From assembly GCA_963675755.2 (NCBI GenBank), contig CAXXMD010000002.1, positions 864,001 through 928,000 on the forward strand: a DNA stretch of 64,000 nt, in the 5' to 3' direction. Shown here one piece after another: positions 1-64,000 of this stretch (position 1 is its first letter; each line of letters starts with the position of its first letter). The stretch is from a bacterium (GTDB taxonomy: Bacteria; Zhuqueibacterota; Zhuqueibacteria; Residuimicrobiales; Krinioviventaceae). Under the pieces are notes generated by a model. It made no database searches, had not been told where the DNA came from, and saw nothing but the letters and a program-made list of their open reading frames with translations. Position numbers and translations under genes: made by a program.

Positions 1-1660
1 ATGATGCACCACTGATGGAAGCATTCCCTTCTCCTGTAAAATTACCAACCCACACTCCAATTGTCCATTGTTTATTTACACCAATGGCCCATCCATCTTT
101 TTGACCATAGCTTGTACCAGTCTTCCAGGCAACGGGTACCTGGTTATTAAACCGCTGCCAGTAATATTCTGAACCGGGACGTTGAAGATATTTAAGCGTT
201 TCAAGAATCTGCCAGGCACTGCCCTTGCTATAGAGCTGTAGATCGTTTTCAGATATTCGTGTTTCTTTATACGTTACCGGTACATGTAAACCCAAATTAC
301 CCAATTCAACATATAATTGCAGCAACTCCCACAAACTGGCTTCAGCTCCCCCCAAAATTAGAGATAACCCATATCCATCTGGAGATCTGAACAAATGTTT
401 AAAGCCAGCTTGTTGTAAAAAATAATAAAAATCATTTATGCCATATTGATTCAATAAACGTACTGCCGGAACATTCAAAGACTTTACAAGCATCTCTTCG
501 ATTGTAACCAATCCTTGAAAAGTTTTGGTTGCATTTTGTGGGGCAAATGTACCATAAAAAGTGGGTACATCTTTTAAAACAGATTGGATTGTAAAAGGAC
601 CCCGATCCAGCACATTTGCAGCCAGAAAGGGTTTGAGTAAACTACCCGTTGAACGGGATGAATTTACACCATCAACCTGTCCCTGGTTATCATTATCAAA
701 AAAATCATGAGAACCCACATACGCTCTGACTTTGCCAGTTCCTGTTTCGGCAATCAAAAGTGCTGCATTTTTAATACCCATAGAGGATAACCAATTATAA
801 TTGGCATCCATCATTTGTTCTGCAATAGCTTGTACATCCAAATCCAACGTTGTATGGATTAGATCCTGAGTAGATTCATTCTGTTTTACAAATTCAGTAA
901 AATGGGGTGCTAAAAAAGGCAGTTTTTTTGTACCGGAAGGTAAAGGTTCATCACAAGCTATCAAATAATCCGTCTTATCAATAATATCATTATTGAACAA
1001 TTTCAAGAGCAATGTATTGCGTTTTTGTAAAAGTTGCTCTCTCCCCTTTTCCAGATTTAATAAACCGGGAGAATTGGGCAATACAACAAAAAGTGCTGCT
1101 TCTGCCCAGGTTAATTCAGAAATCGGTTTATTGTAATAACAATAGGATGCGGCTGAAATACCCACAATATTGCTACCCATGGGTACATGTGCGGCATAAT
1201 ACTTTAAAATTTCTTTTTTGGAAACATGAACCGTATAACGGAATGCCTGTGCACACTCCAAGAGTTTATTAAGTATAGTCCTTTGTTTGGGCTCTGCAAG
1301 TCTTGCAACCTGCATGGTTATTGTACTGCCACCCCGTTTGACCTCGCCAGCCTTAATATTCACAACAGTAGCATTCAGAATTGCTTTAACATCAAAACCT
1401 GGATGTCTGTAAAAGCGTTTATCCTCAAATAGTATCAAAGATTTAACATATTTATCAGGAAGGACCATCTCTTCCATAGGGAAACGGTACTGCTCATCAC
1501 TGCTCAGAAAAGCACGTATTAACCGACTATCCTGATCAAAAACCAGCGTTGAATAATCACAATGAAAGATATGTACAGGCCTGTATATCCAAATCAGATA
1601 AATCAAAACAAGAATAAATACAGGCCCATAAATATATAAATACTTTTTAGAAAAAGTCAT
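1..1660 (-). CDS. pbpC: Penicillin-binding protein 1C (transglycosylase/transpeptidase), 3' end runs off the window
   Basis: Not in the ORF track because it is truncated. Manual translation from ATG 1660: MTFSKKYLYIYGPVFILV...FEDKRFYRHPGFD...RGGSTITMQVARL (GT51 motifs), later RSTGSLLKPF and AWKTGTSYG (transpeptidase SxxK and KTG). Abuts the alpha-2-macroglobulin stop, the usual yfhM-pbpC pairing. Confidence 0.93.
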   Translation of the reverse strand, partial: MTFSKKYLYIYGPVFILVLIYLIWIYRPVHIFHCDYSTLVFDQDSRLIRAFLSSDEQYRFPMEEMVLPDKYVKSLILFEDKRFYRHPGFDVKAILNATVVNIKAGEVKRGGSTITMQVARLAEPKQRTILNKLLECAQAFRYTVHVSKKEILKYYAAHVPMGSNIVGISAASYCYYNKPISELTWAEAALFVVLPNSPGLLNLEKGREQLLQKRNTLLLKLFNNDIIDKTDYLIACDEPLPSGTKKLPFLAPHFTEFVKQNESTQDLIHTTLDLDVQAIAEQMMDANYNWLSSMGIKNAALLIAETGTGKVRAYVGSHDFFDNDNQGQVDGVNSSRSTGSLLKPFLAANVLDRGPFTIQSVLKDVPTFYGTFAPQNATKTFQGLVTIEEMLVKSLNVPAVRLLNQYGINDFYYFLQQAGFKHLFRSPDGYGLSLILGGAEASLWELLQLYVELGNLGLHVPVTYKETRISENDLQLYSKGSAWQILETLKYLQRPGSEYYWQRFNNQVPVAWKTGTSYGQKDGWAIGVNKQWTIGVWVGNFTGEGNASISGAS

Positions 1661-4600
1661 TTATTTTACAACAGTTTTATCACCGGCAAGACGAGCATAA
1701 TATTCCGGCGAATACATGGCCTCAACAACCACCGGAGGGATACGATATGTGCCTTTGAATGTGGGATTCAAATGAGCGGCAAATACAACCTCACGATATT
1801 TGGGCAAATCAAAGAACCAATTGATACGATCATCACGTATATCCATATAATCACCGTTGGCGGGATTATTCTTTTTCACCCATTGCGGAAGTTCTTCACC
1901 ATTTACACGATGATTAATTATTTCCAATCCAGCCGGAAAAATACTGCTCAATGCCAGCTCTTCCAGCGTGCCAACATATTCACTTTTGACTTTATAGATT
2001 ACCCAAAAAGATTTACCCTGTTGCAGATCTTTGACAGAGATGGGATATCCTTCTTCATTGAAAAATTTACGGTCAATCAGAATACCCTGATTCTCTGTTT
2101 TAATTCGATCTGTTACAGGTATACCTTCAACCTGTAATGAAACATAAACAGGATCACTGCTTTTCGTTGTAACAGTTATTTGTTTATTCAAAACATCAGA
2201 TATATCCAATACCTGCTGTGTTTGCTGTAATTCTATATCTTTAAGCTTTTTACCATCAACACTGACAGTAAATTTTACATCACCACCATTTCCGGGTGTT
2301 TTTGCATATAATTCGCTTGCTGCAAGCAATACAATTGCCGTTTCCTGAGTAGAATGCCAGCTTTTCGCTGAAAAATCATCAAATACCTTTTTAAGGATGA
2401 ATGATGCGGTTTTTGTATCATCCATTTGCAGGCACAGGTAGGCAATCATTGCTCGGTCACGCATGTCAGAACCATAGGTTCCACCCATTTCACGATAAGG
2501 TTTGATCTGCCATTGGGCCTGATCCACCTGCTTTGCAGCTTCCTTTTGTCCGGCAAGATAATATGCTGTAGCCAGAAATTTACGCGACAAAGGATCAAGA
2601 TCATCAAGATAGTTTTCCCTTACCAGGTTCATGGCGCCCATATCCGGTTTTTCTGCCAGTGATAACAAATACAAACGATAGGCTTGATACCTGTGATTTA
2701 ATATATTTGTCTGCCTTGCCATTTGTTTAGAACTGTTTATCCAGTGATTGTAGAGATTATCAGGGACATAATATCCTTTTCGTTTAGCAAGAATCAGGAA
2801 ATGCCCGGCATAACTGGTTGCCCAGTCATTATAATCATATCGATAATAGGAAGATAATGGCCAGTACGAGAAACCACGGGACAATTTGAATGAAGCAAGT
2901 CGCTCTATGGCGTTATTTACATTTTGAGTAATCATGGATTTTTGGTGATCTCTAACATTAATCAGATCATCCAGGAACAATTGTGGAAATGCGGATGATA
3001 CAGTCTGTTCTAAACATCCATAGGGATATCGAATTAGATATTGAAGACGTTCATCAACATTCAGATTCGGAATTTTTGAAAAAACCAGTTTTGCCGCATT
3101 GGTCCCTTTATAACCAAAAGGCTTGGGAGACAAAACCAGGTCCGTTCCTTTTACAAGCAAAGTGTCCAAAACATCTGTATAATAAGGATTTGGGCTTGAA
3201 ACAGGTAATTCCACAGTATAATCGGCTGAAAAATCACCGGAAATTGCTTTGATGATTAACGTATCCGCTCCAACACGGTTCCCGACTTTGATTCCAAAAT
3301 TTACAGCATCATCACCAATTTTAGTAAAAGTTAATTTCTTTGATGCTCCATCTAAGACAGTCATATTGGATGTTGTAGACAATTCTACAGTTACATCCCT
3401 TACACGTTCATCCATTGCAAAAACAGTTACAGGCAAATCAAATGTATCACCCGGGCGACCTACACGAGGCACTGTGGGCAATACCATTAACGGTTGCTTG
3501 ACAGGAATCGTCTCTTCAAGAGATACATAACTGTTTCCACTCGTCCCTATAACCATTACTTTAACCGAACCAACATAATTAGGCATTGTAAAAGAGGATT
3601 CAAGTGTTTCACCAGGTTTAATTTCAATGGGCTCCTGGAACAGAACCACAGGTTTAAAACGTTTAACCTGGGCCTTGTCCATTCGTTTTAAACGGGCTTC
3701 TTCCAACATGCCGCCGCCAATAGTAAAGTACTGGTCCATATCCGGGAACAGCATGCCAAAGATATCATCATAATTGTCCAGTGTTTGAACAGCCAGCATA
3801 ATTTTCTGATAAAAATAATCCCATGGAGAAGGTGTATCAAATGCAGTTATATCCAGTAAACCTTCATCAACAATTGCAATTGTTACCGAAGATGTTTTGG
3901 AAGCATTGGAATGGATCTTGACTGAAAAATCCTGTTTGGGTTCTAATGACTCTGGTACCGATAACGATAATGGCAAACGCGAATCTGCATTTTCTACGTA
4001 AATGGGTTTTACGCCATACATACGCATAGGCAAGTCATTGTCATCCTGGGTTTGCGGTTGCACAATATAAATTGAAGCATATACATTGGGAACCATATCA
4101 TCATTCAGATCAATTTTGAATTGGGTTTGATTACCTGAAATCTCTTTCCACTCGTGATGTAAAACCTGGTTACCCTGCTCAATCGTCAGGACTGCAATAC
4201 CTTTTGAAGGCGTATCAAAAGACAATTCAGCCGTATCACCAGCTTTGTAGACATTTTGATCAGAGCTGATTTGCAGGAAATTCCGTTCATCAGTCTCTTG
4301 GGCAACAACTCCCCTGCTCCATTTGCTGACATAGAAAAAGAAACCGGTTTGATGTCCCGATTCTTCATCGGTCACTTCAATATAATGTCTTCCATAATCT
4401 TCAATTTTGATTGAATGATTAAAAGGCTGATTGGTAGATGTATAAAGTTCTGTAGAGATTTTGAATGTTGAACTCGCTTTTTTGAAATTCCGTCTGTCAT
4501 CATCATCATAGTGCCACCACCAATGACCCTGCCCAACATAGGTTTCAACTTTTAATTTGCGACCGGAAACCGCATTACCTTCCTGATCAACTGCAACAAT

Positions 4601-7162
4601 TGGGATTTGATAGGATTCACCAAAACTGGCATTTCCATATTCAAAGACATCTTTAATACCACAATAACTTTCAAAAGGTGAAAGCGTAACAATTTTATAA
4701 TTATCTGTAAATCCACCACCTTTTTCATAGACTGTAGAATGCATAGAACAGCGTACTAGAGCATTTGCCCGATCCAAAGAATCAAAGGTATAGTTGATGA
4801 TGGTTTGCCCCTGATCATCCAGGTTCTTTTCAATAATATTCTTGAATTGCTGATTGAACGATTTAAGCGGAGATTCAAATATAAAATCAGGAAAAGAACT
4901 GGAAGCCAGAGATTTGTGTGTTAACACAGCTTCAATACTGGTTTTCAAATTGGCTGCAGGTGCACCAAAAAGATATTTGGATGTTAATGTGCCTTTTAAA
5001 ACAATCGGTCGTCCGGAAAGAAAATCCGGAACATCTGCATATACCTTTAAGCGGTTGGGTTTTATAGTCTCAATTTTAAGATTTTTAGAGAAATGTTGAT
5101 CGGCAATCTCCAGCATTGCTGTCCAGTCACCTGTAGGATCAGTTAATTCAGTAGGTATTGGAAAATATACATGTCCATTAGCTCCGCACTGGGTTTTACG
5201 CTCAAGAACCTGCTGGCCTCTCGAGTTTTTCACTTTGAGGATAACCGGTTGGTTTTCAGGCGGATTCTTTTTATCAAAACGAATGATTGCTGAAAAATGT
5301 ACAGTATCTCCGGGACGATGCACACCTCTGTCAGTATACATAAAAGCATCAATACCGCTTTTGGATCCTGCATGACCTGCAATATCAAAAGAATTCATTT
5401 CCCAACCGGGATGGTCCATTTTAACCAAAGCAATACCGGAATTGTCATTGCCATAAAGATATGATCCCTTTTCTTTAAAAAAGGCATACCCACTTGAATT
5501 GGTTGTTTCAGTTTCCAAGGGTTTGTTCTGATAACTGTACATAGTCAGCTTTAATCCGGATGCAGGCTTGGCAGTTAATACATCAATTGCCTGCACGTGT
5601 ACACCCTCATCGGCTTTTTTCACAGCCAAACCAATGTTGGAGGAAATCAACAACTTGTTGGAATTGCCCCTTGAATAATAATAGCCATATTGTGTAGGAT
5701 TATTGTAATAATCATCACCAGCAAAATATAATGTATTATCAGCAATCTCATTTTTACGATTTACCGGTTTTCCGGTAAGGTCTTCTTTATCAAAATTCAG
5801 TTGAACAACAAAAGCTGAGTTTTTCTTGTTTTTCAAAATCGGCCCAAGATCAAACTCGGTTTTTATCCATTGGTTCTTTTGTGTTGTAATGTCCAGTTTG
5901 TTTTCATAAACGGTTTCACCAACACGGTTTATATCTCTGAATTCATTGTCCCAGCCATAGGGATCAGAGTTCAGGCTTTTATCTTTGATCAGATTTTCCT
6001 GAATAAAAAAGCCAATATTTTGTGGAAAAATTTCATAGACTTTAACATCCATCCTGGCAATATTTACTGATTTGAACTGTAATTTAAAATCATTTGATGC
6101 AGGTAAATAAACTCCCTTTGAAAGCCATTCGATTTCGGGTTTAATATTATCCAGTGAAAATTTTTGAGTGAAATCATCTTTTAACTGTGTGCCGTATATG
6201 GAAGGAAAGCCTTTGTTAATAGTTATCTGATATTCTACACCCGGAACAAAAGCACCATTAACTTGAAGATATTTAGACTGTATCTTTAATTTATGCTCAA
6301 TCTGGGGAGATATCCTGATAAATCCGGAAAGATCAGTATTTGATTTAATTGGTTCATTGAAACGAAAACCATAAGTATAAAGCTTTGAATCCGGATCGCT
6401 CATATCCATATCACCAACTATGCGAAACTCGTCAATTCCGGCAAGGATAAATGAATAAGACCAGTCTTTATTATCAGCAGTATATGATTTGGGTAATGAG
6501 AAAACAAGACTTTTCCCCTGTCGGGTACGGTCCAGTTTTTCTGACACAACAGCCACCTGGTTACTGGCACCGGATATTTTCAAATCAAAATCAACTTTAC
6601 CGGAAGGGCCTTTTATGGTTAGATCTTTTTTCAGACGATCGAGTTCTATATCCTGTGAAAAAGTAATAACACCTGCAAATTGAACAACATTTTGCATTTC
6701 TGGAACAGGAACAAAATCACCTGTTACATTTACAATTTCCTGTTCCGCAACTTTGAATATAAATTCAAAATCGTCAACCTGGGTTTGTTCTCCAAAAGCA
6801 ATTTTACCATTAAACACACCTTTAACCGTCTTACCGGGAGGCAATTGAGTTTCAGCATTAAAAACTATCAAGTTCGTATTAAGCCATGTAGCGGTTCCCT
6901 TGATTCGGGGATCAAAAGAAAAGGGATTATGATCCAATTCATTTCCCACAAAATGCTCCGGAACAATAGGTTCTCTAAACTGAATTTCAATCCGGGTTTT
7001 TGCTGAAACCAATGATGGTGGATATTTAACGATTTCATTCTTTAAATCAATCGCATCTTTTTGAACGGTAACACCCGGGCTCGCTTGTTCTTTTTGTTGA
7101 GGTTTTTCCTGACATGCCAAAAGCAACAAAGCAAGAAACAGAAACACAAACAGTTTTTTCAT
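1661..7162 (-). CDS. yfhM: Bacterial alpha-2-macroglobulin lipoprotein (YfhM-type)
   Basis: 1833 aa; lipobox LLLAC; TDRGVHRPGD MG motif; thioester motif YPYGCLEQ; C-terminal VEAMYSPEY; adjacent to pbpC. Confidence 0.95.
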   Translation of the reverse strand: MKKLFVFLFLALLLLACQEKPQQKEQASPGVTVQKDAIDLKNEIVKYPPSLVSAKTRIEIQFREPIVPEHFVGNELDHNPFSFDPRIKGTATWLNTNLIVFNAETQLPPGKTVKGVFNGKIAFGEQTQVDDFEFIFKVAEQEIVNVTGDFVPVPEMQNVVQFAGVITFSQDIELDRLKKDLTIKGPSGKVDFDLKISGASNQVAVVSEKLDRTRQGKSLVFSLPKSYTADNKDWSYSFILAGIDEFRIVGDMDMSDPDSKLYTYGFRFNEPIKSNTDLSGFIRISPQIEHKLKIQSKYLQVNGAFVPGVEYQITINKGFPSIYGTQLKDDFTQKFSLDNIKPEIEWLSKGVYLPASNDFKLQFKSVNIARMDVKVYEIFPQNIGFFIQENLIKDKSLNSDPYGWDNEFRDINRVGETVYENKLDITTQKNQWIKTEFDLGPILKNKKNSAFVVQLNFDKEDLTGKPVNRKNEIADNTLYFAGDDYYNNPTQYGYYYSRGNSNKLLISSNIGLAVKKADEGVHVQAIDVLTAKPASGLKLTMYSYQNKPLETETTNSSGYAFFKEKGSYLYGNDNSGIALVKMDHPGWEMNSFDIAGHAGSKSGIDAFMYTDRGVHRPGDTVHFSAIIRFDKKNPPENQPVILKVKNSRGQQVLERKTQCGANGHVYFPIPTELTDPTGDWTAMLEIADQHFSKNLKIETIKPNRLKVYADVPDFLSGRPIVLKGTLTSKYLFGAPAANLKTSIEAVLTHKSLASSSFPDFIFESPLKSFNQQFKNIIEKNLDDQGQTIINYTFDSLDRANALVRCSMHSTVYEKGGGFTDNYKIVTLSPFESYCGIKDVFEYGNASFGESYQIPIVAVDQEGNAVSGRKLKVETYVGQGHWWWHYDDDDRRNFKKASSTFKISTELYTSTNQPFNHSIKIEDYGRHYIEVTDEESGHQTGFFFYVSKWSRGVVAQETDERNFLQISSDQNVYKAGDTAELSFDTPSKGIAVLTIEQGNQVLHHEWKEISGNQTQFKIDLNDDMVPNVYASIYIVQPQTQDDNDLPMRMYGVKPIYVENADSRLPLSLSVPESLEPKQDFSVKIHSNASKTSSVTIAIVDEGLLDITAFDTPSPWDYFYQKIMLAVQTLDNYDDIFGMLFPDMDQYFTIGGGMLEEARLKRMDKAQVKRFKPVVLFQEPIEIKPGETLESSFTMPNYVGSVKVMVIGTSGNSYVSLEETIPVKQPLMVLPTVPRVGRPGDTFDLPVTVFAMDERVRDVTVELSTTSNMTVLDGASKKLTFTKIGDDAVNFGIKVGNRVGADTLIIKAISGDFSADYTVELPVSSPNPYYTDVLDTLLVKGTDLVLSPKPFGYKGTNAAKLVFSKIPNLNVDERLQYLIRYPYGCLEQTVSSAFPQLFLDDLINVRDHQKSMITQNVNNAIERLASFKLSRGFSYWPLSSYYRYDYNDWATSYAGHFLILAKRKGYYVPDNLYNHWINSSKQMARQTNILNHRYQAYRLYLLSLAEKPDMGAMNLVRENYLDDLDPLSRKFLATAYYLAGQKEAAKQVDQAQWQIKPYREMGGTYGSDMRDRAMIAYLCLQMDDTKTASFILKKVFDDFSAKSWHSTQETAIVLLAASELYAKTPGNGGDVKFTVSVDGKKLKDIELQQTQQVLDISDVLNKQITVTTKSSDPVYVSLQVEGIPVTDRIKTENQGILIDRKFFNEEGYPISVKDLQQGKSFWVIYKVKSEYVGTLEELALSSIFPAGLEIINHRVNGEELPQWVKKNNPANGDYMDIRDDRINWFFDLPKYREVVFAAHLNPTFKGTYRIPPVVVEAMYSPEYYARLAGDKTVVK

Positions 7163-7185
7163 GATGATCCCAATGTTAGAATAAA

Positions 7186-7890
7186 TTATTGATCTGATTT
7201 ATTATTCTCAATATCCTGAATAATATCCAGATTTTCAATTGTAATATGCTCTGGTGCAACCGCTCCCCCGGAAACGATAAAAGTCATTGCTTCATCAACA
7301 GACCAAGACGTAGAAATCACTTTGTCCATTGGTACAATTTCAAGATACCCCGAAGTTGGATTTGGAGTTGTAGGTATATACACAGCAGCCAATTTTTGCC
7401 CAGTATGTTCATCAGAAAATGTCCTTGTTACTAATCCTACAACTTTCATCTCTTTATGTGGAAAGTCAATTAATACAACTCTTTGAACACCATCAGGTTT
7501 TTGCTCAAGCGCAGTAACCAATTTTTTTGATGAACCATAAATATTTTTAACAAAAGGTATCTGATCAATTATAGCATCAAACCAGGATAATATCTGCTTT
7601 CCAATAACACGTGTAGCAATAAATCCAAGTAAATTTATTGATACAATCACAACAACAATAGCAACAATGGTTGCAAACCAAGGATGCAAAAGCCAATTGG
7701 CTAATTGAGGAGAATACGGGCGTATTAATGAAACAACGCCCTGAACAGCTGGTTCTCCAATCTTTATTATAAGATCCAGTAAAAACTTGACAATGACAAA
7801 AGTTATGGCAATAGGTATGATTGTCAGTATACCGGCAATAAAATGCCTTCTAATTTTGGCAAACAGCCGGGCTTTGTGATTTCTAATCAT
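7186..7890 (-). CDS. DUF502 family membrane protein
   Basis: FIAGILTIIPIAIT N-terminal TM; IPFVKNIY; VYIPTTPNPTSGYL; EAMTFIVSGG. Likely start ATG 7890. Confidence 0.88.
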   Translation of the reverse strand: MIRNHKARLFAKIRRHFIAGILTIIPIAITFVIVKFLLDLIIKIGEPAVQGVVSLIRPYSPQLANWLLHPWFATIVAIVVVIVSINLLGFIATRVIGKQILSWFDAIIDQIPFVKNIYGSSKKLVTALEQKPDGVQRVVLIDFPHKEMKVVGLVTRTFSDEHTGQKLAAVYIPTTPNPTSGYLEIVPMDKVISTSWSVDEAMTFIVSGGAVAPEHITIENLDIIQDIENNKSDQ

Positions 7891-7945
7891 TATTACTCCA
7901 ATATTTACCGTATCTGCACCGGCATACAACAACTATCCCGAATGC

Positions 7946-8656
7946 TTAATTCTCTGCCTGTGTCCTCAAATCCGGCAGCAATACAATCTCAATTCTACGA
8001 TTTTGGCTGCGGCCCTCTGCTGTCTCATTGCTGGCGACAGGATGAAACTCTGCAAGGCCAACAGACTCGAGACGAGTAGGTTCTATCTCTACAGTTTCCT
8101 GCAAGAACCGAACTACATTTGATGCTCTCGCATTTGAAAGTTCCCAGTTTGTGGGATATTTTAATTTTAATTTTGAACTGATTGGCACATCATCCGTATG
8201 GCCTTCAACACGAATGATTTTATTCTCTGTATTTTTTAAAACATTCCCCACACGTTCTAATACTTTAACACCTTCTGATGTTATATCAGCTTCTCCTGAA
8301 GGAAACAAGATTTTATCAACCATGCTGACAGATAACCGGTCTGCCATTCGGGTTATTTTAATTTTCCCATCTTCGATCTCTGTTTTCATATCTTCTACCA
8401 GCTCATCATAAGTACCTTTAAGTCTGGAGATTTCTTCTTCTTTTTCCCTCGATATTTCAGAGATTTGGGTTTCAAGTTCTTTAACGATCGTTTCCTTTTC
8501 AGAATTCAATTTTTTGATTTCAAAATCTTTTTCCTGAATTTGATCTTTTAAATGATTAATATCCTGAGCAATTTTACCATTTTCATTGTAGAAATAAAAA
8601 CCTGCCAAAGCGAGTAATAGAGCAATAATTGCTACTATTATCAGTGCAACTCTCAT
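7946..8656 (-). CDS. OmpA/MotB-family peptidoglycan-binding membrane protein with coiled coil
   Basis: N-terminal TM, coiled coil, then ILFPSG, IRVEGHTDDVP, NWELSNARA, NRRIEI. Confidence 0.88.
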   Translation of the reverse strand: MRVALIIVAIIALLLALAGFYFYNENGKIAQDINHLKDQIQEKDFEIKKLNSEKETIVKELETQISEISREKEEEISRLKGTYDELVEDMKTEIEDGKIKITRMADRLSVSMVDKILFPSGEADITSEGVKVLERVGNVLKNTENKIIRVEGHTDDVPISSKLKLKYPTNWELSNARASNVVRFLQETVEIEPTRLESVGLAEFHPVASNETAEGRSQNRRIEIVLLPDLRTQAEN

Positions 8657-8773
8657 AAAGCTCTCCTTTCAAACATGGAAAACAATTAAAGTAAAGTTAA
8701 AAGATTATCAGGTTAGTTTTCTTGACATAAAACACAAGATCAGTAAAAAATATTCAGATTTAACTGAAAAAGA

Positions 8774-9016
8774 TTATTCAAACAAATCCCCTTGCATATC
8801 AGACGACTTGTTTGATGATTGCGATTTCAGTGTTTCTATTCGTTCTTCAAGTGCTTCAATGATAAGATAATGATCTCCGGACATGAGTTTGCAATCAAAT
8901 TTATTTTCAATATCAGCAAGCGTTTCATCCAAATTCAGATAGCATAATTGAAGCGCTTTTAAATCATGGAATTTAGACCAGTATTGGTCCCAGTTGGGTA
9001 AACGAGTTTTAGCCAT
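8774..9016 (-). CDS. Small hypothetical protein ending in QGDLFE
   Basis: 80 aa ORF with an AGGAG RBS 6 nt before the ATG, co-directional in the gene run. Confidence 0.7.
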   Translation of the reverse strand: MAKTRLPNWDQYWSKFHDLKALQLCYLNLDETLADIENKFDCKLMSGDHYLIIEALEERIETLKSQSSNKSSDMQGDLFE

Positions 9017-9038
9017 GTCTAGCTCCTAACTGAATGCA

Positions 9039-11108
9039 TCAATCAATCCAAAAGGTGTGTTTACGGGTAGCGATGTTTCCGCAACGATCTTTAACAAACA
9101 ATTCCAGGGTATGCATTCCTTTTTTTAAATTGTGTTTCGGTTTATAAGTCAAAGTCAAATGTTCGGGATCGTATACAGCAATCACCTTTCTACCATCCAA
9201 CTTTATTATCCGGTCTTTTTCATCATCAATCCCGGAAAGTGTATCTTTAATTACAGCTTTAAAAACAGGTCTGAGGTTGGTTAAGCGACTGTTATTACCG
9301 GGATAAAAATACATGATATCCGGTTTTTCATCATCAATGATTAATGCATGGGTACCAAACGTCCCCACATGTCCACCTACGGATTGAGTATATTGATCAT
9401 ATTCACTGCCAAAATATCTCCAAGATCCATTACCGTTTTTATAATAAATACCAACTTTTTCTACCGGTACATCGACCTTGTTCATTTTGATCATAACATT
9501 AGCACCTTTGAACAAAGGTACATCCTTGGGATCAATACTATAGATATTGCTGGCAAATTTATATTTACCAGTATCTACGGCTTTTGTTTTTTCAGCCCGA
9601 ACAAAAACAGGTTTATATAAAGAATTGTACGAGAAAGAGATTGTACAGGAATCATCCGGTATAGTGATGGTTTTATTGGTTCGAAAAGGAATAGTTACAA
9701 AATCAATGGTCTCACGTTGCCGGGAAAAATCATACATATTTCCACCCAATACACTCAAAGTTATAGGGCCCTCATCATGTGATGATAATGGAATAGCCCC
9801 AATAAACTTGTTTTGCATTTTTGATAAAGATAATGGATGTGAAATGTTGTTAGCAAAACGATATGTGATAGCGATGGAATCCGGTAGCTTAATAACAGGT
9901 GTCAGCTCTAATCGTAGATGACTATCATAAAACTGATGTTCAATATTAAAAAACTGAGTATCAGGACAAGTTAGATGATTGGCTAACAATAAATCTGTAT
10001 TATGAACACTGCTTTCTACCACCGTATTATCTTTAACAAGTAATTTGCCAATAACCTGACTTGTATTGCCCCAAAAATCCTTTGCTACTATTCTAAAAGA
10101 ATGCTCATCCCCTCTTACAATGAGGGTTCCGGCAAAAGGCTGATAATCAACATTTTCATCATTTGTAAAATAAACAACACCATAATAAGAATCATTATCC
10201 GCATAAAATGGCAATGTATTTCCAATATCACGGTAAAGCTTGTAGAAGAATCCAAGTCCCCACTGATTTAATCTGAATTCACGATCAAGAATTGCCAAAT
10301 GGTTTTCATTATAAGAAAATTTATTATAAGCAGATGAAAAGATCAGCTTGTCATCAATGTACAATTGATTTTTAAAGGTTCCAAATTTATTCGTAATTTG
10401 GTCCATTTGATCAAACGCATCAACACCAAATGCTACCAGACCGTTTACGGTAATTGGTGAACTCAGGGTATAATATTGAGATTCAAGCCGCTGGGTTCTA
10501 AATACGCGGGGTTTGTAATCATAATTCACTGTAGAAAAAGCATCCATAGGTACCAAAGCAACTTTGGAAATTTCAGGAGCAGTGAAATCTACAACCTTGT
10601 AACCTTTTTGTAACGGATTTATGGGCCGGCCGGAAGCATCACGCATTTCAAAATGAAGATGCGGGTAACCTATACCGGTTTGACCTGTAAAACCGATTAC
10701 ATCACCCTTTTTAAAAGGAAACTGATCTGGCTTGCAAAATGTCTGAACCTCGTAATTATCCCTATCCAATTGTACTTGCCAGATATAATCCTCAAGTTCA
10801 TCATTGAAACGCTCAAGGTGACCATAAACAACCGTTTCACCTGTATCCAAAGTCAAATATAATGCCTTACCATATCCAAAAGGTGATACACGTATTCGTG
10901 AAATATATCCATCGCGAATAGCAAAAATTTCATAACCTGTTCTTCCCCAGGTTTTTATGTCTATCCCCGCATGAAAACGGCCGGGTCTGTATTCAGCAAA
11001 ACTGGAAGTCAATGCGCGACTGGCATCCGTGGGCCAGCGGTATTCATCTTCCTGAGCAAAAAGCAGTGTAACAAAAACAAAAATTAAAAGTGGTAGTAAT
11101 TTTTTCAT
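9039..11108 (-). CDS. M23 family metallopeptidase with long C-terminal extension
   Basis: Signal peptide; FHAGIDIK (HxxxD); YGHL; PHLHFEMR (HxH). Confidence 0.9.
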   Translation of the reverse strand: MKKLLPLLIFVFVTLLFAQEDEYRWPTDASRALTSSFAEYRPGRFHAGIDIKTWGRTGYEIFAIRDGYISRIRVSPFGYGKALYLTLDTGETVVYGHLERFNDELEDYIWQVQLDRDNYEVQTFCKPDQFPFKKGDVIGFTGQTGIGYPHLHFEMRDASGRPINPLQKGYKVVDFTAPEISKVALVPMDAFSTVNYDYKPRVFRTQRLESQYYTLSSPITVNGLVAFGVDAFDQMDQITNKFGTFKNQLYIDDKLIFSSAYNKFSYNENHLAILDREFRLNQWGLGFFYKLYRDIGNTLPFYADNDSYYGVVYFTNDENVDYQPFAGTLIVRGDEHSFRIVAKDFWGNTSQVIGKLLVKDNTVVESSVHNTDLLLANHLTCPDTQFFNIEHQFYDSHLRLELTPVIKLPDSIAITYRFANNISHPLSLSKMQNKFIGAIPLSSHDEGPITLSVLGGNMYDFSRQRETIDFVTIPFRTNKTITIPDDSCTISFSYNSLYKPVFVRAEKTKAVDTGKYKFASNIYSIDPKDVPLFKGANVMIKMNKVDVPVEKVGIYYKNGNGSWRYFGSEYDQYTQSVGGHVGTFGTHALIIDDEKPDIMYFYPGNNSRLTNLRPVFKAVIKDTLSGIDDEKDRIIKLDGRKVIAVYDPEHLTLTYKPKHNLKKGMHTLELFVKDRCGNIATRKHTFWID

Positions 11109-12373
11109 AATTCGTCGAGTATTTGTGCCAGATAACGGGTTTGAGATTTGCGATCAAATTGTTTTACAAACATTTGATCTGTGGTTTTCAGTTCCAAATT
11201 TTGGGTTAAAAGCAAAACAAGATTGTTTTTTATATACTCAATTTCATCAGGTGTTGATATTAACGCCAGTGAATAATCTTTTAATAATACTGAAGTATCA
11301 GTAACATTGCTGATACATAAAATCGGTTTTAGTGAACCCAAATATTCAAAAGTCTTGCCTGGTATAAATGTATCTTGCGGTGTTCCTGTTGCAATCAATA
11401 ATAATGCATTTGATTCAGCTATATATTCCATGGCTCGGTTATGTTGTTGAAATCCTACAATTTCTAAACTATCTGAAACATCATACTTTTTAGCCAACGC
11501 GGCAAGGTTACCGGTTACATCTTGTCCAACAAATCGAACCAACAATTGTTGGTATAAATTGGGAGTTTCTCTTTTTAACAAATTCAGTGCTTTAAAAAAA
11601 GGTTCCGGGTCACTGAATTTTGAAATCACACCACTATAGGTTATCACATATTTTGCACTTGGTTTCCATGCATTATCCTTAAAATCATCAGGATCATAAC
11701 CATTTGTGATAAGGTAATGTTTTTGGCTGGAATTAATATCTGCGAAAACTTTTTGAATACCTTCTGAAACACTAATAACAGAATCCGCTGAATTAATAAC
11801 AGAACGCTGATATTTTTGATGTAAATATCGCTGCATGAATGTAGGCTCATGTACAACATGGCCACCTGCCCAATCATCCCTAAAATCTGCAATCCAGGGG
11901 ATATTGAATTTTTTCTTAATTTTCATAGCAAGTAAATGCGTAGAATGTGGTGGTCCTGTAGAGATTACTGCATCAAAATATTCAATTTTAAACAATTCAC
12001 GTATTGTTCTAAATGCCAGCCAGTTCCAGAGAATTTTGGTATCCGGAATACAAAAAAAGGCAAATACTTTTTGATTCAGAAACTGCATTAAAGAGGATTG
12101 CTTAACTTCAGAACTGATATCTGATTTATTTTGAGATGGTTTCAATTTGTATAACAATCTCTGCGGATCAAGTGAACCGGTACGAATAATTCTGATATCT
12201 TTAACATCATCTAATAAAGATTCATCTTTGGCCCAATAAAGAATATCTTTAACTGTGATTACAGTAGGTTCCCAATTGTATTGTGGCAGATATTTGACAA
12301 ACTTTGTCATTCTTTGCGAACCACCCAAACCCAATGGTGGAAAGTAATATGAAAGGACAAGAACCTTTTTCAT
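11105..12373 (-). CDS. Glycosyltransferase family 4
   Basis: MKKVLVLSYYFPPLGLGGSQR, STGPPHS, WIADFRDDW, ITNGYD, IPGKTFEY. Likely start ATG 12373, overlapping the upstream TGA. Confidence 0.9.
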   Translation of the reverse strand: MKKVLVLSYYFPPLGLGGSQRMTKFVKYLPQYNWEPTVITVKDILYWAKDESLLDDVKDIRIIRTGSLDPQRLLYKLKPSQNKSDISSEVKQSSLMQFLNQKVFAFFCIPDTKILWNWLAFRTIRELFKIEYFDAVISTGPPHSTHLLAMKIKKKFNIPWIADFRDDWAGGHVVHEPTFMQRYLHQKYQRSVINSADSVISVSEGIQKVFADINSSQKHYLITNGYDPDDFKDNAWKPSAKYVITYSGVISKFSDPEPFFKALNLLKRETPNLYQQLLVRFVGQDVTGNLAALAKKYDVSDSLEIVGFQQHNRAMEYIAESNALLLIATGTPQDTFIPGKTFEYLGSLKPILCISNVTDTSVLLKDYSLALISTPDEIEYIKNNLVLLLTQNLELKTTDQMFVKQFDRKSQTRYLAQILDEL

Positions 12374-13248
12374 CAATACTTTCTCCCCAGGGTAAGATAA
12401 GCTTTTTCGTATACTTTGTATGCTAACCACAATACATGGTTGAACGGTTTGTCCTGCATTTTTTTCCAACGTACTGCAATTTCTGAGAAACGGTCATTCT
12501 GAAATACCCTTGCCAGTGCAAACATTTGACGAACATGCAATTCATGATACATGTGTGAAGCAGGTCGTTTAATTGAATAAAGATCATATCGGGTCCAAAA
12601 ACCTATATCCCATTTCTGCCAATGATCAAGAATTGTATTGGCACCCTTGTTTGCCAGCTCATTCCATTGAGAATCATTACTGTATAAAGCGAAATCCTTT
12701 ACACCCAAAAGAGCAAAAATAAATCCATTTAACACATGAGGTGCTGGAATGGCAGGATATTCCTGAAAAACAGGACTGGTATTATCAATATAATCCGTCA
12801 CACCATGGTTCAAAACCGGATAAGAAAAAGTTTGAATAGCTTGTTCTGCAATATCAACATATTTATTATTACGTGTTTCCTGATAAGCCCGCAACAAAAG
12901 AGAAACCGCTTCTCCCTGGGCCATGCCAGATATCCACGGAGGCTTTGGGCCGTATAATGGTAGTTGAAAATCCATGATCCAGGCTAATGTGCCATTTTTC
13001 CAGGATCTTGCATTCTCAACCAACCAGTCCGCACAATGCATGGCCAGAAACGTGGATTGCTTGTAATCCAATTCTTCCCGAAAACTGAAATGATGCAATC
13101 CAAATTGTGAAATGGTAATAGGGTTATATTTCAACCCAATGTTGCCACCATAATCCACTCTGGGCAATCCGTCAGCATCAAAACTGTATTCATCAAAGTC
13201 TTCCAGTCCGCGCCAGTCAACAGGATATTTAAAAGGTATATCAGCCAT
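12373..13248 (-). CDS. D-glucuronyl C5-epimerase family protein (C-terminal catalytic domain)
   Basis: YNPITISQFGL, WISGMAQGEAVSLLLRAY, FQEYP, HVLNGFIFALLG, TRYDL and YHELHVRQ match heparosan GlcA C5-epimerase motifs. Confidence 0.85.
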   Translation of the reverse strand: MADIPFKYPVDWRGLEDFDEYSFDADGLPRVDYGGNIGLKYNPITISQFGLHHFSFREELDYKQSTFLAMHCADWLVENARSWKNGTLAWIMDFQLPLYGPKPPWISGMAQGEAVSLLLRAYQETRNNKYVDIAEQAIQTFSYPVLNHGVTDYIDNTSPVFQEYPAIPAPHVLNGFIFALLGVKDFALYSNDSQWNELANKGANTILDHWQKWDIGFWTRYDLYSIKRPASHMYHELHVRQMFALARVFQNDRFSEIAVRWKKMQDKPFNHVLWLAYKVYEKAYLTLGRKY

Positions 13249-13273
13249 TCATTTCCCGGTTAATCAAATATTT

Positions 13274-13302
13274 AACATACAAAAAAAATATGAGGAATGC
13301 AA
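13274..13302 (-). promoter_or_regulatory. Putative sigma70 promoter for the epimerase-GT4-M23 unit
   Basis: Minus strand TTGCAT-17 nt-TATGTT; the spacer contains a T8 tract. Confidence 0.45.
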
Positions 13303-13322
13303 GAGAGGTAAATTAACACATT

Positions 13323-14039
13323 TTACAATAAATAGTCCGGTTTAACATGTTTCATGGATTGAAAAATATTTTCCCTGGCACCATGATGGTCTTGCTCAAT
13401 TTTATAGAGTAATTCTTTGACATATTGACGCTGCGAGTGTCCATCTGTAGGACATTCCTGATCAAAAGATGGGATATCATTTTCTACAGCATAATTTTTG
13501 ATCATTTTCTCGCTGACAAATAACAAGGGTCGAATAATATGATATTTCCCTTTTAGAATTTCCAATTTAGGTGGCATGGTGCTAATATTTCGGCTAAAGA
13601 TCATATTCAATAACAGCGTTTCAACAATATCATCTTTATGATGACCAAACACGACTTTATTACATTTCATCTCGTCAGCAGTCTCGAATATCTTTTTACG
13701 ACGGATACGTGTGCACAAAAAACAAGGATTTTCAAGATTTTCTTCACTATGTGAATAGGGGCCAATGCTTGTTCTGATAATTTTTGATTCTACATCAAGT
13801 GAATCAAAATAATCCTGCATAATCTTGCATCGTTTATCTGCATTTTCGCCAAAGCCCATATCCACATAAAATGCATACAGTTTTATATTTTCGCCGTATA
13901 TAAATGAACGGTCTTTTAATATTTTCAATAAGGACATGGAATCTGCTCCACCAGAGACACATACCAATACCCTGTCTCCTTTCTCAAGCAGATTGTATTC
14001 CCATATTGCTTTATCTAGTCTGGAATAAAGTTTTTTCAA
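13323..14039 (-). CDS. ttcA: tRNA 2-thiocytidine biosynthesis TtcA-family PP-loop protein
   Basis: CVSGGADS PP-loop, PCFLCTRIRR, GHHKDDIVETLLLN, IIRPL. Confidence 0.85.
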   Translation of the reverse strand: MKKLYSRLDKAIWEYNLLEKGDRVLVCVSGGADSMSLLKILKDRSFIYGENIKLYAFYVDMGFGENADKRCKIMQDYFDSLDVESKIIRTSIGPYSHSEENLENPCFLCTRIRRKKIFETADEMKCNKVVFGHHKDDIVETLLLNMIFSRNISTMPPKLEILKGKYHIIRPLLFVSEKMIKNYAVENDIPSFDQECPTDGHSQRQYVKELLYKIEQDHHGARENIFQSMKHVKPDYLL

Positions 14040-16114
14040 AAACCAGCTTCCTGTCGTTTATCTGCAATAACCTGTTCCAACTTTTTAATGAACGCTTGTG
14101 CCTGCTTGGGGCCCCCATGGACTTTTCCATTAGACAGCTCTATGCCTTTTTTCACTTCAACAAACCCTATACTCAACTTGCCTTCTTTAATATGGGCCAA
14201 ACCCTGTTGATACAAAACTTCGGCAAGTTTTTCAGTATTGTTTAATTCAAGTGCAGTATTAACTCCATTTTCGAAATATTTTTGAGCAGCGTTCCAGTTT
14301 TGTAATTGTGCCTCTAATTCACCGAGATAACGATAACTGTCTATCATCAGTGGATAATTTTTCAATTGTCTTCCATTTTGCAATGCTTTTTGTAAAAAGG
14401 GATTGGCATCAACATATTGCTTATTTTTCAAAGTAATAACACCCAGATTCAAGTCTATATATGCGGTATACAATTTATCGTCCAACATTTCAAAATAATT
14501 TTTAGCAATAATAAAATCGTTTTTAGCTGTCTGCAAATTATTCAATGCCAAATGAACCAATCCAAGTTCATAGCGTGCCCGGGCAATGTCGGGTTCACTT
14601 TGCAAGCCATTAGCCATTGCTAAATAACGTTTAGCGGCTGTTTCCGATTTATCAAGAGCATTAACTTGCCGGTAAATGTAACACAGTTTACTCTGTGGGA
14701 GCATTGCTCTGAATGTATCTTTCAAATAGGCGTATAGCTTTACGCTCTTTTCATGATGAAGAATTGCCAGAGAAAGATCATTTTTAATCTCGTATAATAG
14801 TCCTAAATTATAATGAATTTCAGCAACACTGGCAGAATCGACTGGAGGACTTTTTTGATTCAATAAATCTTGATATATTTTTTCTACGGTTGACCATTCC
14901 TGTTGTAAACCCGCTTGTTTTGCTTCCTCAATACGACACAAGTTTTCACCAAATTGATTATTCAAAGCTCTGAATGATGCTCTGGCATAATCAAGCATTT
15001 GTAAAGATTGATCAAAACTGTAAATTGTACGGCAAAAAGCAGCGAAATTTAAACCAATCCAGGGTTTCAAGGGTGATGCCGCTTCCAAAGATCTGTATAT
15101 CATGTTGTAATTATCATATAATTGTTGTTTAAATACATCAATCGTTATTAGACCGGAAGTCCAGTTACGATGCATTACGAGGGTTCTGTTAATAAATAAC
15201 GGCAAATTTGTTTTTGTCAATTCCAATTGGGTTAACGCGCCATTATCGTTCAAAACAATAGAACAAAATGTATTGGGATCAAATTGATCAGCACTTTGCT
15301 GGAAACTGAAAAAGGATTCAATAATTGGTATATAAGGATAATCTACATGCAACGCAGGAGTATTGGGATCAGAATATGGAAAGACCATTGTTACTGGTTC
15401 ATTTTTCTTTTTAGAAAAATCCAATGCAAAACGTGCAGAATATTGATTGGCTATTTTAGCCATATCCATAATGGACTGCTCTTTACTTGAAATCATTTTA
15501 TATTTCAGAGAGCCATTCCAATAAGCGCTTTTGTTATCAAAAAAAGTATTATTGATTACATCAAGGGATTTTGCTAATAGAATATTTTTCGAATCATCAG
15601 TCAACAAGAGTATACCAAAATCAGTATTCTCAAATGGAACACCATATTGTTGCCACTTATTACTCACCAGATTCTCATAAATACTGATCTGCGAAGTAAT
15701 ATTACTAATAACTGAGGATGCTTTTAAATTCTGCATACCTATTTTTTTCTCATTTAATACAATACCAGATGGAAATTCTAATAGATACATAGAGAAATAA
15801 TTCGATTCAGCATTTACAAAAAGCATCAAATCCAGATTTTTCTCATTGTGGTATTCAAATAAATTCACCGGACTTATGATTTGTGCAAAATCTATTGAAA
15901 AAGGGATCTTAAAGTCTTTATCAGGATCAATACCATCATTCAATTTAAAATATTTTGAATTCTTGATTCCGGATTTCAATTGGTCATAATACGCGGCCAT
16001 TTCACCCGTCCATGAAGCTTCCTTTCCCCTTTTTATGATAGCAATATTTACCGGTTCTGCAAAAACCTGCAATGATAAAAATAAAATAATAAATACAAAT
16101 AATACTCTACGCAT
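14036..16114 (-). CDS. Exported TPR-repeat protein
   Basis: Signal peptide MRRVLFVFII after a GGAGGG RBS; C-terminal TPR-like repeats (AEIHYNLGLLY, ARARYELGLVH, AEVLYQQGLAH). Confidence 0.75.
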   Translation of the reverse strand: MRRVLFVFIILFLSLQVFAEPVNIAIIKRGKEASWTGEMAAYYDQLKSGIKNSKYFKLNDGIDPDKDFKIPFSIDFAQIISPVNLFEYHNEKNLDLMLFVNAESNYFSMYLLEFPSGIVLNEKKIGMQNLKASSVISNITSQISIYENLVSNKWQQYGVPFENTDFGILLLTDDSKNILLAKSLDVINNTFFDNKSAYWNGSLKYKMISSKEQSIMDMAKIANQYSARFALDFSKKKNEPVTMVFPYSDPNTPALHVDYPYIPIIESFFSFQQSADQFDPNTFCSIVLNDNGALTQLELTKTNLPLFINRTLVMHRNWTSGLITIDVFKQQLYDNYNMIYRSLEAASPLKPWIGLNFAAFCRTIYSFDQSLQMLDYARASFRALNNQFGENLCRIEEAKQAGLQQEWSTVEKIYQDLLNQKSPPVDSASVAEIHYNLGLLYEIKNDLSLAILHHEKSVKLYAYLKDTFRAMLPQSKLCYIYRQVNALDKSETAAKRYLAMANGLQSEPDIARARYELGLVHLALNNLQTAKNDFIIAKNYFEMLDDKLYTAYIDLNLGVITLKNKQYVDANPFLQKALQNGRQLKNYPLMIDSYRYLGELEAQLQNWNAAQKYFENGVNTALELNNTEKLAEVLYQQGLAHIKEGKLSIGFVEVKKGIELSNGKVHGGPKQAQAFIKKLEQVIADKRQEAGF

Positions 16115-16135
16115 CACACCCTCCATTATAATGTA

Positions 16136-17329
16136 TTAATCCCGAATCCATTGTGAGTCATAACGAGTTTGTAACAGACTGGCACGCGTTATGGATTGTT
16201 CTCCAAATTTTTCTCTTACTTTATCCAGTACTGAATCAATTTGTTTATCCGATTGTTTTATTTTATCAAAAAGATTCATTTGCATTTCATCTTTTTCAAG
16301 ATGAGATAATGAAACACCAAGCAATCTGACTTTGGATGTTCTGTCAAAAGAATAAAACATATCTTTAATCTGATCAAACAGCTCATTGGTTGAGGAAATG
16401 ACAGTTGAAAAAGATCGTGAGCGGGTAAAAGTACTAAAATCAGTTAACCGAATTTTCATAGTTACCGTTTTACCCCACAATTGCTTACGACGCATTTCTC
16501 TGCACAACTCTGTACATATAAATAACAAAGTTTGAACCAATTTATTTTCATCAGCCTGATCATGTTCAAAAGTAATCTCTTTACTAATGGATTTTGCTGC
16601 CGTATTTGCTTCAATCTGCCTGTTATCCTTGCCATTAGCAAGCTGCCAGAAATGAAGTCCTGATTTTCCAAACTTTTTTACAATTTCCTGTTGCGAATGC
16701 TGTGCCAAATCGCCAATGGTACGAATACCCATTTTCTGCATATAAGGTAATGTTTTCTTGCCTACTCCCCATAATTTAGAAATATCCAATGGAGCAAGAA
16801 ATTCCATTACTTTATCTTCTTCAACAATAACCAATCCATCCGGTTTGTCCAGATCAGAAGCAATTTTAGCCAGAAACATGCTGGGGGCAATACCGACAGA
16901 AGCAGTTAATTGAGTTTCATCATAAATTTGTTTTTTAAGAGCAATAGCAGTATCACGCGGTGTTTTGTGAAATTTATATGTATTTGATATATCAAGAAAA
17001 GCTTCATCAATGCTCAGAGGCTGCATATCGGGAGAATAAGATCCCAGTATTTTCATAATCTGTTTGGATACACGCGCATATTGAGCACCTCGCGTATGGA
17101 CATAAATACCATGAGGACACAATCTATATGCCTGAGATATGGGCATTGCAGAATGGATACCAAATTTCCTGGCCTCATAACTGCATGTCGATACAACTCC
17201 CCTGCCTTTACCTTCTTTAGGATCTGACCCTACTATTACGGGTTTACCACGATATTCAGGATTGTCTCGTTGTTCAATCGCAGCAAAAAAGGCATCCATA
17301 TCAAGATGTAATATGATACGAGGTTTCAT
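16136..17329 (-). CDS. dinB: DNA polymerase IV (Y family)
   Basis: ILHLDMDAFFAAIEQ, CSYEARKFGIHSAMP, SIDEAFLD, AKIASDLDKPDG, clamp motif QMNLF. Confidence 0.96.
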   Translation of the reverse strand: MKPRIILHLDMDAFFAAIEQRDNPEYRGKPVIVGSDPKEGKGRGVVSTCSYEARKFGIHSAMPISQAYRLCPHGIYVHTRGAQYARVSKQIMKILGSYSPDMQPLSIDEAFLDISNTYKFHKTPRDTAIALKKQIYDETQLTASVGIAPSMFLAKIASDLDKPDGLVIVEEDKVMEFLAPLDISKLWGVGKKTLPYMQKMGIRTIGDLAQHSQQEIVKKFGKSGLHFWQLANGKDNRQIEANTAAKSISKEITFEHDQADENKLVQTLLFICTELCREMRRKQLWGKTVTMKIRLTDFSTFTRSRSFSTVISSTNELFDQIKDMFYSFDRTSKVRLLGVSLSHLEKDEMQMNLFDKIKQSDKQIDSVLDKVREKFGEQSITRASLLQTRYDSQWIRD

Positions 17330-18144
17330 TATTTTGGCTTTTGCATTACAATAAAAGAACGCACCCCATTCGGAATAATCATAACCAATAATCGATCAAG
17401 ATAGAGAAAATGGGTTACGTTATAAATAAAATTTGTAAAACGATGAAAAAAAGATTCATTCCATATCGCAAATGCTTCTGATTTTATATATTTGTTCAAG
17501 ATCCTACAACTCAACAACAAAATAACCGGCAGTTTTGTTGCATATTTGACTTCTTTTTCAAGAGTCCCAACCTTTAATGCTTTCAATCCTTCTTTCTCAG
17601 CCATTTCAACAAGCTCATAAGGTTTATAAGCTGTATGAAAATAGCTGTCTCCGTATTCACAATCTACATCGTATGTTGTTAACGAACCTACTGCCATATA
17701 GGTTGGACGTGTACGATTAAAATTCGGCGTTGTTAACAACGCAACACCACCAGGTTTAAGTACAGTTGCAATTCCGTTGAATATTTCCTGAGGATTTAAA
17801 CAATGCTCAAGCACTTCACTACACAAGACGTGATCTATACTGTTTTTAGAAATACACAATTTTTCGGCATCTGAAACTGCAAGATTTACCGGTTTTTCCC
17901 GATGGGCCTGCTTAAGCACACTGAAACTGAGATCAATCCCAAAACGGGGACCATTATCATAGTTTTGTAAATACATCCCTCGATTGGTTCCAATTTCAAG
18001 CAAAGATCCCTTGAAGGATTTTAAATATTTTAATACAAATCGTTTTCGCAGTCTTCCCCGAAGTGTCTGATATACTATCTCTTCTTCAGGATATTTTTCC
18101 CCGCACTGTTCATAAAATTTTTTCAGAGCAGTTTTTTCATCCAT
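17329..18144 (-). CDS. Class I SAM-dependent methyltransferase
   Basis: LLEIGTNRG motif I, GIDLS, VLCSEVLEH, VLKPGG. Confidence 0.85.
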   Translation of the reverse strand: MDEKTALKKFYEQCGEKYPEEEIVYQTLRGRLRKRFVLKYLKSFKGSLLEIGTNRGMYLQNYDNGPRFGIDLSFSVLKQAHREKPVNLAVSDAEKLCISKNSIDHVLCSEVLEHCLNPQEIFNGIATVLKPGGVALLTTPNFNRTRPTYMAVGSLTTYDVDCEYGDSYFHTAYKPYELVEMAEKEGLKALKVGTLEKEVKYATKLPVILLLSCRILNKYIKSEAFAIWNESFFHRFTNFIYNVTHFLYLDRLLVMIIPNGVRSFIVMQKPK

Positions 18145-19642
18145 TCTTCACATTCCTCAAAACAGGTAAACCCAATAGAATGGTTTTCATTTTATTCAAC
18201 TCGGATTGTTCAAAGAATCTCATAACAAACAACAATACGGGAAATGCAACTAATAGTAATGATTTCAATATCAGGCTGCTGGCAATCCAGGGTTGAATAC
18301 CCAAAACATATACTATTGCGGCCGCAATGACTATTTTAATAACACGCACCCATTCATATTCTACTTTGTACAACTTGGTGGCAACAGTATACAGTGAAAT
18401 AGACATGATGATATAAGCAATAACCCTTGCCCATGCTGCACCCATAATTCCCAAAACAGGAATCAGAGTCACATTTGCTATAACATTGCCCAACATACCT
18501 GCAATGGTAATAAATGGTAAATATTTTGTTTTTTTATAAAGATAAATGCCAATAATAAAATTTAAATATGCAGCGTAAAAAATATAGGCGAGAAAAATAA
18601 CAGGTACAACCTTTGTAGCTGGCCAAAAGTCAGATCCAAGAATGGTAAAGCCACCTACATTGAGTCTAACAATATCTTCAATAAAAAGAGTTAATCCTAC
18701 ATATACAGCAAAGCAAGAAAGAATGACATAGGTAAAGACTTTTTGAAAAATTGCTTTGGCATTTTCCTGTTTTGATGTAGCCAAAAAATAGGGATGCCAG
18801 GCAAACCGAAAAGCGGTAACAAACAATGCCATAAACATTCCCAGTTTTGCACCCTGGCTATAGAGTCCTGCAGCATCAATACTATCCATGCGTTCAAGCA
18901 AAGGTCTGTCTATAGTATCCATTAATGAAACGGATAATGTTGAAGGTAGATATGGCAAACCAAAAGCTAGCAACTCTTTTAATGTAGATACAGACAAGGT
19001 GAATCTGAAACGCTTTATAATAATGGGCAATTGTAAAATAACAGTTAAAAATGAAGCCCAAAAATTTGCAAGGAATATCCCTTCAATACCACTTTTTAAT
19101 CCAAGAATGTATATAGCATTAAAGGTAACATTAATAATCACATTCAAAAATTTGAAAAAGATAAACATAACCGGCCGTTCTTCGGCTCTTAATGCGAGAA
19201 ATGGCATAAATGACAACGCATCAAAGAACAAGATGCCACAAATAATTTTGATCAAATACGTTAGATCGATATTCAAGGCATGTGTCTGTTCATCAAACAA
19301 TAAATTTGCAAAAAATCCGGAATTAAAAAACAATACAAGCGTAAATAAAATGGATGTAATAAATATTGTTAAAAACGCAGTTGACATGATGCGCTTTTTG
19401 CCTTCTTCCGAATCTTCAAGGATATAAAATCGAAAAAAAGCCGTATCTAAACCATAGGTATAAATAATCGTAAAAACTGCAAGATAGGCAAATAAAACGC
19501 CGGCTACACCCATTTCCGCTTCGTTAAACAGATTGGTATGTAATGGAAGCAACAAAAAAACAATCATACGATTGACAATATGTCCAATTCCATATACCGC
19601 CGAATGTTTGAACAAGCGTTTTATGCTGTTAAAAATTGACAT
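18137..19642 (-). CDS. Polysaccharide flippase (Wzx/PST family)
   Basis: KHSAVYGIG N-terminus, many TM segments, KELLAFGLP, LIPVLGIMGAAWA. Confidence 0.88.
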   Translation of the reverse strand: MSIFNSIKRLFKHSAVYGIGHIVNRMIVFLLLPLHTNLFNEAEMGVAGVLFAYLAVFTIIYTYGLDTAFFRFYILEDSEEGKKRIMSTAFLTIFITSILFTLVLFFNSGFFANLLFDEQTHALNIDLTYLIKIICGILFFDALSFMPFLALRAEERPVMFIFFKFLNVIINVTFNAIYILGLKSGIEGIFLANFWASFLTVILQLPIIIKRFRFTLSVSTLKELLAFGLPYLPSTLSVSLMDTIDRPLLERMDSIDAAGLYSQGAKLGMFMALFVTAFRFAWHPYFLATSKQENAKAIFQKVFTYVILSCFAVYVGLTLFIEDIVRLNVGGFTILGSDFWPATKVVPVIFLAYIFYAAYLNFIIGIYLYKKTKYLPFITIAGMLGNVIANVTLIPVLGIMGAAWARVIAYIIMSISLYTVATKLYKVEYEWVRVIKIVIAAAIVYVLGIQPWIASSLILKSLLLVAFPVLLFVMRFFEQSELNKMKTILLGLPVLRNVKNG

Positions 19643-19667
19643 CTAGGATTTCCAGTACTAAGACCTG

Positions 19668-20456
19668 TCAAAAAGTATACAAATCAGGATGACGGTCAGT
19701 GAATAAATTATTGAGAGGATTTAATTGTTTATTTCGTGCCTTTTCCGGATCAATCTCAATTACCTGTACATCTTCTCTGGAATTAGATGAACGTACAAGA
19801 ATCTCGCCCCTGGGACCCGTTATTTGACTTGCACCTGTGAAATCGACCTGAAGTTCTCCCCTGACATCAGAACCAATACGGTTTGCGGTTACTGCATATA
19901 CACTGTTTTCAAGACAGCGAGTAACCATAGCATTCTGGCAATACGGCATGACCAGATTAGCACTGTGGCAGATCAAATCTGCTCCTTGCAGCGCCAAAGA
20001 CCGCATGGATTCCGGAAAAATCCAGTCAAAGCAGATCATCATTCCAACTTTAATTTCACCAATATTTTGAACAGTAAATGGAATATCACCATGATCAAAA
20101 CAGGTCTTTTCCTTATTAAAAAGATGTATCTTTCTATATACAGAAATAAATCCATCCGGACCAGATAAAAAACTTGCGTTATAAACTTTATCACCAGAAC
20201 GTTCAGGCAAACCGGCAGAAATATAACATTTTTTTTGTTTTGCAAAGTTGGTTAACGCTTTGCAAGTTGGGCCATCAGGAACAGATTCGGCAAAACTCAT
20301 TACCTCTTCCCGATCTTTGAACAAGTAACCGGTATTAAATAATTCGGGAAGTATATAAAGATCAGCTTCTTTAGATTGCAGTAATTCCAGCGCATGAAGA
20401 ACATTACGCTCTACTTGACCAAAATCACAATACATTTGCACAAAAGCTACACGCAT
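19668..20456 (-). CDS. Carbon-nitrogen hydrolase (nitrilase superfamily)
   Basis: Catalytic E-K-C triad: LPELF, YRKIHLF, ICFDWIFPE. Confidence 0.92.
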   Translation of the reverse strand: MRVAFVQMYCDFGQVERNVLHALELLQSKEADLYILPELFNTGYLFKDREEVMSFAESVPDGPTCKALTNFAKQKKCYISAGLPERSGDKVYNASFLSGPDGFISVYRKIHLFNKEKTCFDHGDIPFTVQNIGEIKVGMMICFDWIFPESMRSLALQGADLICHSANLVMPYCQNAMVTRCLENSVYAVTANRIGSDVRGELQVDFTGASQITGPRGEILVRSSNSREDVQVIEIDPEKARNKQLNPLNNLFTDRHPDLYTF

Positions 20457-20467
20457 GAAATCTATCC

Positions 20468-21367
20468 TTAATCCTGAACTACATTATTTGTCAAGAGTCC
20501 CAACCCTTTGATAGTGGCTTCTATTCTATCACCGGGTTCAATAGGCAAAGTACCTTCAGGTGTACCGGTACAAATAACATCACCGGGTTCAAGGCTAATA
20601 TATTTGGTTATATATTCAATCAATTCCGGAATTTTAAACACCATATCTTTGGTGTTTGCTTTTTGTCGTATTTCACCATTGACTTTGAGTTCAAGATCCA
20701 GATTGTGTGGGTCTTCAATTGCGTCAGCAGGCACCAAATATGGGCCCATGGGTAAAAATGTATCCATACCTTTTGGCAATGACCAGGGATGTCCTTTTTT
20801 AATACAATCACCCTGCAGTGCACGAGCAGTAACATCATTAGCAATAGCATAACCAGCCACATATTCCATGGCTTTGCTTTGTTTTACATATTTTGCATGT
20901 TTTCCAATTACAACAGCCAGTTCAAGTTCATGATCAACACGACCAATACCTTCAGGTATACGAATATCACCATCTACCGGCAGCAAACTGGATGGGAACT
21001 TGGCAAAAAACATGGGCTTTTCAGGAACTTTGGATTTCCACTCTTCGGCATGAGCAACATAATTTCTACCCAGGCAGATAATTTTAGAAGGTCTTGAAAT
21101 GGGCACATCGAACCGAACATCACCTTTGATAACAAGATCATCAAGTGTACGAAATTGTTTTATCTCATCAAGTACTTCGGTAATAACACTGTTGGAAAAG
21201 TTTTCCATTTCAATCATAATCTGCAGGAAATAATAGTCCGGGGTTTGCGGAGAACTTTTCAATTCTTTAAATATCTGCCAGATATAGGTAAAATCAAGAC
21301 GTTTACCGTCAACCTCAACACCTATACGGGGCTGACCTTTTGTCGTAAGATATGAAAAGGCACGCAT
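20468..21367 (-). CDS. Fumarylacetoacetate hydrolase family protein
   Basis: KIICLGRNYVAH, DHELELAVVIGK, NDVTAR, PGDVICTGTPEG. Confidence 0.92.
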   Translation of the reverse strand: MRAFSYLTTKGQPRIGVEVDGKRLDFTYIWQIFKELKSSPQTPDYYFLQIMIEMENFSNSVITEVLDEIKQFRTLDDLVIKGDVRFDVPISRPSKIICLGRNYVAHAEEWKSKVPEKPMFFAKFPSSLLPVDGDIRIPEGIGRVDHELELAVVIGKHAKYVKQSKAMEYVAGYAIANDVTARALQGDCIKKGHPWSLPKGMDTFLPMGPYLVPADAIEDPHNLDLELKVNGEIRQKANTKDMVFKIPELIEYITKYISLEPGDVICTGTPEGTLPIEPGDRIEATIKGLGLLTNNVVQD

Positions 21368-21418
21368 GAAATAAATCCTCCGGTTTGATTTATCTAAAAT
21401 AATAATTAACTTGGGACT

Positions 21419-21447
21419 ATTATATTAAAGTAACGTGTAAAAAACAA
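21419..21447 (-). promoter_or_regulatory. Putative sigma70 promoter heading the long minus-strand run
   Basis: Minus strand TTGTTT-17 nt-TATAAT in the divergent intergenic gap. Confidence 0.45.
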
Positions 21448-21488
21448 GTGAAATATAGGCTACATTAACAAACATTCAGAATATAATT

Positions 21489-23105
21489 ATGAAAATCAGA
21501 ATACACCAACTCTATTTAAAACTAGAGTATAAAGATAGTGATATTTTAAAATTTGCGGCAAAAAAATTAAACTGCCAACCAGAATCATTATCAATCATCA
21601 GGGTGAACAAACGATCAATTGATGCACGCCCCAGACATCCCGAACCATTGTACACTTTGTCCGTTGATGTAGAATTCACAGGTAGCAATTTATCAGGAAA
21701 ATTTAAACCAAATGAAGTTCAAATTCTCACTGAACCGGAAAACATTGCATCTTTTTTTTCACCGCTCAAGTCCGACAATCCATTCCCTCCTGTTGTTATT
21801 GGTGCAGGTCCTGCAGGGCTCTATGCAGCTTTGGTTCTTGCCGAATCGGGACTAAAACCCATACTCATTGAGAGAGGTGCTGCCGTTACAGAGCGATCAG
21901 ATCATGTTGAACAATTTTGGACAAAAGACATCCTCAATGTAGAAAGTAATGTTTTATATGGAGAAGGTGGTGCCGGACTCTTTTCAGACGGAAAACTGAC
22001 TGCACGGAGTAAAGATAAACCTCGTATCCGATATCTGTTACAAACACTGGTAGATAACGGAGCTCCTGAAGACATTTTGTTAGATTGGGAACCACACGTT
22101 GGTACTGATCTGCTTGCCAATATTGTACCCAATATGCGTAATAAAATCATATCACTCGGTGGTACAGTCAAATTCAATTCGCAATTAACCAATCTGATAA
22201 TAAAAGATAAAAACCTCGTTGCTGTACAGCTTGAGGATGAAACTATTGAAACGAATCACTGCATTCTTGCAACAGGACACAGTGCACGTGACGTTTATGA
22301 TATGTTACATCAGGCAGATGTTCCATTACAATCCAAGCCCATTGCAATTGGAGTGCGTGTTGAAGTCCCACAAATACAGGTTAACCGCGCGCAATGGGGA
22401 AAGTTTGCCGAACATCCCAAACTGGGAGCAGCAAGTTACAGATTGACCCGAAAAAGCCAACAAAACGCACGCGCCTGTTACAGCTTTTGCATGTGTCCCG
22501 GAGGAACGGTTATCTCGTGTGCATCGACACAAGGTGAATTTACAACAAATGGTATGAGTCACTCTACCAGAGGCGGGAATTTTGCTAATGCAGCCTACCT
22601 GGTGCCTGTAAATCCTGATGATTATTTTAATGATATTGATTCATCAGGCCAGGATGTTCTTGCCGGTTATCGCTATCAACAGGAAATTGAAAAAAAAGCA
22701 TATCTTGCCGGAGGTGGCAATTATCATATACCGGCCTCGACGTTGCCAGATTTTCTAAATAAAAGCAACCCTACATCAATACCGAATGAGCGGTCCTGGC
22801 ATTTTGCTTTTCCAGCAAATCTATACGACATTCTACCGGAATTCATTACAAACACACTTGAAATTCAAATACCACAAATGCTCAAAGAATTGAACAGAGT
22901 AGGTCCTGGTGATGTATTAATCTATGCTCCGGAAACGCGCAGTTCCAGTCCTATACGAATTGAACGTAATGAATATGGCGAGTCAACAGGATTAACAGGA
23001 TTATTTCCGGCCGGTGAAGGTGCAGGTTATGCGGGTGGAATTGTTAGTTCTGCAATAGATGGAATCAAAGCGGCAGAAGCAGTAATAAAATCAATTTTAA
23101 CATAA
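21489..23105 (+). CDS. Uncharacterised FAD-dependent oxidoreductase
   Basis: VIGAGPAGL Rossmann motif, YGEGGAGLFSDGKL, SFCMCPGG, GEGAGYAGGIVSSAIDG. Confidence 0.9.
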   Translation: MKIRIHQLYLKLEYKDSDILKFAAKKLNCQPESLSIIRVNKRSIDARPRHPEPLYTLSVDVEFTGSNLSGKFKPNEVQILTEPENIASFFSPLKSDNPFPPVVIGAGPAGLYAALVLAESGLKPILIERGAAVTERSDHVEQFWTKDILNVESNVLYGEGGAGLFSDGKLTARSKDKPRIRYLLQTLVDNGAPEDILLDWEPHVGTDLLANIVPNMRNKIISLGGTVKFNSQLTNLIIKDKNLVAVQLEDETIETNHCILATGHSARDVYDMLHQADVPLQSKPIAIGVRVEVPQIQVNRAQWGKFAEHPKLGAASYRLTRKSQQNARACYSFCMCPGGTVISCASTQGEFTTNGMSHSTRGGNFANAAYLVPVNPDDYFNDIDSSGQDVLAGYRYQQEIEKKAYLAGGGNYHIPASTLPDFLNKSNPTSIPNERSWHFAFPANLYDILPEFITNTLEIQIPQMLKELNRVGPGDVLIYAPETRSSSPIRIERNEYGESTGLTGLFPAGEGAGYAGGIVSSAIDGIKAAEAVIKSILT

Positions 23106-23140
23106 AAAAAGCCCGGCTCTCTCATTCCGGGCTCTTTTTT
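23104..23140. terminator. Bidirectional intrinsic terminator between convergent genes
   Basis: A7-GCCCGG-10 nt loop-CCGGGC-TC-T6. Confidence 0.85.
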
Positions 23141-23168
23141 CATCATCTTTGGAGGAAGATGTTATATT

Positions 23169-23795
23169 TTATTTCACATACTTTTTATAACGGTCATTAA
23201 TTCGTCCCCAATGCAAATTATCAATAAAATTATCGATATATGTTGCACGTCCGGGGCCATCTTTATGATAATATGCATGTTCAAATACATCCAGTGAAAT
23301 CAAGGGAATTCCGCCCCAGATCGCACCATATTGATGTTCATCGACCAGAACATTCAGCAACCTCTGTGAGTAGAGTGAATCAAACACGAGCAATCCCCAG
23401 CCACTCAATTTTGCTGAAAATGCAGTTGCTTTAAAGTCTTCTTTCCACTTTTCAAAAGAACCAAACTCTTTTTCAATTGCAGCCAACACATCGGGACCTT
23501 TTGACGGATCTCCATCTCCACCCATTACTTCCCAATAGACATCGTGAAGTAATGCACCAGAGTGGTTCCAGGTCAATCTTCTTTTAAGTTCGCCAATTTC
23601 GCTGTAATTACCATTGGCTTTTGAGCGGTCTGCAGATTCCAAACCTTTTTCAATTGTATTAAGAGCTGCTACATAACCTTTATGGTGCTTATTATAATGC
23701 CAGTCCGAAGTTTCCGGACTAACTACATTTGACAACAATGTTTTAGCTTCTTCATCACTATAAGGGCGATTTCCAACTTTCCATTCGTATGACAT
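23169..23795 (-). CDS. sod: Fe/Mn superoxide dismutase
   Basis: HYNKHHKGYV, LLHDVYW, FGSFEKWK, DVFEHAYY. AGGAGA RBS before ATG 23795. Confidence 0.9.
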   Translation of the reverse strand: MSYEWKVGNRPYSDEEAKTLLSNVVSPETSDWHYNKHHKGYVAALNTIEKGLESADRSKANGNYSEIGELKRRLTWNHSGALLHDVYWEVMGGDGDPSKGPDVLAAIEKEFGSFEKWKEDFKATAFSAKLSGWGLLVFDSLYSQRLLNVLVDEHQYGAIWGGIPLISLDVFEHAYYHKDGPGRATYIDNFIDNLHWGRINDRYKKYVK

Positions 23796-23942
23796 GATGT
23801 TCTCCTTAATGTTGTTCTTTATCCTTTCAATCAAGGAATTATACAACAGAAGCCTATTGCCGGTTATTCCAAAAGTTTTTAAAAATGAAAAATTCTATGA
23901 TATGGATAATAAAATAATGCAGAAACAGCCTAGAATTCATGC

Positions 23943-23971
23943 TTGCAATTTTTAATTAAAAGTCGTATTGT
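23943..23971 (+). promoter_or_regulatory. Putative sigma70 promoter of the TPR-receptor-exbBD-tonB operon
   Basis: TTGCAA-17 nt-TATTGT. Confidence 0.45.
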
Positions 23972-24085
23972 TTGAAATGAATTTTATAAAATGTAAAACA
24001 ACGTAATGAATGCAAAAACAATGGAACCTGCACTCTTTTAATAACGTCTATTAATATAATAATCAATTATTTATCCGGGAAGAGA

Positions 24086-27000
24086 ATGATAAAAAAACTT
24101 TTTCTATTTCTGATCCTGTCTAATTCGGTTTATTTGTTTGCACAAACAACCGGTTCGCAGGCCGATAATGACTTTTATGTTGCAAAAGGAATGTATAACG
24201 ACCAGTTATATGATCTGGCAGCATCCCAGTTTCGGGAATTCCTCAGTAAACACAGGGATGAATCTCTGGCTGAGGAAGCACAATTCCTGCTTGGAGAATG
24301 CTATTATCAAAGTGGTGATTATTCACGTGCTGTAACGGAATACAAAAAATTATTATCCGATTACCCGGCCATTGGTTTCAGGGACAAGGCTTATTATCGA
24401 ATTGGCGAAACCATGGTGAATTCAGGCCAATATGAAGAAGGTATAAAAGCCTTTCAAATCTTTTTATCTCAATATCCCAAAAGTCCGTTAGTGACAGATG
24501 CGTATTACTGGTATGCCGAAGCTTTGTATCATACCGGTAATAATGCCAAAGCCCTTGAATATTATGCGCGTGTATATAACATGGATAAATCCGGTCCATT
24601 GGCTGACTATTCTTTTTATTCTGCAGCATTTATCTATGAAGAAATGAAAAAATGGGACCAGGCACTTAAAGCTTATCAACTCTTGTTAAAAAATCACCCC
24701 TCAAGTCCACTTGTGCCACAAACTACATATCGTATGGGTTTGGTCTATTTTGGAAAAGGTGAATATGATACTAGCATAAAAATTTTGGATAAAGCAATCA
24801 AAGATTATCCCAAAAACGATATGCGTTTTGAAGCCCAATACTTTATTGGAGAATCTTATTTCAAACTGGAACAATATGTAAAAGCACTTGAAGCCTATAA
24901 CATGGTTGCTGTTGTTCCTGACAACAGTTATGCCGATGATGCGCATTACAGCATGGGTTGGGCATATTTTAAAATCAATCAATTTGAAAATGCTGCACTC
25001 TCTTTCTCTCAGGCTGCTGAGATCAGCAATTCAAAAGAAATCATTTCATCATCATGGTTTCAGGCTGGCAGGAACCGTTTAAAACTGGGACAAACAGATC
25101 AGGCATCACAACTTTTTAAAAGAGTCATTCTGAACCACCCGGATTCCAAAGATGCACCCAATGCGATGTATGAACTGGGCTCTATTGATTTTGATGCCAA
25201 ACAAATTGCAGGCGCAAAACAATATTTTCAGGATATTGTTGATAAATATCCGGATTCTTCTATAGCTGGCCAGGCTTCCCTTATGATTGGAGAATGCTAT
25301 CTCTTAGACAACGATTCAGAAACTGCTTTAAAGGCATTTCAAACAACGGAATCCACATACCAATCTGCGTTTATTCAGGCAAATGCATTATTCAAGATGG
25401 GTAAACTTTATTATAATTCCGGTAATTATGCTAAAGCGCTTGAATATTTTAATAAAGTAAATTCTCAATATACAGATCAACTGGTACATAGCGAATCCAT
25501 GTTCTGGTATGCGGAAACCTTGTTCAAATCAAATGATTTTCAGCAGGCATTAACTTCATATAACAAATTCATAAAATATTATCCAAATTCACCCAAACTC
25601 GCTGAAGCATGGTATGGACTTGGATATGCTGCCATAAAAACAGACAACTTTCAACAAGCAGAAGATGCATTTAAAAATGCAAACAAGCTTGCAGATAATA
25701 AATCCTTAAAAATTGATGCATTATTACGGATGGGAGATGCAATCTTTAACACCAAAGAATACATCCGTGCTATTACCTATTATGAAAAAGCATTAAATAC
25801 GGATGCCTCTCATTCTCAAAAAGCAGAAGCTAATTTTCAAATTGGTTATTGTTATTACCGTAATACCAATTTTCATGTTGCAAAAAAATCATTTACCACA
25901 GTCACCCAAGAGTTTGGTGATACACAATATGCAGCGGAAGCTCAGTATATGATTGGACGTTGTTCCTTTCGTACCAATGATTTCCCTGAAGCTATTGCAG
26001 AATTCAACTCTTTGTTGAGTAAATATCCCAACAGCACTTTTGCGGATGATGCAACATATGCTATAGGAGACTGCTATTACAATCAGGGTGATTATGACAA
26101 CGCTATACTACAATACCGAAAATTACTAGACACTTTTCCCAAAAGTGAATATGTATCGGATGCAGTTAACGGTGTGCAATGGTCAATGATGCAAAAAGGT
26201 GAATCTGATGATGCCATGAACATGGTTGACGAACTTTTACCCAAAATAGACGATCCCGATGTTGCAGCCAAAGTGTTAATTCGTAAAGCTGAATTTGCAG
26301 AAAACATGCAGCAGTATGACCAGGCAATTGCACAATATCAGCTTGTTCTAAGAGATTATCCCACTTCGGAAGCTGCAAAAAGCATGTATTATCATATCGG
26401 TAAAGTTTATGATAAATTCAAAGATCCTGAAACTGCAGTTACCACGTTACAGAAACAATGGGAACAATATCCTGATACAAAAGCAGCGGCAGATGCTTTA
26501 CTACTGGCAGCATTAATACACCAAAAACAGGGAAACCATGACGCGGCAATTGAAACCTATGAAAAATTCATCGGTAATTTCCCCGATCATGATAAACTTG
26601 CAGAAGCGAATTATTTAGCCGGAAATTCCTGGTACAGTAAAAACAATATGGACATGGCGATTAAGTATTATCAAAATGCCATTACCATAAATAACAATGC
26701 AAGAACTACAAATCAGGCAAATATCGGACTTGCCAGGATCTATATTAAAACCGGCAAAACTGAACCAGCTGAAAGTATATTGCACAGTCTCACCAGCCAA
26801 ACGACTATAGATGCAGATCTTGCAGCTGAAGCACATTATCTCATCGGTGAAGTTTACAAGGCACGCGAGGAATATCAAAATGCAGTGGTTGCATTCTTGA
26901 AAATAAAATATATTTTTACAACGGAAACGGATTGGGTTGTTCGGGGCATTTACCAGGCCGCATTATGTAATGAAGAATTAAAGAAATATGACGAGTCCAG

Positions 27001-27094
27001 GCGGCTCTATAATTCAATTATTCGTGAATTCCCCAATCAAACAGAATATCAGGAATACGCAAAGAACCGGTTGCAGCAATTGGCAGGGAAATAA
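24086..27094 (+). CDS. Large exported TPR protein (CpoB/BamD-like repeats throughout)
   Basis: Signal peptide; more than 20 repeats of the type AxYxxGxxYyxxxxYxxA...YPxS. Confidence 0.9.
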   Translation: MIKKLFLFLILSNSVYLFAQTTGSQADNDFYVAKGMYNDQLYDLAASQFREFLSKHRDESLAEEAQFLLGECYYQSGDYSRAVTEYKKLLSDYPAIGFRDKAYYRIGETMVNSGQYEEGIKAFQIFLSQYPKSPLVTDAYYWYAEALYHTGNNAKALEYYARVYNMDKSGPLADYSFYSAAFIYEEMKKWDQALKAYQLLLKNHPSSPLVPQTTYRMGLVYFGKGEYDTSIKILDKAIKDYPKNDMRFEAQYFIGESYFKLEQYVKALEAYNMVAVVPDNSYADDAHYSMGWAYFKINQFENAALSFSQAAEISNSKEIISSSWFQAGRNRLKLGQTDQASQLFKRVILNHPDSKDAPNAMYELGSIDFDAKQIAGAKQYFQDIVDKYPDSSIAGQASLMIGECYLLDNDSETALKAFQTTESTYQSAFIQANALFKMGKLYYNSGNYAKALEYFNKVNSQYTDQLVHSESMFWYAETLFKSNDFQQALTSYNKFIKYYPNSPKLAEAWYGLGYAAIKTDNFQQAEDAFKNANKLADNKSLKIDALLRMGDAIFNTKEYIRAITYYEKALNTDASHSQKAEANFQIGYCYYRNTNFHVAKKSFTTVTQEFGDTQYAAEAQYMIGRCSFRTNDFPEAIAEFNSLLSKYPNSTFADDATYAIGDCYYNQGDYDNAILQYRKLLDTFPKSEYVSDAVNGVQWSMMQKGESDDAMNMVDELLPKIDDPDVAAKVLIRKAEFAENMQQYDQAIAQYQLVLRDYPTSEAAKSMYYHIGKVYDKFKDPETAVTTLQKQWEQYPDTKAAADALLLAALIHQKQGNHDAAIETYEKFIGNFPDHDKLAEANYLAGNSWYSKNNMDMAIKYYQNAITINNNARTTNQANIGLARIYIKTGKTEPAESILHSLTSQTTIDADLAAEAHYLIGEVYKAREEYQNAVVAFLKIKYIFTTETDWVVRGIYQAALCNEELKKYDESRRLYNSIIREFPNQTEYQEYAKNRLQQLAGK

Positions 27095-28779
27095 TGAAAA
27101 CGAAAATACTTTTATCCTTATTTATAATGGTTCCGGGGTTGCTGTTTGCACAAAAAGTGGTTGCTCCCCCCTCTCGTATAACCTTACCATCGGATACAAG
27201 TCGCGTTGTACCATCATCATCAAAGGTCAATGCTCAGGATTCAACTTTGACTGTACCCGAAGTGTTGATCTATGGCAAGGACAAAACCACCAGAAATGTT
27301 GATGATAAAATAGATTTTAACCAGGAAACACCAACCTTATACAAGCCTCAACTGGAGCATGATCCCGTCAGTAATTTGATGGCAAGCACCCAGAACAAAC
27401 CGGAATATGAAAGAACTGCAAATACAATGCAGCGCATGACTTGGGCAGATCTTACAGGTGGAGGTTATTCAACAGTAATCGCCAATGCAGGATACTGGCA
27501 GCGTATCAAAAAAGGTGATTTCAGGGTTAACGGTAATTTTGATCGCAGCAGTGGACAATTTGATAACAGTGATCATACAATGGGTGGTATTTCAGGAAAT
27601 CTTCACTATGTATTCAACAAATCCAAAACTACTTCGTTTGCAGAGTTGTATTCAAAAGATCTGGGCATGTTTAATTACATGGGTAGATCAGATGTTAAAC
27701 GCACAATCACGAACCTGAATGCCGGAACAGAATGGTATTTAAGCGTTAGTAAACTTGCGGATAGTAAAGTTGGTTTTCATTTCAACAATCTATCTATCAC
27801 GGATGATTCCAGTGCAACAATTAATACCAGAGACCAGTTTACCTATAAACTATTCGGTGAATATAATCAACAATTTAAATATGCTATGGTTAAAGGTTTT
27901 GGTGGTTTTGAAAGAGACTCTGATAATTTGGACAATGCAAGCAATCATTCACATTTTGGTGAGTTAGGGGCAGAATTTAGTGGTAACCCCATTAACTCGG
28001 TAATGCTTTCAGCGGGTTTAAAATACCAATCATTTGATTCCAATTTTCTTACATCTGTAGACAAAGCTGCACCCTTTGCAAAAGTTAATTACATGCCTTC
28101 AAAAAACATAGGAGTTACTTTACAGTATCAAAGTGGATTGGAATATACTCCCTTTACTGAATGGTTATCTCAAAATCCATACGTGGTTCCCGAAATTGCA
28201 AGTACAGCAAATGAATTGAAATACGACTTGCAATTTGATGTTCAATACGAACCCAAAGATGGCATGCACCTCTACTCTACCATTGATTATAAAGGTTATG
28301 ATCAATATATTTACTGGAACAGTCCCGATACTACATTAAATCCAGTATCATTAAATAGTCTGAATGATATGGATTTGCTGTCTTTTAGTCTTGGTGGAAA
28401 ATTTAATCTATCAGAACGTTCCAGATTACAAATTGGGTTCACTAAATATCAAACAAGTATGAACGATACTACTGGGTTTGTTCATAAAAATGTACCCTAT
28501 ATACCTGAATATATGGTTCCAGTTAAACTTATATTTGAACCCCTGAAAGGTACTACTATTTCACTGGATGCCGAAATAACAGGTAAAAGATATATTGCAG
28601 CTAACATGGATGAAACATTATCCGGGTATACTGTGTTTAATATAGCCGTGCAGCAATCATTTGGAAATATCTCTGCACATATTAAATTGCAAAATTTATT
28701 TGATTCTGAATATAGTTATTGGTATAATTATCCACAAAAAGGTGTTCATTTGTTGGCAGGTATTAGCGCCAGATTCTAA
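27094..28779 (+). CDS. TonB-dependent-receptor-like outer-membrane beta-barrel, short, no obvious canonical plug
   Basis: Signal peptide; TVPEVLIYG TonB-box-like segment; C-terminal LQNLFDSEY...GISARF typical of TBDR ends; translationally coupled to the TPR gene. Confidence 0.7.
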   Translation: MKTKILLSLFIMVPGLLFAQKVVAPPSRITLPSDTSRVVPSSSKVNAQDSTLTVPEVLIYGKDKTTRNVDDKIDFNQETPTLYKPQLEHDPVSNLMASTQNKPEYERTANTMQRMTWADLTGGGYSTVIANAGYWQRIKKGDFRVNGNFDRSSGQFDNSDHTMGGISGNLHYVFNKSKTTSFAELYSKDLGMFNYMGRSDVKRTITNLNAGTEWYLSVSKLADSKVGFHFNNLSITDDSSATINTRDQFTYKLFGEYNQQFKYAMVKGFGGFERDSDNLDNASNHSHFGELGAEFSGNPINSVMLSAGLKYQSFDSNFLTSVDKAAPFAKVNYMPSKNIGVTLQYQSGLEYTPFTEWLSQNPYVVPEIASTANELKYDLQFDVQYEPKDGMHLYSTIDYKGYDQYIYWNSPDTTLNPVSLNSLNDMDLLSFSLGGKFNLSERSRLQIGFTKYQTSMNDTTGFVHKNVPYIPEYMVPVKLIFEPLKGTTISLDAEITGKRYIAANMDETLSGYTVFNIAVQQSFGNISAHIKLQNLFDSEYSYWYNYPQKGVHLLAGISARF

Positions 28780-28805
28780 ACAAACAGAAACAAGGAGTCA
28801 CAATA

Positions 28806-29447
28806 ATGTCCATGATTGAAATCATCCTCAAGGGCGGTGTAATGATGATCCCCCTGGCCCTTTGCTCGGTAGTTGCACTTGCAATATTGATTGAACGGCT
28901 GGTATCCCTGAGAAAGATCCAGATTAATGCCCGTACATTTGTATTACAAGTCAAGAACCTTTTGCTTCGGAACCGAATCGATGAAGCAGTTGTAATGTGC
29001 AAAGAAACACCAGGTCCCATTGCCAAAATCACACATGCAGGTTTGATGAAGCATGACCGTCCCCGCGAAGAAATCAAAGATTCCATTGAAGGCGCAGCCA
29101 AAGTCCAGATTTATCATCTTGAGCGTAATTTGGGTGTTTTGGGAACAATAGCAGCTATTGCTCCATTAATTGGATTTTTGGGTACCGTAACAGGTATGAT
29201 CAAAGCTTTTATGCAAGTTCAAACACTTGGCGGCAGCGTAGATGCAAGTGTTTTGGCAGGCGGTATATGGGAAGCCTTGATTACAACAGCAGCCGGTCTT
29301 AGTGTTGGTATTCCCGCATTGATATTCTATAACTGGCTGTTGAGCAAAGTCGAACGACATGTATTTGACATGCAGGAAAGCTCGAACGAACTTATGGATG
29401 TATTCCTGGAAAAGGAGATTCAGAATGAACATCGAAACATCGCGTAA
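28806..29447 (+). CDS. exbB: MotA/TolQ/ExbB proton channel
   Basis: GGVMMIPL, LGTIAAIAPLIGFLGTVTGMI, GIWEALITTAAGL. Confidence 0.92.
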   Translation: MSMIEIILKGGVMMIPLALCSVVALAILIERLVSLRKIQINARTFVLQVKNLLLRNRIDEAVVMCKETPGPIAKITHAGLMKHDRPREEIKDSIEGAAKVQIYHLERNLGVLGTIAAIAPLIGFLGTVTGMIKAFMQVQTLGGSVDASVLAGGIWEALITTAAGLSVGIPALIFYNWLLSKVERHVFDMQESSNELMDVFLEKEIQNEHRNIA

Positions 29448-29826
29448 ACGGATGGTAATGTTTTCCACCATCTCTTTGACCGATATTGTTCTGCTGTTAC
29501 TGATCTTTTTTCTACTGACTTCATCATTCGTTGTTCAGCCGGGAATCAAAGTCAAATTACCCAATGCAGCAAGTGGTCAGCAGGATGATTCGGATAAAAT
29601 CTATGTCACAATCACTCTGGACAACCAAATATTTCTGAACCAGAGACAAGTTTCCATTACCCAGCTCGCACAGCAAATGGGTCAAATGTTGAATGAAAAT
29701 CCGCAAAAAATGGTTGTAATCAAAGCAGACAAAGATCTTTCACTGGAAAGAACAATCCGTATTGTAGATACAGCAAAACTAGCCGGCGCTGAACGGTTTA
29801 TGATTGCAACTGAACCAGGATTATAA
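29425..29826 (+). CDS. exbD: ExbD/TolR biopolymer transport protein
   Basis: SLTDIVLLLLIFFLLTS with the essential Asp; VKLP; IKADK. AAGGAG RBS before ATG 29425. Confidence 0.92.
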   Translation: MNIETSRKRMVMFSTISLTDIVLLLLIFFLLTSSFVVQPGIKVKLPNAASGQQDDSDKIYVTITLDNQIFLNQRQVSITQLAQQMGQMLNENPQKMVVIKADKDLSLERTIRIVDTAKLAGAERFMIATEPGL

Positions 29827-29830
29827 TTTT

Positions 29831-30625
29831 ATGAAAAAGCTTTTTCAAAATTTAAATCTCAACAAAGCAATGGGAATATCTGTAATTTTCCATTTATTTT
29901 TGGTGCTGTTGTTTTATCTTGTTCACACTCAGATGGTAATGCCTTCACCGGAATACGCCGAGATATCATTTATGTCAAGTTCGAGCAAGACGGTTCCGGT
30001 ATCCACCAGACAACAGGCAAGACCACAGCCACCCAAGCCGGTTACAAAAAAACAGGAACCGGCACCTGAACCCGTTGCAAAAGAGGAAAAAACCCAACCT
30101 GTGAATCTTCCAAAATTCAGAAACAGATTGGATGAAGAAACAGACATGATTAAAAGGGATTATGGCAAAATTGATGCATCCTCATCAGCGCAAAAAATAA
30201 CACCGGATAATTCTGTTTATGATCAACGCGCACAAGCAATTCCGGATGATAATGACAGGAGCTATTACCCTACCCCATCTACCACAGAGAACGACGCAAA
30301 ACCATCGCTGGTAGAAAGAGACGGTATAAAACCTGGTGACTCGAATCAACCCTTTACAATTGAGGGTGATGCGGCTAAACGGACTTTGGTTAAAAAAGTA
30401 ATCCCACAATATCCACCGGGGCTTCAAAAAGAGGCTACAGTAAAAATTAGAATCTTTGTTTTACCCAATGGTGAAATCGGTCAAATGCTTCCCGTACTCA
30501 AAGGTGACCCGGTATTGGAAGAAATTACCTTGAAATCGCTTAGGGAATGGAAATTTAATCCATTACCCCCGGGTGAAAACAAGACTGTTCAAGGTATTGT
30601 TACCTTTAGATATGAATTAAGATAA
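29831..30625 (+). CDS. tonB: TonB family energy transducer
   Basis: TM with SVIFH (SxxxH), Pro-rich linker, C-terminal PQYP...WKFNP TonB_C domain. Confidence 0.88.
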   Translation: MKKLFQNLNLNKAMGISVIFHLFLVLLFYLVHTQMVMPSPEYAEISFMSSSSKTVPVSTRQQARPQPPKPVTKKQEPAPEPVAKEEKTQPVNLPKFRNRLDEETDMIKRDYGKIDASSSAQKITPDNSVYDQRAQAIPDDNDRSYYPTPSTTENDAKPSLVERDGIKPGDSNQPFTIEGDAAKRTLVKKVIPQYPPGLQKEATVKIRIFVLPNGEIGQMLPVLKGDPVLEEITLKSLREWKFNPLPPGENKTVQGIVTFRYELR

Positions 30626-30690
30626 AAATAATTTGAAATTCCCATTTTTTTTTATAATTTAACAATTATAATTTAAAAAGGAGCTGTCTA

Positions 30691-31296
30691 GTGAAAGTGT
30701 TTTATACTCTACTGATCATTTTATTATCATCAAGTTTTGTTTTGGCAGAAGAAACACTTTTCAGTGGAGATATTACACATGGCGGTTATGGCGGCCCAAG
30801 CTTCAAAGTTGGTAAAGTATACAACAGTACCGCATTATGGATTGGTGGCGGCGGCGGCTGGATCATTAATCATCAATTTGTTATTGGTGGGGCCGGTTAC
30901 GGAATGGTCTCTGAACTTCGAGCACCTTCTGTAGCTCAACCCGTAGACGGCACAGATCTTGAATATTTTATTGATTTGGGGTATGGCGGTCTGTTACTTC
31001 AATATATTGCCAATTCAGATAAACTTGTTCACTATACAATTGGAGCACTTATTGGTGCCGGTGGTATAAGCTATTCAGACAGAAGATCAACCACCGAATA
31101 TGAAATTACAGACAGTGATGCATTTATGGTAATTGAACCCGGTGTGGATGTTGTATTAAATATGACCCGTAATTTCAGACTTGCTTTTGGAGTTAAATAC
31201 TTGTATGTATCCGGATTAAATAGTATGCCGGGATTAGAAAGTTCAGATATTAGCAGTCCCCAGTTTCATGTAATGCTTAAATTCGGTACTTTTTAA
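30691..31296 (+). CDS. Small outer-membrane beta-barrel protein, function unknown
   Basis: GTG start with AAGGAG RBS; signal peptide; Gly-rich amphipathic strands; C-terminal Phe. Confidence 0.7.
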   Translation: MKVFYTLLIILLSSSFVLAEETLFSGDITHGGYGGPSFKVGKVYNSTALWIGGGGGWIINHQFVIGGAGYGMVSELRAPSVAQPVDGTDLEYFIDLGYGGLLLQYIANSDKLVHYTIGALIGAGGISYSDRRSTTEYEITDSDAFMVIEPGVDVVLNMTRNFRLAFGVKYLYVSGLNSMPGLESSDISSPQFHVMLKFGTF

Positions 31297-32096
31297 AGAT
31301 GGGTACCTGCCCAAATAACAAACACTGCCATCGGATATAATAATAACTGCGCTAACAAAGTCCCTGCTACCCTGCTGATAATCATAAACACAATACATTT
31401 TGAATAATAATAGGGACTGGTCTTTCCTTCAAGAATATCATCTGTTAATAATGAAAAGAATGGATCCACAAAAATCACCAGAATTACTGTAGCCAAACCG
31501 GTTAACAATGGTGCAAAGCTGCCCGAGGTTAAACGTAATTCAGGATTCAAATACGAAGCCAGCATGGTAGCAAGCGATCCTGCGGTCAAAAACGCAACAG
31601 CTAAAAAATTCAATCCAATAATTCGTTTGGGGATGGATTTAATACTTTTTAAATGTTTGAAATTATCTGAAGATGGGATTTTAAATTGTTCTTTGAATTG
31701 TTTTATACCACTTTTGGTAAAACTGTGAACAATGACCTGGGGAATTGAACGATCTATATTAAAACGTTGTACAAACTTGACTAATATTCTTCTAAAAGTC
31801 GGCATGAGAACAGCACCGGCAATTGTACCCAATGTAGCAGCAAATAAGATAAAGTAAAAATAATGGGTAGACGGATTCAAAATTCCGGAACCAAGATCTG
31901 TCTCTACTTTTTTGGCAAGAATAGGTACCTGCAATGCATTAGCAGTACGAGACAATAATACCAGAATATTAAATAATGAAAAAGAAACAGTCAGTCTGCC
32001 TGTTTGAATTCCAACCAGTCTGACTGAATAGGCCAAAGTATTTATGGTATGAATAATAAATGTAAAAATAAATACAAATATTATTGAATTTGACAT
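31293..32096 (-). CDS. amj: Lipid II flippase Amj family (DUF2837)
   Basis: IHTINTLAYSVRLVG, SLFNILVLLSRTANALQ, ATVILVIFVDP, SRVAGTLLAQ. Confidence 0.85.
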   Translation of the reverse strand: MSNSIIFVFIFTFIIHTINTLAYSVRLVGIQTGRLTVSFSLFNILVLLSRTANALQVPILAKKVETDLGSGILNPSTHYFYFILFAATLGTIAGAVLMPTFRRILVKFVQRFNIDRSIPQVIVHSFTKSGIKQFKEQFKIPSSDNFKHLKSIKSIPKRIIGLNFLAVAFLTAGSLATMLASYLNPELRLTSGSFAPLLTGLATVILVIFVDPFFSLLTDDILEGKTSPYYYSKCIVFMIISRVAGTLLAQLLLYPMAVFVIWAGTHL

Positions 32097-32097
32097 T

Positions 32098-32844
32098 TTA
32101 AAAACTTGTAGAAAGGTTTAAACTAAACCTGGGATCATTATTAACTGAATCAATTTGAAAATTCATATCCAATACAGACTGATCAATATTCTTGTTATGC
32201 TTGTAAACTGACCAAACCGCATCAATGGCACTTACTACATGATTAGCCAGAATTGCACCAATAACAAAAGTTGCACGGTTATCTGCACGATCAGCAGAAA
32301 TCCTCAATTGTTCATAATTATGTTGATAGGTTGCATTTTCCCAATCCCAATACATTCCTTCAACATCATAATAATATTCAGGAAGATTGCGGTCCCTCAA
32401 CTTTGCAGCATTATATTCATTGATATTATCATAATTGCCCAGGTCAACAAAATAAGATTCGTCTTTATTAGAAAGGTCCACACCAGCATAAGAAGCAGCA
32501 TATGTCTTGTATTCGTCCTTGCGCCATTCGCGAAAAGTAACCAAACCGGAATAAGCCAGCCACAAAGTTACTTCTGATGCAAAAAAGTATTGTGCCTTTT
32601 TGGTATTCCCGGTATAGCGTTCTCCCAATCCGGGAAGAATCATAGACATTAAAAAAGCTTTACCCTTATTTTTGGGAACTATGGAATTTACAGAAAGATC
32701 CTTATTTGCCTCAACCTTGGGTGTTCCCTGAGCTAAAAGTAAATCTTTATTCAAAAACAAATCATTTGACAAAGATCCCGTTTGGGCTTGTAGTGTCGTT
32801 ATTGTTGTTAAAAAAATGAGTATTGTTAACAATGCTTGTTTCAT
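32098..32844 (-). CDS. Exported/membrane protein, DUF5683-like
   Basis: KAFLMSMILPGLGERY and ANHVVSAIDA motifs; C-terminal Phe; paralog of the neighbouring gene. Confidence 0.6.
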   Translation of the reverse strand: MKQALLTILIFLTTITTLQAQTGSLSNDLFLNKDLLLAQGTPKVEANKDLSVNSIVPKNKGKAFLMSMILPGLGERYTGNTKKAQYFFASEVTLWLAYSGLVTFREWRKDEYKTYAASYAGVDLSNKDESYFVDLGNYDNINEYNAAKLRDRNLPEYYYDVEGMYWDWENATYQHNYEQLRISADRADNRATFVIGAILANHVVSAIDAVWSVYKHNKNIDQSVLDMNFQIDSVNNDPRFSLNLSTSF

Positions 32845-32849
32845 ATAAT

Positions 32850-33674
32850 TCACCAGTTCATTCGTAAGGTTAAAGCTGTGTATTGTTTGTTATTATAATA
32901 TCTGGGTTCTAAACGGAGTGCAGTTTGAACTTTATTGTTATGGATTTTTGTACTCCAGGCAGCTTCAAAAGCACTTATAATGTGATTAAATACGGCAATA
33001 GTCACACCTGTAGTAGCACGTTTAAATGCCTGATTACTTGCATCACGACGATCTTCATAATACAAGCGGTTATCTGAAATGTATTTATTTCGGGTCATCT
33101 CTGTAACATCCATATTGATATTATAGCTGGGATCAGAACGAAAATCATCCCATCCCCAGTTGAATTGGTAATATTTGCCAATCATTTCATAATACTGCTG
33201 ATCCTTTTCAACATGCAGACCATGACTGAATGCTGATTGTTCCCAATCACGCAAAGCATCTATATCATTTGATGGTAAACCCGATTGTACAGAAATCCAA
33301 TTCCAGTATTCATCCTCACTCCAATGTGTATCGGCATAATCCTGAAATTCGTTTTCTATATCGGTTCCTTCCGCATCATTTACAAAATACATGGCCCACG
33401 AAGCAGCTTCAACAGTTAAAAATCCCAAAGCTTTTTTCCATGATCCATTATAATATTGTCCGGCACCAGGTATTGCCAAAGAATAGAATAATGCCTTTTT
33501 AACAGATTTAACATCATTGTTTTGAACAACTGCTGTAGATTGGGTTCCGGCCTCTACATCATTCATTACAATGAGGGGTGCTGTTGTATTTTGCAGATAT
33601 TCCTGCCAATCAGTTTTTTGGGAAAAAACTGATACTGCAAACATTAATGATAGTAGTAATAATTTTGTTCTCAC
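32850..33674 (-). CDS. Exported/membrane protein, DUF5683-like
   Basis: KALFYSLAIPGAGQYYNG, QQYYEMIGKY, NHIISAFEAA; C-terminal Trp. Likely GTG start at 33674 after GGAG. Confidence 0.6.
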   Translation of the reverse strand: MRTKLLLLSLMFAVSVFSQKTDWQEYLQNTTAPLIVMNDVEAGTQSTAVVQNNDVKSVKKALFYSLAIPGAGQYYNGSWKKALGFLTVEAASWAMYFVNDAEGTDIENEFQDYADTHWSEDEYWNWISVQSGLPSNDIDALRDWEQSAFSHGLHVEKDQQYYEMIGKYYQFNWGWDDFRSDPSYNINMDVTEMTRNKYISDNRLYYEDRRDASNQAFKRATTGVTIAVFNHIISAFEAAWSTKIHNNKVQTALRLEPRYYNNKQYTALTLRMNW

Positions 33675-33693
33675 TTTTAACTCCGTATTGGAT

Positions 33694-36600
33694 TTAATCC
33701 TGGAAATCAAACAATATACTTATATAATGACGCCATTCATTACCATAGGTATAACCTTCATGCTCAAATTCGTCAAGAGAATATGCGCTTGAAAATTCAA
33801 ATGCTGTGGGAAATCCATAAAAAGAGAATCCTGCAAAACGAAGATTAACACCGGCGTCTTTTTTAAAATCATCTAACTTGATCTCATCTGTATTAAATGC
33901 ATTTCCATAATCCACAAACGCACCCAGATAGAGATTGTTAGTGGTAATGTGTAAGAAACGCTTTTGCAGATTCTTGAAAATTGGAAAACGATAGGTAAAA
34001 CGTCCAACTAAAAGTTTACGTCCTTCTATACTGTAAAAAGGATACCCTCGTAAACCGGGCAAACCACCGGCAAAAAAATTGAAAAAGCTGTCAACCGGAC
34101 GATCAATCCAGCCTCCTATCAGATTTACATCAAGTGCATGATTACTGGTAAAAGGGATTCCATAGTACTGATGCATATTCAACTGCACCCGGCTGTAATT
34201 GAATTTCGTATAGACTTCCTGAGGTGTTCCATATTCATTATCTGTGGCAAAATCATCAAAGAAATCATTCATCTCATAGGTGTACTGGATATCTAATTTC
34301 ATTCCGGAAGTGGGATTAATAGAAGAATTTAAACTGGGTGCTACCCAATCTGCATCCCATTGTACACCAAAATGATTACCCACAAAATATGTATTATTTG
34401 GTGAAACCCATTTTACATTTTGAAAAAAGAAATCTTTGATCTTTGATGTATAACGCTGATGGCTGTACCAGGCTCTTACACCCAGATCCTTTGTAACGTG
34501 AAAACGTGCACCAATATCAGCTTCCAATATATTGAACTGAATATCCACAGGTGCTTTTTCGGGATAATCTTCAATCACATCAATAGAACGTTTAATATTT
34601 CGGGTAAATGCGTACAGTTCTAAAAAGATAACTGGTGGTAAATGGCGATACTCAAAAATGGCAAAAGCATCCAAATCCATTCGATGGTTCATAGCCACAC
34701 CACCAAGAATGGAATATCTTTCCAAAATATCACTTGCGTAAAAATAGGTGCCCAGCTTGACTTTATTAGAGTCAACCATAACTCTGGGCAAAACCATCAT
34801 TTGCCCATAATCCATGGAATAGGGTTCTGCTTTTACATCCGGTAACTTTGTATCATCATAATGTCGGGCTTGAGCAAATCGGTCATTCTTGAACGCATTG
34901 TCCAACTCCGGTGCAATATCATAAGCAACAGGATAAACAAGGTTAGAAGCATCAATGGGTTGAATATCTTCAATTGCAGCTATCTTATAACCATCATATT
35001 CAAAGTGAGAATATACAAGTTTATTATCCTTAGAAACTGACGGCATAAAGGCACCGCCAATAACATTGGTAACCGGTTCTGGATGTGTACCATCAGTTTT
35101 TACTCTGTAAATATTGTGTATGCCTGAACGGTCCCAGGCAAAGAAAATATAATCACCATTGGGTCCATAAACCGGATCACGAGCATCACCATATTCGGTA
35201 ACAACATCAGTGATTTTCTTTGATTCAATATTTACCGTTTTAATATCACGTCCATGAGGGCGTGATTGAGAAAATACAATATTCTTGCTATCCGGTGAAA
35301 AACGTGGAGAATAAACGCCTTCACCTTGCGAAAAATTTGTCAATTCTGTAAAGTTTTTCGCATCTTTATCCAGCATCATAATATTGTCCGTACCATCTTT
35401 TTGAACGATACAGACAATGTGTTCACCATCGGGTGACCAATCCGGATCTATGGAACGTAGACTGGAAGTTAATTTTTTCTCTTTCTTGGTATCAAAGTCA
35501 TAGACATATAAATCAAAGAAATGTGACATATCCTCAACCCGATGTCTTTTTTGATACAAAAGTTTTTTACCATCAGCTGACCAGGCAACACTTCCATTAA
35601 TACCGCCTTTGATAAACTGAGATTTATCAGTTTCCACATCATAAACAAACAACGAAGTCAAAGAAAGATAGTCAGAAGTTTTACTTCCACAATATGCAAT
35701 TTTTTTACCGTCAGGAGACCATACCGGTGAAATATTGCCAATACCTTCATCAATTAGTAATTTACCGGTTACCTGATTTGCTTTAACTGTTTCTAATCTT
35801 TTTGCATAATAGGTATTCAAATGCTCTTTCCACTCATCATAAAAAGTATAAGCATCTTTACCCGTAACATTCTTGATTGCACCATTCACGGAAAAGTTGA
35901 ATTTCTTTTTCAAATCCTGAGTAATGGTTTTAAGAGATTCTTCACCATAGTTATGGGCGATATAACGTGTAAGTGCGTAACCAGCATTATAGGTGCGCTC
36001 GTTACCCAGACTGTTTTTCCCAAATACTCCCATCTGATCGAATGTATGCAGCTTGTCATTTACCACAGCAGTACGAATTAACATGTCACGATGAGTGTCC
36101 CAGCGATCATAATCCAATCCCGAAATCATGTACTGGGCCATACCTTCTGCCAACCACATTGGCACAATTGTCATGGGAATTGCATAAGATGCAATCTGGT
36201 TCGGATAACCATACAATACATCGGGACGTTTTTCCTGCTCATAACCGATCCATTGTAAATACAATGCCGGCACACGTCTGGCCAGTTTGCGTGATGCACC
36301 CAAAGAGATCATATGGCTGAACTCGTGGGTAACAACATTACGAAGCCAGTTGTGGGTTCCTCGCAAAATGAATGTCATCTGGGGTGCCCAGATCTCTACC
36401 TTATTATCATAATAATAAGCAGCACCATTTGAATTATCATCAAAATCTTTAATAATAAAATGAATTTTACCATCAGGACGATAATCATACAAATCTGTGA
36501 CAGGTTTATAAATGTCCTCTCCTATTTGCATAACAACACGAGCTGTCCGCTCTGCACCTTTATGGAAATGGACTTTGAAATGTTCCGATTCTATGGTATA

Positions 36601-36696
36601 CCAGTCAAGTTCAGGATGAGTATAGTTGAATTCCTGGGCAAATATCTGGATGTTTAAAAATATAAATAATAAAAAGTATATCCGTTTCATTAGCAT
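33694..36696 (-). CDS. Gluzincin-like peptidase + TolB-like beta-propeller + Omp85/BamA-type barrel fusion
   Basis: VVTHEFSH and WLAEGMAQY (HExxH plus downstream E); repeated PxWSPDG (PD40) motifs; C-terminal GLRGYP barrel motif. Confidence 0.82.
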   Translation of the reverse strand: MLMKRIYFLLFIFLNIQIFAQEFNYTHPELDWYTIESEHFKVHFHKGAERTARVVMQIGEDIYKPVTDLYDYRPDGKIHFIIKDFDDNSNGAAYYYDNKVEIWAPQMTFILRGTHNWLRNVVTHEFSHMISLGASRKLARRVPALYLQWIGYEQEKRPDVLYGYPNQIASYAIPMTIVPMWLAEGMAQYMISGLDYDRWDTHRDMLIRTAVVNDKLHTFDQMGVFGKNSLGNERTYNAGYALTRYIAHNYGEESLKTITQDLKKKFNFSVNGAIKNVTGKDAYTFYDEWKEHLNTYYAKRLETVKANQVTGKLLIDEGIGNISPVWSPDGKKIAYCGSKTSDYLSLTSLFVYDVETDKSQFIKGGINGSVAWSADGKKLLYQKRHRVEDMSHFFDLYVYDFDTKKEKKLTSSLRSIDPDWSPDGEHIVCIVQKDGTDNIMMLDKDAKNFTELTNFSQGEGVYSPRFSPDSKNIVFSQSRPHGRDIKTVNIESKKITDVVTEYGDARDPVYGPNGDYIFFAWDRSGIHNIYRVKTDGTHPEPVTNVIGGAFMPSVSKDNKLVYSHFEYDGYKIAAIEDIQPIDASNLVYPVAYDIAPELDNAFKNDRFAQARHYDDTKLPDVKAEPYSMDYGQMMVLPRVMVDSNKVKLGTYFYASDILERYSILGGVAMNHRMDLDAFAIFEYRHLPPVIFLELYAFTRNIKRSIDVIEDYPEKAPVDIQFNILEADIGARFHVTKDLGVRAWYSHQRYTSKIKDFFFQNVKWVSPNNTYFVGNHFGVQWDADWVAPSLNSSINPTSGMKLDIQYTYEMNDFFDDFATDNEYGTPQEVYTKFNYSRVQLNMHQYYGIPFTSNHALDVNLIGGWIDRPVDSFFNFFAGGLPGLRGYPFYSIEGRKLLVGRFTYRFPIFKNLQKRFLHITTNNLYLGAFVDYGNAFNTDEIKLDDFKKDAGVNLRFAGFSFYGFPTAFEFSSAYSLDEFEHEGYTYGNEWRHYISILFDFQD

Positions 36697-36699
36697 TCT

Positions 36700-39573
36700 C
36701 TACTTAACCACTGCGATTTTTATAAACTGAACTGATGTATCACTAGAGCCGCTGGCTTCAATTCGTGCCAAATATGCTCCACTTTGTACATTACTAACAT
36801 CCCAACGGACCTCATGATCACCGGGTGTTGTGCCGCTTCCGGTTAATTCTTCTACAAATTCTCCGGCAATATCATAAATACGTATACTGACAGCACTTAC
36901 CGACTGGTTCAATCGGTAACGTATATTACTGAATCCACCATCAGCCGGGTTAGGATAACAATACGTTCCCTTTTCAGACAAAACCTTTGTAGATTGTGTC
37001 AACTGATGAGTGTCACCTGCAACACTGAAAGAATTTTGATTATTTCCACCATAACTGGTCCAGTTCTTGTCAGATGCCAACGTTATATCAAGATCAAAAA
37101 GATAAAAATATCCATCCGTTGAAATCACTCCACATTCCTGTTTTCCATCACCATCCATATCAACCAGGATTGGAGATACATGTACAGCACTGCCAACAGA
37201 CAGAGGAAAGCCTTCTACCATATCACCATTTGAATCATGCGCAGTTAACTGGCCTCCCAGTGTTGCGTTAATTACAATTGCACCATATTCATTTGTAACA
37301 GCAATCAATGGACTTGTCTTTTCTCCAATCAAATTATCACTTGTTAAATGAGCAGGAAAATTGGAAACAGGAGAATTTTCATAATTATATCCACGAATGT
37401 CAGATTGATATTGTCTGAACAGTTCAGGCAAACCGTCATTATCCATATCACCAACAGCAGGAAGTGTTGAAGCAAACATGGGTTCTGCACCTAAATTTCC
37501 ATCAAAATCTGCCAAAGCCAGAAAATTGGTTTGATTTGTGGTAGAGATATTTTTCGAATCCAGAATTTCAAGTGATGGTGATAATTTAAAATATTCACCA
37601 GTTTCGCTGATTATAGCAATTACATTTGATTGGTATGCCAAGCCGGTAATTGCGTTTGAACATATTGTTTTGCGGTCTATCACAGAATAATTGGGTGCAT
37701 CTACAATTACCAATTCACCATTAACAGTGCCTACAATTATGACTGTCAAGTTGGATAAAATTAGTGGGCCAGCAGTTATTTTAGATTGTATATCAATAAC
37801 CGTGTCGACTTTAGCAAAATTCTCGCCAACCCGAATTAAATATAATTTACCACTTTGACCGGCTAAAACCATCCTGTTTTGGTTGGTTCTGGTCGGTGGA
37901 AAAACTGCAGGAGGTAAAGAAAACGTATCATCAATATTTAAAACAAGATTTTCTTCTGTGTAGAATTCACCGTTTATATCCCAGCTAAACAATCTCCCAT
38001 CAACTGACAATGCAACTAGATAATTATTATTGTTAAAACCTACAGTTTTCAACGAACCGTTAAAAAATTCAGTACCTACATTTCTTGGAAATCCATCAAC
38101 CAGTCTGTCATTTTTGACAGAAAAAGTCATAACCGTATCATTATCACTAATGTTAAAAATATGAATATGACTTTTAGAACCATCATTTGCATTGCTGTTT
38201 GGAATGGTATAGGGAGACAAAGCTACTGTGTCAGTTTGATTATTGACATATTTATGAGATTCATTATCTGCCCAATAGGGATCATAATAGTCACCGGATT
38301 CTGCTCCCGAAGCAGCAGAAAATAGATCATAATAATAACCCAAATCCTGTGCACCATCACTTTCAACCAGATCAACACCGCGATGTTCACGGTCGTTATT
38401 GATACTATTGGTAGCAAGACTATCATTGATAATATTTTCATCAATATGCCAGATCAACAAGCCTGAACCGGGTAATCCAAAATCATATTCATCAATGCTT
38501 GTAATGACACCCAACTCACTATCAGCAGTTACATTGGCTTGAGTGTCAAATTGGGCTCTGTTTCCATTTTCATCACGGCCAAATGTCACTTCATCTTTAA
38601 CAGGATCTGTTTGGCGGTTTTCAACAAGAAAATATTCGGTAGAAGAAATTGGAATTTTATAGATATGAGGTGCAGAAGCTGTAGTTGTTGTGCCAATTTT
38701 CAAATCCGTACCATGTGTTACAACTACAGGTTCTTCCCATCCAAGATAAACTTTCATCCAGGCACATGGGTATGCGGGAATCAAGCCCTGCATATTATAT
38801 GAACCCTGATCCATCAGTCCCCAGCGGCCAATACCTGCGGAACCATCCAGCGTATTAAACATACTGGGCATACCCAGTTTGCTACCCATGAGCAGGGTCA
38901 TTGTTCCCAAAAGACCCAGTTCATAGCCTTCCTGACTTTGAGCTTCCGGTAAGATTATTCCTTCTTTAATAAAGATACCATCGCCAACATCAATCCCCTG
39001 ATAAGTGGTGTTACCCTCACCTAAAGTAGATTGCAAGGTTTCAAAGTCAAGATAAACTGACTGAATGTCATAGGGAGTTGCGTCAAAGTCAAAAGCAAAA
39101 TCACTACCAATACCAGCATGAAAAATTATAACACCATCATACTTGGAAAAGTCAGGATTATCATTTTCTATTGCCAAATTTATTACATCATAAAGTAATT
39201 CAGACCAGCGTTTATTTTTAAGCTCATCATTTTCCTGACCACTATAATAAACCATATTTTCAGACAATGTATATACTTCATTTTCACCTTCGGGTAATAC
39301 ATCCGCTTCAATTACAAGCTGATTATTAGATATTCTTGCAAAATAGTTCTTTAAAGCCAGCATCTGGTGTTGAAAATATGTACGATTATGGGGTGGTTTA
39401 TCTATGTTAAATTCACTTTCATTACCAAGATCAAACAATCCGTCACCTGTGGTAGTAGCAAGCTGATCTTGCTCAAACTGCGCACGTAATACCAGATAGT
39501 TGAGATTGCCCGACTGAGCAAATAGTAACGGAGTCAGAAATAAAAATAAAAACAATATGCTTCTTTTATACAT
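36700..39573 (-). CDS. M6 (InhA)-like domain + FG-GAP repeats + T9SS/FlgD-type C-terminal domain protein
   Basis: IIFHAGIG, GRWGLMDQG, WMKVYLGW, EYFLVENRQ, GLLIWHID (M6 fold); GDMDNDG and DMDGDG FG-GAP repeats; CYPNP...IYDIAGE...SGAYLARI...KIAVVK CTD. HExxH is absent. Confidence 0.8.
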   Translation of the reverse strand: MYKRSILFLFLFLTPLLFAQSGNLNYLVLRAQFEQDQLATTTGDGLFDLGNESEFNIDKPPHNRTYFQHQMLALKNYFARISNNQLVIEADVLPEGENEVYTLSENMVYYSGQENDELKNKRWSELLYDVINLAIENDNPDFSKYDGVIIFHAGIGSDFAFDFDATPYDIQSVYLDFETLQSTLGEGNTTYQGIDVGDGIFIKEGIILPEAQSQEGYELGLLGTMTLLMGSKLGMPSMFNTLDGSAGIGRWGLMDQGSYNMQGLIPAYPCAWMKVYLGWEEPVVVTHGTDLKIGTTTTASAPHIYKIPISSTEYFLVENRQTDPVKDEVTFGRDENGNRAQFDTQANVTADSELGVITSIDEYDFGLPGSGLLIWHIDENIINDSLATNSINNDREHRGVDLVESDGAQDLGYYYDLFSAASGAESGDYYDPYWADNESHKYVNNQTDTVALSPYTIPNSNANDGSKSHIHIFNISDNDTVMTFSVKNDRLVDGFPRNVGTEFFNGSLKTVGFNNNNYLVALSVDGRLFSWDINGEFYTEENLVLNIDDTFSLPPAVFPPTRTNQNRMVLAGQSGKLYLIRVGENFAKVDTVIDIQSKITAGPLILSNLTVIIVGTVNGELVIVDAPNYSVIDRKTICSNAITGLAYQSNVIAIISETGEYFKLSPSLEILDSKNISTTNQTNFLALADFDGNLGAEPMFASTLPAVGDMDNDGLPELFRQYQSDIRGYNYENSPVSNFPAHLTSDNLIGEKTSPLIAVTNEYGAIVINATLGGQLTAHDSNGDMVEGFPLSVGSAVHVSPILVDMDGDGKQECGVISTDGYFYLFDLDITLASDKNWTSYGGNNQNSFSVAGDTHQLTQSTKVLSEKGTYCYPNPADGGFSNIRYRLNQSVSAVSIRIYDIAGEFVEELTGSGTTPGDHEVRWDVSNVQSGAYLARIEASGSSDTSVQFIKIAVVK

Positions 39574-39621
39574 AGCAGGTCCTATGGTCTGTCATAAACA
39601 AGATACAATGTCATTTTTAAA

Positions 39622-39654
39622 ATTTGTGCACAGTTTATTTAACTGTGCACAAAT
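39622..39654. terminator. Perfect 14-bp hairpin directly after porV
   Basis: ATTTGTGCACAGTT-TATTT-AACTGTGCACAAAT; followed by a short U tract on the minus strand. Confidence 0.65.
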
Positions 39655-39666
39655 CAATATCTATTA

Positions 39667-40767
39667 TTAGAATACAAATGATAATGAAAAACGCATTGTA
39701 TTAGAAAGTGGGTGCCCCTCACTTGCAGCTACATAACCGAAATCAAAACGATACATATTGTACTGGATACCAGCACCAAAAGAAGTAAATTTTACTTTAC
39801 CAGGTTCATCCCAATAGTAACCGGCACGTAAAGCAATAAGATCGCCATACCAGTATTCAAGACCTGTACTCAAAATCCCATTGAAAATTGTGGATTCACC
39901 AACAAGTTCTTCTTTTTCATCATCACCCAGGTTTTCATATTCTTTTTCTACAACTGTCCAGGGTGAAGTAAATAAAGCTTTATACCACGCATCAGAAGTA
40001 CCATCAGCATTACGTTTAACCATCATATGGTTCATATCACCAACCCAGGTCAGTTTATTGAATTCATCATCGATGAATTTGTAGGCAAAACCGACTTTTA
40101 AATTGGTTGGCAATGGATCAGCTTGGGCAGCATCGATATAGGTAATTTTGGGACCCATATTGGAAAGATTGGCACCAAAGCTCAATTTACGATGGAATGG
40201 GATTTTGTAAATGGTAGACAAGTCAAATGAAAAAGCATTTGCTTTACCATCACCTTGTTCTGCACCAGCACCAACACTGGAAAGATTTGAGCGGATATAA
40301 CGCAAACCAACACCAACTGCCCAATCCTGATTCAACTTTGTACCATAGGTAGTAGAAATAGCAAATTCGTAACTGCTAAATGTACCCAATGGATCAGGAC
40401 CTGATTCATCAGTAATGGTTTGTTCACCAAGGTTCAAATAAGTTACATTTACACCAAATGAACCCAATCCTTCAACTGAATGACGATAAGCGGCAAAATC
40501 ATAATAAAGATCTGAACCAAATTGAGGCAGCCAATTAGCATGCATCAAGGTTAATTCACGTCCTTCAAGAAATCCTAATCCTGCAGGATTCCAGAAAACC
40601 GCTGTAGCATCATCAGCTAATGCAACAAAGGCTTCACCCATACCAGCAGCTCTGGCTCCGGGAGAAATCTGCAAAAACAACACTGCGGCTTCACTCACTG
40701 CATAAACCTGGCTGGAAGAAAACAGCACTGTTGAGATTGTAATTAAAGATAAAATCAGCTTTTTCAT
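39667..40767 (-). CDS. porV: PorV/PorQ family outer-membrane barrel (T9SS shuttle-like, FadL fold)
   Basis: FLQISPGARAAGMGEA, DATAVFWNPAGL, NMGPKITY...PLPTNLKVG, ALRAGY, HPLSNTMRFSL. AGGAGG RBS. Confidence 0.85.
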   Translation of the reverse strand: MKKLILSLITISTVLFSSSQVYAVSEAAVLFLQISPGARAAGMGEAFVALADDATAVFWNPAGLGFLEGRELTLMHANWLPQFGSDLYYDFAAYRHSVEGLGSFGVNVTYLNLGEQTITDESGPDPLGTFSSYEFAISTTYGTKLNQDWAVGVGLRYIRSNLSSVGAGAEQGDGKANAFSFDLSTIYKIPFHRKLSFGANLSNMGPKITYIDAAQADPLPTNLKVGFAYKFIDDEFNKLTWVGDMNHMMVKRNADGTSDAWYKALFTSPWTVVEKEYENLGDDEKEELVGESTIFNGILSTGLEYWYGDLIALRAGYYWDEPGKVKFTSFGAGIQYNMYRFDFGYVAASEGHPLSNTMRFSLSFVF

Positions 40768-40795
40768 CAGAGTATACCTCCTGTTATCACATAGT

Positions 40796-40856
40796 AAAAA
40801 AAAATCCGAACCTAAAAGAGTTGCTCCCTAAAGAAGTTACCCTTTTACATCCGGAT
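40796..40856 (-). terminator. Intrinsic terminator in the porV leader
   Basis: RNA AUCCGGA-UG-UAAAAGGGU-AA-CUUCU-UUA-GGGAG-CA-ACUCUUUUA-GG-UUCGGAU followed by U8; ends about 14 nt before the porV RBS. Confidence 0.8.
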
Positions 40857-40996
40857 AATATATTCCACGGGCAAGCTTCATAGTTCGCAAACAGGTTTAA
40901 ATAATAAAGAATTAAAGTTATTTCAAATACCAATCAGTTAATTTAATTAAACCTATAACGAACTTTAATAAGCTTACTCCTTGTTTGTGATTAAAT
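40796..40996 (-). ncRNA. Candidate structured cis-regulatory leader (riboswitch/attenuator-like) or sRNA
   Basis: Hairpin of about 110 nt (40869-40980) with G-U pairs only on the minus strand, an alternative antiterminator helix, a terminator and an upstream promoter. No family recognised. Confidence 0.55.
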
Positions 40997-41002
40997 CTAA
41001 TA

Positions 41003-41031
41003 AAATTACGAATATAAAGCTATAGAGTCAA
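41003..41031 (-). promoter_or_regulatory. Putative sigma70 promoter for the porV leader
   Basis: Minus strand TTGACT-17 nt-TAATTT. Confidence 0.5.
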
Positions 41032-41091
41032 GCAGTTTTTGATCAAAATGAAACTGCATTACTCTGTACCTACCGTAATTTAACAAATTAC

Positions 41092-42441
41092 TTACTGCAA
41101 AAGTTCCTTAATTGCGGAACAAAATTTATCCATTTCCTGTTTTGTGCGTTTTTCTGTAACCGCTACCAGTAATGTATTGTCCATATTACCAAAATACTGT
41201 TTTAACTCAATACCGGCCAGAAAACCTTTTTTACTCAACAACTCAATATACTCACTAACAGGTTTATTAGAGTTGACGCGAATCACAAATTCCTTAAAAA
41301 AAGGACGATCAAAAACAGGTTCAATACCAGGAATTTCGCACATTTTTTCAAATAAATAATGGCTTTTTTGCAAACACAATTCAGCAATTTTAGGTAATCC
41401 ATTTTTACCCATCAAAGCCATATAAATGGTTGCAGCCAAAGCTACCAGGCCCTGATTGGTACAAATATTGGATGTTGCCTTTTCTCGTCTAATATGCTGC
41501 TCGCGGGTTTGCAATGTCAAAACAAAACCGCTCTTGTTGTTTTTATCAACGGTTTGCCCTACAATGCGACCGGGCATCAATCTAACAAGACTTTGTTTTA
41601 CGGCAAAAAGTCCTAAATATGGACCGCCAAAATTAAGGGCATTTCCTAACGCCTGTCCTTCTCCAGTAGCAATATCCGCACCATAACTTGCCGGTGGTTC
41701 AAGAATTGCAAGCGAAATAGGATCATTTGAAGTTACAAATAATGCACCTGCCTGGTGTGTAATATCAGACAATTCCTGCATTTCTTCCAGACTGCCGAAA
41801 AAATTGGGATGCTGCACAATAACTGCTGCAACCTGGTCATTAATCTGGCTTTTCAAGGCTGCTATATCGGTTATTCCGTTCTCCACAGGTACAAGGTCTA
41901 CATTAATACCTCTACCATGAGCATACGTTTTAACAATATCTACATAATTGGGATTCAATGCACCAGATAATAAAACCGTATTCCGTTTTGTATATCCTGT
42001 TGAAAGCAGCATTGCTTCTGCCAAAGCTGAACCACCATCATACACGGATGCATTTGCCACATCCATACCGGTTAACTCACAGATCATAGTCTGGAATTCA
42101 TATATAGTCTGTAACGTTCCCTGACTTACTTCGGGTTGATACGGAGTATATGCAGTATAAAATTCCGAGCGTGACAAGAGATGTTTTACAACAGAAGGTA
42201 CATAATGATCATATGCGCCTCCACCCAAAAAGCAAACATTTTCAAGACAATTACTATTCATCGATGACAGTTCAGACATGTGTTTCATGATCTCAAACTC
42301 GGATAAAGCTTCAGGCAGATTCAACTCACCTTTGAACTGTAATGCTTCTGGTATATTGTCTATTAATTCCGAAAAAGAGTCTACACCAATGCTTTCTAGC
42401 ATTTCTTTTTTATCTGATTTCGTATTCGGAATAAAACCCAT
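41092..42441 (-). CDS. gcvPA: Glycine dehydrogenase subunit 1
   Basis: FLGGGAYDH, YTAYTPYQPEVSQG, TREQHIRREKATSNICTNQ. Confidence 0.96.
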   Translation of the reverse strand: MGFIPNTKSDKKEMLESIGVDSFSELIDNIPEALQFKGELNLPEALSEFEIMKHMSELSSMNSNCLENVCFLGGGAYDHYVPSVVKHLLSRSEFYTAYTPYQPEVSQGTLQTIYEFQTMICELTGMDVANASVYDGGSALAEAMLLSTGYTKRNTVLLSGALNPNYVDIVKTYAHGRGINVDLVPVENGITDIAALKSQINDQVAAVIVQHPNFFGSLEEMQELSDITHQAGALFVTSNDPISLAILEPPASYGADIATGEGQALGNALNFGGPYLGLFAVKQSLVRLMPGRIVGQTVDKNNKSGFVLTLQTREQHIRREKATSNICTNQGLVALAATIYMALMGKNGLPKIAELCLQKSHYLFEKMCEIPGIEPVFDRPFFKEFVIRVNSNKPVSEYIELLSKKGFLAGIELKQYFGNMDNTLLVAVTEKRTKQEMDKFCSAIKELLQ

Positions 42442-42455
42442 AAGTAGCCTCTAAT

Positions 42456-42833
42456 TTAACTTATAACGTTTTTATAATCTTCTGCGCTTAACAGATTGTC
42501 TAATTGACTGGCATCAGACAATTCAATTTTAATCATCCAACCTTCACCATAAGGATCTTTATTTACAGTTTCAGGTGCGTCTGTTAAAACATCATTAATT
42601 TCTGTAACCTTACCTGAAAGGGGTGCAAAAAGATCAGAAACTGCTTTAACAGCTTCAACGGTACCAAAAGCATCCATTTGGTTAACTTCTGTACCAACTT
42701 CTGGTAACTCTACAAAAACCAGGTCACCCAATTCACCCTGTGCATAGTCAGTGATACCAACAGTGGCAATATTGCCATCTACCGATACCCATTCATGTTC
42801 TTCAGTGTACTTAAATTCAGCCGGAATCTGCAT
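42456..42833 (-). CDS. gcvH: Glycine cleavage system H protein
   Basis: [28 protein letters not shown] lipoyl-Lys motif. Confidence 0.96.
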
Positions 42834-42843
42834 TTTGGCCTCC

Positions 42844-44184
42844 CTAAAATTTAAATGTTTCTAAAAATTTAGTATTGAAATTCCCACTACGAAAGTTTTT
42901 GTCCATGAGAATTTTTTTATGTATAGGAATAGTAGTAGCTACACCTTCAATAATAAACTCGTCTAATGCTCTAAGCATTCGAACAATTGCTTCTTCCCTG
43001 TCTTTGCCATGGGTAATTAATTTAGCCAAAAGAGAATCATAATATGGTGGTATCATATATTGATCATAAGCATGTGAATCTACGCGTACGCCATGACCAC
43101 CAGGGACATGAAAATTGGTTATTACACCAGGTGAGGGACGAAAATCCTTGAAAGGATCTTCAGCATTAATCCGGCATTCAATTGCATGGCCTCGAAGTTT
43201 GTACGATTTCATACGCTCATCCAGTTTTTCACCAGCAGCAACTTTGATTTGTTCTTTAATCAAATCAATACCGTTGACCTCTTCGGAAACAGGATGCTCA
43301 ACTTGAATACGGGTATTCATTTCCATAAAATAAAAGCCACCTTCGTCGTCCATTAAAAATTCAATGGTTCCGGCACTATTATAATTCACTTCACTCGCAC
43401 CTTTGGAGGCTGCCAAATTCATGGCATCACGAATTTCTTGAGTTACTGCCGGTGAAGGTGATTCTTCAATCAACTTTTGATGTTTACGCTGAATAGAACA
43501 TTCACGCTCGCCCAGAGAAATCACGTTTCCAAAGTTATCACCAATCAACTGGATCTCTATATGCCTGGGGCTTTCAAAAAACTTTTCAATATATAAAGCG
43601 GGATTACTAAATGCAGAATTGGCTTCAGCTCCGGCAGAACTAAATGCATTACTTAGTTCTTCTTTAGCACGAACAACACGCATTCCTCTTCCCCCACCAC
43701 CAGCAGATGCTTTAACAATGACGGGGTATCCAATTTCATCAGCAATTTTATACGCTTCTTCCAGGGTTTCAACAATACCGTCTGAGCCGGGTATTACAGG
43801 AACACCTGCTTTTCTCATAGTATCTTTAGCAAAGGCCTTGTCCCCCATTCGGGTGATAACCAGAGGATCAGGACCAATAAATTTTATGTTGCAACTCTCA
43901 CAAATTTCAGCAAAATGTGCACTTTCAGCTAAAAAACCATAGCCCGGATGAATAGAATCCGCATTGGTTATTTCAGCAGCGCTGATGATTTGTGGAATAT
44001 TTAAATAGCTCAAATGACTGGGACCAGGACCAATACATACAGCTTCATCTGCAAAATTAACATGAAGGCTGTCAGCATCGGCTTCACTATAAACAGCAAC
44101 AGATTGAATTCCAAGCTCTTTACAGGCCCTAATAATCCGCAATGCAATTTCGCCACGGTTTGCAATGAGTATTTTCTTAAACAA
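42844..44184 (-). CDS. accC: Acetyl-CoA carboxylase biotin carboxylase
   Basis: [31 protein letters not shown]. Confidence 0.96.
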
Positions 44185-44212
44185 CGAGCTAACTCTCTTT
44201 AATTTATTGACA

Positions 44213-44695
44213 TCATGAAGGTTCTACAAGAAATAACGGTTGATTATATTCAACCGGTTGAGCATTCTCAACCAAAATCTTGACGATTTTACCACTTACT
44301 TCAGCTTCAATTTCATTCATTAACTTCATAGCTTCGATGATACACAAAACTTTACCTTGCGAAATGACATCACCTTCTTTAATATAAGGTTGAGCATCAG
44401 GTGCGGGTGAACGGTAAAATGTACCAACCATTGGAGCCTTAATCTCGATAGTATTGGAAGATTCTACCGGAGCAGCAGCCTCTGTTGCAGCAGGTGCAGG
44501 CGCTGGCGCAGCTTGCTGCACGACAGGTGCAGGCGCTTGTACTTGAACAGGTGAAACAGCAGGGGTTACAGCTGTTACATGAGTAGCTGTTTTACTGATT
44601 CGAATTTTACCCCAAAACCACCGGGTAATCTCTATTTCACCAACAGTACTGCTTTCAACAATTTTTACGAGTTCACGAATCTCTTTGGCTCGCAT
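44213..44695 (-). CDS. accB: Biotin carboxyl carrier protein
   Basis: [18 protein letters not shown] biotinylation motif, Ala/Pro linker. Confidence 0.96.
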
Positions 44696-44718
44696 TGTAA
44701 CTCCTTCAATAAATTCGA

Positions 44719-45279
44719 TTATTTTACACGTTCCATATATTGACCAGTACGTGTATCGATTTTAAGCATCTCACCTTCTTCGATGAACAATGGAACCTGA
44801 ACAGAGCCACCTGTTTCCATTACTGCTTTTTTAGTTGCCCCGGAAACCGTATCACCTTTCATTCCAGGTTCGGTTTCAGCAACCTTGAGTTCAACAAAAT
44901 TAGGCATTTCAGCACCAATGGGGGTATCACCATCCATCAAGATACTTATTGTTTCACCTTCTTTAAGGAAATCACTTCCAGGTTGCAGCATATGTACTTC
45001 TAAACCCAATTGTTCATAGGTTTCATTATCCATACAAATCAATTGTTCGCCTTCACGATACAAAAATTGCATCATGCGACGTTCAACACGTACATCTTCA
45101 ACTTTTTCACCACTACGAAAAGTTTTTTCCAAAACTTTACCGGTTTTCAAGTTTTTAATTTTGGTTCTTATAAAGGCGCTACCGCGTCCCATTTTTACAT
45201 GTTGAAATTCGGTTATAGTAAACAGATCACCATCGATTTTAATGATTAAACCGGTACGAAAATCTGATGTTGAGGCCAT
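44719..45279 (-). CDS. efp: Elongation factor P
   Basis: [10 protein letters not shown] loop, [19 protein letters not shown]. Confidence 0.96.
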
Positions 45280-45300
45280 AAATAATAATTCCTTTTTTAA

Positions 45301-46746
45301 TTAACGTCTACTCTCAAGTTTATTTTTTAATATTTCATTTACACTTTTAGGGTTCGCTTTACCTTGTGAAGCACGCATAATTTGCCCAACCAGAAAGCCT
45401 ATAACTTTTTCTTTTCCAGCTAAATAAGCGTCCACTTCATTAGGGTTTTCATCAAGTATTTTATCTACAATCTGTTCAAGTTCACCAGTATCAGAGATTT
45501 GAACTAGTCCCTCTTCTTTAATAATAACTTGAGGATTTTTACCAGAATCAGCACAAATCTCAAAAACTTTACGTCCAATTTTCACACTGATTTTATCTTG
45601 TTCTACAAGTTGAATAATTTCAGCAAGGTATTCAGGTGTAACTTTTAATTCTGAAATAGTAAGCTGATTTTCATGCAATGTTCTTAAAACATCGCCCATT
45701 ACCCAGTTACTGGCAGCTTTTTTGTCTTTAACGTTATTAGCCAATTTCTCATAATAATCAGCAATGGCTAAATCGTCTGTAAGAATTGACGCATCATATT
45801 CTGGTAAAGCAAAGTCATCAATAAAGCGTTGTTTCTTGACATCTGGTAACTCGGGCAATGATTGCTTAACACTTTCAATCCATTCCTGCTTGATAACTAC
45901 CGGAAGTAAATCCGGTTCAGGAAAATATCTATAATCATGCGCATATTCTTTACTACGCATGGGTTCAACACAATTCTTGTTAGCATTCCATAACAACGTT
46001 TGCTGTTGAATACTTGCACCATCTTCCAACACTGCAATTTGTCTTCGTATTTCATATTCCAGCGCTTTTTCTACAGCGCTTATGGAATTCATGTTTTTCA
46101 ATTCAGTTTTGGTGCCCAATTTGGTTTCGCCACGTTTACGAATGGAAATATTCGCATCACAGCGCATACTCCCCTCTTCCATGTTTCCATCACAAATCCC
46201 AAGATATCTTACAATCTGACGTAACTTGGTCAGATACGAAGAAACCTGAGACGGTGAACGGAAATCCGGGTCACTAACCATTTCCAACAGAGGCACACCA
46301 CATCGATTAATATCCACAAGCGATTCGTCACGAGCAACATAGGATTCAGAGTGCATGGATTTCCCAGCATCTTCTTCCAGATGAATACGTGTAATACCAA
46401 TACGGGTTGTTTCTCCATTATCAGGGATATCTAGAAAACCATGTTCACAAACGGGTTGCTCATATTGTGAAATTTGGTAACCTTTGGGTAAATCCGGATA
46501 AAAATAGTTTTTTCTGGCGATGATAGATTTTTCATTAATTTTGCAATTTGTAGCAATTGCAAGACGAATTGCAAAATCGATAACTTTTTTATTCAATACT
46601 GGCAAAACGCCGGGCATCCCCAGACATACAGGGCAGACCTGTGAGTTGGGATCAGCACCAAATTTTGCACTACATGAGCAAAATATTTTAGTGTTCGTCA
46701 ATAACTGTATATGTACTTCAAGACCTATAACAGCTTCATAATCCAT
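45301..46746 (-). CDS. gatB: Asp/Glu-tRNA amidotransferase subunit B
   Basis: IGLEVHIQL, YFYPDLPKGYQISQ, HLEEDAGK, YRYFPEPDL. Confidence 0.96.
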   Translation of the reverse strand: MDYEAVIGLEVHIQLLTNTKIFCSCSAKFGADPNSQVCPVCLGMPGVLPVLNKKVIDFAIRLAIATNCKINEKSIIARKNYFYPDLPKGYQISQYEQPVCEHGFLDIPDNGETTRIGITRIHLEEDAGKSMHSESYVARDESLVDINRCGVPLLEMVSDPDFRSPSQVSSYLTKLRQIVRYLGICDGNMEEGSMRCDANISIRKRGETKLGTKTELKNMNSISAVEKALEYEIRRQIAVLEDGASIQQQTLLWNANKNCVEPMRSKEYAHDYRYFPEPDLLPVVIKQEWIESVKQSLPELPDVKKQRFIDDFALPEYDASILTDDLAIADYYEKLANNVKDKKAASNWVMGDVLRTLHENQLTISELKVTPEYLAEIIQLVEQDKISVKIGRKVFEICADSGKNPQVIIKEEGLVQISDTGELEQIVDKILDENPNEVDAYLAGKEKVIGFLVGQIMRASQGKANPKSVNEILKNKLESRR

Positions 46747-46769
46747 TCGTGTATCCGATATTATTTGTT

Positions 46770-48200
46770 CTAGTTAAATCTTTTATCAATAAAATCAGCA
46801 GCCCATAACAAAGTAGGCTCATCAAAAGGTTTTCCAATTAACTGCACACCAATTGGTAAACCATCAGCATCTTTACCGCAAGGTACAGAAATGCCTGGTA
46901 ATCCCGCGAGATTTACAGAAACAGTAAACACATCTGACAAATACATGGTTAGGGGATCGTCAACTTTTTCACCAATTTTAAATGCGGTAGTCGGAGAAGT
47001 TGGGGTTAACAGACAATCAACAGATTCGAACGCTTTATCAAAATCATTTTTGATGTTTGTTCTTACTTTTTGGGCTTTGAGATAATACGCATCATAGTAT
47101 CCGGATGAAAGAACATAAGTTCCTAGCATAATACGTCTTTTTACTTCATTTCCAAAGCCCATGGTACGGCTATTTACATACAAAGATTCCAAATCGGGAA
47201 CATTTTCATCTCTATAACCATAGCGCACACCATCATATCTTGCCAGGTTTGCTGAAGCTTCAGCAGTAGCAATAATATAATAAGCAGCAATAGCATATTC
47301 AGTATGGGGTAAAGATATTTCTTTAACTTCTGCCCCTGCCTGTTCAAGTTCTTTGATCACTTTTTGAATTTGGTCAGAAACCTGATGATTTACGCCACCA
47401 GTAAAATATTCTTTTGGCAGCCCAATCCGCAATCCTTTAACATCTTTGCCCAATAAAGCAGAATAATCCGGAATATCTATATTCGCAGAAGTAGAATCTT
47501 TTTCATCATGACCGGCAAGTACCTGAAGCAATAAGGCAGTGTCAGCAACATTTTTTGAAAAGGGACCTATTTGATCCAATGATGATGCATAAGCAACAAG
47601 TCCAAAACGAGAAACCAGACCATAGGTAGGCTTTAAACCAATCACTCCACAAAAGGATGCAGGTTGACGAATTGAACCGCCCGTATCAGTTCCCAAAGAA
47701 CCCATGCAAAGATCAGCTGCAACAGCTGCGGCAGAACCACCCGATGATCCACCAGGAACACGGGTTTTATCATGAGGATTTCTAACTGGCTCAAAATATG
47801 AATTTTCATTGGATGAACCCATTGCAAATTCATCCATATTGGTTTTACCAATAAAAATAGCATCCTGCTGCGAAAGCTTTTCAATAACAGTGGCATTATA
47901 AGGAGATTTGAAATTATGCAAAATTTTAGAACCACACGTGGTAGTTCCATTTGTCATTACCAACAAATCTTTAATACCCAATACCATTCCTGCTAATGCA
48001 CCTGCCTCTCCCTTGTCAATTTTGCTATCAACAAGCTTTGCCTGTTCAATAGCCTGTTCAGGAAAAACAGAAATAAAGGCATTAATATCCTTATTTTGCT
48101 CGATCTGATTTAGGTAATATTCAGTTAATTCTACACAGCGAATTTCACGGTTTAGAAATAATTGTCTTTTACTGGAATAATCCAGATTGGCAAATGTCAA
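46770..48200 (-). CDS. gatA: Asp/Glu-tRNA amidotransferase subunit A
   Basis: [45 protein letters not shown]. Confidence 0.96.
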
Positions 48201-48232
48201 AATTGTTTCCTCTATATTTTCCGATTTTGTAA

Positions 48233-48433
48233 TTATTCAGCTTTTTCTTTATCTTCAGTTTTGGATTTTTCAGATTTTCCCTTTTCTTCATCATAGTCGC
48301 CATTGGTAGCACGTTTGAATTCATTTATACCTTTACCCAAACCTTTTGCTAAATCAGGGAGCTTTTTTGCACCAAAAAGAAGAATAATAATGAATAATAT
48401 AATAATCAGTTCAGGACCGCTTGGCATTCCCAT
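48233..48433 (-). CDS. tatA: Twin-arginine translocase TatA/TatE
   Basis: [33 protein letters not shown]; GGAGG RBS. Confidence 0.92.
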
Positions 48434-48464
48434 GTTAATCCTCCAGAAAGTTATTCAGGTTAAT

Positions 48465-48641
48465 TTATTTAATATCGTCAGAAATATCTATTTCTCTCTT
48501 AACATCATCAGCTGCTTTTTTAAATTCCCGCATACTTTTGCCGATACCGCGGGCTAATTCTGGTAATCGCTTTGACCCAAACAATAACAGAACTACAACC
48601 ATGATTACCATCATTTCCGGCATTCCAATTGCTGGAAACAT
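48465..48641 (-). CDS. tatA: Second TatA/TatB-family subunit (58 aa, below the ORF-track cutoff)
   Basis: Manual translation MFPAIGMPEMMVIMVVVLLLFGSKRLPELARGIGKSMREFKKAADDVKREIDISDDIK*; GGAGG RBS. Confidence 0.9.
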   Translation of the reverse strand: MFPAIGMPEMMVIMVVVLLLFGSKRLPELARGIGKSMREFKKAADDVKREIDISDDIK

Positions 48642-48687
48642 TATATACCTCCAAAAAAGAAATCAGTTCATATCAAATTCAACACAG

Positions 48688-48716
48688 AATATATTGTAGT
48701 TTTATATTAATTGCAA
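48688..48716 (-). promoter_or_regulatory. Putative sigma70 promoter upstream of tatA-tatA-gatA
   Basis: Minus strand TTGCAA-17 nt-TATATT. Confidence 0.45.
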
Positions 48717-48741
48717 GTGAAAGTTTGTCAATCAATAATAA

Positions 48742-49008
48742 TCAAAAATACCACCGCACAATATATGCTGCGACAATCACTCCTATCACTCCAATTATGT
48801 TTAGCTTAAACGTAAAGCCCAAAGTAAACGTCATTAACACCAGGTTTAGTGTTACCGGAGAAAATCCAAAACTAATTGAACGTGTAAAAAAATCTTTAAC
48901 AACACCACCCGGTAATATCACAGAGACCAATTCACCCAAGACGCCACCAATAATAGCTCCAAGGAAAATAGCTAATATTAACCACCCTATCGTCAGTTTA
49001 CGTGCCAT
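48742..49008 (-). CDS. DUF4321 family small membrane protein
   Basis: LGAIIGGVLGEL, VTLNLVLMTFTLGFTFKLNIIGVIG. Confidence 0.75.
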   Translation of the reverse strand: MARKLTIGWLILAIFLGAIIGGVLGELVSVILPGGVVKDFFTRSISFGFSPVTLNLVLMTFTLGFTFKLNIIGVIGVIVAAYIVRWYF

Positions 49009-49028
49009 AATTTAACTCTCCAGACGTT

Positions 49029-49759
49029 TTATTGTTCACTATCATTGTGATTATTTGCAACGAGTAAACTTGATTGCAAATACAAAAAAGGTCCGGAAAC
49101 AAGGTAAATCAGCATTACAATTGCAAGAGAAAGTGATGGGAAAATAATTAAAAAACATTATCGATACGATCAATATCATTAATTTAACTCTATTTGGTCC
49201 CTTTTCTCTCAAATTAAACTTGGGATACCCGTCATAAGGAATTGTACTTGCCATCAATAAACTTATTATAGGAACAATAACAACCATTCCGCGTAATAAA
49301 AATTCCCAACTTGTTTTATCATAAAAAATAATTATACTGGAAATTGCAACAGCAGCCATGGGTGCTGGCAATCCATAGTAATTTCGTTTATTTCCATTTT
49401 CTCGAGATAATACATTAAAACGAGCGAGCCTGAATGCAGCAAAACAATAAAGGTAAAAATGAAATAAACAAACCCGGTAATCCAAGTTGAATCAAATAAA
49501 ACTTGTATACCAACAAAGCAGGAGCCATTCCTGATGAAATTAAATCACTCAGGGAATCCATTTCAAGACCAAAAGGGCTGTTTGTATTTGTAGACCTGGC
49601 AATTTTCCCATCGAGCCCATCAAGGACTGTTGCAGCAAAAATTAACCAGGCTGCATATACATAATTTTCAGAAACAATTAGTGTTACTGCCAAAAAACCA
49701 CAAAAAAGATTTAGAGTGGTAAATAAATTGGGGACGGTAATATATTTATTTTGTATCAT
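49029..49759 (-). pseudogene. pssA: CDP-diacylglycerol--serine O-phosphatidyltransferase, frameshifted as sequenced (probably sequence error)
   Basis: PNLFTTLNLFCG, DGLDGKIAR...DSLSD, FRLARFN and GLPAP are split over three frames (shifts near 49441 and 49150). Confidence 0.85.
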
Positions 49760-50397
49760 TAATTTTTGCGATTACGCTTTCAGCGGCACGTAAACGATCT
49801 CCAAGCTTAACTGTAGGACTTGCGGATTCAGGCAAAAAAACTTCCATGCGGGATCCAAATTTAATTATTCCAAATTTCTCCCCCGCCTTGACATCATCAC
49901 CTAAAACAAGATTACACACAATACGCCTTGCCACCATTCCTGTCATTTGTTTAAAAGCCAGTTTTCCATATTGTGTTTCCAAGCCAACAAAAGAATGTAC
50001 ATTGTGTGATGAAGCTGCTGATGTATGTGCCTGATAATATTTACCACGATTATAAGTTATATACTCTACACTTCCTGAAAAAGGTATATAATTCACATGC
50101 ACATTAAATAAAGACAGAAAAATTGATATTCGAGTTGTTTTTGATTCAAAAAAATGAGGTTCATTAACAGTAGAAATATCAATAACTTTTCCGTCAGCAG
50201 GCGATAGAATTGCATACGGATCATCAACAGCTATTCGGGCAGGATCTCTGAAAAAACAGATGGCTTAGTAAAGTTAACAAAAAAGATATAACCGCCAATA
50301 CAAGAATAACAATATTCTGATAATGAATACCGGTTAATAAAAGAATACAAGTAAACAATAAAAAACCGGCAACTGTAGAGTATCCTTCTTTATTCAA
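49746..50397 (-). pseudogene. psd: Phosphatidylserine decarboxylase proenzyme, frameshifted as sequenced
   Basis: TTG start (NKEGY...), FRDP, SPADGKV, SIFLSLFNVHVN, KFGSR self-cleavage motif; frame shift near 50255-50262. Confidence 0.85.
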
Positions 50398-51093
50398 CTT
50401 GACAGTTTTTCTTGTAATAGTTTCAATGTCCTGTTTAATTTTGGCTTTATCTCCGGCACTCGCTTCATTTAAAAGCATGTTATTATTTTCAACATCCATC
50501 AAATGACAGCTTTCCAGAGAAAAATCACCAGCAAGAATGATTCGTTTATCTTCGGTTCTTCCAAACTCTAATTTAAAATCAATAAGCTTGAGTCCTCTTC
50601 TTCTGAAATAATCTTTCAGAATCACATTAACCTTGGATGCCATTCTGTGCATTTCTTTCAACTCTTCTTTGGAAGCATAGCCAAAAGAGACAATATGATC
50701 TTCATTGATCAATTGGTCTTCTTTGTCTGTTGCATGAAGGTAGAATTCAATCAAAGGACAATCTAATTCCTTTCCTTCTTCCAACCCAAAGCGGCTTACA
50801 AGACTACCCGCAGCTACATTTCTAACCAAATTGTAAACCGGAATAGCCTCTATATTTTTAACAAGCAATCCTTCACCTTTTTTCTCTTTAATGAAATAGG
50901 TTCGCAGGTGATAACTTGCTAATAATTTAAAAACCTGACCCGCAAAAGATATGTTTAACAAACCTTTATCTTTAAATTTTTGCGGTTTACCCTCCCCTAA
51001 TGCAATCTCATCCTTGTATTCAAGAACACATTCATTAGGTTTTTCTGTTTCCAAAAGTGTTGAAGATACGTTATCTTTGATTACGTTTTTCAA
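50394..51093 (-). CDS. purC: PurC (SAICAR synthetase)-fold protein with degenerate catalytic motifs; one extra base near the 3' end
   Basis: VRNVAAGSL, INEDH and LIDFKLEFG are retained. Removing one base from the T5 run at 50406-50410 gives ITRKLSS* with a TTGA overlap to psd. Confidence 0.8.
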
Positions 51094-51114
51094 CTCCAGA
51101 CTCCTTTAATTGAT

Positions 51115-52416
51115 TTATTGAATACCCACCCTTTTAAAGATAAAATCAACCTGATTTAATGCATTTTGTTCATCAAAACAGTCATTTATCTGTTCAGCAG
51201 AGATTATTTTTAAAAACACGATCATCTTTTAATAGCATTTCTTTGAAATTTAACTCTTCTTGCCAACATTTCATAGCATTTTCTTGCACAATTTTATAGG
51301 CCTCTTCACGGGCAATACCGCCTTCTGTTAGCGCTAATAACACTAGCTTGTGAAAAAATTAATCCCTTTGTGATATTTAAATTTGCTTTCATTTTTTTCA
51401 GGATAAACAACCAGATTATCAAGCACTCGTGTTAATCTGGCTAAAGCATAATCAGTAATGATACAGCTATCCGTGGAAAATAACCCGTTCAACAGAGGAA
51501 TGGCTAATATCACGTTCATGCCATAGTGCAATATTTTCAAAAGATGAGATAGAATATGATCTGAGTAATCGTGCCGCACCGGTTAAATTTTCTGAGGCAA
51601 TGGGATTTCGTTTATGAGGCATTGCTGAAGATCCTTTTTGACCTTTAGTAAAAGGTTCTTCTGCTTCAAGAACTTCGGTACGCTGCAAATGACGTATCTC
51701 TACAGCTATCTTTTCGATGGTACAGCCAATAAATGTCAACAGCATTTATAAATTCTGCATGCACATCACGTTGAATAACCTGAGTTGAAACACTTGCAGG
51801 TTCTAATTCAAGTAATTCACATACACGTTCTTCAACTTTGGATCAATAAATGTAAAATTACCAACAGCTCCTGAGATCATACCTACTGCAGCAGCTTTTT
51901 CAGCTTGTTTAAATCGACGATAGTTGCGCTTGCATTTCATCGTACCATAAAGCGAATTTCAAACCAAAAGAAGTGGTTTCAGCATGAATTCCATGACTTC
52001 TTCCTACACAGGCTGTATTCTTGTGTTCAAGCGCACGTCTTTTCAATACTGCGAGCAAATTCTGAATATCCTGATCTATAATTTTAGCAGATTGTTTAAT
52101 TTGCAATGCTAAAGCAGTATCTAATAAATCAGATGAAGTCATACCTAAATGAATAAACCTTGAATTAGGACCAACATATTCACCAACGTTGGGTAAGAAA
52201 TGCTATAACATCATGCTTTACACTAGCTTCAATTTCAAGAATTCGATCAACATTAAATGATGCTTTATCACGTATTTCCTGGGTTATACCTTTGGGAATA
52301 TCGTCCCAATTCTTCCTGAGCCTGACAAGCAGCAATTTCCACTTGCAACCAGGTGTCAAATTTATTTGGTCAGTCCAAATAGAACCCATTTCTGGGCGTG
52401 TATACCTATCTATCAT
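51115..52416 (-). pseudogene. purB: Adenylosuccinate lyase, multiply frameshifted as sequenced
   Basis: [56 protein letters not shown] and IFKRVG* are spread across frames. Confidence 0.92.
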
Positions 52417-53633
52417 TTATTCCGCCTGTCTTTTGGAAAAGGTGCCAGTTTTACTTTAACATTAAAATATTCTCTATCACGATAGATCTCAATATCCAGA
52501 GTATCTCCTGCTTTGAGATCCAAATTATCAATTATTGTACGTATGTCATCCGCTTGTTTTACAGCGTTTGAATTGATTGATAAAATCACATCACCAATTT
52601 GCAATCCGGCCACTTCTGCAGGACTTTCTTTTTCAATATCAGATATAATGGCGCCAACTGTTTTCTTCATTTTCAAATAACGCGCAATGGTTGGTGTAAC
52701 TGCATCGTATTGGATACCTGTCCAATAGGTTCTGTCAACATGACCAAAATTAATCAAATCATTCATGATGCGCTTTACACGATTGATGGGAATTGCAAAA
52801 CCCAGGCCTATATTAGCAGAACGGGTTTCACTTCCTGAAATGATCCACGCATTGATACCAATTACTTCACCGTTACAGTTCACCAAAGGCCCGCCGCTGT
52901 TTCCACCATTTATTGCAGCATCGGTTTGCAGCATGTCTTCAAAAACACGGTCATTTTGACGGCCAAAATCCTGATCTTTTGCACTGCTTACACCCACAGT
53001 AACAGTTGGCTTGGAAGAAATGTCAAATAAGCCAAAAGGATTTCCAAGGGCGATTGACCATTCACCAATTATTACATCATCAGAGTTACCTAGAGTAGCA
53101 AAAGGGAAATTCTTTCCTTTTATCTTTAAAATGGCAATATCTGAAACATAATCATCACCAACCAACTCTGCTTTGAGTTGTTCGCCTCCAACAAGCGTAA
53201 CTATAATCTCAGCAGCATTATCTATAACATGTTGATTGGTTAAAACATAACCTTCTGATGAAATGATAACACCAGAACCTAAACTCTGTACCTTTCTTCT
53301 CTGGTTGGAAGGTCCTGAAAAAAATGTCGAAAGAAAGGATCATTCAAAAATGGATTATTTGTATAATATCGCTGTACCTGGGTTACATTAATTCCCACAA
53401 CAGCCGGACTCACTCTTTCTACTGAACGGGTTATTGCGTTATGACGTGAACTGGAAACATTATCATAACTGTGATCACCCGAATCATAAGGAGGTGTCGA
53501 AACAGCATTAAAATTAAAATCTGAAGCCAATACATCTTTATCAGTAATAATAATAATTACTAACAAGATAACAAAAAAAATCAAACATTCAGATATTTTA
53601 TTACTTGATATATTTTTTTTTATTTTTTAACAT
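52413..53633 (-). pseudogene. htrA: HtrA/DegP serine protease with one PDZ domain, frameshifted as sequenced
   Basis: SPAVV, GSGVII, TNQHV, SDIA, QTDAAINGGNSGGPL, PDZ (SPAEVAGLQIGDVI); shifts at the T9 run 53613-53621 and near 53300. Confidence 0.88.
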
Positions 53634-53644
53634 AACTCAACATA

Positions 53645-54293
53645 CTAACGGTTTTGTACAGTTTCCCAGTCTTTTAAAAAGCTATCAATACCCTTTGTCA
53701 GTTAAAGGATGCTTGATCAATTTTTCAACGACAGAAAATGGTATAGTGGCAATATGAGCACCCAACAAAGCAGCATCCTGAACATGTAAGGTGCTGCGAA
53801 TACTGGCGACAATGATTTCGGTAGTAAAACCATAATTTTCATAAATTTGTAAAATTTGCTCAATCAAATCCATACCAACATGACCGGCATCATCCAATCT
53901 TCCAACAAATGGACATATAAAAGAAGCACCAGCTTTTGCAGCAAGTAATGCCTGCATTGGGCTAAAAATCAATGTAACTAACGTCCGGATACCTTCTTTT
54001 TCAAGAGCGTTTACGGCCATTAAACCATCTTTTGTTGCAGGAATTTTTATTACAATATTATCGTGTATTTTGGCAAGGTTCAGGCTTTCGGCAATAATTT
54101 CATCAGCATCAAGACTAACCGCTTCTGCGCAAACCGGACCATCAACGATCTCACAAATAGATTTGTAGATTTCTTCAGGAGTTCCATTTTCTTTTGCCAA
54201 TAATGTAGGATTTGTAGTAACGCCATCAATCACACCTAGCGCTGCGGCTTTTTCAATTTCTTCAATATTGGCTGTATCAATAAAAAACTTCAT
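53645..54293 (-). CDS. tal: Transaldolase / fructose-6-phosphate aldolase (MipB/TalC type); one extra base near the 3' end
   Basis: [37 protein letters not shown], then FLKDW in a shifted frame. Confidence 0.92.
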
Positions 54294-55043
54294 TTTCAGA
54301 CTCCGTATAATTTTCATATCCAATTTTAACCAAAAACAATCCTTGTGGCGGCGCCGTTTGTCCTGCAGCGCATCTGTCTTTGGGCTTTTAATATTTCCAA
54401 TAAATCATTTTTGATTTAGGGTGCCATTACCAATATTAATAAAAGTACCTACCAAAATCCTTACCATATTATGAAGAAAACGATTCGCAATAATGTCAAA
54501 ATGTATCCTGTCACCTTTTTCATGCCATAGAACCTTGTGAACATCACAATTGTAATGTTTTACATCAGAACCAGCCTGACAAAAAGATTCAAAATCATGA
54601 ATTCCCATTATAAGCGAACTTGCTTCCTGCATTTTTAAAATGTCGATATCATCCTTTAAATACCAGGCATATTGTCTGCCTATTGCCAAAGGTCTTTTTA
54701 TAATATGATAACGATAAGACCGATAATATGCACTGTATCTTGAATTAAAATCTTCATCTACTTCTGATGAATCCAGAACTTTGACATCTCTTGGCAATAA
54801 TGGATTCAAACCAACAGTAAAAACATGAACAGGTAAATTTGAATCCGTTTTAAAATTGACAACCTGGCCTAATGCATGAACACCAGCGTCTGTACGTCCT
54901 GCACTGGTAACACGGATAAATGATCTTGTCAACTTTTCCAATGCAGCTTCAAGCTCACCCTGTACCGTACGTACATCATTCTGGACTTGCCATCCGCAAA
55001 AGTCCGTACCGTCATATTCAACAATTAATTTAATATTGCGCAT
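54277..55043 (-). CDS. truA: tRNA pseudouridine(38-40) synthase; 3' end frameshifted as sequenced
   Basis: [36 protein letters not shown]; [12 protein letters not shown] continues in another frame. Confidence 0.93.
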
Positions 55044-55061
55044 ATCAGCTGTTAGTACAGT

Positions 55062-55862
55062 TTATAATGCAAAAACACAAAATGTAAAAAGAACAAAACA
55101 TGCTGACAAAGCAATATAATCAGCATATTTAAAAGATAATACCGTATAACTAGAACGTGAATCTCCACCATGGTAACATCTTGAATCCATAGCTAAGGCT
55201 AGATCATCTGCGCGTCTAAATGCAGAAATGAAAAGAGGTATTATCAACGGAACTATATTTTTTGCTCTATCTATTATACTACCCTCATATGATGCACCAC
55301 GTGACATTTGAGCGTTTTTCAAACGTTGCGTCTCTTCAATCAATGTAGGAATAAAACGCAAAGATAATGTTAGCATCATGACAATTTCATGTGAAGGCAA
55401 TCCGATTTTTTTCAAGGGTTTGAACAATTTATCCAAAGCATCCGTCAGCTCGATCGGTAAAGTGGATAGAGTCAACAATGCAGCTAAAACAATCAAGACT
55501 GCCAGTCGGATAGAGTATTGCAAGCCAAGCATTAAACCTTCAAATGTTAAAGTTAAATGCAGACTTTTAAATTCAAATAATGGCTTGCCGGGTGTCCAAA
55601 ATAAATGAACAACCATGGTTAAAATAAAAAGCCACAAAAAGGGTCTCAGGTTTTTGAAAACCAGAGAAAATGGTATTTTAGAAAAAACTGTTATTATAAC
55701 AAGTAACAATATAAAAAAAAGAATAATCCATAAATTTTTCGAAACCAGTAATGCAGTCATTAGCAATAATACCGAAAGCAATTTTGTTCTTGGGTCCAAC
55801 TGATGAACAAAAGAATCACTGGGAAAATATTGCCCCAAAGTTATATCTGAAACAAATGCCAT
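55062..55862 (-). CDS. ecfT: Energy-coupling factor transporter T component
   Basis: LGQYFP...HQLDPRTK, LRFIPTL, AQMSRG, AMDSRCY. Confidence 0.92.
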   Translation of the reverse strand: MAFVSDITLGQYFPSDSFVHQLDPRTKLLSVLLLMTALLVSKNLWIILFFILLLVIITVFSKIPFSLVFKNLRPFLWLFILTMVVHLFWTPGKPLFEFKSLHLTLTFEGLMLGLQYSIRLAVLIVLAALLTLSTLPIELTDALDKLFKPLKKIGLPSHEIVMMLTLSLRFIPTLIEETQRLKNAQMSRGASYEGSIIDRAKNIVPLIIPLFISAFRRADDLALAMDSRCYHGGDSRSSYTVLSFKYADYIALSACFVLFTFCVFAL

Positions 55863-56076
55863 AATTCTATCCTAAATTGGTAAAATATAATAAAATTTAA
55901 ACTAAAAACAAATAAAATAGTCATTGCTTATGTAATGCATTATTAAGATTTTACAACCAAAAATCATAGAATATTGATTGTTTTACTTGCTATTAAAAGA
56001 TAATTTTTCAATATTATTAAATCTTGTTATTTTGCAACATTCCCCGTCAAGAAAACATTCACTACTGGAGGATTTC

Positions 56077-58104
56077 ATGGCAAATCAGTCTGAAAAGGGT
56101 TCAGGGACAAATTTTCAACCGTACGTGCCCATTCAAACCGAAATGAAAGAGTTTACATTCAAGGCTATTTTTCTTGGAATGTTAATGGCTATTATTCTGG
56201 GTGCCGCTAATGTTTACCTTGGGTTAAAAGCTGGTATGACAGTAGCTGCTACTTTTCCGGCAGCAGTTATTGCAATGGCGATATTGCGTCCCTTTAAAGG
56301 TAACATTCTGGAAGAGAACCTGGCCCGTACTACCGGTGCAGTTGGTGAAGCACTTGCAGCGGGAGCAATTTTCACTATTCCGGCATTTGTAATGGCCGGC
56401 GTTTGGCAAGATTTTGATTATTTTAAAAGCACCATGCTTATGCTGGTAGGTGGTATTTTGGGTGTTCTCTTTATTATTATTCTTCGCCGCACACTGGTCG
56501 AAGACCAAACACTCCCCTATCCTGAAAGTAAAGCTTGTGCAGAAATTGTTAAAGCAGGACAAGGCGGTCAATCAGGTGCTAAATTTGTATTTCTGCCAAT
56601 GGGTTTAGCTGCATTGATTGAATTTTTGAAAAATGATAATGGTTTGAAAATTATCAAAGATTCTGTAACAGGCTTTTTTCAATTCCATTCATCCAAAATC
56701 TCACTTTTGGATGGAAACAGTAATATTTATGAAATTGTATCACAAACGGGTGATAAATTAAAAGCTCAATTCTCTTTTACCGGCGGTATGTTTTTACAAA
56801 GCCCTTCTGCATCCCCGGCGTTTGTTGGTGTTGGTTATATCATTGGCTTCCGTTTAGCAGCTATAACTTTTTCGGGTGGTGTTTTTGGCTGGTTATTTTT
56901 AATGCCAATTGTACTATTCCTTACCAGTGGCTCCATTGAACCTTTTGCACAATCCGTTGACTGGACTACCATGGCAAGGGCCGCATATAATTCCACAGTT
57001 AAACCCATTGCTGTAGGCGGCATGCTGGTAGGTGCTTTTTATACATTATTTAAAATGAGAAACAGTTTATTTTCAGGTATATCAAGAGGAATTCAAGATA
57101 TTAAAAAAGCTGGCAGCGGTGAATCAAAATCCGTACGTACAGATAAAGATGCTCCTTTTGGTATGACGATATTATCTATAATTATCCTCGTTGTCTGTAT
57201 GATCATTTTGTACCAAACATTCAGTCACAATTGGGGCTCTGCAATACTGGCAGCCGTTGTAATGGCTCTTGCAGGATTTATTTTTGCCGCAGTTGCAGGT
57301 TACCTGGTTGGAATTATCGGTAGTTCATCCAATCCCATTTCTGGTCTTACATTATCAACATTATTAATCGCAGCATTATTGATGGTTATGGTTGGTATGA
57401 AGGGCAACCCTGGCGTTGCTGCAGTTCTTGCAGTTTCATCCGTTGTTTGCTGTGTCGCGGGCGTTGCAGGAGACATGATGCAGGATCTCAAAGTAGGTCA
57501 CATTTTGGGTGGTACACCATGGAAAATGCAGGTTGGTGAAATGATGGGCGTTGTTGCAGCATCATTAGTTTTGGTTGTTCCTATCATGCTTTTACATCAT
57601 GCTTATGGACTGGGTAGCGAGTCTTTACCCGCGCCTCAAGCCGGTCTTATGGCAATGATGAGTAAAGGTATTGTAAGTGGCGAAATGGCATGGCCTCTGG
57701 TTATTGCCGGCATGTTATTCTCTATTGCTCTCATTCTCATTGGTTCTCCTTCTCCTATGCTCATTGCTGTTGGAATGTATTTACCATTAACAACTACATT
57801 TGCTATTTTTATTGGTGGCTTAATTAAACATGTAGTAGATGTTCTTGCTGCAAAAAAAGCTAAAACAGATGAAGATAAAAATTTAGTAGAAAATACAGGA
57901 TTGCTGCTAGCTTCGGGACTTGTTGCCGGAGAAGCATTAACCGGTATCATACTGGCAGCTCTTGTTGTAGCAGAAATCAATATTAAATCATTCTTTGGCA
58001 TTCCTGAATCATTTGATGGATTCTGGTGGATGGGTCTGGTAGTATTTGCCGTACTGGCATTCGTTCTTATAAAATATCCCATACAAAAACTGAATAAATC
58101 ATAA
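56077..58104 (+). CDS. OPT family oligopeptide transporter
   Basis: ANVYLGLKAGMT, FTIPA, LPYPESKAC, GSSSNPISG, MQDLKVG, LPAPQA, ASGLVAGEAL. GGAGG RBS before ATG 56077. Confidence 0.93.
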   Translation: MANQSEKGSGTNFQPYVPIQTEMKEFTFKAIFLGMLMAIILGAANVYLGLKAGMTVAATFPAAVIAMAILRPFKGNILEENLARTTGAVGEALAAGAIFTIPAFVMAGVWQDFDYFKSTMLMLVGGILGVLFIIILRRTLVEDQTLPYPESKACAEIVKAGQGGQSGAKFVFLPMGLAALIEFLKNDNGLKIIKDSVTGFFQFHSSKISLLDGNSNIYEIVSQTGDKLKAQFSFTGGMFLQSPSASPAFVGVGYIIGFRLAAITFSGGVFGWLFLMPIVLFLTSGSIEPFAQSVDWTTMARAAYNSTVKPIAVGGMLVGAFYTLFKMRNSLFSGISRGIQDIKKAGSGESKSVRTDKDAPFGMTILSIIILVVCMIILYQTFSHNWGSAILAAVVMALAGFIFAAVAGYLVGIIGSSSNPISGLTLSTLLIAALLMVMVGMKGNPGVAAVLAVSSVVCCVAGVAGDMMQDLKVGHILGGTPWKMQVGEMMGVVAASLVLVVPIMLLHHAYGLGSESLPAPQAGLMAMMSKGIVSGEMAWPLVIAGMLFSIALILIGSPSPMLIAVGMYLPLTTTFAIFIGGLIKHVVDVLAAKKAKTDEDKNLVENTGLLLASGLVAGEALTGIILAALVVAEINIKSFFGIPESFDGFWWMGLVVFAVLAFVLIKYPIQKLNKS

Positions 58105-58117
58105 ATCGGAATATCTA

Positions 58118-58492
58118 TTGAATTTATTAACATATACAGCTACACACAATGTTGAATGGACTGAAAATGATTCCGGGCAGGTTGTTTTAACCTGCCCCCG
58201 TATCATTAATCCATTCATGAAAAAACTATTCAAACCGTTTATAAAAAAACAGTATTACAAAGTTACGCTTGATGATTTTGGCAGCTTTGTTTGGAAACAT
58301 ATTGATGATACCAGAACCATCAAAAAAATTGCTGACCTTTTATACAAAGAATTTGGAGAATCGATCCAACCGGTGTATGAAAGATTGGGAATATTCATTA
58401 ACACGTTAGCAAAGCATAACTTTATAATACTAAACCCTGGTATTGCTGAAATGGGAAAAGATTCGCAGGATAAACATGAAAAAAATGGTTGA
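58118..58492 (+). CDS. Stand-alone PqqD-family (RRE-like) protein
   Basis: VTLDDFGSFVWKHIDDTRTIKKIADLLYKEFGESIQPVYERLGIFINTL winged-helix PqqD pattern. Confidence 0.8.
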   Translation: MNLLTYTATHNVEWTENDSGQVVLTCPRIINPFMKKLFKPFIKKQYYKVTLDDFGSFVWKHIDDTRTIKKIADLLYKEFGESIQPVYERLGIFINTLAKHNFIILNPGIAEMGKDSQDKHEKNG

Positions 58493-59423
58493 AACAGCAC
58501 AATCTCTATTAAAGAATTGTCTGGAAATAAAAAAAGATGAAAGTATTCTAATTCTATACCACACACCCTACCAGGATATTGCTGCTATTTTACACCAGGA
58601 ATGCTCTAAGAAGGTTTTTAATACTTTTAAACTTGAAATACCTGATAAATTTTATAAAGACAACTTTACAAACATTTCAAAATTTCTTGGAGAAATGGAT
58701 GCCATTATTGCTCTCACGGATCCATCTATATCCTTTTGGGATAGCAGAATCCAGGCAAACCAGAATGGGGCACGTATAATATGTTTACCCAACATTACAG
58801 ATTCTTCATTTGTAAAATTAGCTAAAACAAATTTTAAACGGATCCACTATCTTAGTAAAAAGATCAGTGATATACTTTCCATCTCCAAAGTCGTTTCTCT
58901 AACTTGTCCGAATGGTACCAATCTCACAATACCTATAACCAATCATGAGGGATTTGCTGAAACAGGACTGGTGAATGCAAAAGGAACATTCTCAAACCTA
59001 CCTGCGGGTGAAGCATGTATTGTTCCGGAAACATGTGATGGAGAGTTTGTTGTAGACAATTGTTCTGAAATGAGCAAAGATGATCCAGACAAATTGGTAA
59101 TTCATATCAAAGATGGGCGAGCAGTTCGAATTTCCGGCGGTAATTCTGCAAAACGTTTGCGCCAAAAACTGGCAAAGATGGGCCCGGAAAGCAGAAAAAT
59201 TATAGAATTTGGAATTGGTACCAATGAATCATTAAAAAATAGTGGCAATCCATTAGAAGATCAAAAGGTTCTTGGCAATATCCACATCACATTAGGGCAA
59301 TATCCATCACAAAGCTCTAAAATGAATCAGATGTTCCCAATACACCTGATTTCATACAAATCTACAGTTGAATTACGGGGTAAAAAAATTATAGACAAGG
59401 GTAAATTAATGCTGGATGTTTAA
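58476..59423 (+). CDS. M29 (aminopeptidase T-like) family protein with incomplete metal ligands
   Basis: NCLEIKKDESILI, NGTNL, NLPAGEA, EFGIGTN, EDQKVLGNIHITLG. Confidence 0.8.
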   Translation: MKKMVETAQSLLKNCLEIKKDESILILYHTPYQDIAAILHQECSKKVFNTFKLEIPDKFYKDNFTNISKFLGEMDAIIALTDPSISFWDSRIQANQNGARIICLPNITDSSFVKLAKTNFKRIHYLSKKISDILSISKVVSLTCPNGTNLTIPITNHEGFAETGLVNAKGTFSNLPAGEACIVPETCDGEFVVDNCSEMSKDDPDKLVIHIKDGRAVRISGGNSAKRLRQKLAKMGPESRKIIEFGIGTNESLKNSGNPLEDQKVLGNIHITLGQYPSQSSKMNQMFPIHLISYKSTVELRGKKIIDKGKLMLDV

Positions 59424-60067
59424 TTATTTACCAGGGTATCCAGCTTTTCATTTTTTTTATTCAAAAGACGAGACATTCTTTTACTGCTATTATAAACAGC
59501 ATACACATCCATCTTTTGTTGCTCAGTTAAATTCCCCAGCTCATTATCAAATAATTGTTTACAAAGACTTGCAATGGTAGAATTGGCCAGAGACAAGTCA
59601 TCTATCCATTCAGTTTCGTGCTCTGCAGTAGAAGGATGTGATTTTCCATTGCGAGGTGGAGACGGCATCTTGTTGGCTTCAAATTTAGACAAACGAACTA
59701 CATTATCAACAACATTTACCAATTCTCTATGACCAAAAGGTTTATTTAAAAATGCCCGCATTCCCATACGATAACATTCCATCAAATTGTCAGCTTCATC
59801 TGCTTTGGCAGTTAATACAACAATAGGAATATTTCGAATGGATTCATATTGAGGTTGAGTATGTAATTTTTGAATAAACTGTTTACCGGTAATATCTGGC
59901 AAGATAAAATCAAGTACTATAACATCTGGTTTGTGAAATTTAGCAGACTCTAACCCCTCATGACCATTACGAGCAGTATAAAAATCATAACCAGCCCGTC
60001 CAAAGATACGCTTTCCAATTAAAAGCATATCAACATTATCATCAACCAACAAAAGCTTATATTTCAT
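59420..60067 (-). CDS. Response regulator: receiver domain plus degenerate HisKA-like tail
   Basis: LLLVDD, VLDFILPD, VLTA, FLNKPF; C-terminal LGNLTEQQKMDVYAVYNSSKRMSRLLN. Confidence 0.85.
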   Translation of the reverse strand: MKYKLLLVDDNVDMLLIGKRIFGRAGYDFYTARNGHEGLESAKFHKPDVIVLDFILPDITGKQFIQKLHTQPQYESIRNIPIVVLTAKADEADNLMECYRMGMRAFLNKPFGHRELVNVVDNVVRLSKFEANKMPSPPRNGKSHPSTAEHETEWIDDLSLANSTIASLCKQLFDNELGNLTEQQKMDVYAVYNSSKRMSRLLNKKNEKLDTLVNN

Positions 60068-60108
60068 AGTGCTTGCACCTTCATTAACCCACGAACCCAT
60101 CATTCACA

Positions 60109-60137
60109 ATTATAAATATAATAAAATATTTATTCAA
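60109..60137 (-). promoter_or_regulatory. Putative internal sigma70 promoter for the response regulator
   Basis: Minus strand TTGAAT-17 nt-TATAAT. Confidence 0.55.
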
Positions 60138-60171
60138 AACAATAAAAAATTCAATTCAAAATTAAAAAAAA

Positions 60172-61626
60172 TCAAGAATCTAAGAGAGGAAAAGTTAGAA
60201 TAAAAGTAGATCCCTTCCCCACACTGCTTGTCACATTTATCTGCCCGTCATGAATTTCAACCAATTGTTTCACCAGTGACAATCCCAAACCAGATCCTCG
60301 TATGTCCCTCGTTTTCTCATTCTCTGAAACACGGTAAAACTTTTTGAATATATTTTGCAAATCATTTTCCGGAATACCAAAGCCTTCGTCACTTACCTTG
60401 AATGATACATTACCATTTTCTTGCTCCAAAGCCAATAAAACACGAGTATTATCGGGACTATATTTAATGGCATTTGAAAACAAATTGAGTATAATTTGCT
60501 CCATCATTCCATTATCTGCCCAGATAAATACAGGCGAATCTGGCTCATCAACCTGAACGGTGATTTGCTTTTGAGTTGCCAGAAAAGAATTGTTACCCAC
60601 AACAATCTGAACCGTTTCAAGCAGATCAACTTTGGATTTCTGGGGTTGAATTCTTCCGGATTCAATCCTGGAAATATCAAGAAATTTATTTATCAATTCA
60701 CCTAATCGGCTGGATTCTTTCATAATTATGGAAGCGAATTCACCAGCCTGCTCCCTATCCAAATCAGGATCTAACAACAATTCACTAAAGCCTGAAATAC
60801 TGGTTAATGGGGAACGTAGTTCATGTGCCACCATTGAAACCAGTTCTGTTTTCATCCGGTCGATCTCTTTTTGCTGGGTAATATCACGAAGTATAGTAGC
60901 AACACCAATAAGTCCTTCGGTCTGATGTAACACTCGTGCAGCATTTGCCTGTAAAATTAGAGGCTGCCAATTGCCTTTTTGTTTTATTTCGATATCTACA
61001 GAGGGCAATTCCAACTTGTCATGATGTGTTGCTTCCTGAATTAGATGCTGTAATTTAGGTTCATTAATACATTCCATCAAGGGTTTTTCAAGCGCTTCCC
61101 CTTCATCCAGACCAAACCAGCGTTCTGCGGTAGAATTCACAACAAGTATTTTATAATTGGGATCAGTAACGATAACACCATCTGCAATATGTTTGATAAT
61201 GGTTTGGGTTTTGTTACGCTCTGCAATTATCTGGGCAAGATTCATCTCATTTAATCGACGAATCTCAGTTGTCATATAATTGAATAATTTAGCTAATCTA
61301 CCCAGTTCATCATCAGATTTTAATTCAATCTTATGAGAAAACTTGCCTCTGGCAATTTCAGTTGCGCTTTTGGTAAATTCAGCAATAGGTGTTGTTATAT
61401 ATCGTGAAATATAAAACGCTACAACTCCGGAAATAGATAAAACGATAAACAATATCCCAACTATGATCGAAACGATAGATAATACCGAATATTCTGAAAA
61501 TAATAAACCATTAAAAATTGCATAAACTGCAAATAAAACAATAGGAATAATTGTGGCAATTACAATAGCGATAAATAATTTCTTAAACAGTTTGCTATTA
61601 AGCTGCTGATTAAGCCAGTTTGTCAT
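60172..61626 (-). CDS. Sensor histidine kinase (2 TM, HAMP, PAS, HisKA, HATPase)
   Basis: DELGRLAKLFN HAMP, IADGVIV PAS, VAHELRSPL, NLFSNAIKY, DEGFGI, GSGLGLS. Confidence 0.95.
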   Translation of the reverse strand: MTNWLNQQLNSKLFKKLFIAIVIATIIPIVLFAVYAIFNGLLFSEYSVLSIVSIIVGILFIVLSISGVVAFYISRYITTPIAEFTKSATEIARGKFSHKIELKSDDELGRLAKLFNYMTTEIRRLNEMNLAQIIAERNKTQTIIKHIADGVIVTDPNYKILVVNSTAERWFGLDEGEALEKPLMECINEPKLQHLIQEATHHDKLELPSVDIEIKQKGNWQPLILQANAARVLHQTEGLIGVATILRDITQQKEIDRMKTELVSMVAHELRSPLTSISGFSELLLDPDLDREQAGEFASIIMKESSRLGELINKFLDISRIESGRIQPQKSKVDLLETVQIVVGNNSFLATQKQITVQVDEPDSPVFIWADNGMMEQIILNLFSNAIKYSPDNTRVLLALEQENGNVSFKVSDEGFGIPENDLQNIFKKFYRVSENEKTRDIRGSGLGLSLVKQLVEIHDGQINVTSSVGKGSTFILTFPLLDS

Positions 61627-61634
61627 ATATCAAA

Positions 61635-62588
61635 TCATCCTTCATCAATAACTAGATTTTTTCCACGGTCTTTGGCAATATAAAGCCTTCTGTCAGCACA
61701 ATCTACAATTTCTTCAAGTGTTAATCCATCCTGTGGGAATGTTGAAACACCAACACTAATAGTTATCCGAACCAATGAGTTATCTCTATGATTTCCAAAC
61801 ATGTCATTGTCAATCAAATTTTTAATTTTAGTTGCTACGGTCATTGCCGATTCTTTGTTCGTATCAGGCAATATCAAAGCAAATTCTTCACCACCATAAC
61901 GGGCTGCAACATCATTACTTCTTACATTTTTTCGTAACAAATCGGCAATCCGTTTTAAAATATTATCTCCTGCAAGATGGCCATAGGTATCATTGTATTT
62001 TTTAAAATCATCAATATCAAACAAAATCAATGAAAAACAGGACTGGTTTCTTTTAACACGCTGAATCTCTTTTATTAAAGAGTCTTTGAAAAAGCGATAA
62101 TTATATAAATTGGTCAAACCATCCGTTGTTGCCAACTCTTGCAATGTTTCCTGCGCAACTTCGAGTTGAGTTACTTTATCCTGCAGCTGATCATGGAGCA
62201 ATTTGATTCTCAATAATGATTTCACTCTTGCCTTAACTTCATGTTTGTTAACTGGCTTTGTAATGAAATCATCAGCACCCGATTCTATACCTGTAATTTT
62301 GTCTTCTATATCATCAAGTGCTGTGACCAATATCACAGGAATATAAAAATGTTCATCTTTACTTTTAATTATTCTGCAGGTTTCAAATCCATCTAGCTCA
62401 GGCATCATTACATCAAGCAATATCAAATCGGGATTTTCTTTTTCAACAAGTTCAAGAGCCTCTTTTCCCGATTCTGCAGTAATTAACTGATATTCATTTT
62501 CCAAATACGATACAAGTACTTTAATATTGGAAGGTATGTCATCAACAACTAGTAATTTTGATTTTTTTTGTAACTCACTTGACTCCAA
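61635..62588 (-). CDS. REC-GGDEF diguanylate cyclase (PleD/WspR-like)
   Basis: LLVVDD, LLDVMMP, TDGLTNLYN, DIDDFKKYND, I-site RSND, RYGGEEF. Confidence 0.95.
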   Translation of the reverse strand: MESSELQKKSKLLVVDDIPSNIKVLVSYLENEYQLITAESGKEALELVEKENPDLILLDVMMPELDGFETCRIIKSKDEHFYIPVILVTALDDIEDKITGIESGADDFITKPVNKHEVKARVKSLLRIKLLHDQLQDKVTQLEVAQETLQELATTDGLTNLYNYRFFKDSLIKEIQRVKRNQSCFSLILFDIDDFKKYNDTYGHLAGDNILKRIADLLRKNVRSNDVAARYGGEEFALILPDTNKESAMTVATKIKNLIDNDMFGNHRDNSLVRITISVGVSTFPQDGLTLEEIVDCADRRLYIAKDRGKNLVIDEG

Positions 62589-62626
62589 TAATACATCCTT
62601 TATATATCCATCAAGACATGGACAAA

Positions 62627-64000
62627 TTATTCATCAAAAGTATATTTTACATTTAAATTTCTTGCTGCAAGTGCTTCATTTAATCGCGAAACACGTGTAG
62701 TATGTGGAGCGTTTTTTAACAGTTCGGGATTTTCTTCAACTTCATTTGCAATCTGAATCAATATATTGGCAAAATGCTCAATTGAACGCTTACTTTCAGT
62801 TTCTGTAGGCTCTATCATCAATGCTTCAGAAACAATCAATGGAAAGTAAACTGTAGGTGCATGCACACCAAAATCAAGAAGACGTTTAGCAATATCCAAT
62901 GTTTTAACACCCTTGGCTTTTTGTCTGTCACCAGATAAAACAAATTCATGCATGGTTTTTGATTTATATGGCAATTCATAATAATCCTTAACCAGTGACA
63001 ACAGGTAATTGGCGTTTATAATTGCCCATTCTCCTACCTGGCGTAAACCTTTGGCACCTAACATTCGAATATATGTATATGCCCTTACAATAACTGCAAA
63101 ATTACCATAAAAAGTACAAACCTTGCCTATTGAATTTTCCAAATCACAATATAAAGTATATTGATCATTTTCTTTTTTAATACAAGGTTTAGGCAAAAAG
63201 TCTACTACTTTGGCTGAAACACCTACTGGGCCTGAACCAGGTCCGCCGCCACCATGTGGTGTTGAAAAGGTTTTATGCAGATTAAAATGAACAACATCAA
63301 AACCCAAATCACCAGGGCGTACAATACCCAGCAAAGCATTAAGATTTGCTCCATCCATATACATCAATGCACCAATATCATGAAGCATTTTAGAAATCTT
63401 GTCTACTTGTGTTTCAAAAATCCCCAAAGTATTAGGGTTGGTCAACATAAAAGCTGCAACATCATCATTCAATTTAGATTCAAGGTCTGCTAAATCTACA
63501 AGTCCATCTGCATTGGATTTTATAGATACAGACTCATAACCAGCAATTGTAACACTGGCAGGATTGGTTCCATGAGCAGAATCCGGAATTAATACATATT
63601 TACGGGGTTTACCTTGTGATTCATGATATTTTCGAATCATCATCAAACCAGCCAACTCTCCATGGGCACCTGCTGAGGGTTGCAATGAAACGGCTTGTAA
63701 TCCGGAAACATTACAAAGATATTCTGACATCTCGGATAATAATTTCAAAGCACCCTGAATTGTAGATTCAGGCTGTAACGGATGCAATGACTGAAATCCA
63801 GGCAATGCCTGCATATCTTCATTGATCTTGGGATTATATTTCATTGTACATGAACCAAGCGGATAAAAGTCCTTATCAACATGATGATTCAATGTAGAAA
63901 GATTAACAAAATGTCGAACAACCTCTGGTTCACTTACTTCAGGTAAACGCGCCGGAGATTTTCTTAAAAAACTGTTTGGAATCAACTCTGAATTAGGTCG
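62627..64000 (-). CDS. gcvPB: Glycine dehydrogenase subunit 2, 5' end outside the window
   Basis: [40 protein letters not shown] (PLP Lys), MIEPTETE. Confidence 0.96.

Follow-up and report, generated by a model that had tools for sequence, protein, structure and literature searches.

What decides whether the porV gene of this uncultured bacterium is transcribed? In the window, i.e. the whole stretch of 64,000 nucleotides that was analysed, porV lies on the minus strand behind gcvH and gcvPA. The original prediction placed an unrecognised, riboswitch- or attenuator-like leader in front of it, in which a promoter is followed by a long hairpin, a terminator and a pairing that excludes the terminator. 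The genes and signals around it are:

42456-42833, minus strand: gcvH, upstream of gcvPA
41092-42441, minus strand: gcvPA, followed by a 324-nt spacer before porV
40782-77, minus strand: porV Shine-Dalgarno sequence AGGAGG, 13 nt past the end of the U8 tract
39667..40767, minus strand: porV, the proposed controlled gene (Pfam PorV 4e-32; NCBIfam PorV/PorQ family 310 bits, cut-off 90)
36700..39573, minus strand: second operon gene, T9SS-dependent M6-like inactivated metalloprotease with a T9SS sorting tail (NF052323, Por_Secre_tail)

After the spacer the order on the minus strand is porV, a gene of 957 aa, which is the M6-like one (its NF052323 score of 548.8 bits is slightly below the cut-off of 600), and a gene of 1000 aa with PD40/TolB-like and peptidase-MA-like regions. 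An M6-like homologue follows porV in class- and phylum-level loci, too. gcvPA has a separate hairpin of its own at 41018-41071. In the genome as a whole there are also two PorU genes in tandem, and paralogues of the PorV/PorQ family number at least 21.

The leader was read from the minus strand as follows:

41026..41031, minus strand: -35-like hexamer TTGACT, read from the sequence; the promoter pair is conserved in relatives
41003..41008, minus strand: -10-like hexamer TAATTT, 17-nt spacer from TTGACT, assigned by conservation only
40977..40980, minus strand: Shine-Dalgarno-like GGAG at the 5' base of the sensor hairpin (column conservation)
40943..40969, minus strand: possible, speculative mini-ORF AUU AAA GUU CGU UAU AGG UUU AAU UAA
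40869..40980, minus strand: sensor hairpin or anti-antiterminator, 112 nt (MFE folds, covariation)
within 40869..40980, minus strand: sensor helix P1, GGAGUAAGCUU / AAGCUUGCCC
within 40869..40980, minus strand: sensor helix P2, AGUUCGUUAUAGGUUUAA / UUAAACCUGUUUGCGAACU, then a variable apex
40977-70 with 40878-71, minus strand: first-hairpin pairing GUAAGCUU with AAGCUUGC
40964-59 with 40887-82, minus strand: first-hairpin pairing AGUUCG with CGAACU
40956-47 with 40900-891, minus strand: first-hairpin pairing AUAGGUUUAA with UUAAACCUGU
40869..40879, minus strand: switch strand B, the P1 3' arm GAAG-C-UUGCCC, with C as alternative partner
40833..40842, minus strand: strand C, GGGUAACUUC, in the terminator 5' arm; B:C is the putative antiterminator
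40804..40856, minus strand: predicted intrinsic terminator hairpin, 53 nt, base CCGGAU/GUUCGG (family consensus CCGAAUG/CAUUCGG)
40796..40803, minus strand: terminator U8 tract

The layout was thus present as originally described. The promoter TTGACT-17-TAATTT was found at 41031-26 and 41008-03. The first hairpin had been put at about 110 nt; it measures 112 nt and its three helices are at the predicted coordinates. The 53-nt terminator hairpin and the U8 tract are in place with AGGAGG 13 nt on, where about 14 nt had been given, and the alternative pairing of GAAG-C-UUGCCC (40879-69) with GGGUAACUUC (40842-33) could be read base for base.

MFE folding of the 233 nt from 40768 to 41000 (minus strand) yielded -68.3 kcal/mol and reproduced both hairpins. 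None of 200 shuffled sequences was equally stable (z = -6.42). The individual elements amounted to -29.0 kcal/mol for the sensor hairpin, -25.2 kcal/mol for the terminator and -13.1 kcal/mol for the antiterminator fragment, the latter computed with the outer helix of the original prediction. The stable terminator hairpin with U8 at once after it has the features of an intrinsic terminator, as predicted from sequence. The antiterminator fragment of the window was no more stable than its own shuffles (z = 0.03). A simple sigma-70 consensus scan picked up neither the leader promoter nor the leader terminator, and its promoter-like matches in the region were at chance level (14 found vs 11.5 expected). 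In the window alone the putative promoter and the alternative pairing are not above chance; their support is comparative. A small protein gene in the spacer was also considered; only short frames with weak or non-canonical starts cross the variable apex. A look-up of sequencing runs that contain the stretch returned 5 runs of 2 studies, all as contigs and none of RNA.

We examined the distribution of the leader in related genomes. PorV orthologues are present in 40 of the 43 genomes of the order, and all 37 upstream regions with enough sequence carried the leader (one locus of the order ended 59 nt upstream of porV and was left out of the 37). In these 37 aligned leaders a run of 6-10 T follows the hairpin, with 1-2 other bases intervening in three. 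The distance from leader to start codon is 23-77 nt within the order, and the leader is always co-oriented with the controlled gene. The gene upstream of the leader varies and is gcvPA in only part of the order's genomes; the leader therefore travels with porV. No leader was found in the region before a PorV paralogue of 45% identity. When relatives were searched at the DNA level, the promoter and the hairpin's 5' arm came up as two blocks with 84-91% identity in other genera. A covariance model was built from the 37 leaders (190 positions, 37 pairs). It matched 41/43 genomes of the order, 78/125 of the class, order included, and 97/151 sampled across the phylum (candidate phylum KSB1); non-detection in a diverged or incomplete genome is no proof of absence in these counts. 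When loci were fetched by PorV similarity instead, 32 of 44 with a PorV identity of at least 49% had the leader, as had 0/36 at 40% or less (Eisenbacteria, Krumholzibacteriia, Fibrobacteraceae, Elusimicrobiota and others). In the 6.48-Mb genome of the window the leader is single-copy by DNA search and by covariance model, which scored 108.1 bits on the porV strand (next matches E>=0.77) vs 20.8 bits on the opposite strand; the strand assignment of the original prediction was borne out. As a single-copy sequence the leader is not a repeat or mobile element of the REP or MITE type.

A known RNA family was ruled out by Rfam scans of the window and of seven homologues. The Rfam 15 cmscan of positions 40500-41400 at E<=10 returned only three chance-level matches far below gathering scores, and the scan of seven diverse homologous loci at E<=1 returned none. 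Features of T-box, ANTAR, RAT or TRAP-like elements were not seen by eye in the alignments, nor was there a match to an Rfam model of these. In full-text literature searches, titles and abstracts contained nothing on a riboswitch tied to porV. The search listings contained no structured RNA or RNA motif described for KSB1 and no RNA leader, attenuator or antiterminator for type IX secretion genes. On the comparative evidence the leader is a conserved, uncatalogued putative RNA family of about 190 nt which precedes porV across candidate phylum KSB1.

The promoter was then compared among the 70 leaders with at least 70 nt of upstream sequence. Of these, 58 possess a TTGnnn-16..18-TAnnnT pair whose end lies 8-59 nt before GGAG. 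Nearly all leaders with the conserved pair have a spacer of 17, and outside the order the promoter is mostly TTGACA-17-TATATT. In several of the remaining leaders an ECF-like GGAACTT motif replaces the promoter pair. The promoter is kept upstream of the leader even where gcvPA is absent. We infer that the leader has its own conserved promoter, independent of gcvPA, with a putative start near 40996.

Are the drawn helices maintained by selection for pairing? On a plain MAFFT alignment with hand-drawn P1, P2 and terminator 79.2% of the cells pair vs 31-49% with slid partners, and covariation was 0.236 vs at most 0.123 with slid partners, a value reached by 0/500 shuffles. Among 54 model-aligned leaders 81.3% of cells pair vs at most 50.5% in controls; 23 pairs have compensatory changes, again reached by 0/500 shuffles. 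The 28 leaders outside the order, which took no part in model training, gave 82.0% vs at most 52.2% with 20 compensatory pairs. Model-fitted alignments are biased to the model structure and relatives are not independent, and of these figures the MAFFT result is the conservative one. Terminator base pairs are kept in 95% of cells (54 leaders) and 90% (28 leaders), and the CC/GG pairs of the terminator are invariant in 54/54 and 28/28. Judged from these alignments the predicted helices are preserved through compensatory changes. Both conservation and covariation in relatives were clear.

The claim of an attenuator depends on the alternative helix B:C. On the MAFFT alignment 74.9% of the B:C cells pair vs 39-54% in slid controls. 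Independently of an alignment, the duplex energy of every B was calculated against every terminator 5' half. Cognate duplexes had a mean of -10.1 kcal/mol vs -7.4 kcal/mol for non-cognate ones, and the median cognate rank was 6.5 of 54. Outside the order the values were -12.5 vs -9.95 kcal/mol with a median rank of 4 of 28. Different lineages have arrived at differing complementary solutions: GGCUCACC/GGUGAG, GCUUCUU/AAGAAGC, GCUCUCCAU/AUGGUAGAGC, CCUUUGAGC/GCUCAAGG and GCUCACUUG/CAAGUGAGC. P1 is frequently lacking outside the order, where the P2 3' strand (CCUUUAAnC) pairs with the sequence GnUUAAAGG of the terminator 5' arm; matched changes are seen there, such as UUUGAGC/GCUCAAGG vs UUUAAGC/GCUUAAAG. 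Some lineages have no good antiterminator (three leaders ranked 51 of 54, two others 35-38). The cognate rank of the window's own leader was 23 of 54, with the first G of the helix dropped in the extraction. A mutually exclusive, co-varying helix on the terminator 5' strand, which defines an attenuator, was accordingly found, though a few lineages have only a weak one or none. By co-variation and cognate energies the predicted antiterminator helix is real; it co-evolves with the terminator 5' strand and would exclude the terminator. The originally proposed competition between the 3' arm of the hairpin and the 5' arm of the terminator is borne out by the B:C comparisons.

Which fold prevails by default? 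In full-length RNAs the terminator was part of the MFE structure in 52/54 leaders. When the 5' strand was blocked in the full-length equilibrium fold, the terminator persisted in 46/54 and was removed in only 4/54. An equilibrium switch was rejected on these grounds. Because the terminator persists at equilibrium despite a blocked 5' arm, any switch must be kinetic and operate during transcription. Transcripts ending before the terminator 3' arm were folded as well. Here, closed P1/P2 had an average advantage of 9.2 kcal/mol over the antiterminator state; with the same cut in the window the closed state was favoured by 7.0 kcal/mol. With the 5' strand blocked on the cut transcripts at least 5 antiterminator pairs formed in 45/54 leaders. 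With a lead of about 9 kcal/mol for the closed state in the absence of any ligand, the element looks default-OFF and would be turned ON via capture of the 5' strand.

The 5' strand has peculiarities of its own. The information content of the P1 and P2 5' strands is 1.21 and 1.41 bits vs 0.77 and 0.84 bits in their partners; the two terminator arms are equally conserved (1.43 and 1.53 bits). G occupies the GGAG columns at the sensor base in 74-93%. GGAG-N3-4-GCCUAUA is still conserved, though unpaired, in classes which lack the P1 3' arm. The P1-P2 loop is variable in sequence, the apex in length and sequence within the order. Conservation of the 5' strand beyond that of its partner, even where it is unpaired, argues for recognition of the 5' strand itself, the opposite of an aptamer. 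Conserved unpaired nucleotides or a pocket-forming junction, by which an aptamer would be identified, were not found in the leader.

A YYUAU motif is present in 66 of 75 leaders and absent from 9. In those 66 GGAG lies 5-9 nt before an AUH triplet (7 nt in 45/66) whose third base is A (43 leaders), U (12) or C (11) but in no case G; there is no AUG, GUG or UUG start. The frame is exactly 4 codons long in 48/75 leaders (AUH NNN NUU CGN stop). Where the YYUAU motif is present but indels have occurred, the short frame is in most cases lost. Regulatory codons were not found in the mini-frames of the 75 leaders: there is no codon run, and the second codon is freely variable. porV itself uses AGGAGG, hence these bacteria use Shine-Dalgarno pairing. 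The folding and conservation results point to a macromolecule, ribosome or protein, capturing the 5' strand, which would fit better than a small-molecule aptamer. The ribosome is one concrete candidate. It would have to initiate at AUA, AUU or AUC, and this speaks against it, as do the frame loss in indel variants and the 9 leaders without the motif; an RNA-binding protein is equally possible.

Our best reading is that a cis-acting transcription attenuator, predicted to be off by default, precedes porV; we put its probability at roughly 0.6. Transcription would start at the leader's own promoter, presumably near 40996. The first approximately 35 nt would present a conserved single-strand motif (GGAG, 3-4 nt, GCYUAU, about 4 nt, UUCGUUAnAG), which next turns into the 5' strand of the long P1/P2 hairpin. 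As the hairpin closes its 3' strand would be locked, CCGAAUG...CAUUCGG with the U tract would form, and RNA polymerase would by default stop 29 nt before the porV start codon. If a trans-acting macromolecule held the 5' strand during transcription, the 3' strand would be free for the terminator 5' strand. In the window GAAGCUUGCCC would then pair with GGGUAACUUC as antiterminator, and RNA polymerase would go on to transcribe porV and the M6-like gene. The macromolecule could be the 30S subunit or ribosome on GGAG-7nt-AUH, or an RNA-binding protein.

Other explanations of the spacer have to be weighed against such an attenuator. The hairpins might merely terminate read-through from gcvPA, with an unrelated porV promoter and an alternative pairing by chance. 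The shuffling result for the antiterminator in the window (z = 0.03) would agree with this, as would a promoter-like TTTACT-16-TATACT at 40798-40771 in the consensus scan. However, the latter pair is not conserved in relatives whereas the promoter of the leader is (58/70), the leader is conserved where the upstream gene is not gcvPA, gcvPA possesses the separate hairpin at 41018-41071, and the family is found in 97/151 sampled phylum genomes. Such a read-through function is already contradicted by the comparative data and appears highly improbable. A constitutive partial terminator damping a strong promoter, or a stand-alone sRNA of about 190 nt beside porV, would require no regulation at all. 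Either could be reconciled with a leader that has its own promoter, a strong terminator, a closed terminating fold favoured in computation and no identified trigger; the invariant CCGAA/UUCGG stem even hints at a role of the terminated RNA itself. Yet a co-evolving antiterminator is useless to a constitutive terminator or a stand-alone sRNA, the linker, i.e. the would-be seed of an sRNA, is not conserved, and the leader is without exception placed immediately before a few kinds of surface gene and in their orientation. We consider an unregulated element unlikely.

The original prediction favoured a ligand-sensing OFF switch. Its leader, terminator and antiterminator stood up. The ligand did not fare as well in view of the variable loop, the lack of a conserved multi-helix junction, the 5'-strand conservation and the default-OFF fold. 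As a metabolite or ion riboswitch P1/P2 would be the aptamer, and a ligand, perhaps a nucleotide sugar or another precursor of envelope or glycan, would stabilise P1 and switch OFF. The phylum-wide conservation of an anti-antiterminator, antiterminator and terminator layout suits a riboswitch, as does the absence of an Rfam match. Also typical of riboswitches is the pattern of several unlinked operons of a common theme (T9SS attachment, sugar dehydrogenase and export) which carry the leader. Against it stand the variable sequence of the P1-P2 loop and, within the order, of the apex without any multi-helix junction; the position of the best-conserved bases inside helices, on the 5' strand; and the absence of P1 from whole classes while the remainder persists. 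Moreover, the terminating fold is about 9 kcal/mol ahead without ligand, so a P1-stabilising ligand adds little. A riboswitch therefore seems quite improbable to us.

By analogy, the architecture of the leader is that of a classical three- or four-segment attenuator. In the leader-peptide attenuators trpL, hisL and pheL segments pair 1:2, 2:3 or 3:4, and 3:4 with the U tract is the intrinsic terminator. The porV leader likewise has four successive segments with the same alternative pairings. Its segment 1 begins with a Shine-Dalgarno-like GGAG and a short frame, and occupancy there would free segment 2. Unlike in these leaders a canonical start is missing (AUA/AUU/AUC, never AUG, in 66/66 with the motif), the frame usually has only 4 codons, no regulatory codon run, and is not kept across indels, and the genes that follow are for secretion and surface, not for biosynthesis. 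The Rfam models Trp_leader, His_leader and Phe_leader had no cmscan match to it. In the pyr leader of Bacillus PyrR stabilises a weak anti-antiterminator and so causes termination. Three alternative helices, a sequence-specific 5' element and several operons of one regulon are shared with the porV leader. There, however, no fold is more stable than the anti-antiterminator, whose formation a factor would need to block; Rfam's model of the PyrR site did not match, and no protein is known to bind the leader.

SAM-I, FMN and TPP riboswitches in Firmicutes have transcriptional OFF expression platforms. As in these, the 3' strand of the closing helix is shared between P1 and an antiterminator which overlaps the terminator. 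In contrast to these, a conserved ligand pocket or junction is missing from the porV leader, some classes do without P1 and the OFF fold is stable by itself. EAR RNA of the Bacillus eps operon, ops/JUMPstart with RfaH, and the LoaP and UpxY leaders make RNA polymerase terminator-resistant without a competing helix. Similar to them the porV leader precedes envelope, polysaccharide or secretion operons and presumably decides on terminator passage; it differs in that its conserved feature is the co-evolving antiterminator helix, and EAR had no Rfam match. In Porphyromonas gingivalis the T9SS is controlled by the PorX/PorY two-component system and the ECF sigma factor SigP, i.e. by proteins at transcription initiation. 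To our knowledge T9SS control has been described solely for a few cultured members of the Bacteroidota, in each case via protein regulators. The porV leader also targets por genes, and the ECF-like GGAACTT lies upstream of some leaders; as a putative RNA attenuator it differs from that protein-based control of initiation.

Is porV the only gene behind such a leader? In the genome of the window this is so: a search of the PorU genes and PorU-like loci with filters off found no leader (best 13.1 bits, E = 0.24), and only porV carries one. One family within the order has second and third leaders, which lie before a PorU sortase (NF033707 5e-84; Peptidase_C25 5e-86) and before an operon whose products are a lipoprotein, a BNR protein (480 aa, T9SS-type tail) and a protein resembling PorV/PorQ. 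Second leaders also occur in another class, there ahead of a nucleotide-sugar dehydrogenase (TIGR03026, 3e-128) which is followed by a Wza-like polysaccharide export protein. From metagenome contigs 80 loci were fetched by a 16-base pattern; 22 were confirmed by the model and the 58 unconfirmed ones were dropped as chance matches. The genes downstream of the 22 were porV in 12, the dehydrogenase in 3, the lipoprotein operon in 2 and a PorU-like gene in 1, with no ORF past the filter in the other 4; the 22 seem to include two pairs of duplicates. What follows the extra copies is a coherent gene set, namely PorU, the lipoprotein/BNR-CTD/PorQ-like operon and the sugar dehydrogenase with exporter.

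Going further, these genes could form a phylum-wide RNA regulon that comprises the T9SS attachment machinery (porV, porU, PorZ/PorQ-like) and a surface-glycan operon and is governed by a new class of sensor, either a ribosome-occupancy switch or a dedicated RNA-binding T9SS regulator of GGAG-GCCUAUA-UUCGUUAAAG. We put this forward tentatively, as a possibility that we ourselves rather doubt. In its boldest form a strong Shine-Dalgarno sequence with an obligatorily weak, never-AUG start on a 4-codon frame would gate the terminator.

The covariance model can be used for the annotation of KSB1 genomes and metagenomes, and as a compact element of about 190 nt the leader is testable in vitro without culturing the organism. 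If a ribosome loading on a mini-frame without AUG, or else a novel RNA-binding protein, turned out to be the trigger, this would be a new type of input for the classical attenuator design. An RNA element that links porV, porU, PorZ/PorQ-like genes and a nucleotide-sugar/polysaccharide-export operon in an uncultured phylum offers a ready-made regulon definition. Should ribosome occupancy be the signal, the output of the surface-attachment machinery would be tied to translational capacity or to initiation-factor status.

The lower stem of the terminator in the porV leader is essentially invariant. Its consensus is CCGAA/UUCGG, and the CC/GG pairs were retained in 54 of 54 model-aligned homologous leaders and in 28 of 28 leaders from outside the order, with no covariation. 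In a plain terminator the stem is expected to covary freely. The UUCG/CGAA tetramers of this stem recur as the base of P2, the inner helix of the sensor hairpin. In the window the stem and two elements upstream of the leader lie as follows:

40851-40855 with 40806-40810, minus strand: lower terminator stem, CCGGA/UUCGG, with an equivalent in all homologues
41018-41071, minus strand: hairpin with 21-nt arms, 81% complementary, just past the gcvPA stop codon
41079-41107, minus strand: GGAACTT-17nt-TTAAA, which resembles a promoter for an ECF sigma factor (sigma-E type) and overlaps the final gcvPA codons

Above P2, the leaders L197-L216, from other classes of the phylum, carry an additional conserved helix, GGUGGAU ... 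AUCCAUC. This helix is missing from the leaders of the window's own order; therefore the ancestral sensor may have been larger.

The porV leader, not gcvPB, directly follows gcvPA (41092-42441). The hairpin at 41018-41071 contains the -35 hexamer of the leader promoter within its 3' arm and is more poorly paired in a relative of the same genus. It may be a gcvPA terminator or a structure which occludes the promoter.

Leaders lacking a TTGACA-type promoter (L026, L029, L032, L038, L040 and L046) are preceded by the same motif as at 41079-41107, GGAACTTTTG...GTTnAA, which is also present at the gcvPA 3' end in other genera. In one family of the order a sigma-54 promoter-like -24/-12 motif, TGGTAYG-N4-TTGT, is conserved some 100-130 nt before the leader and upstream of its TTGC-type promoter (carriers: L022, L023, L028, L030, L031, L033, L034, L037 and L042-L045).

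The T9SS outer-membrane repertoire of the genome itself is unusually expanded. Two tandem full-length genes for the PorU sortase (884 and 877 bits) are located at C3:1311408-1318919, and genome-wide at least 21 PorV/PorQ-family paralogues scored over the family cut-off.
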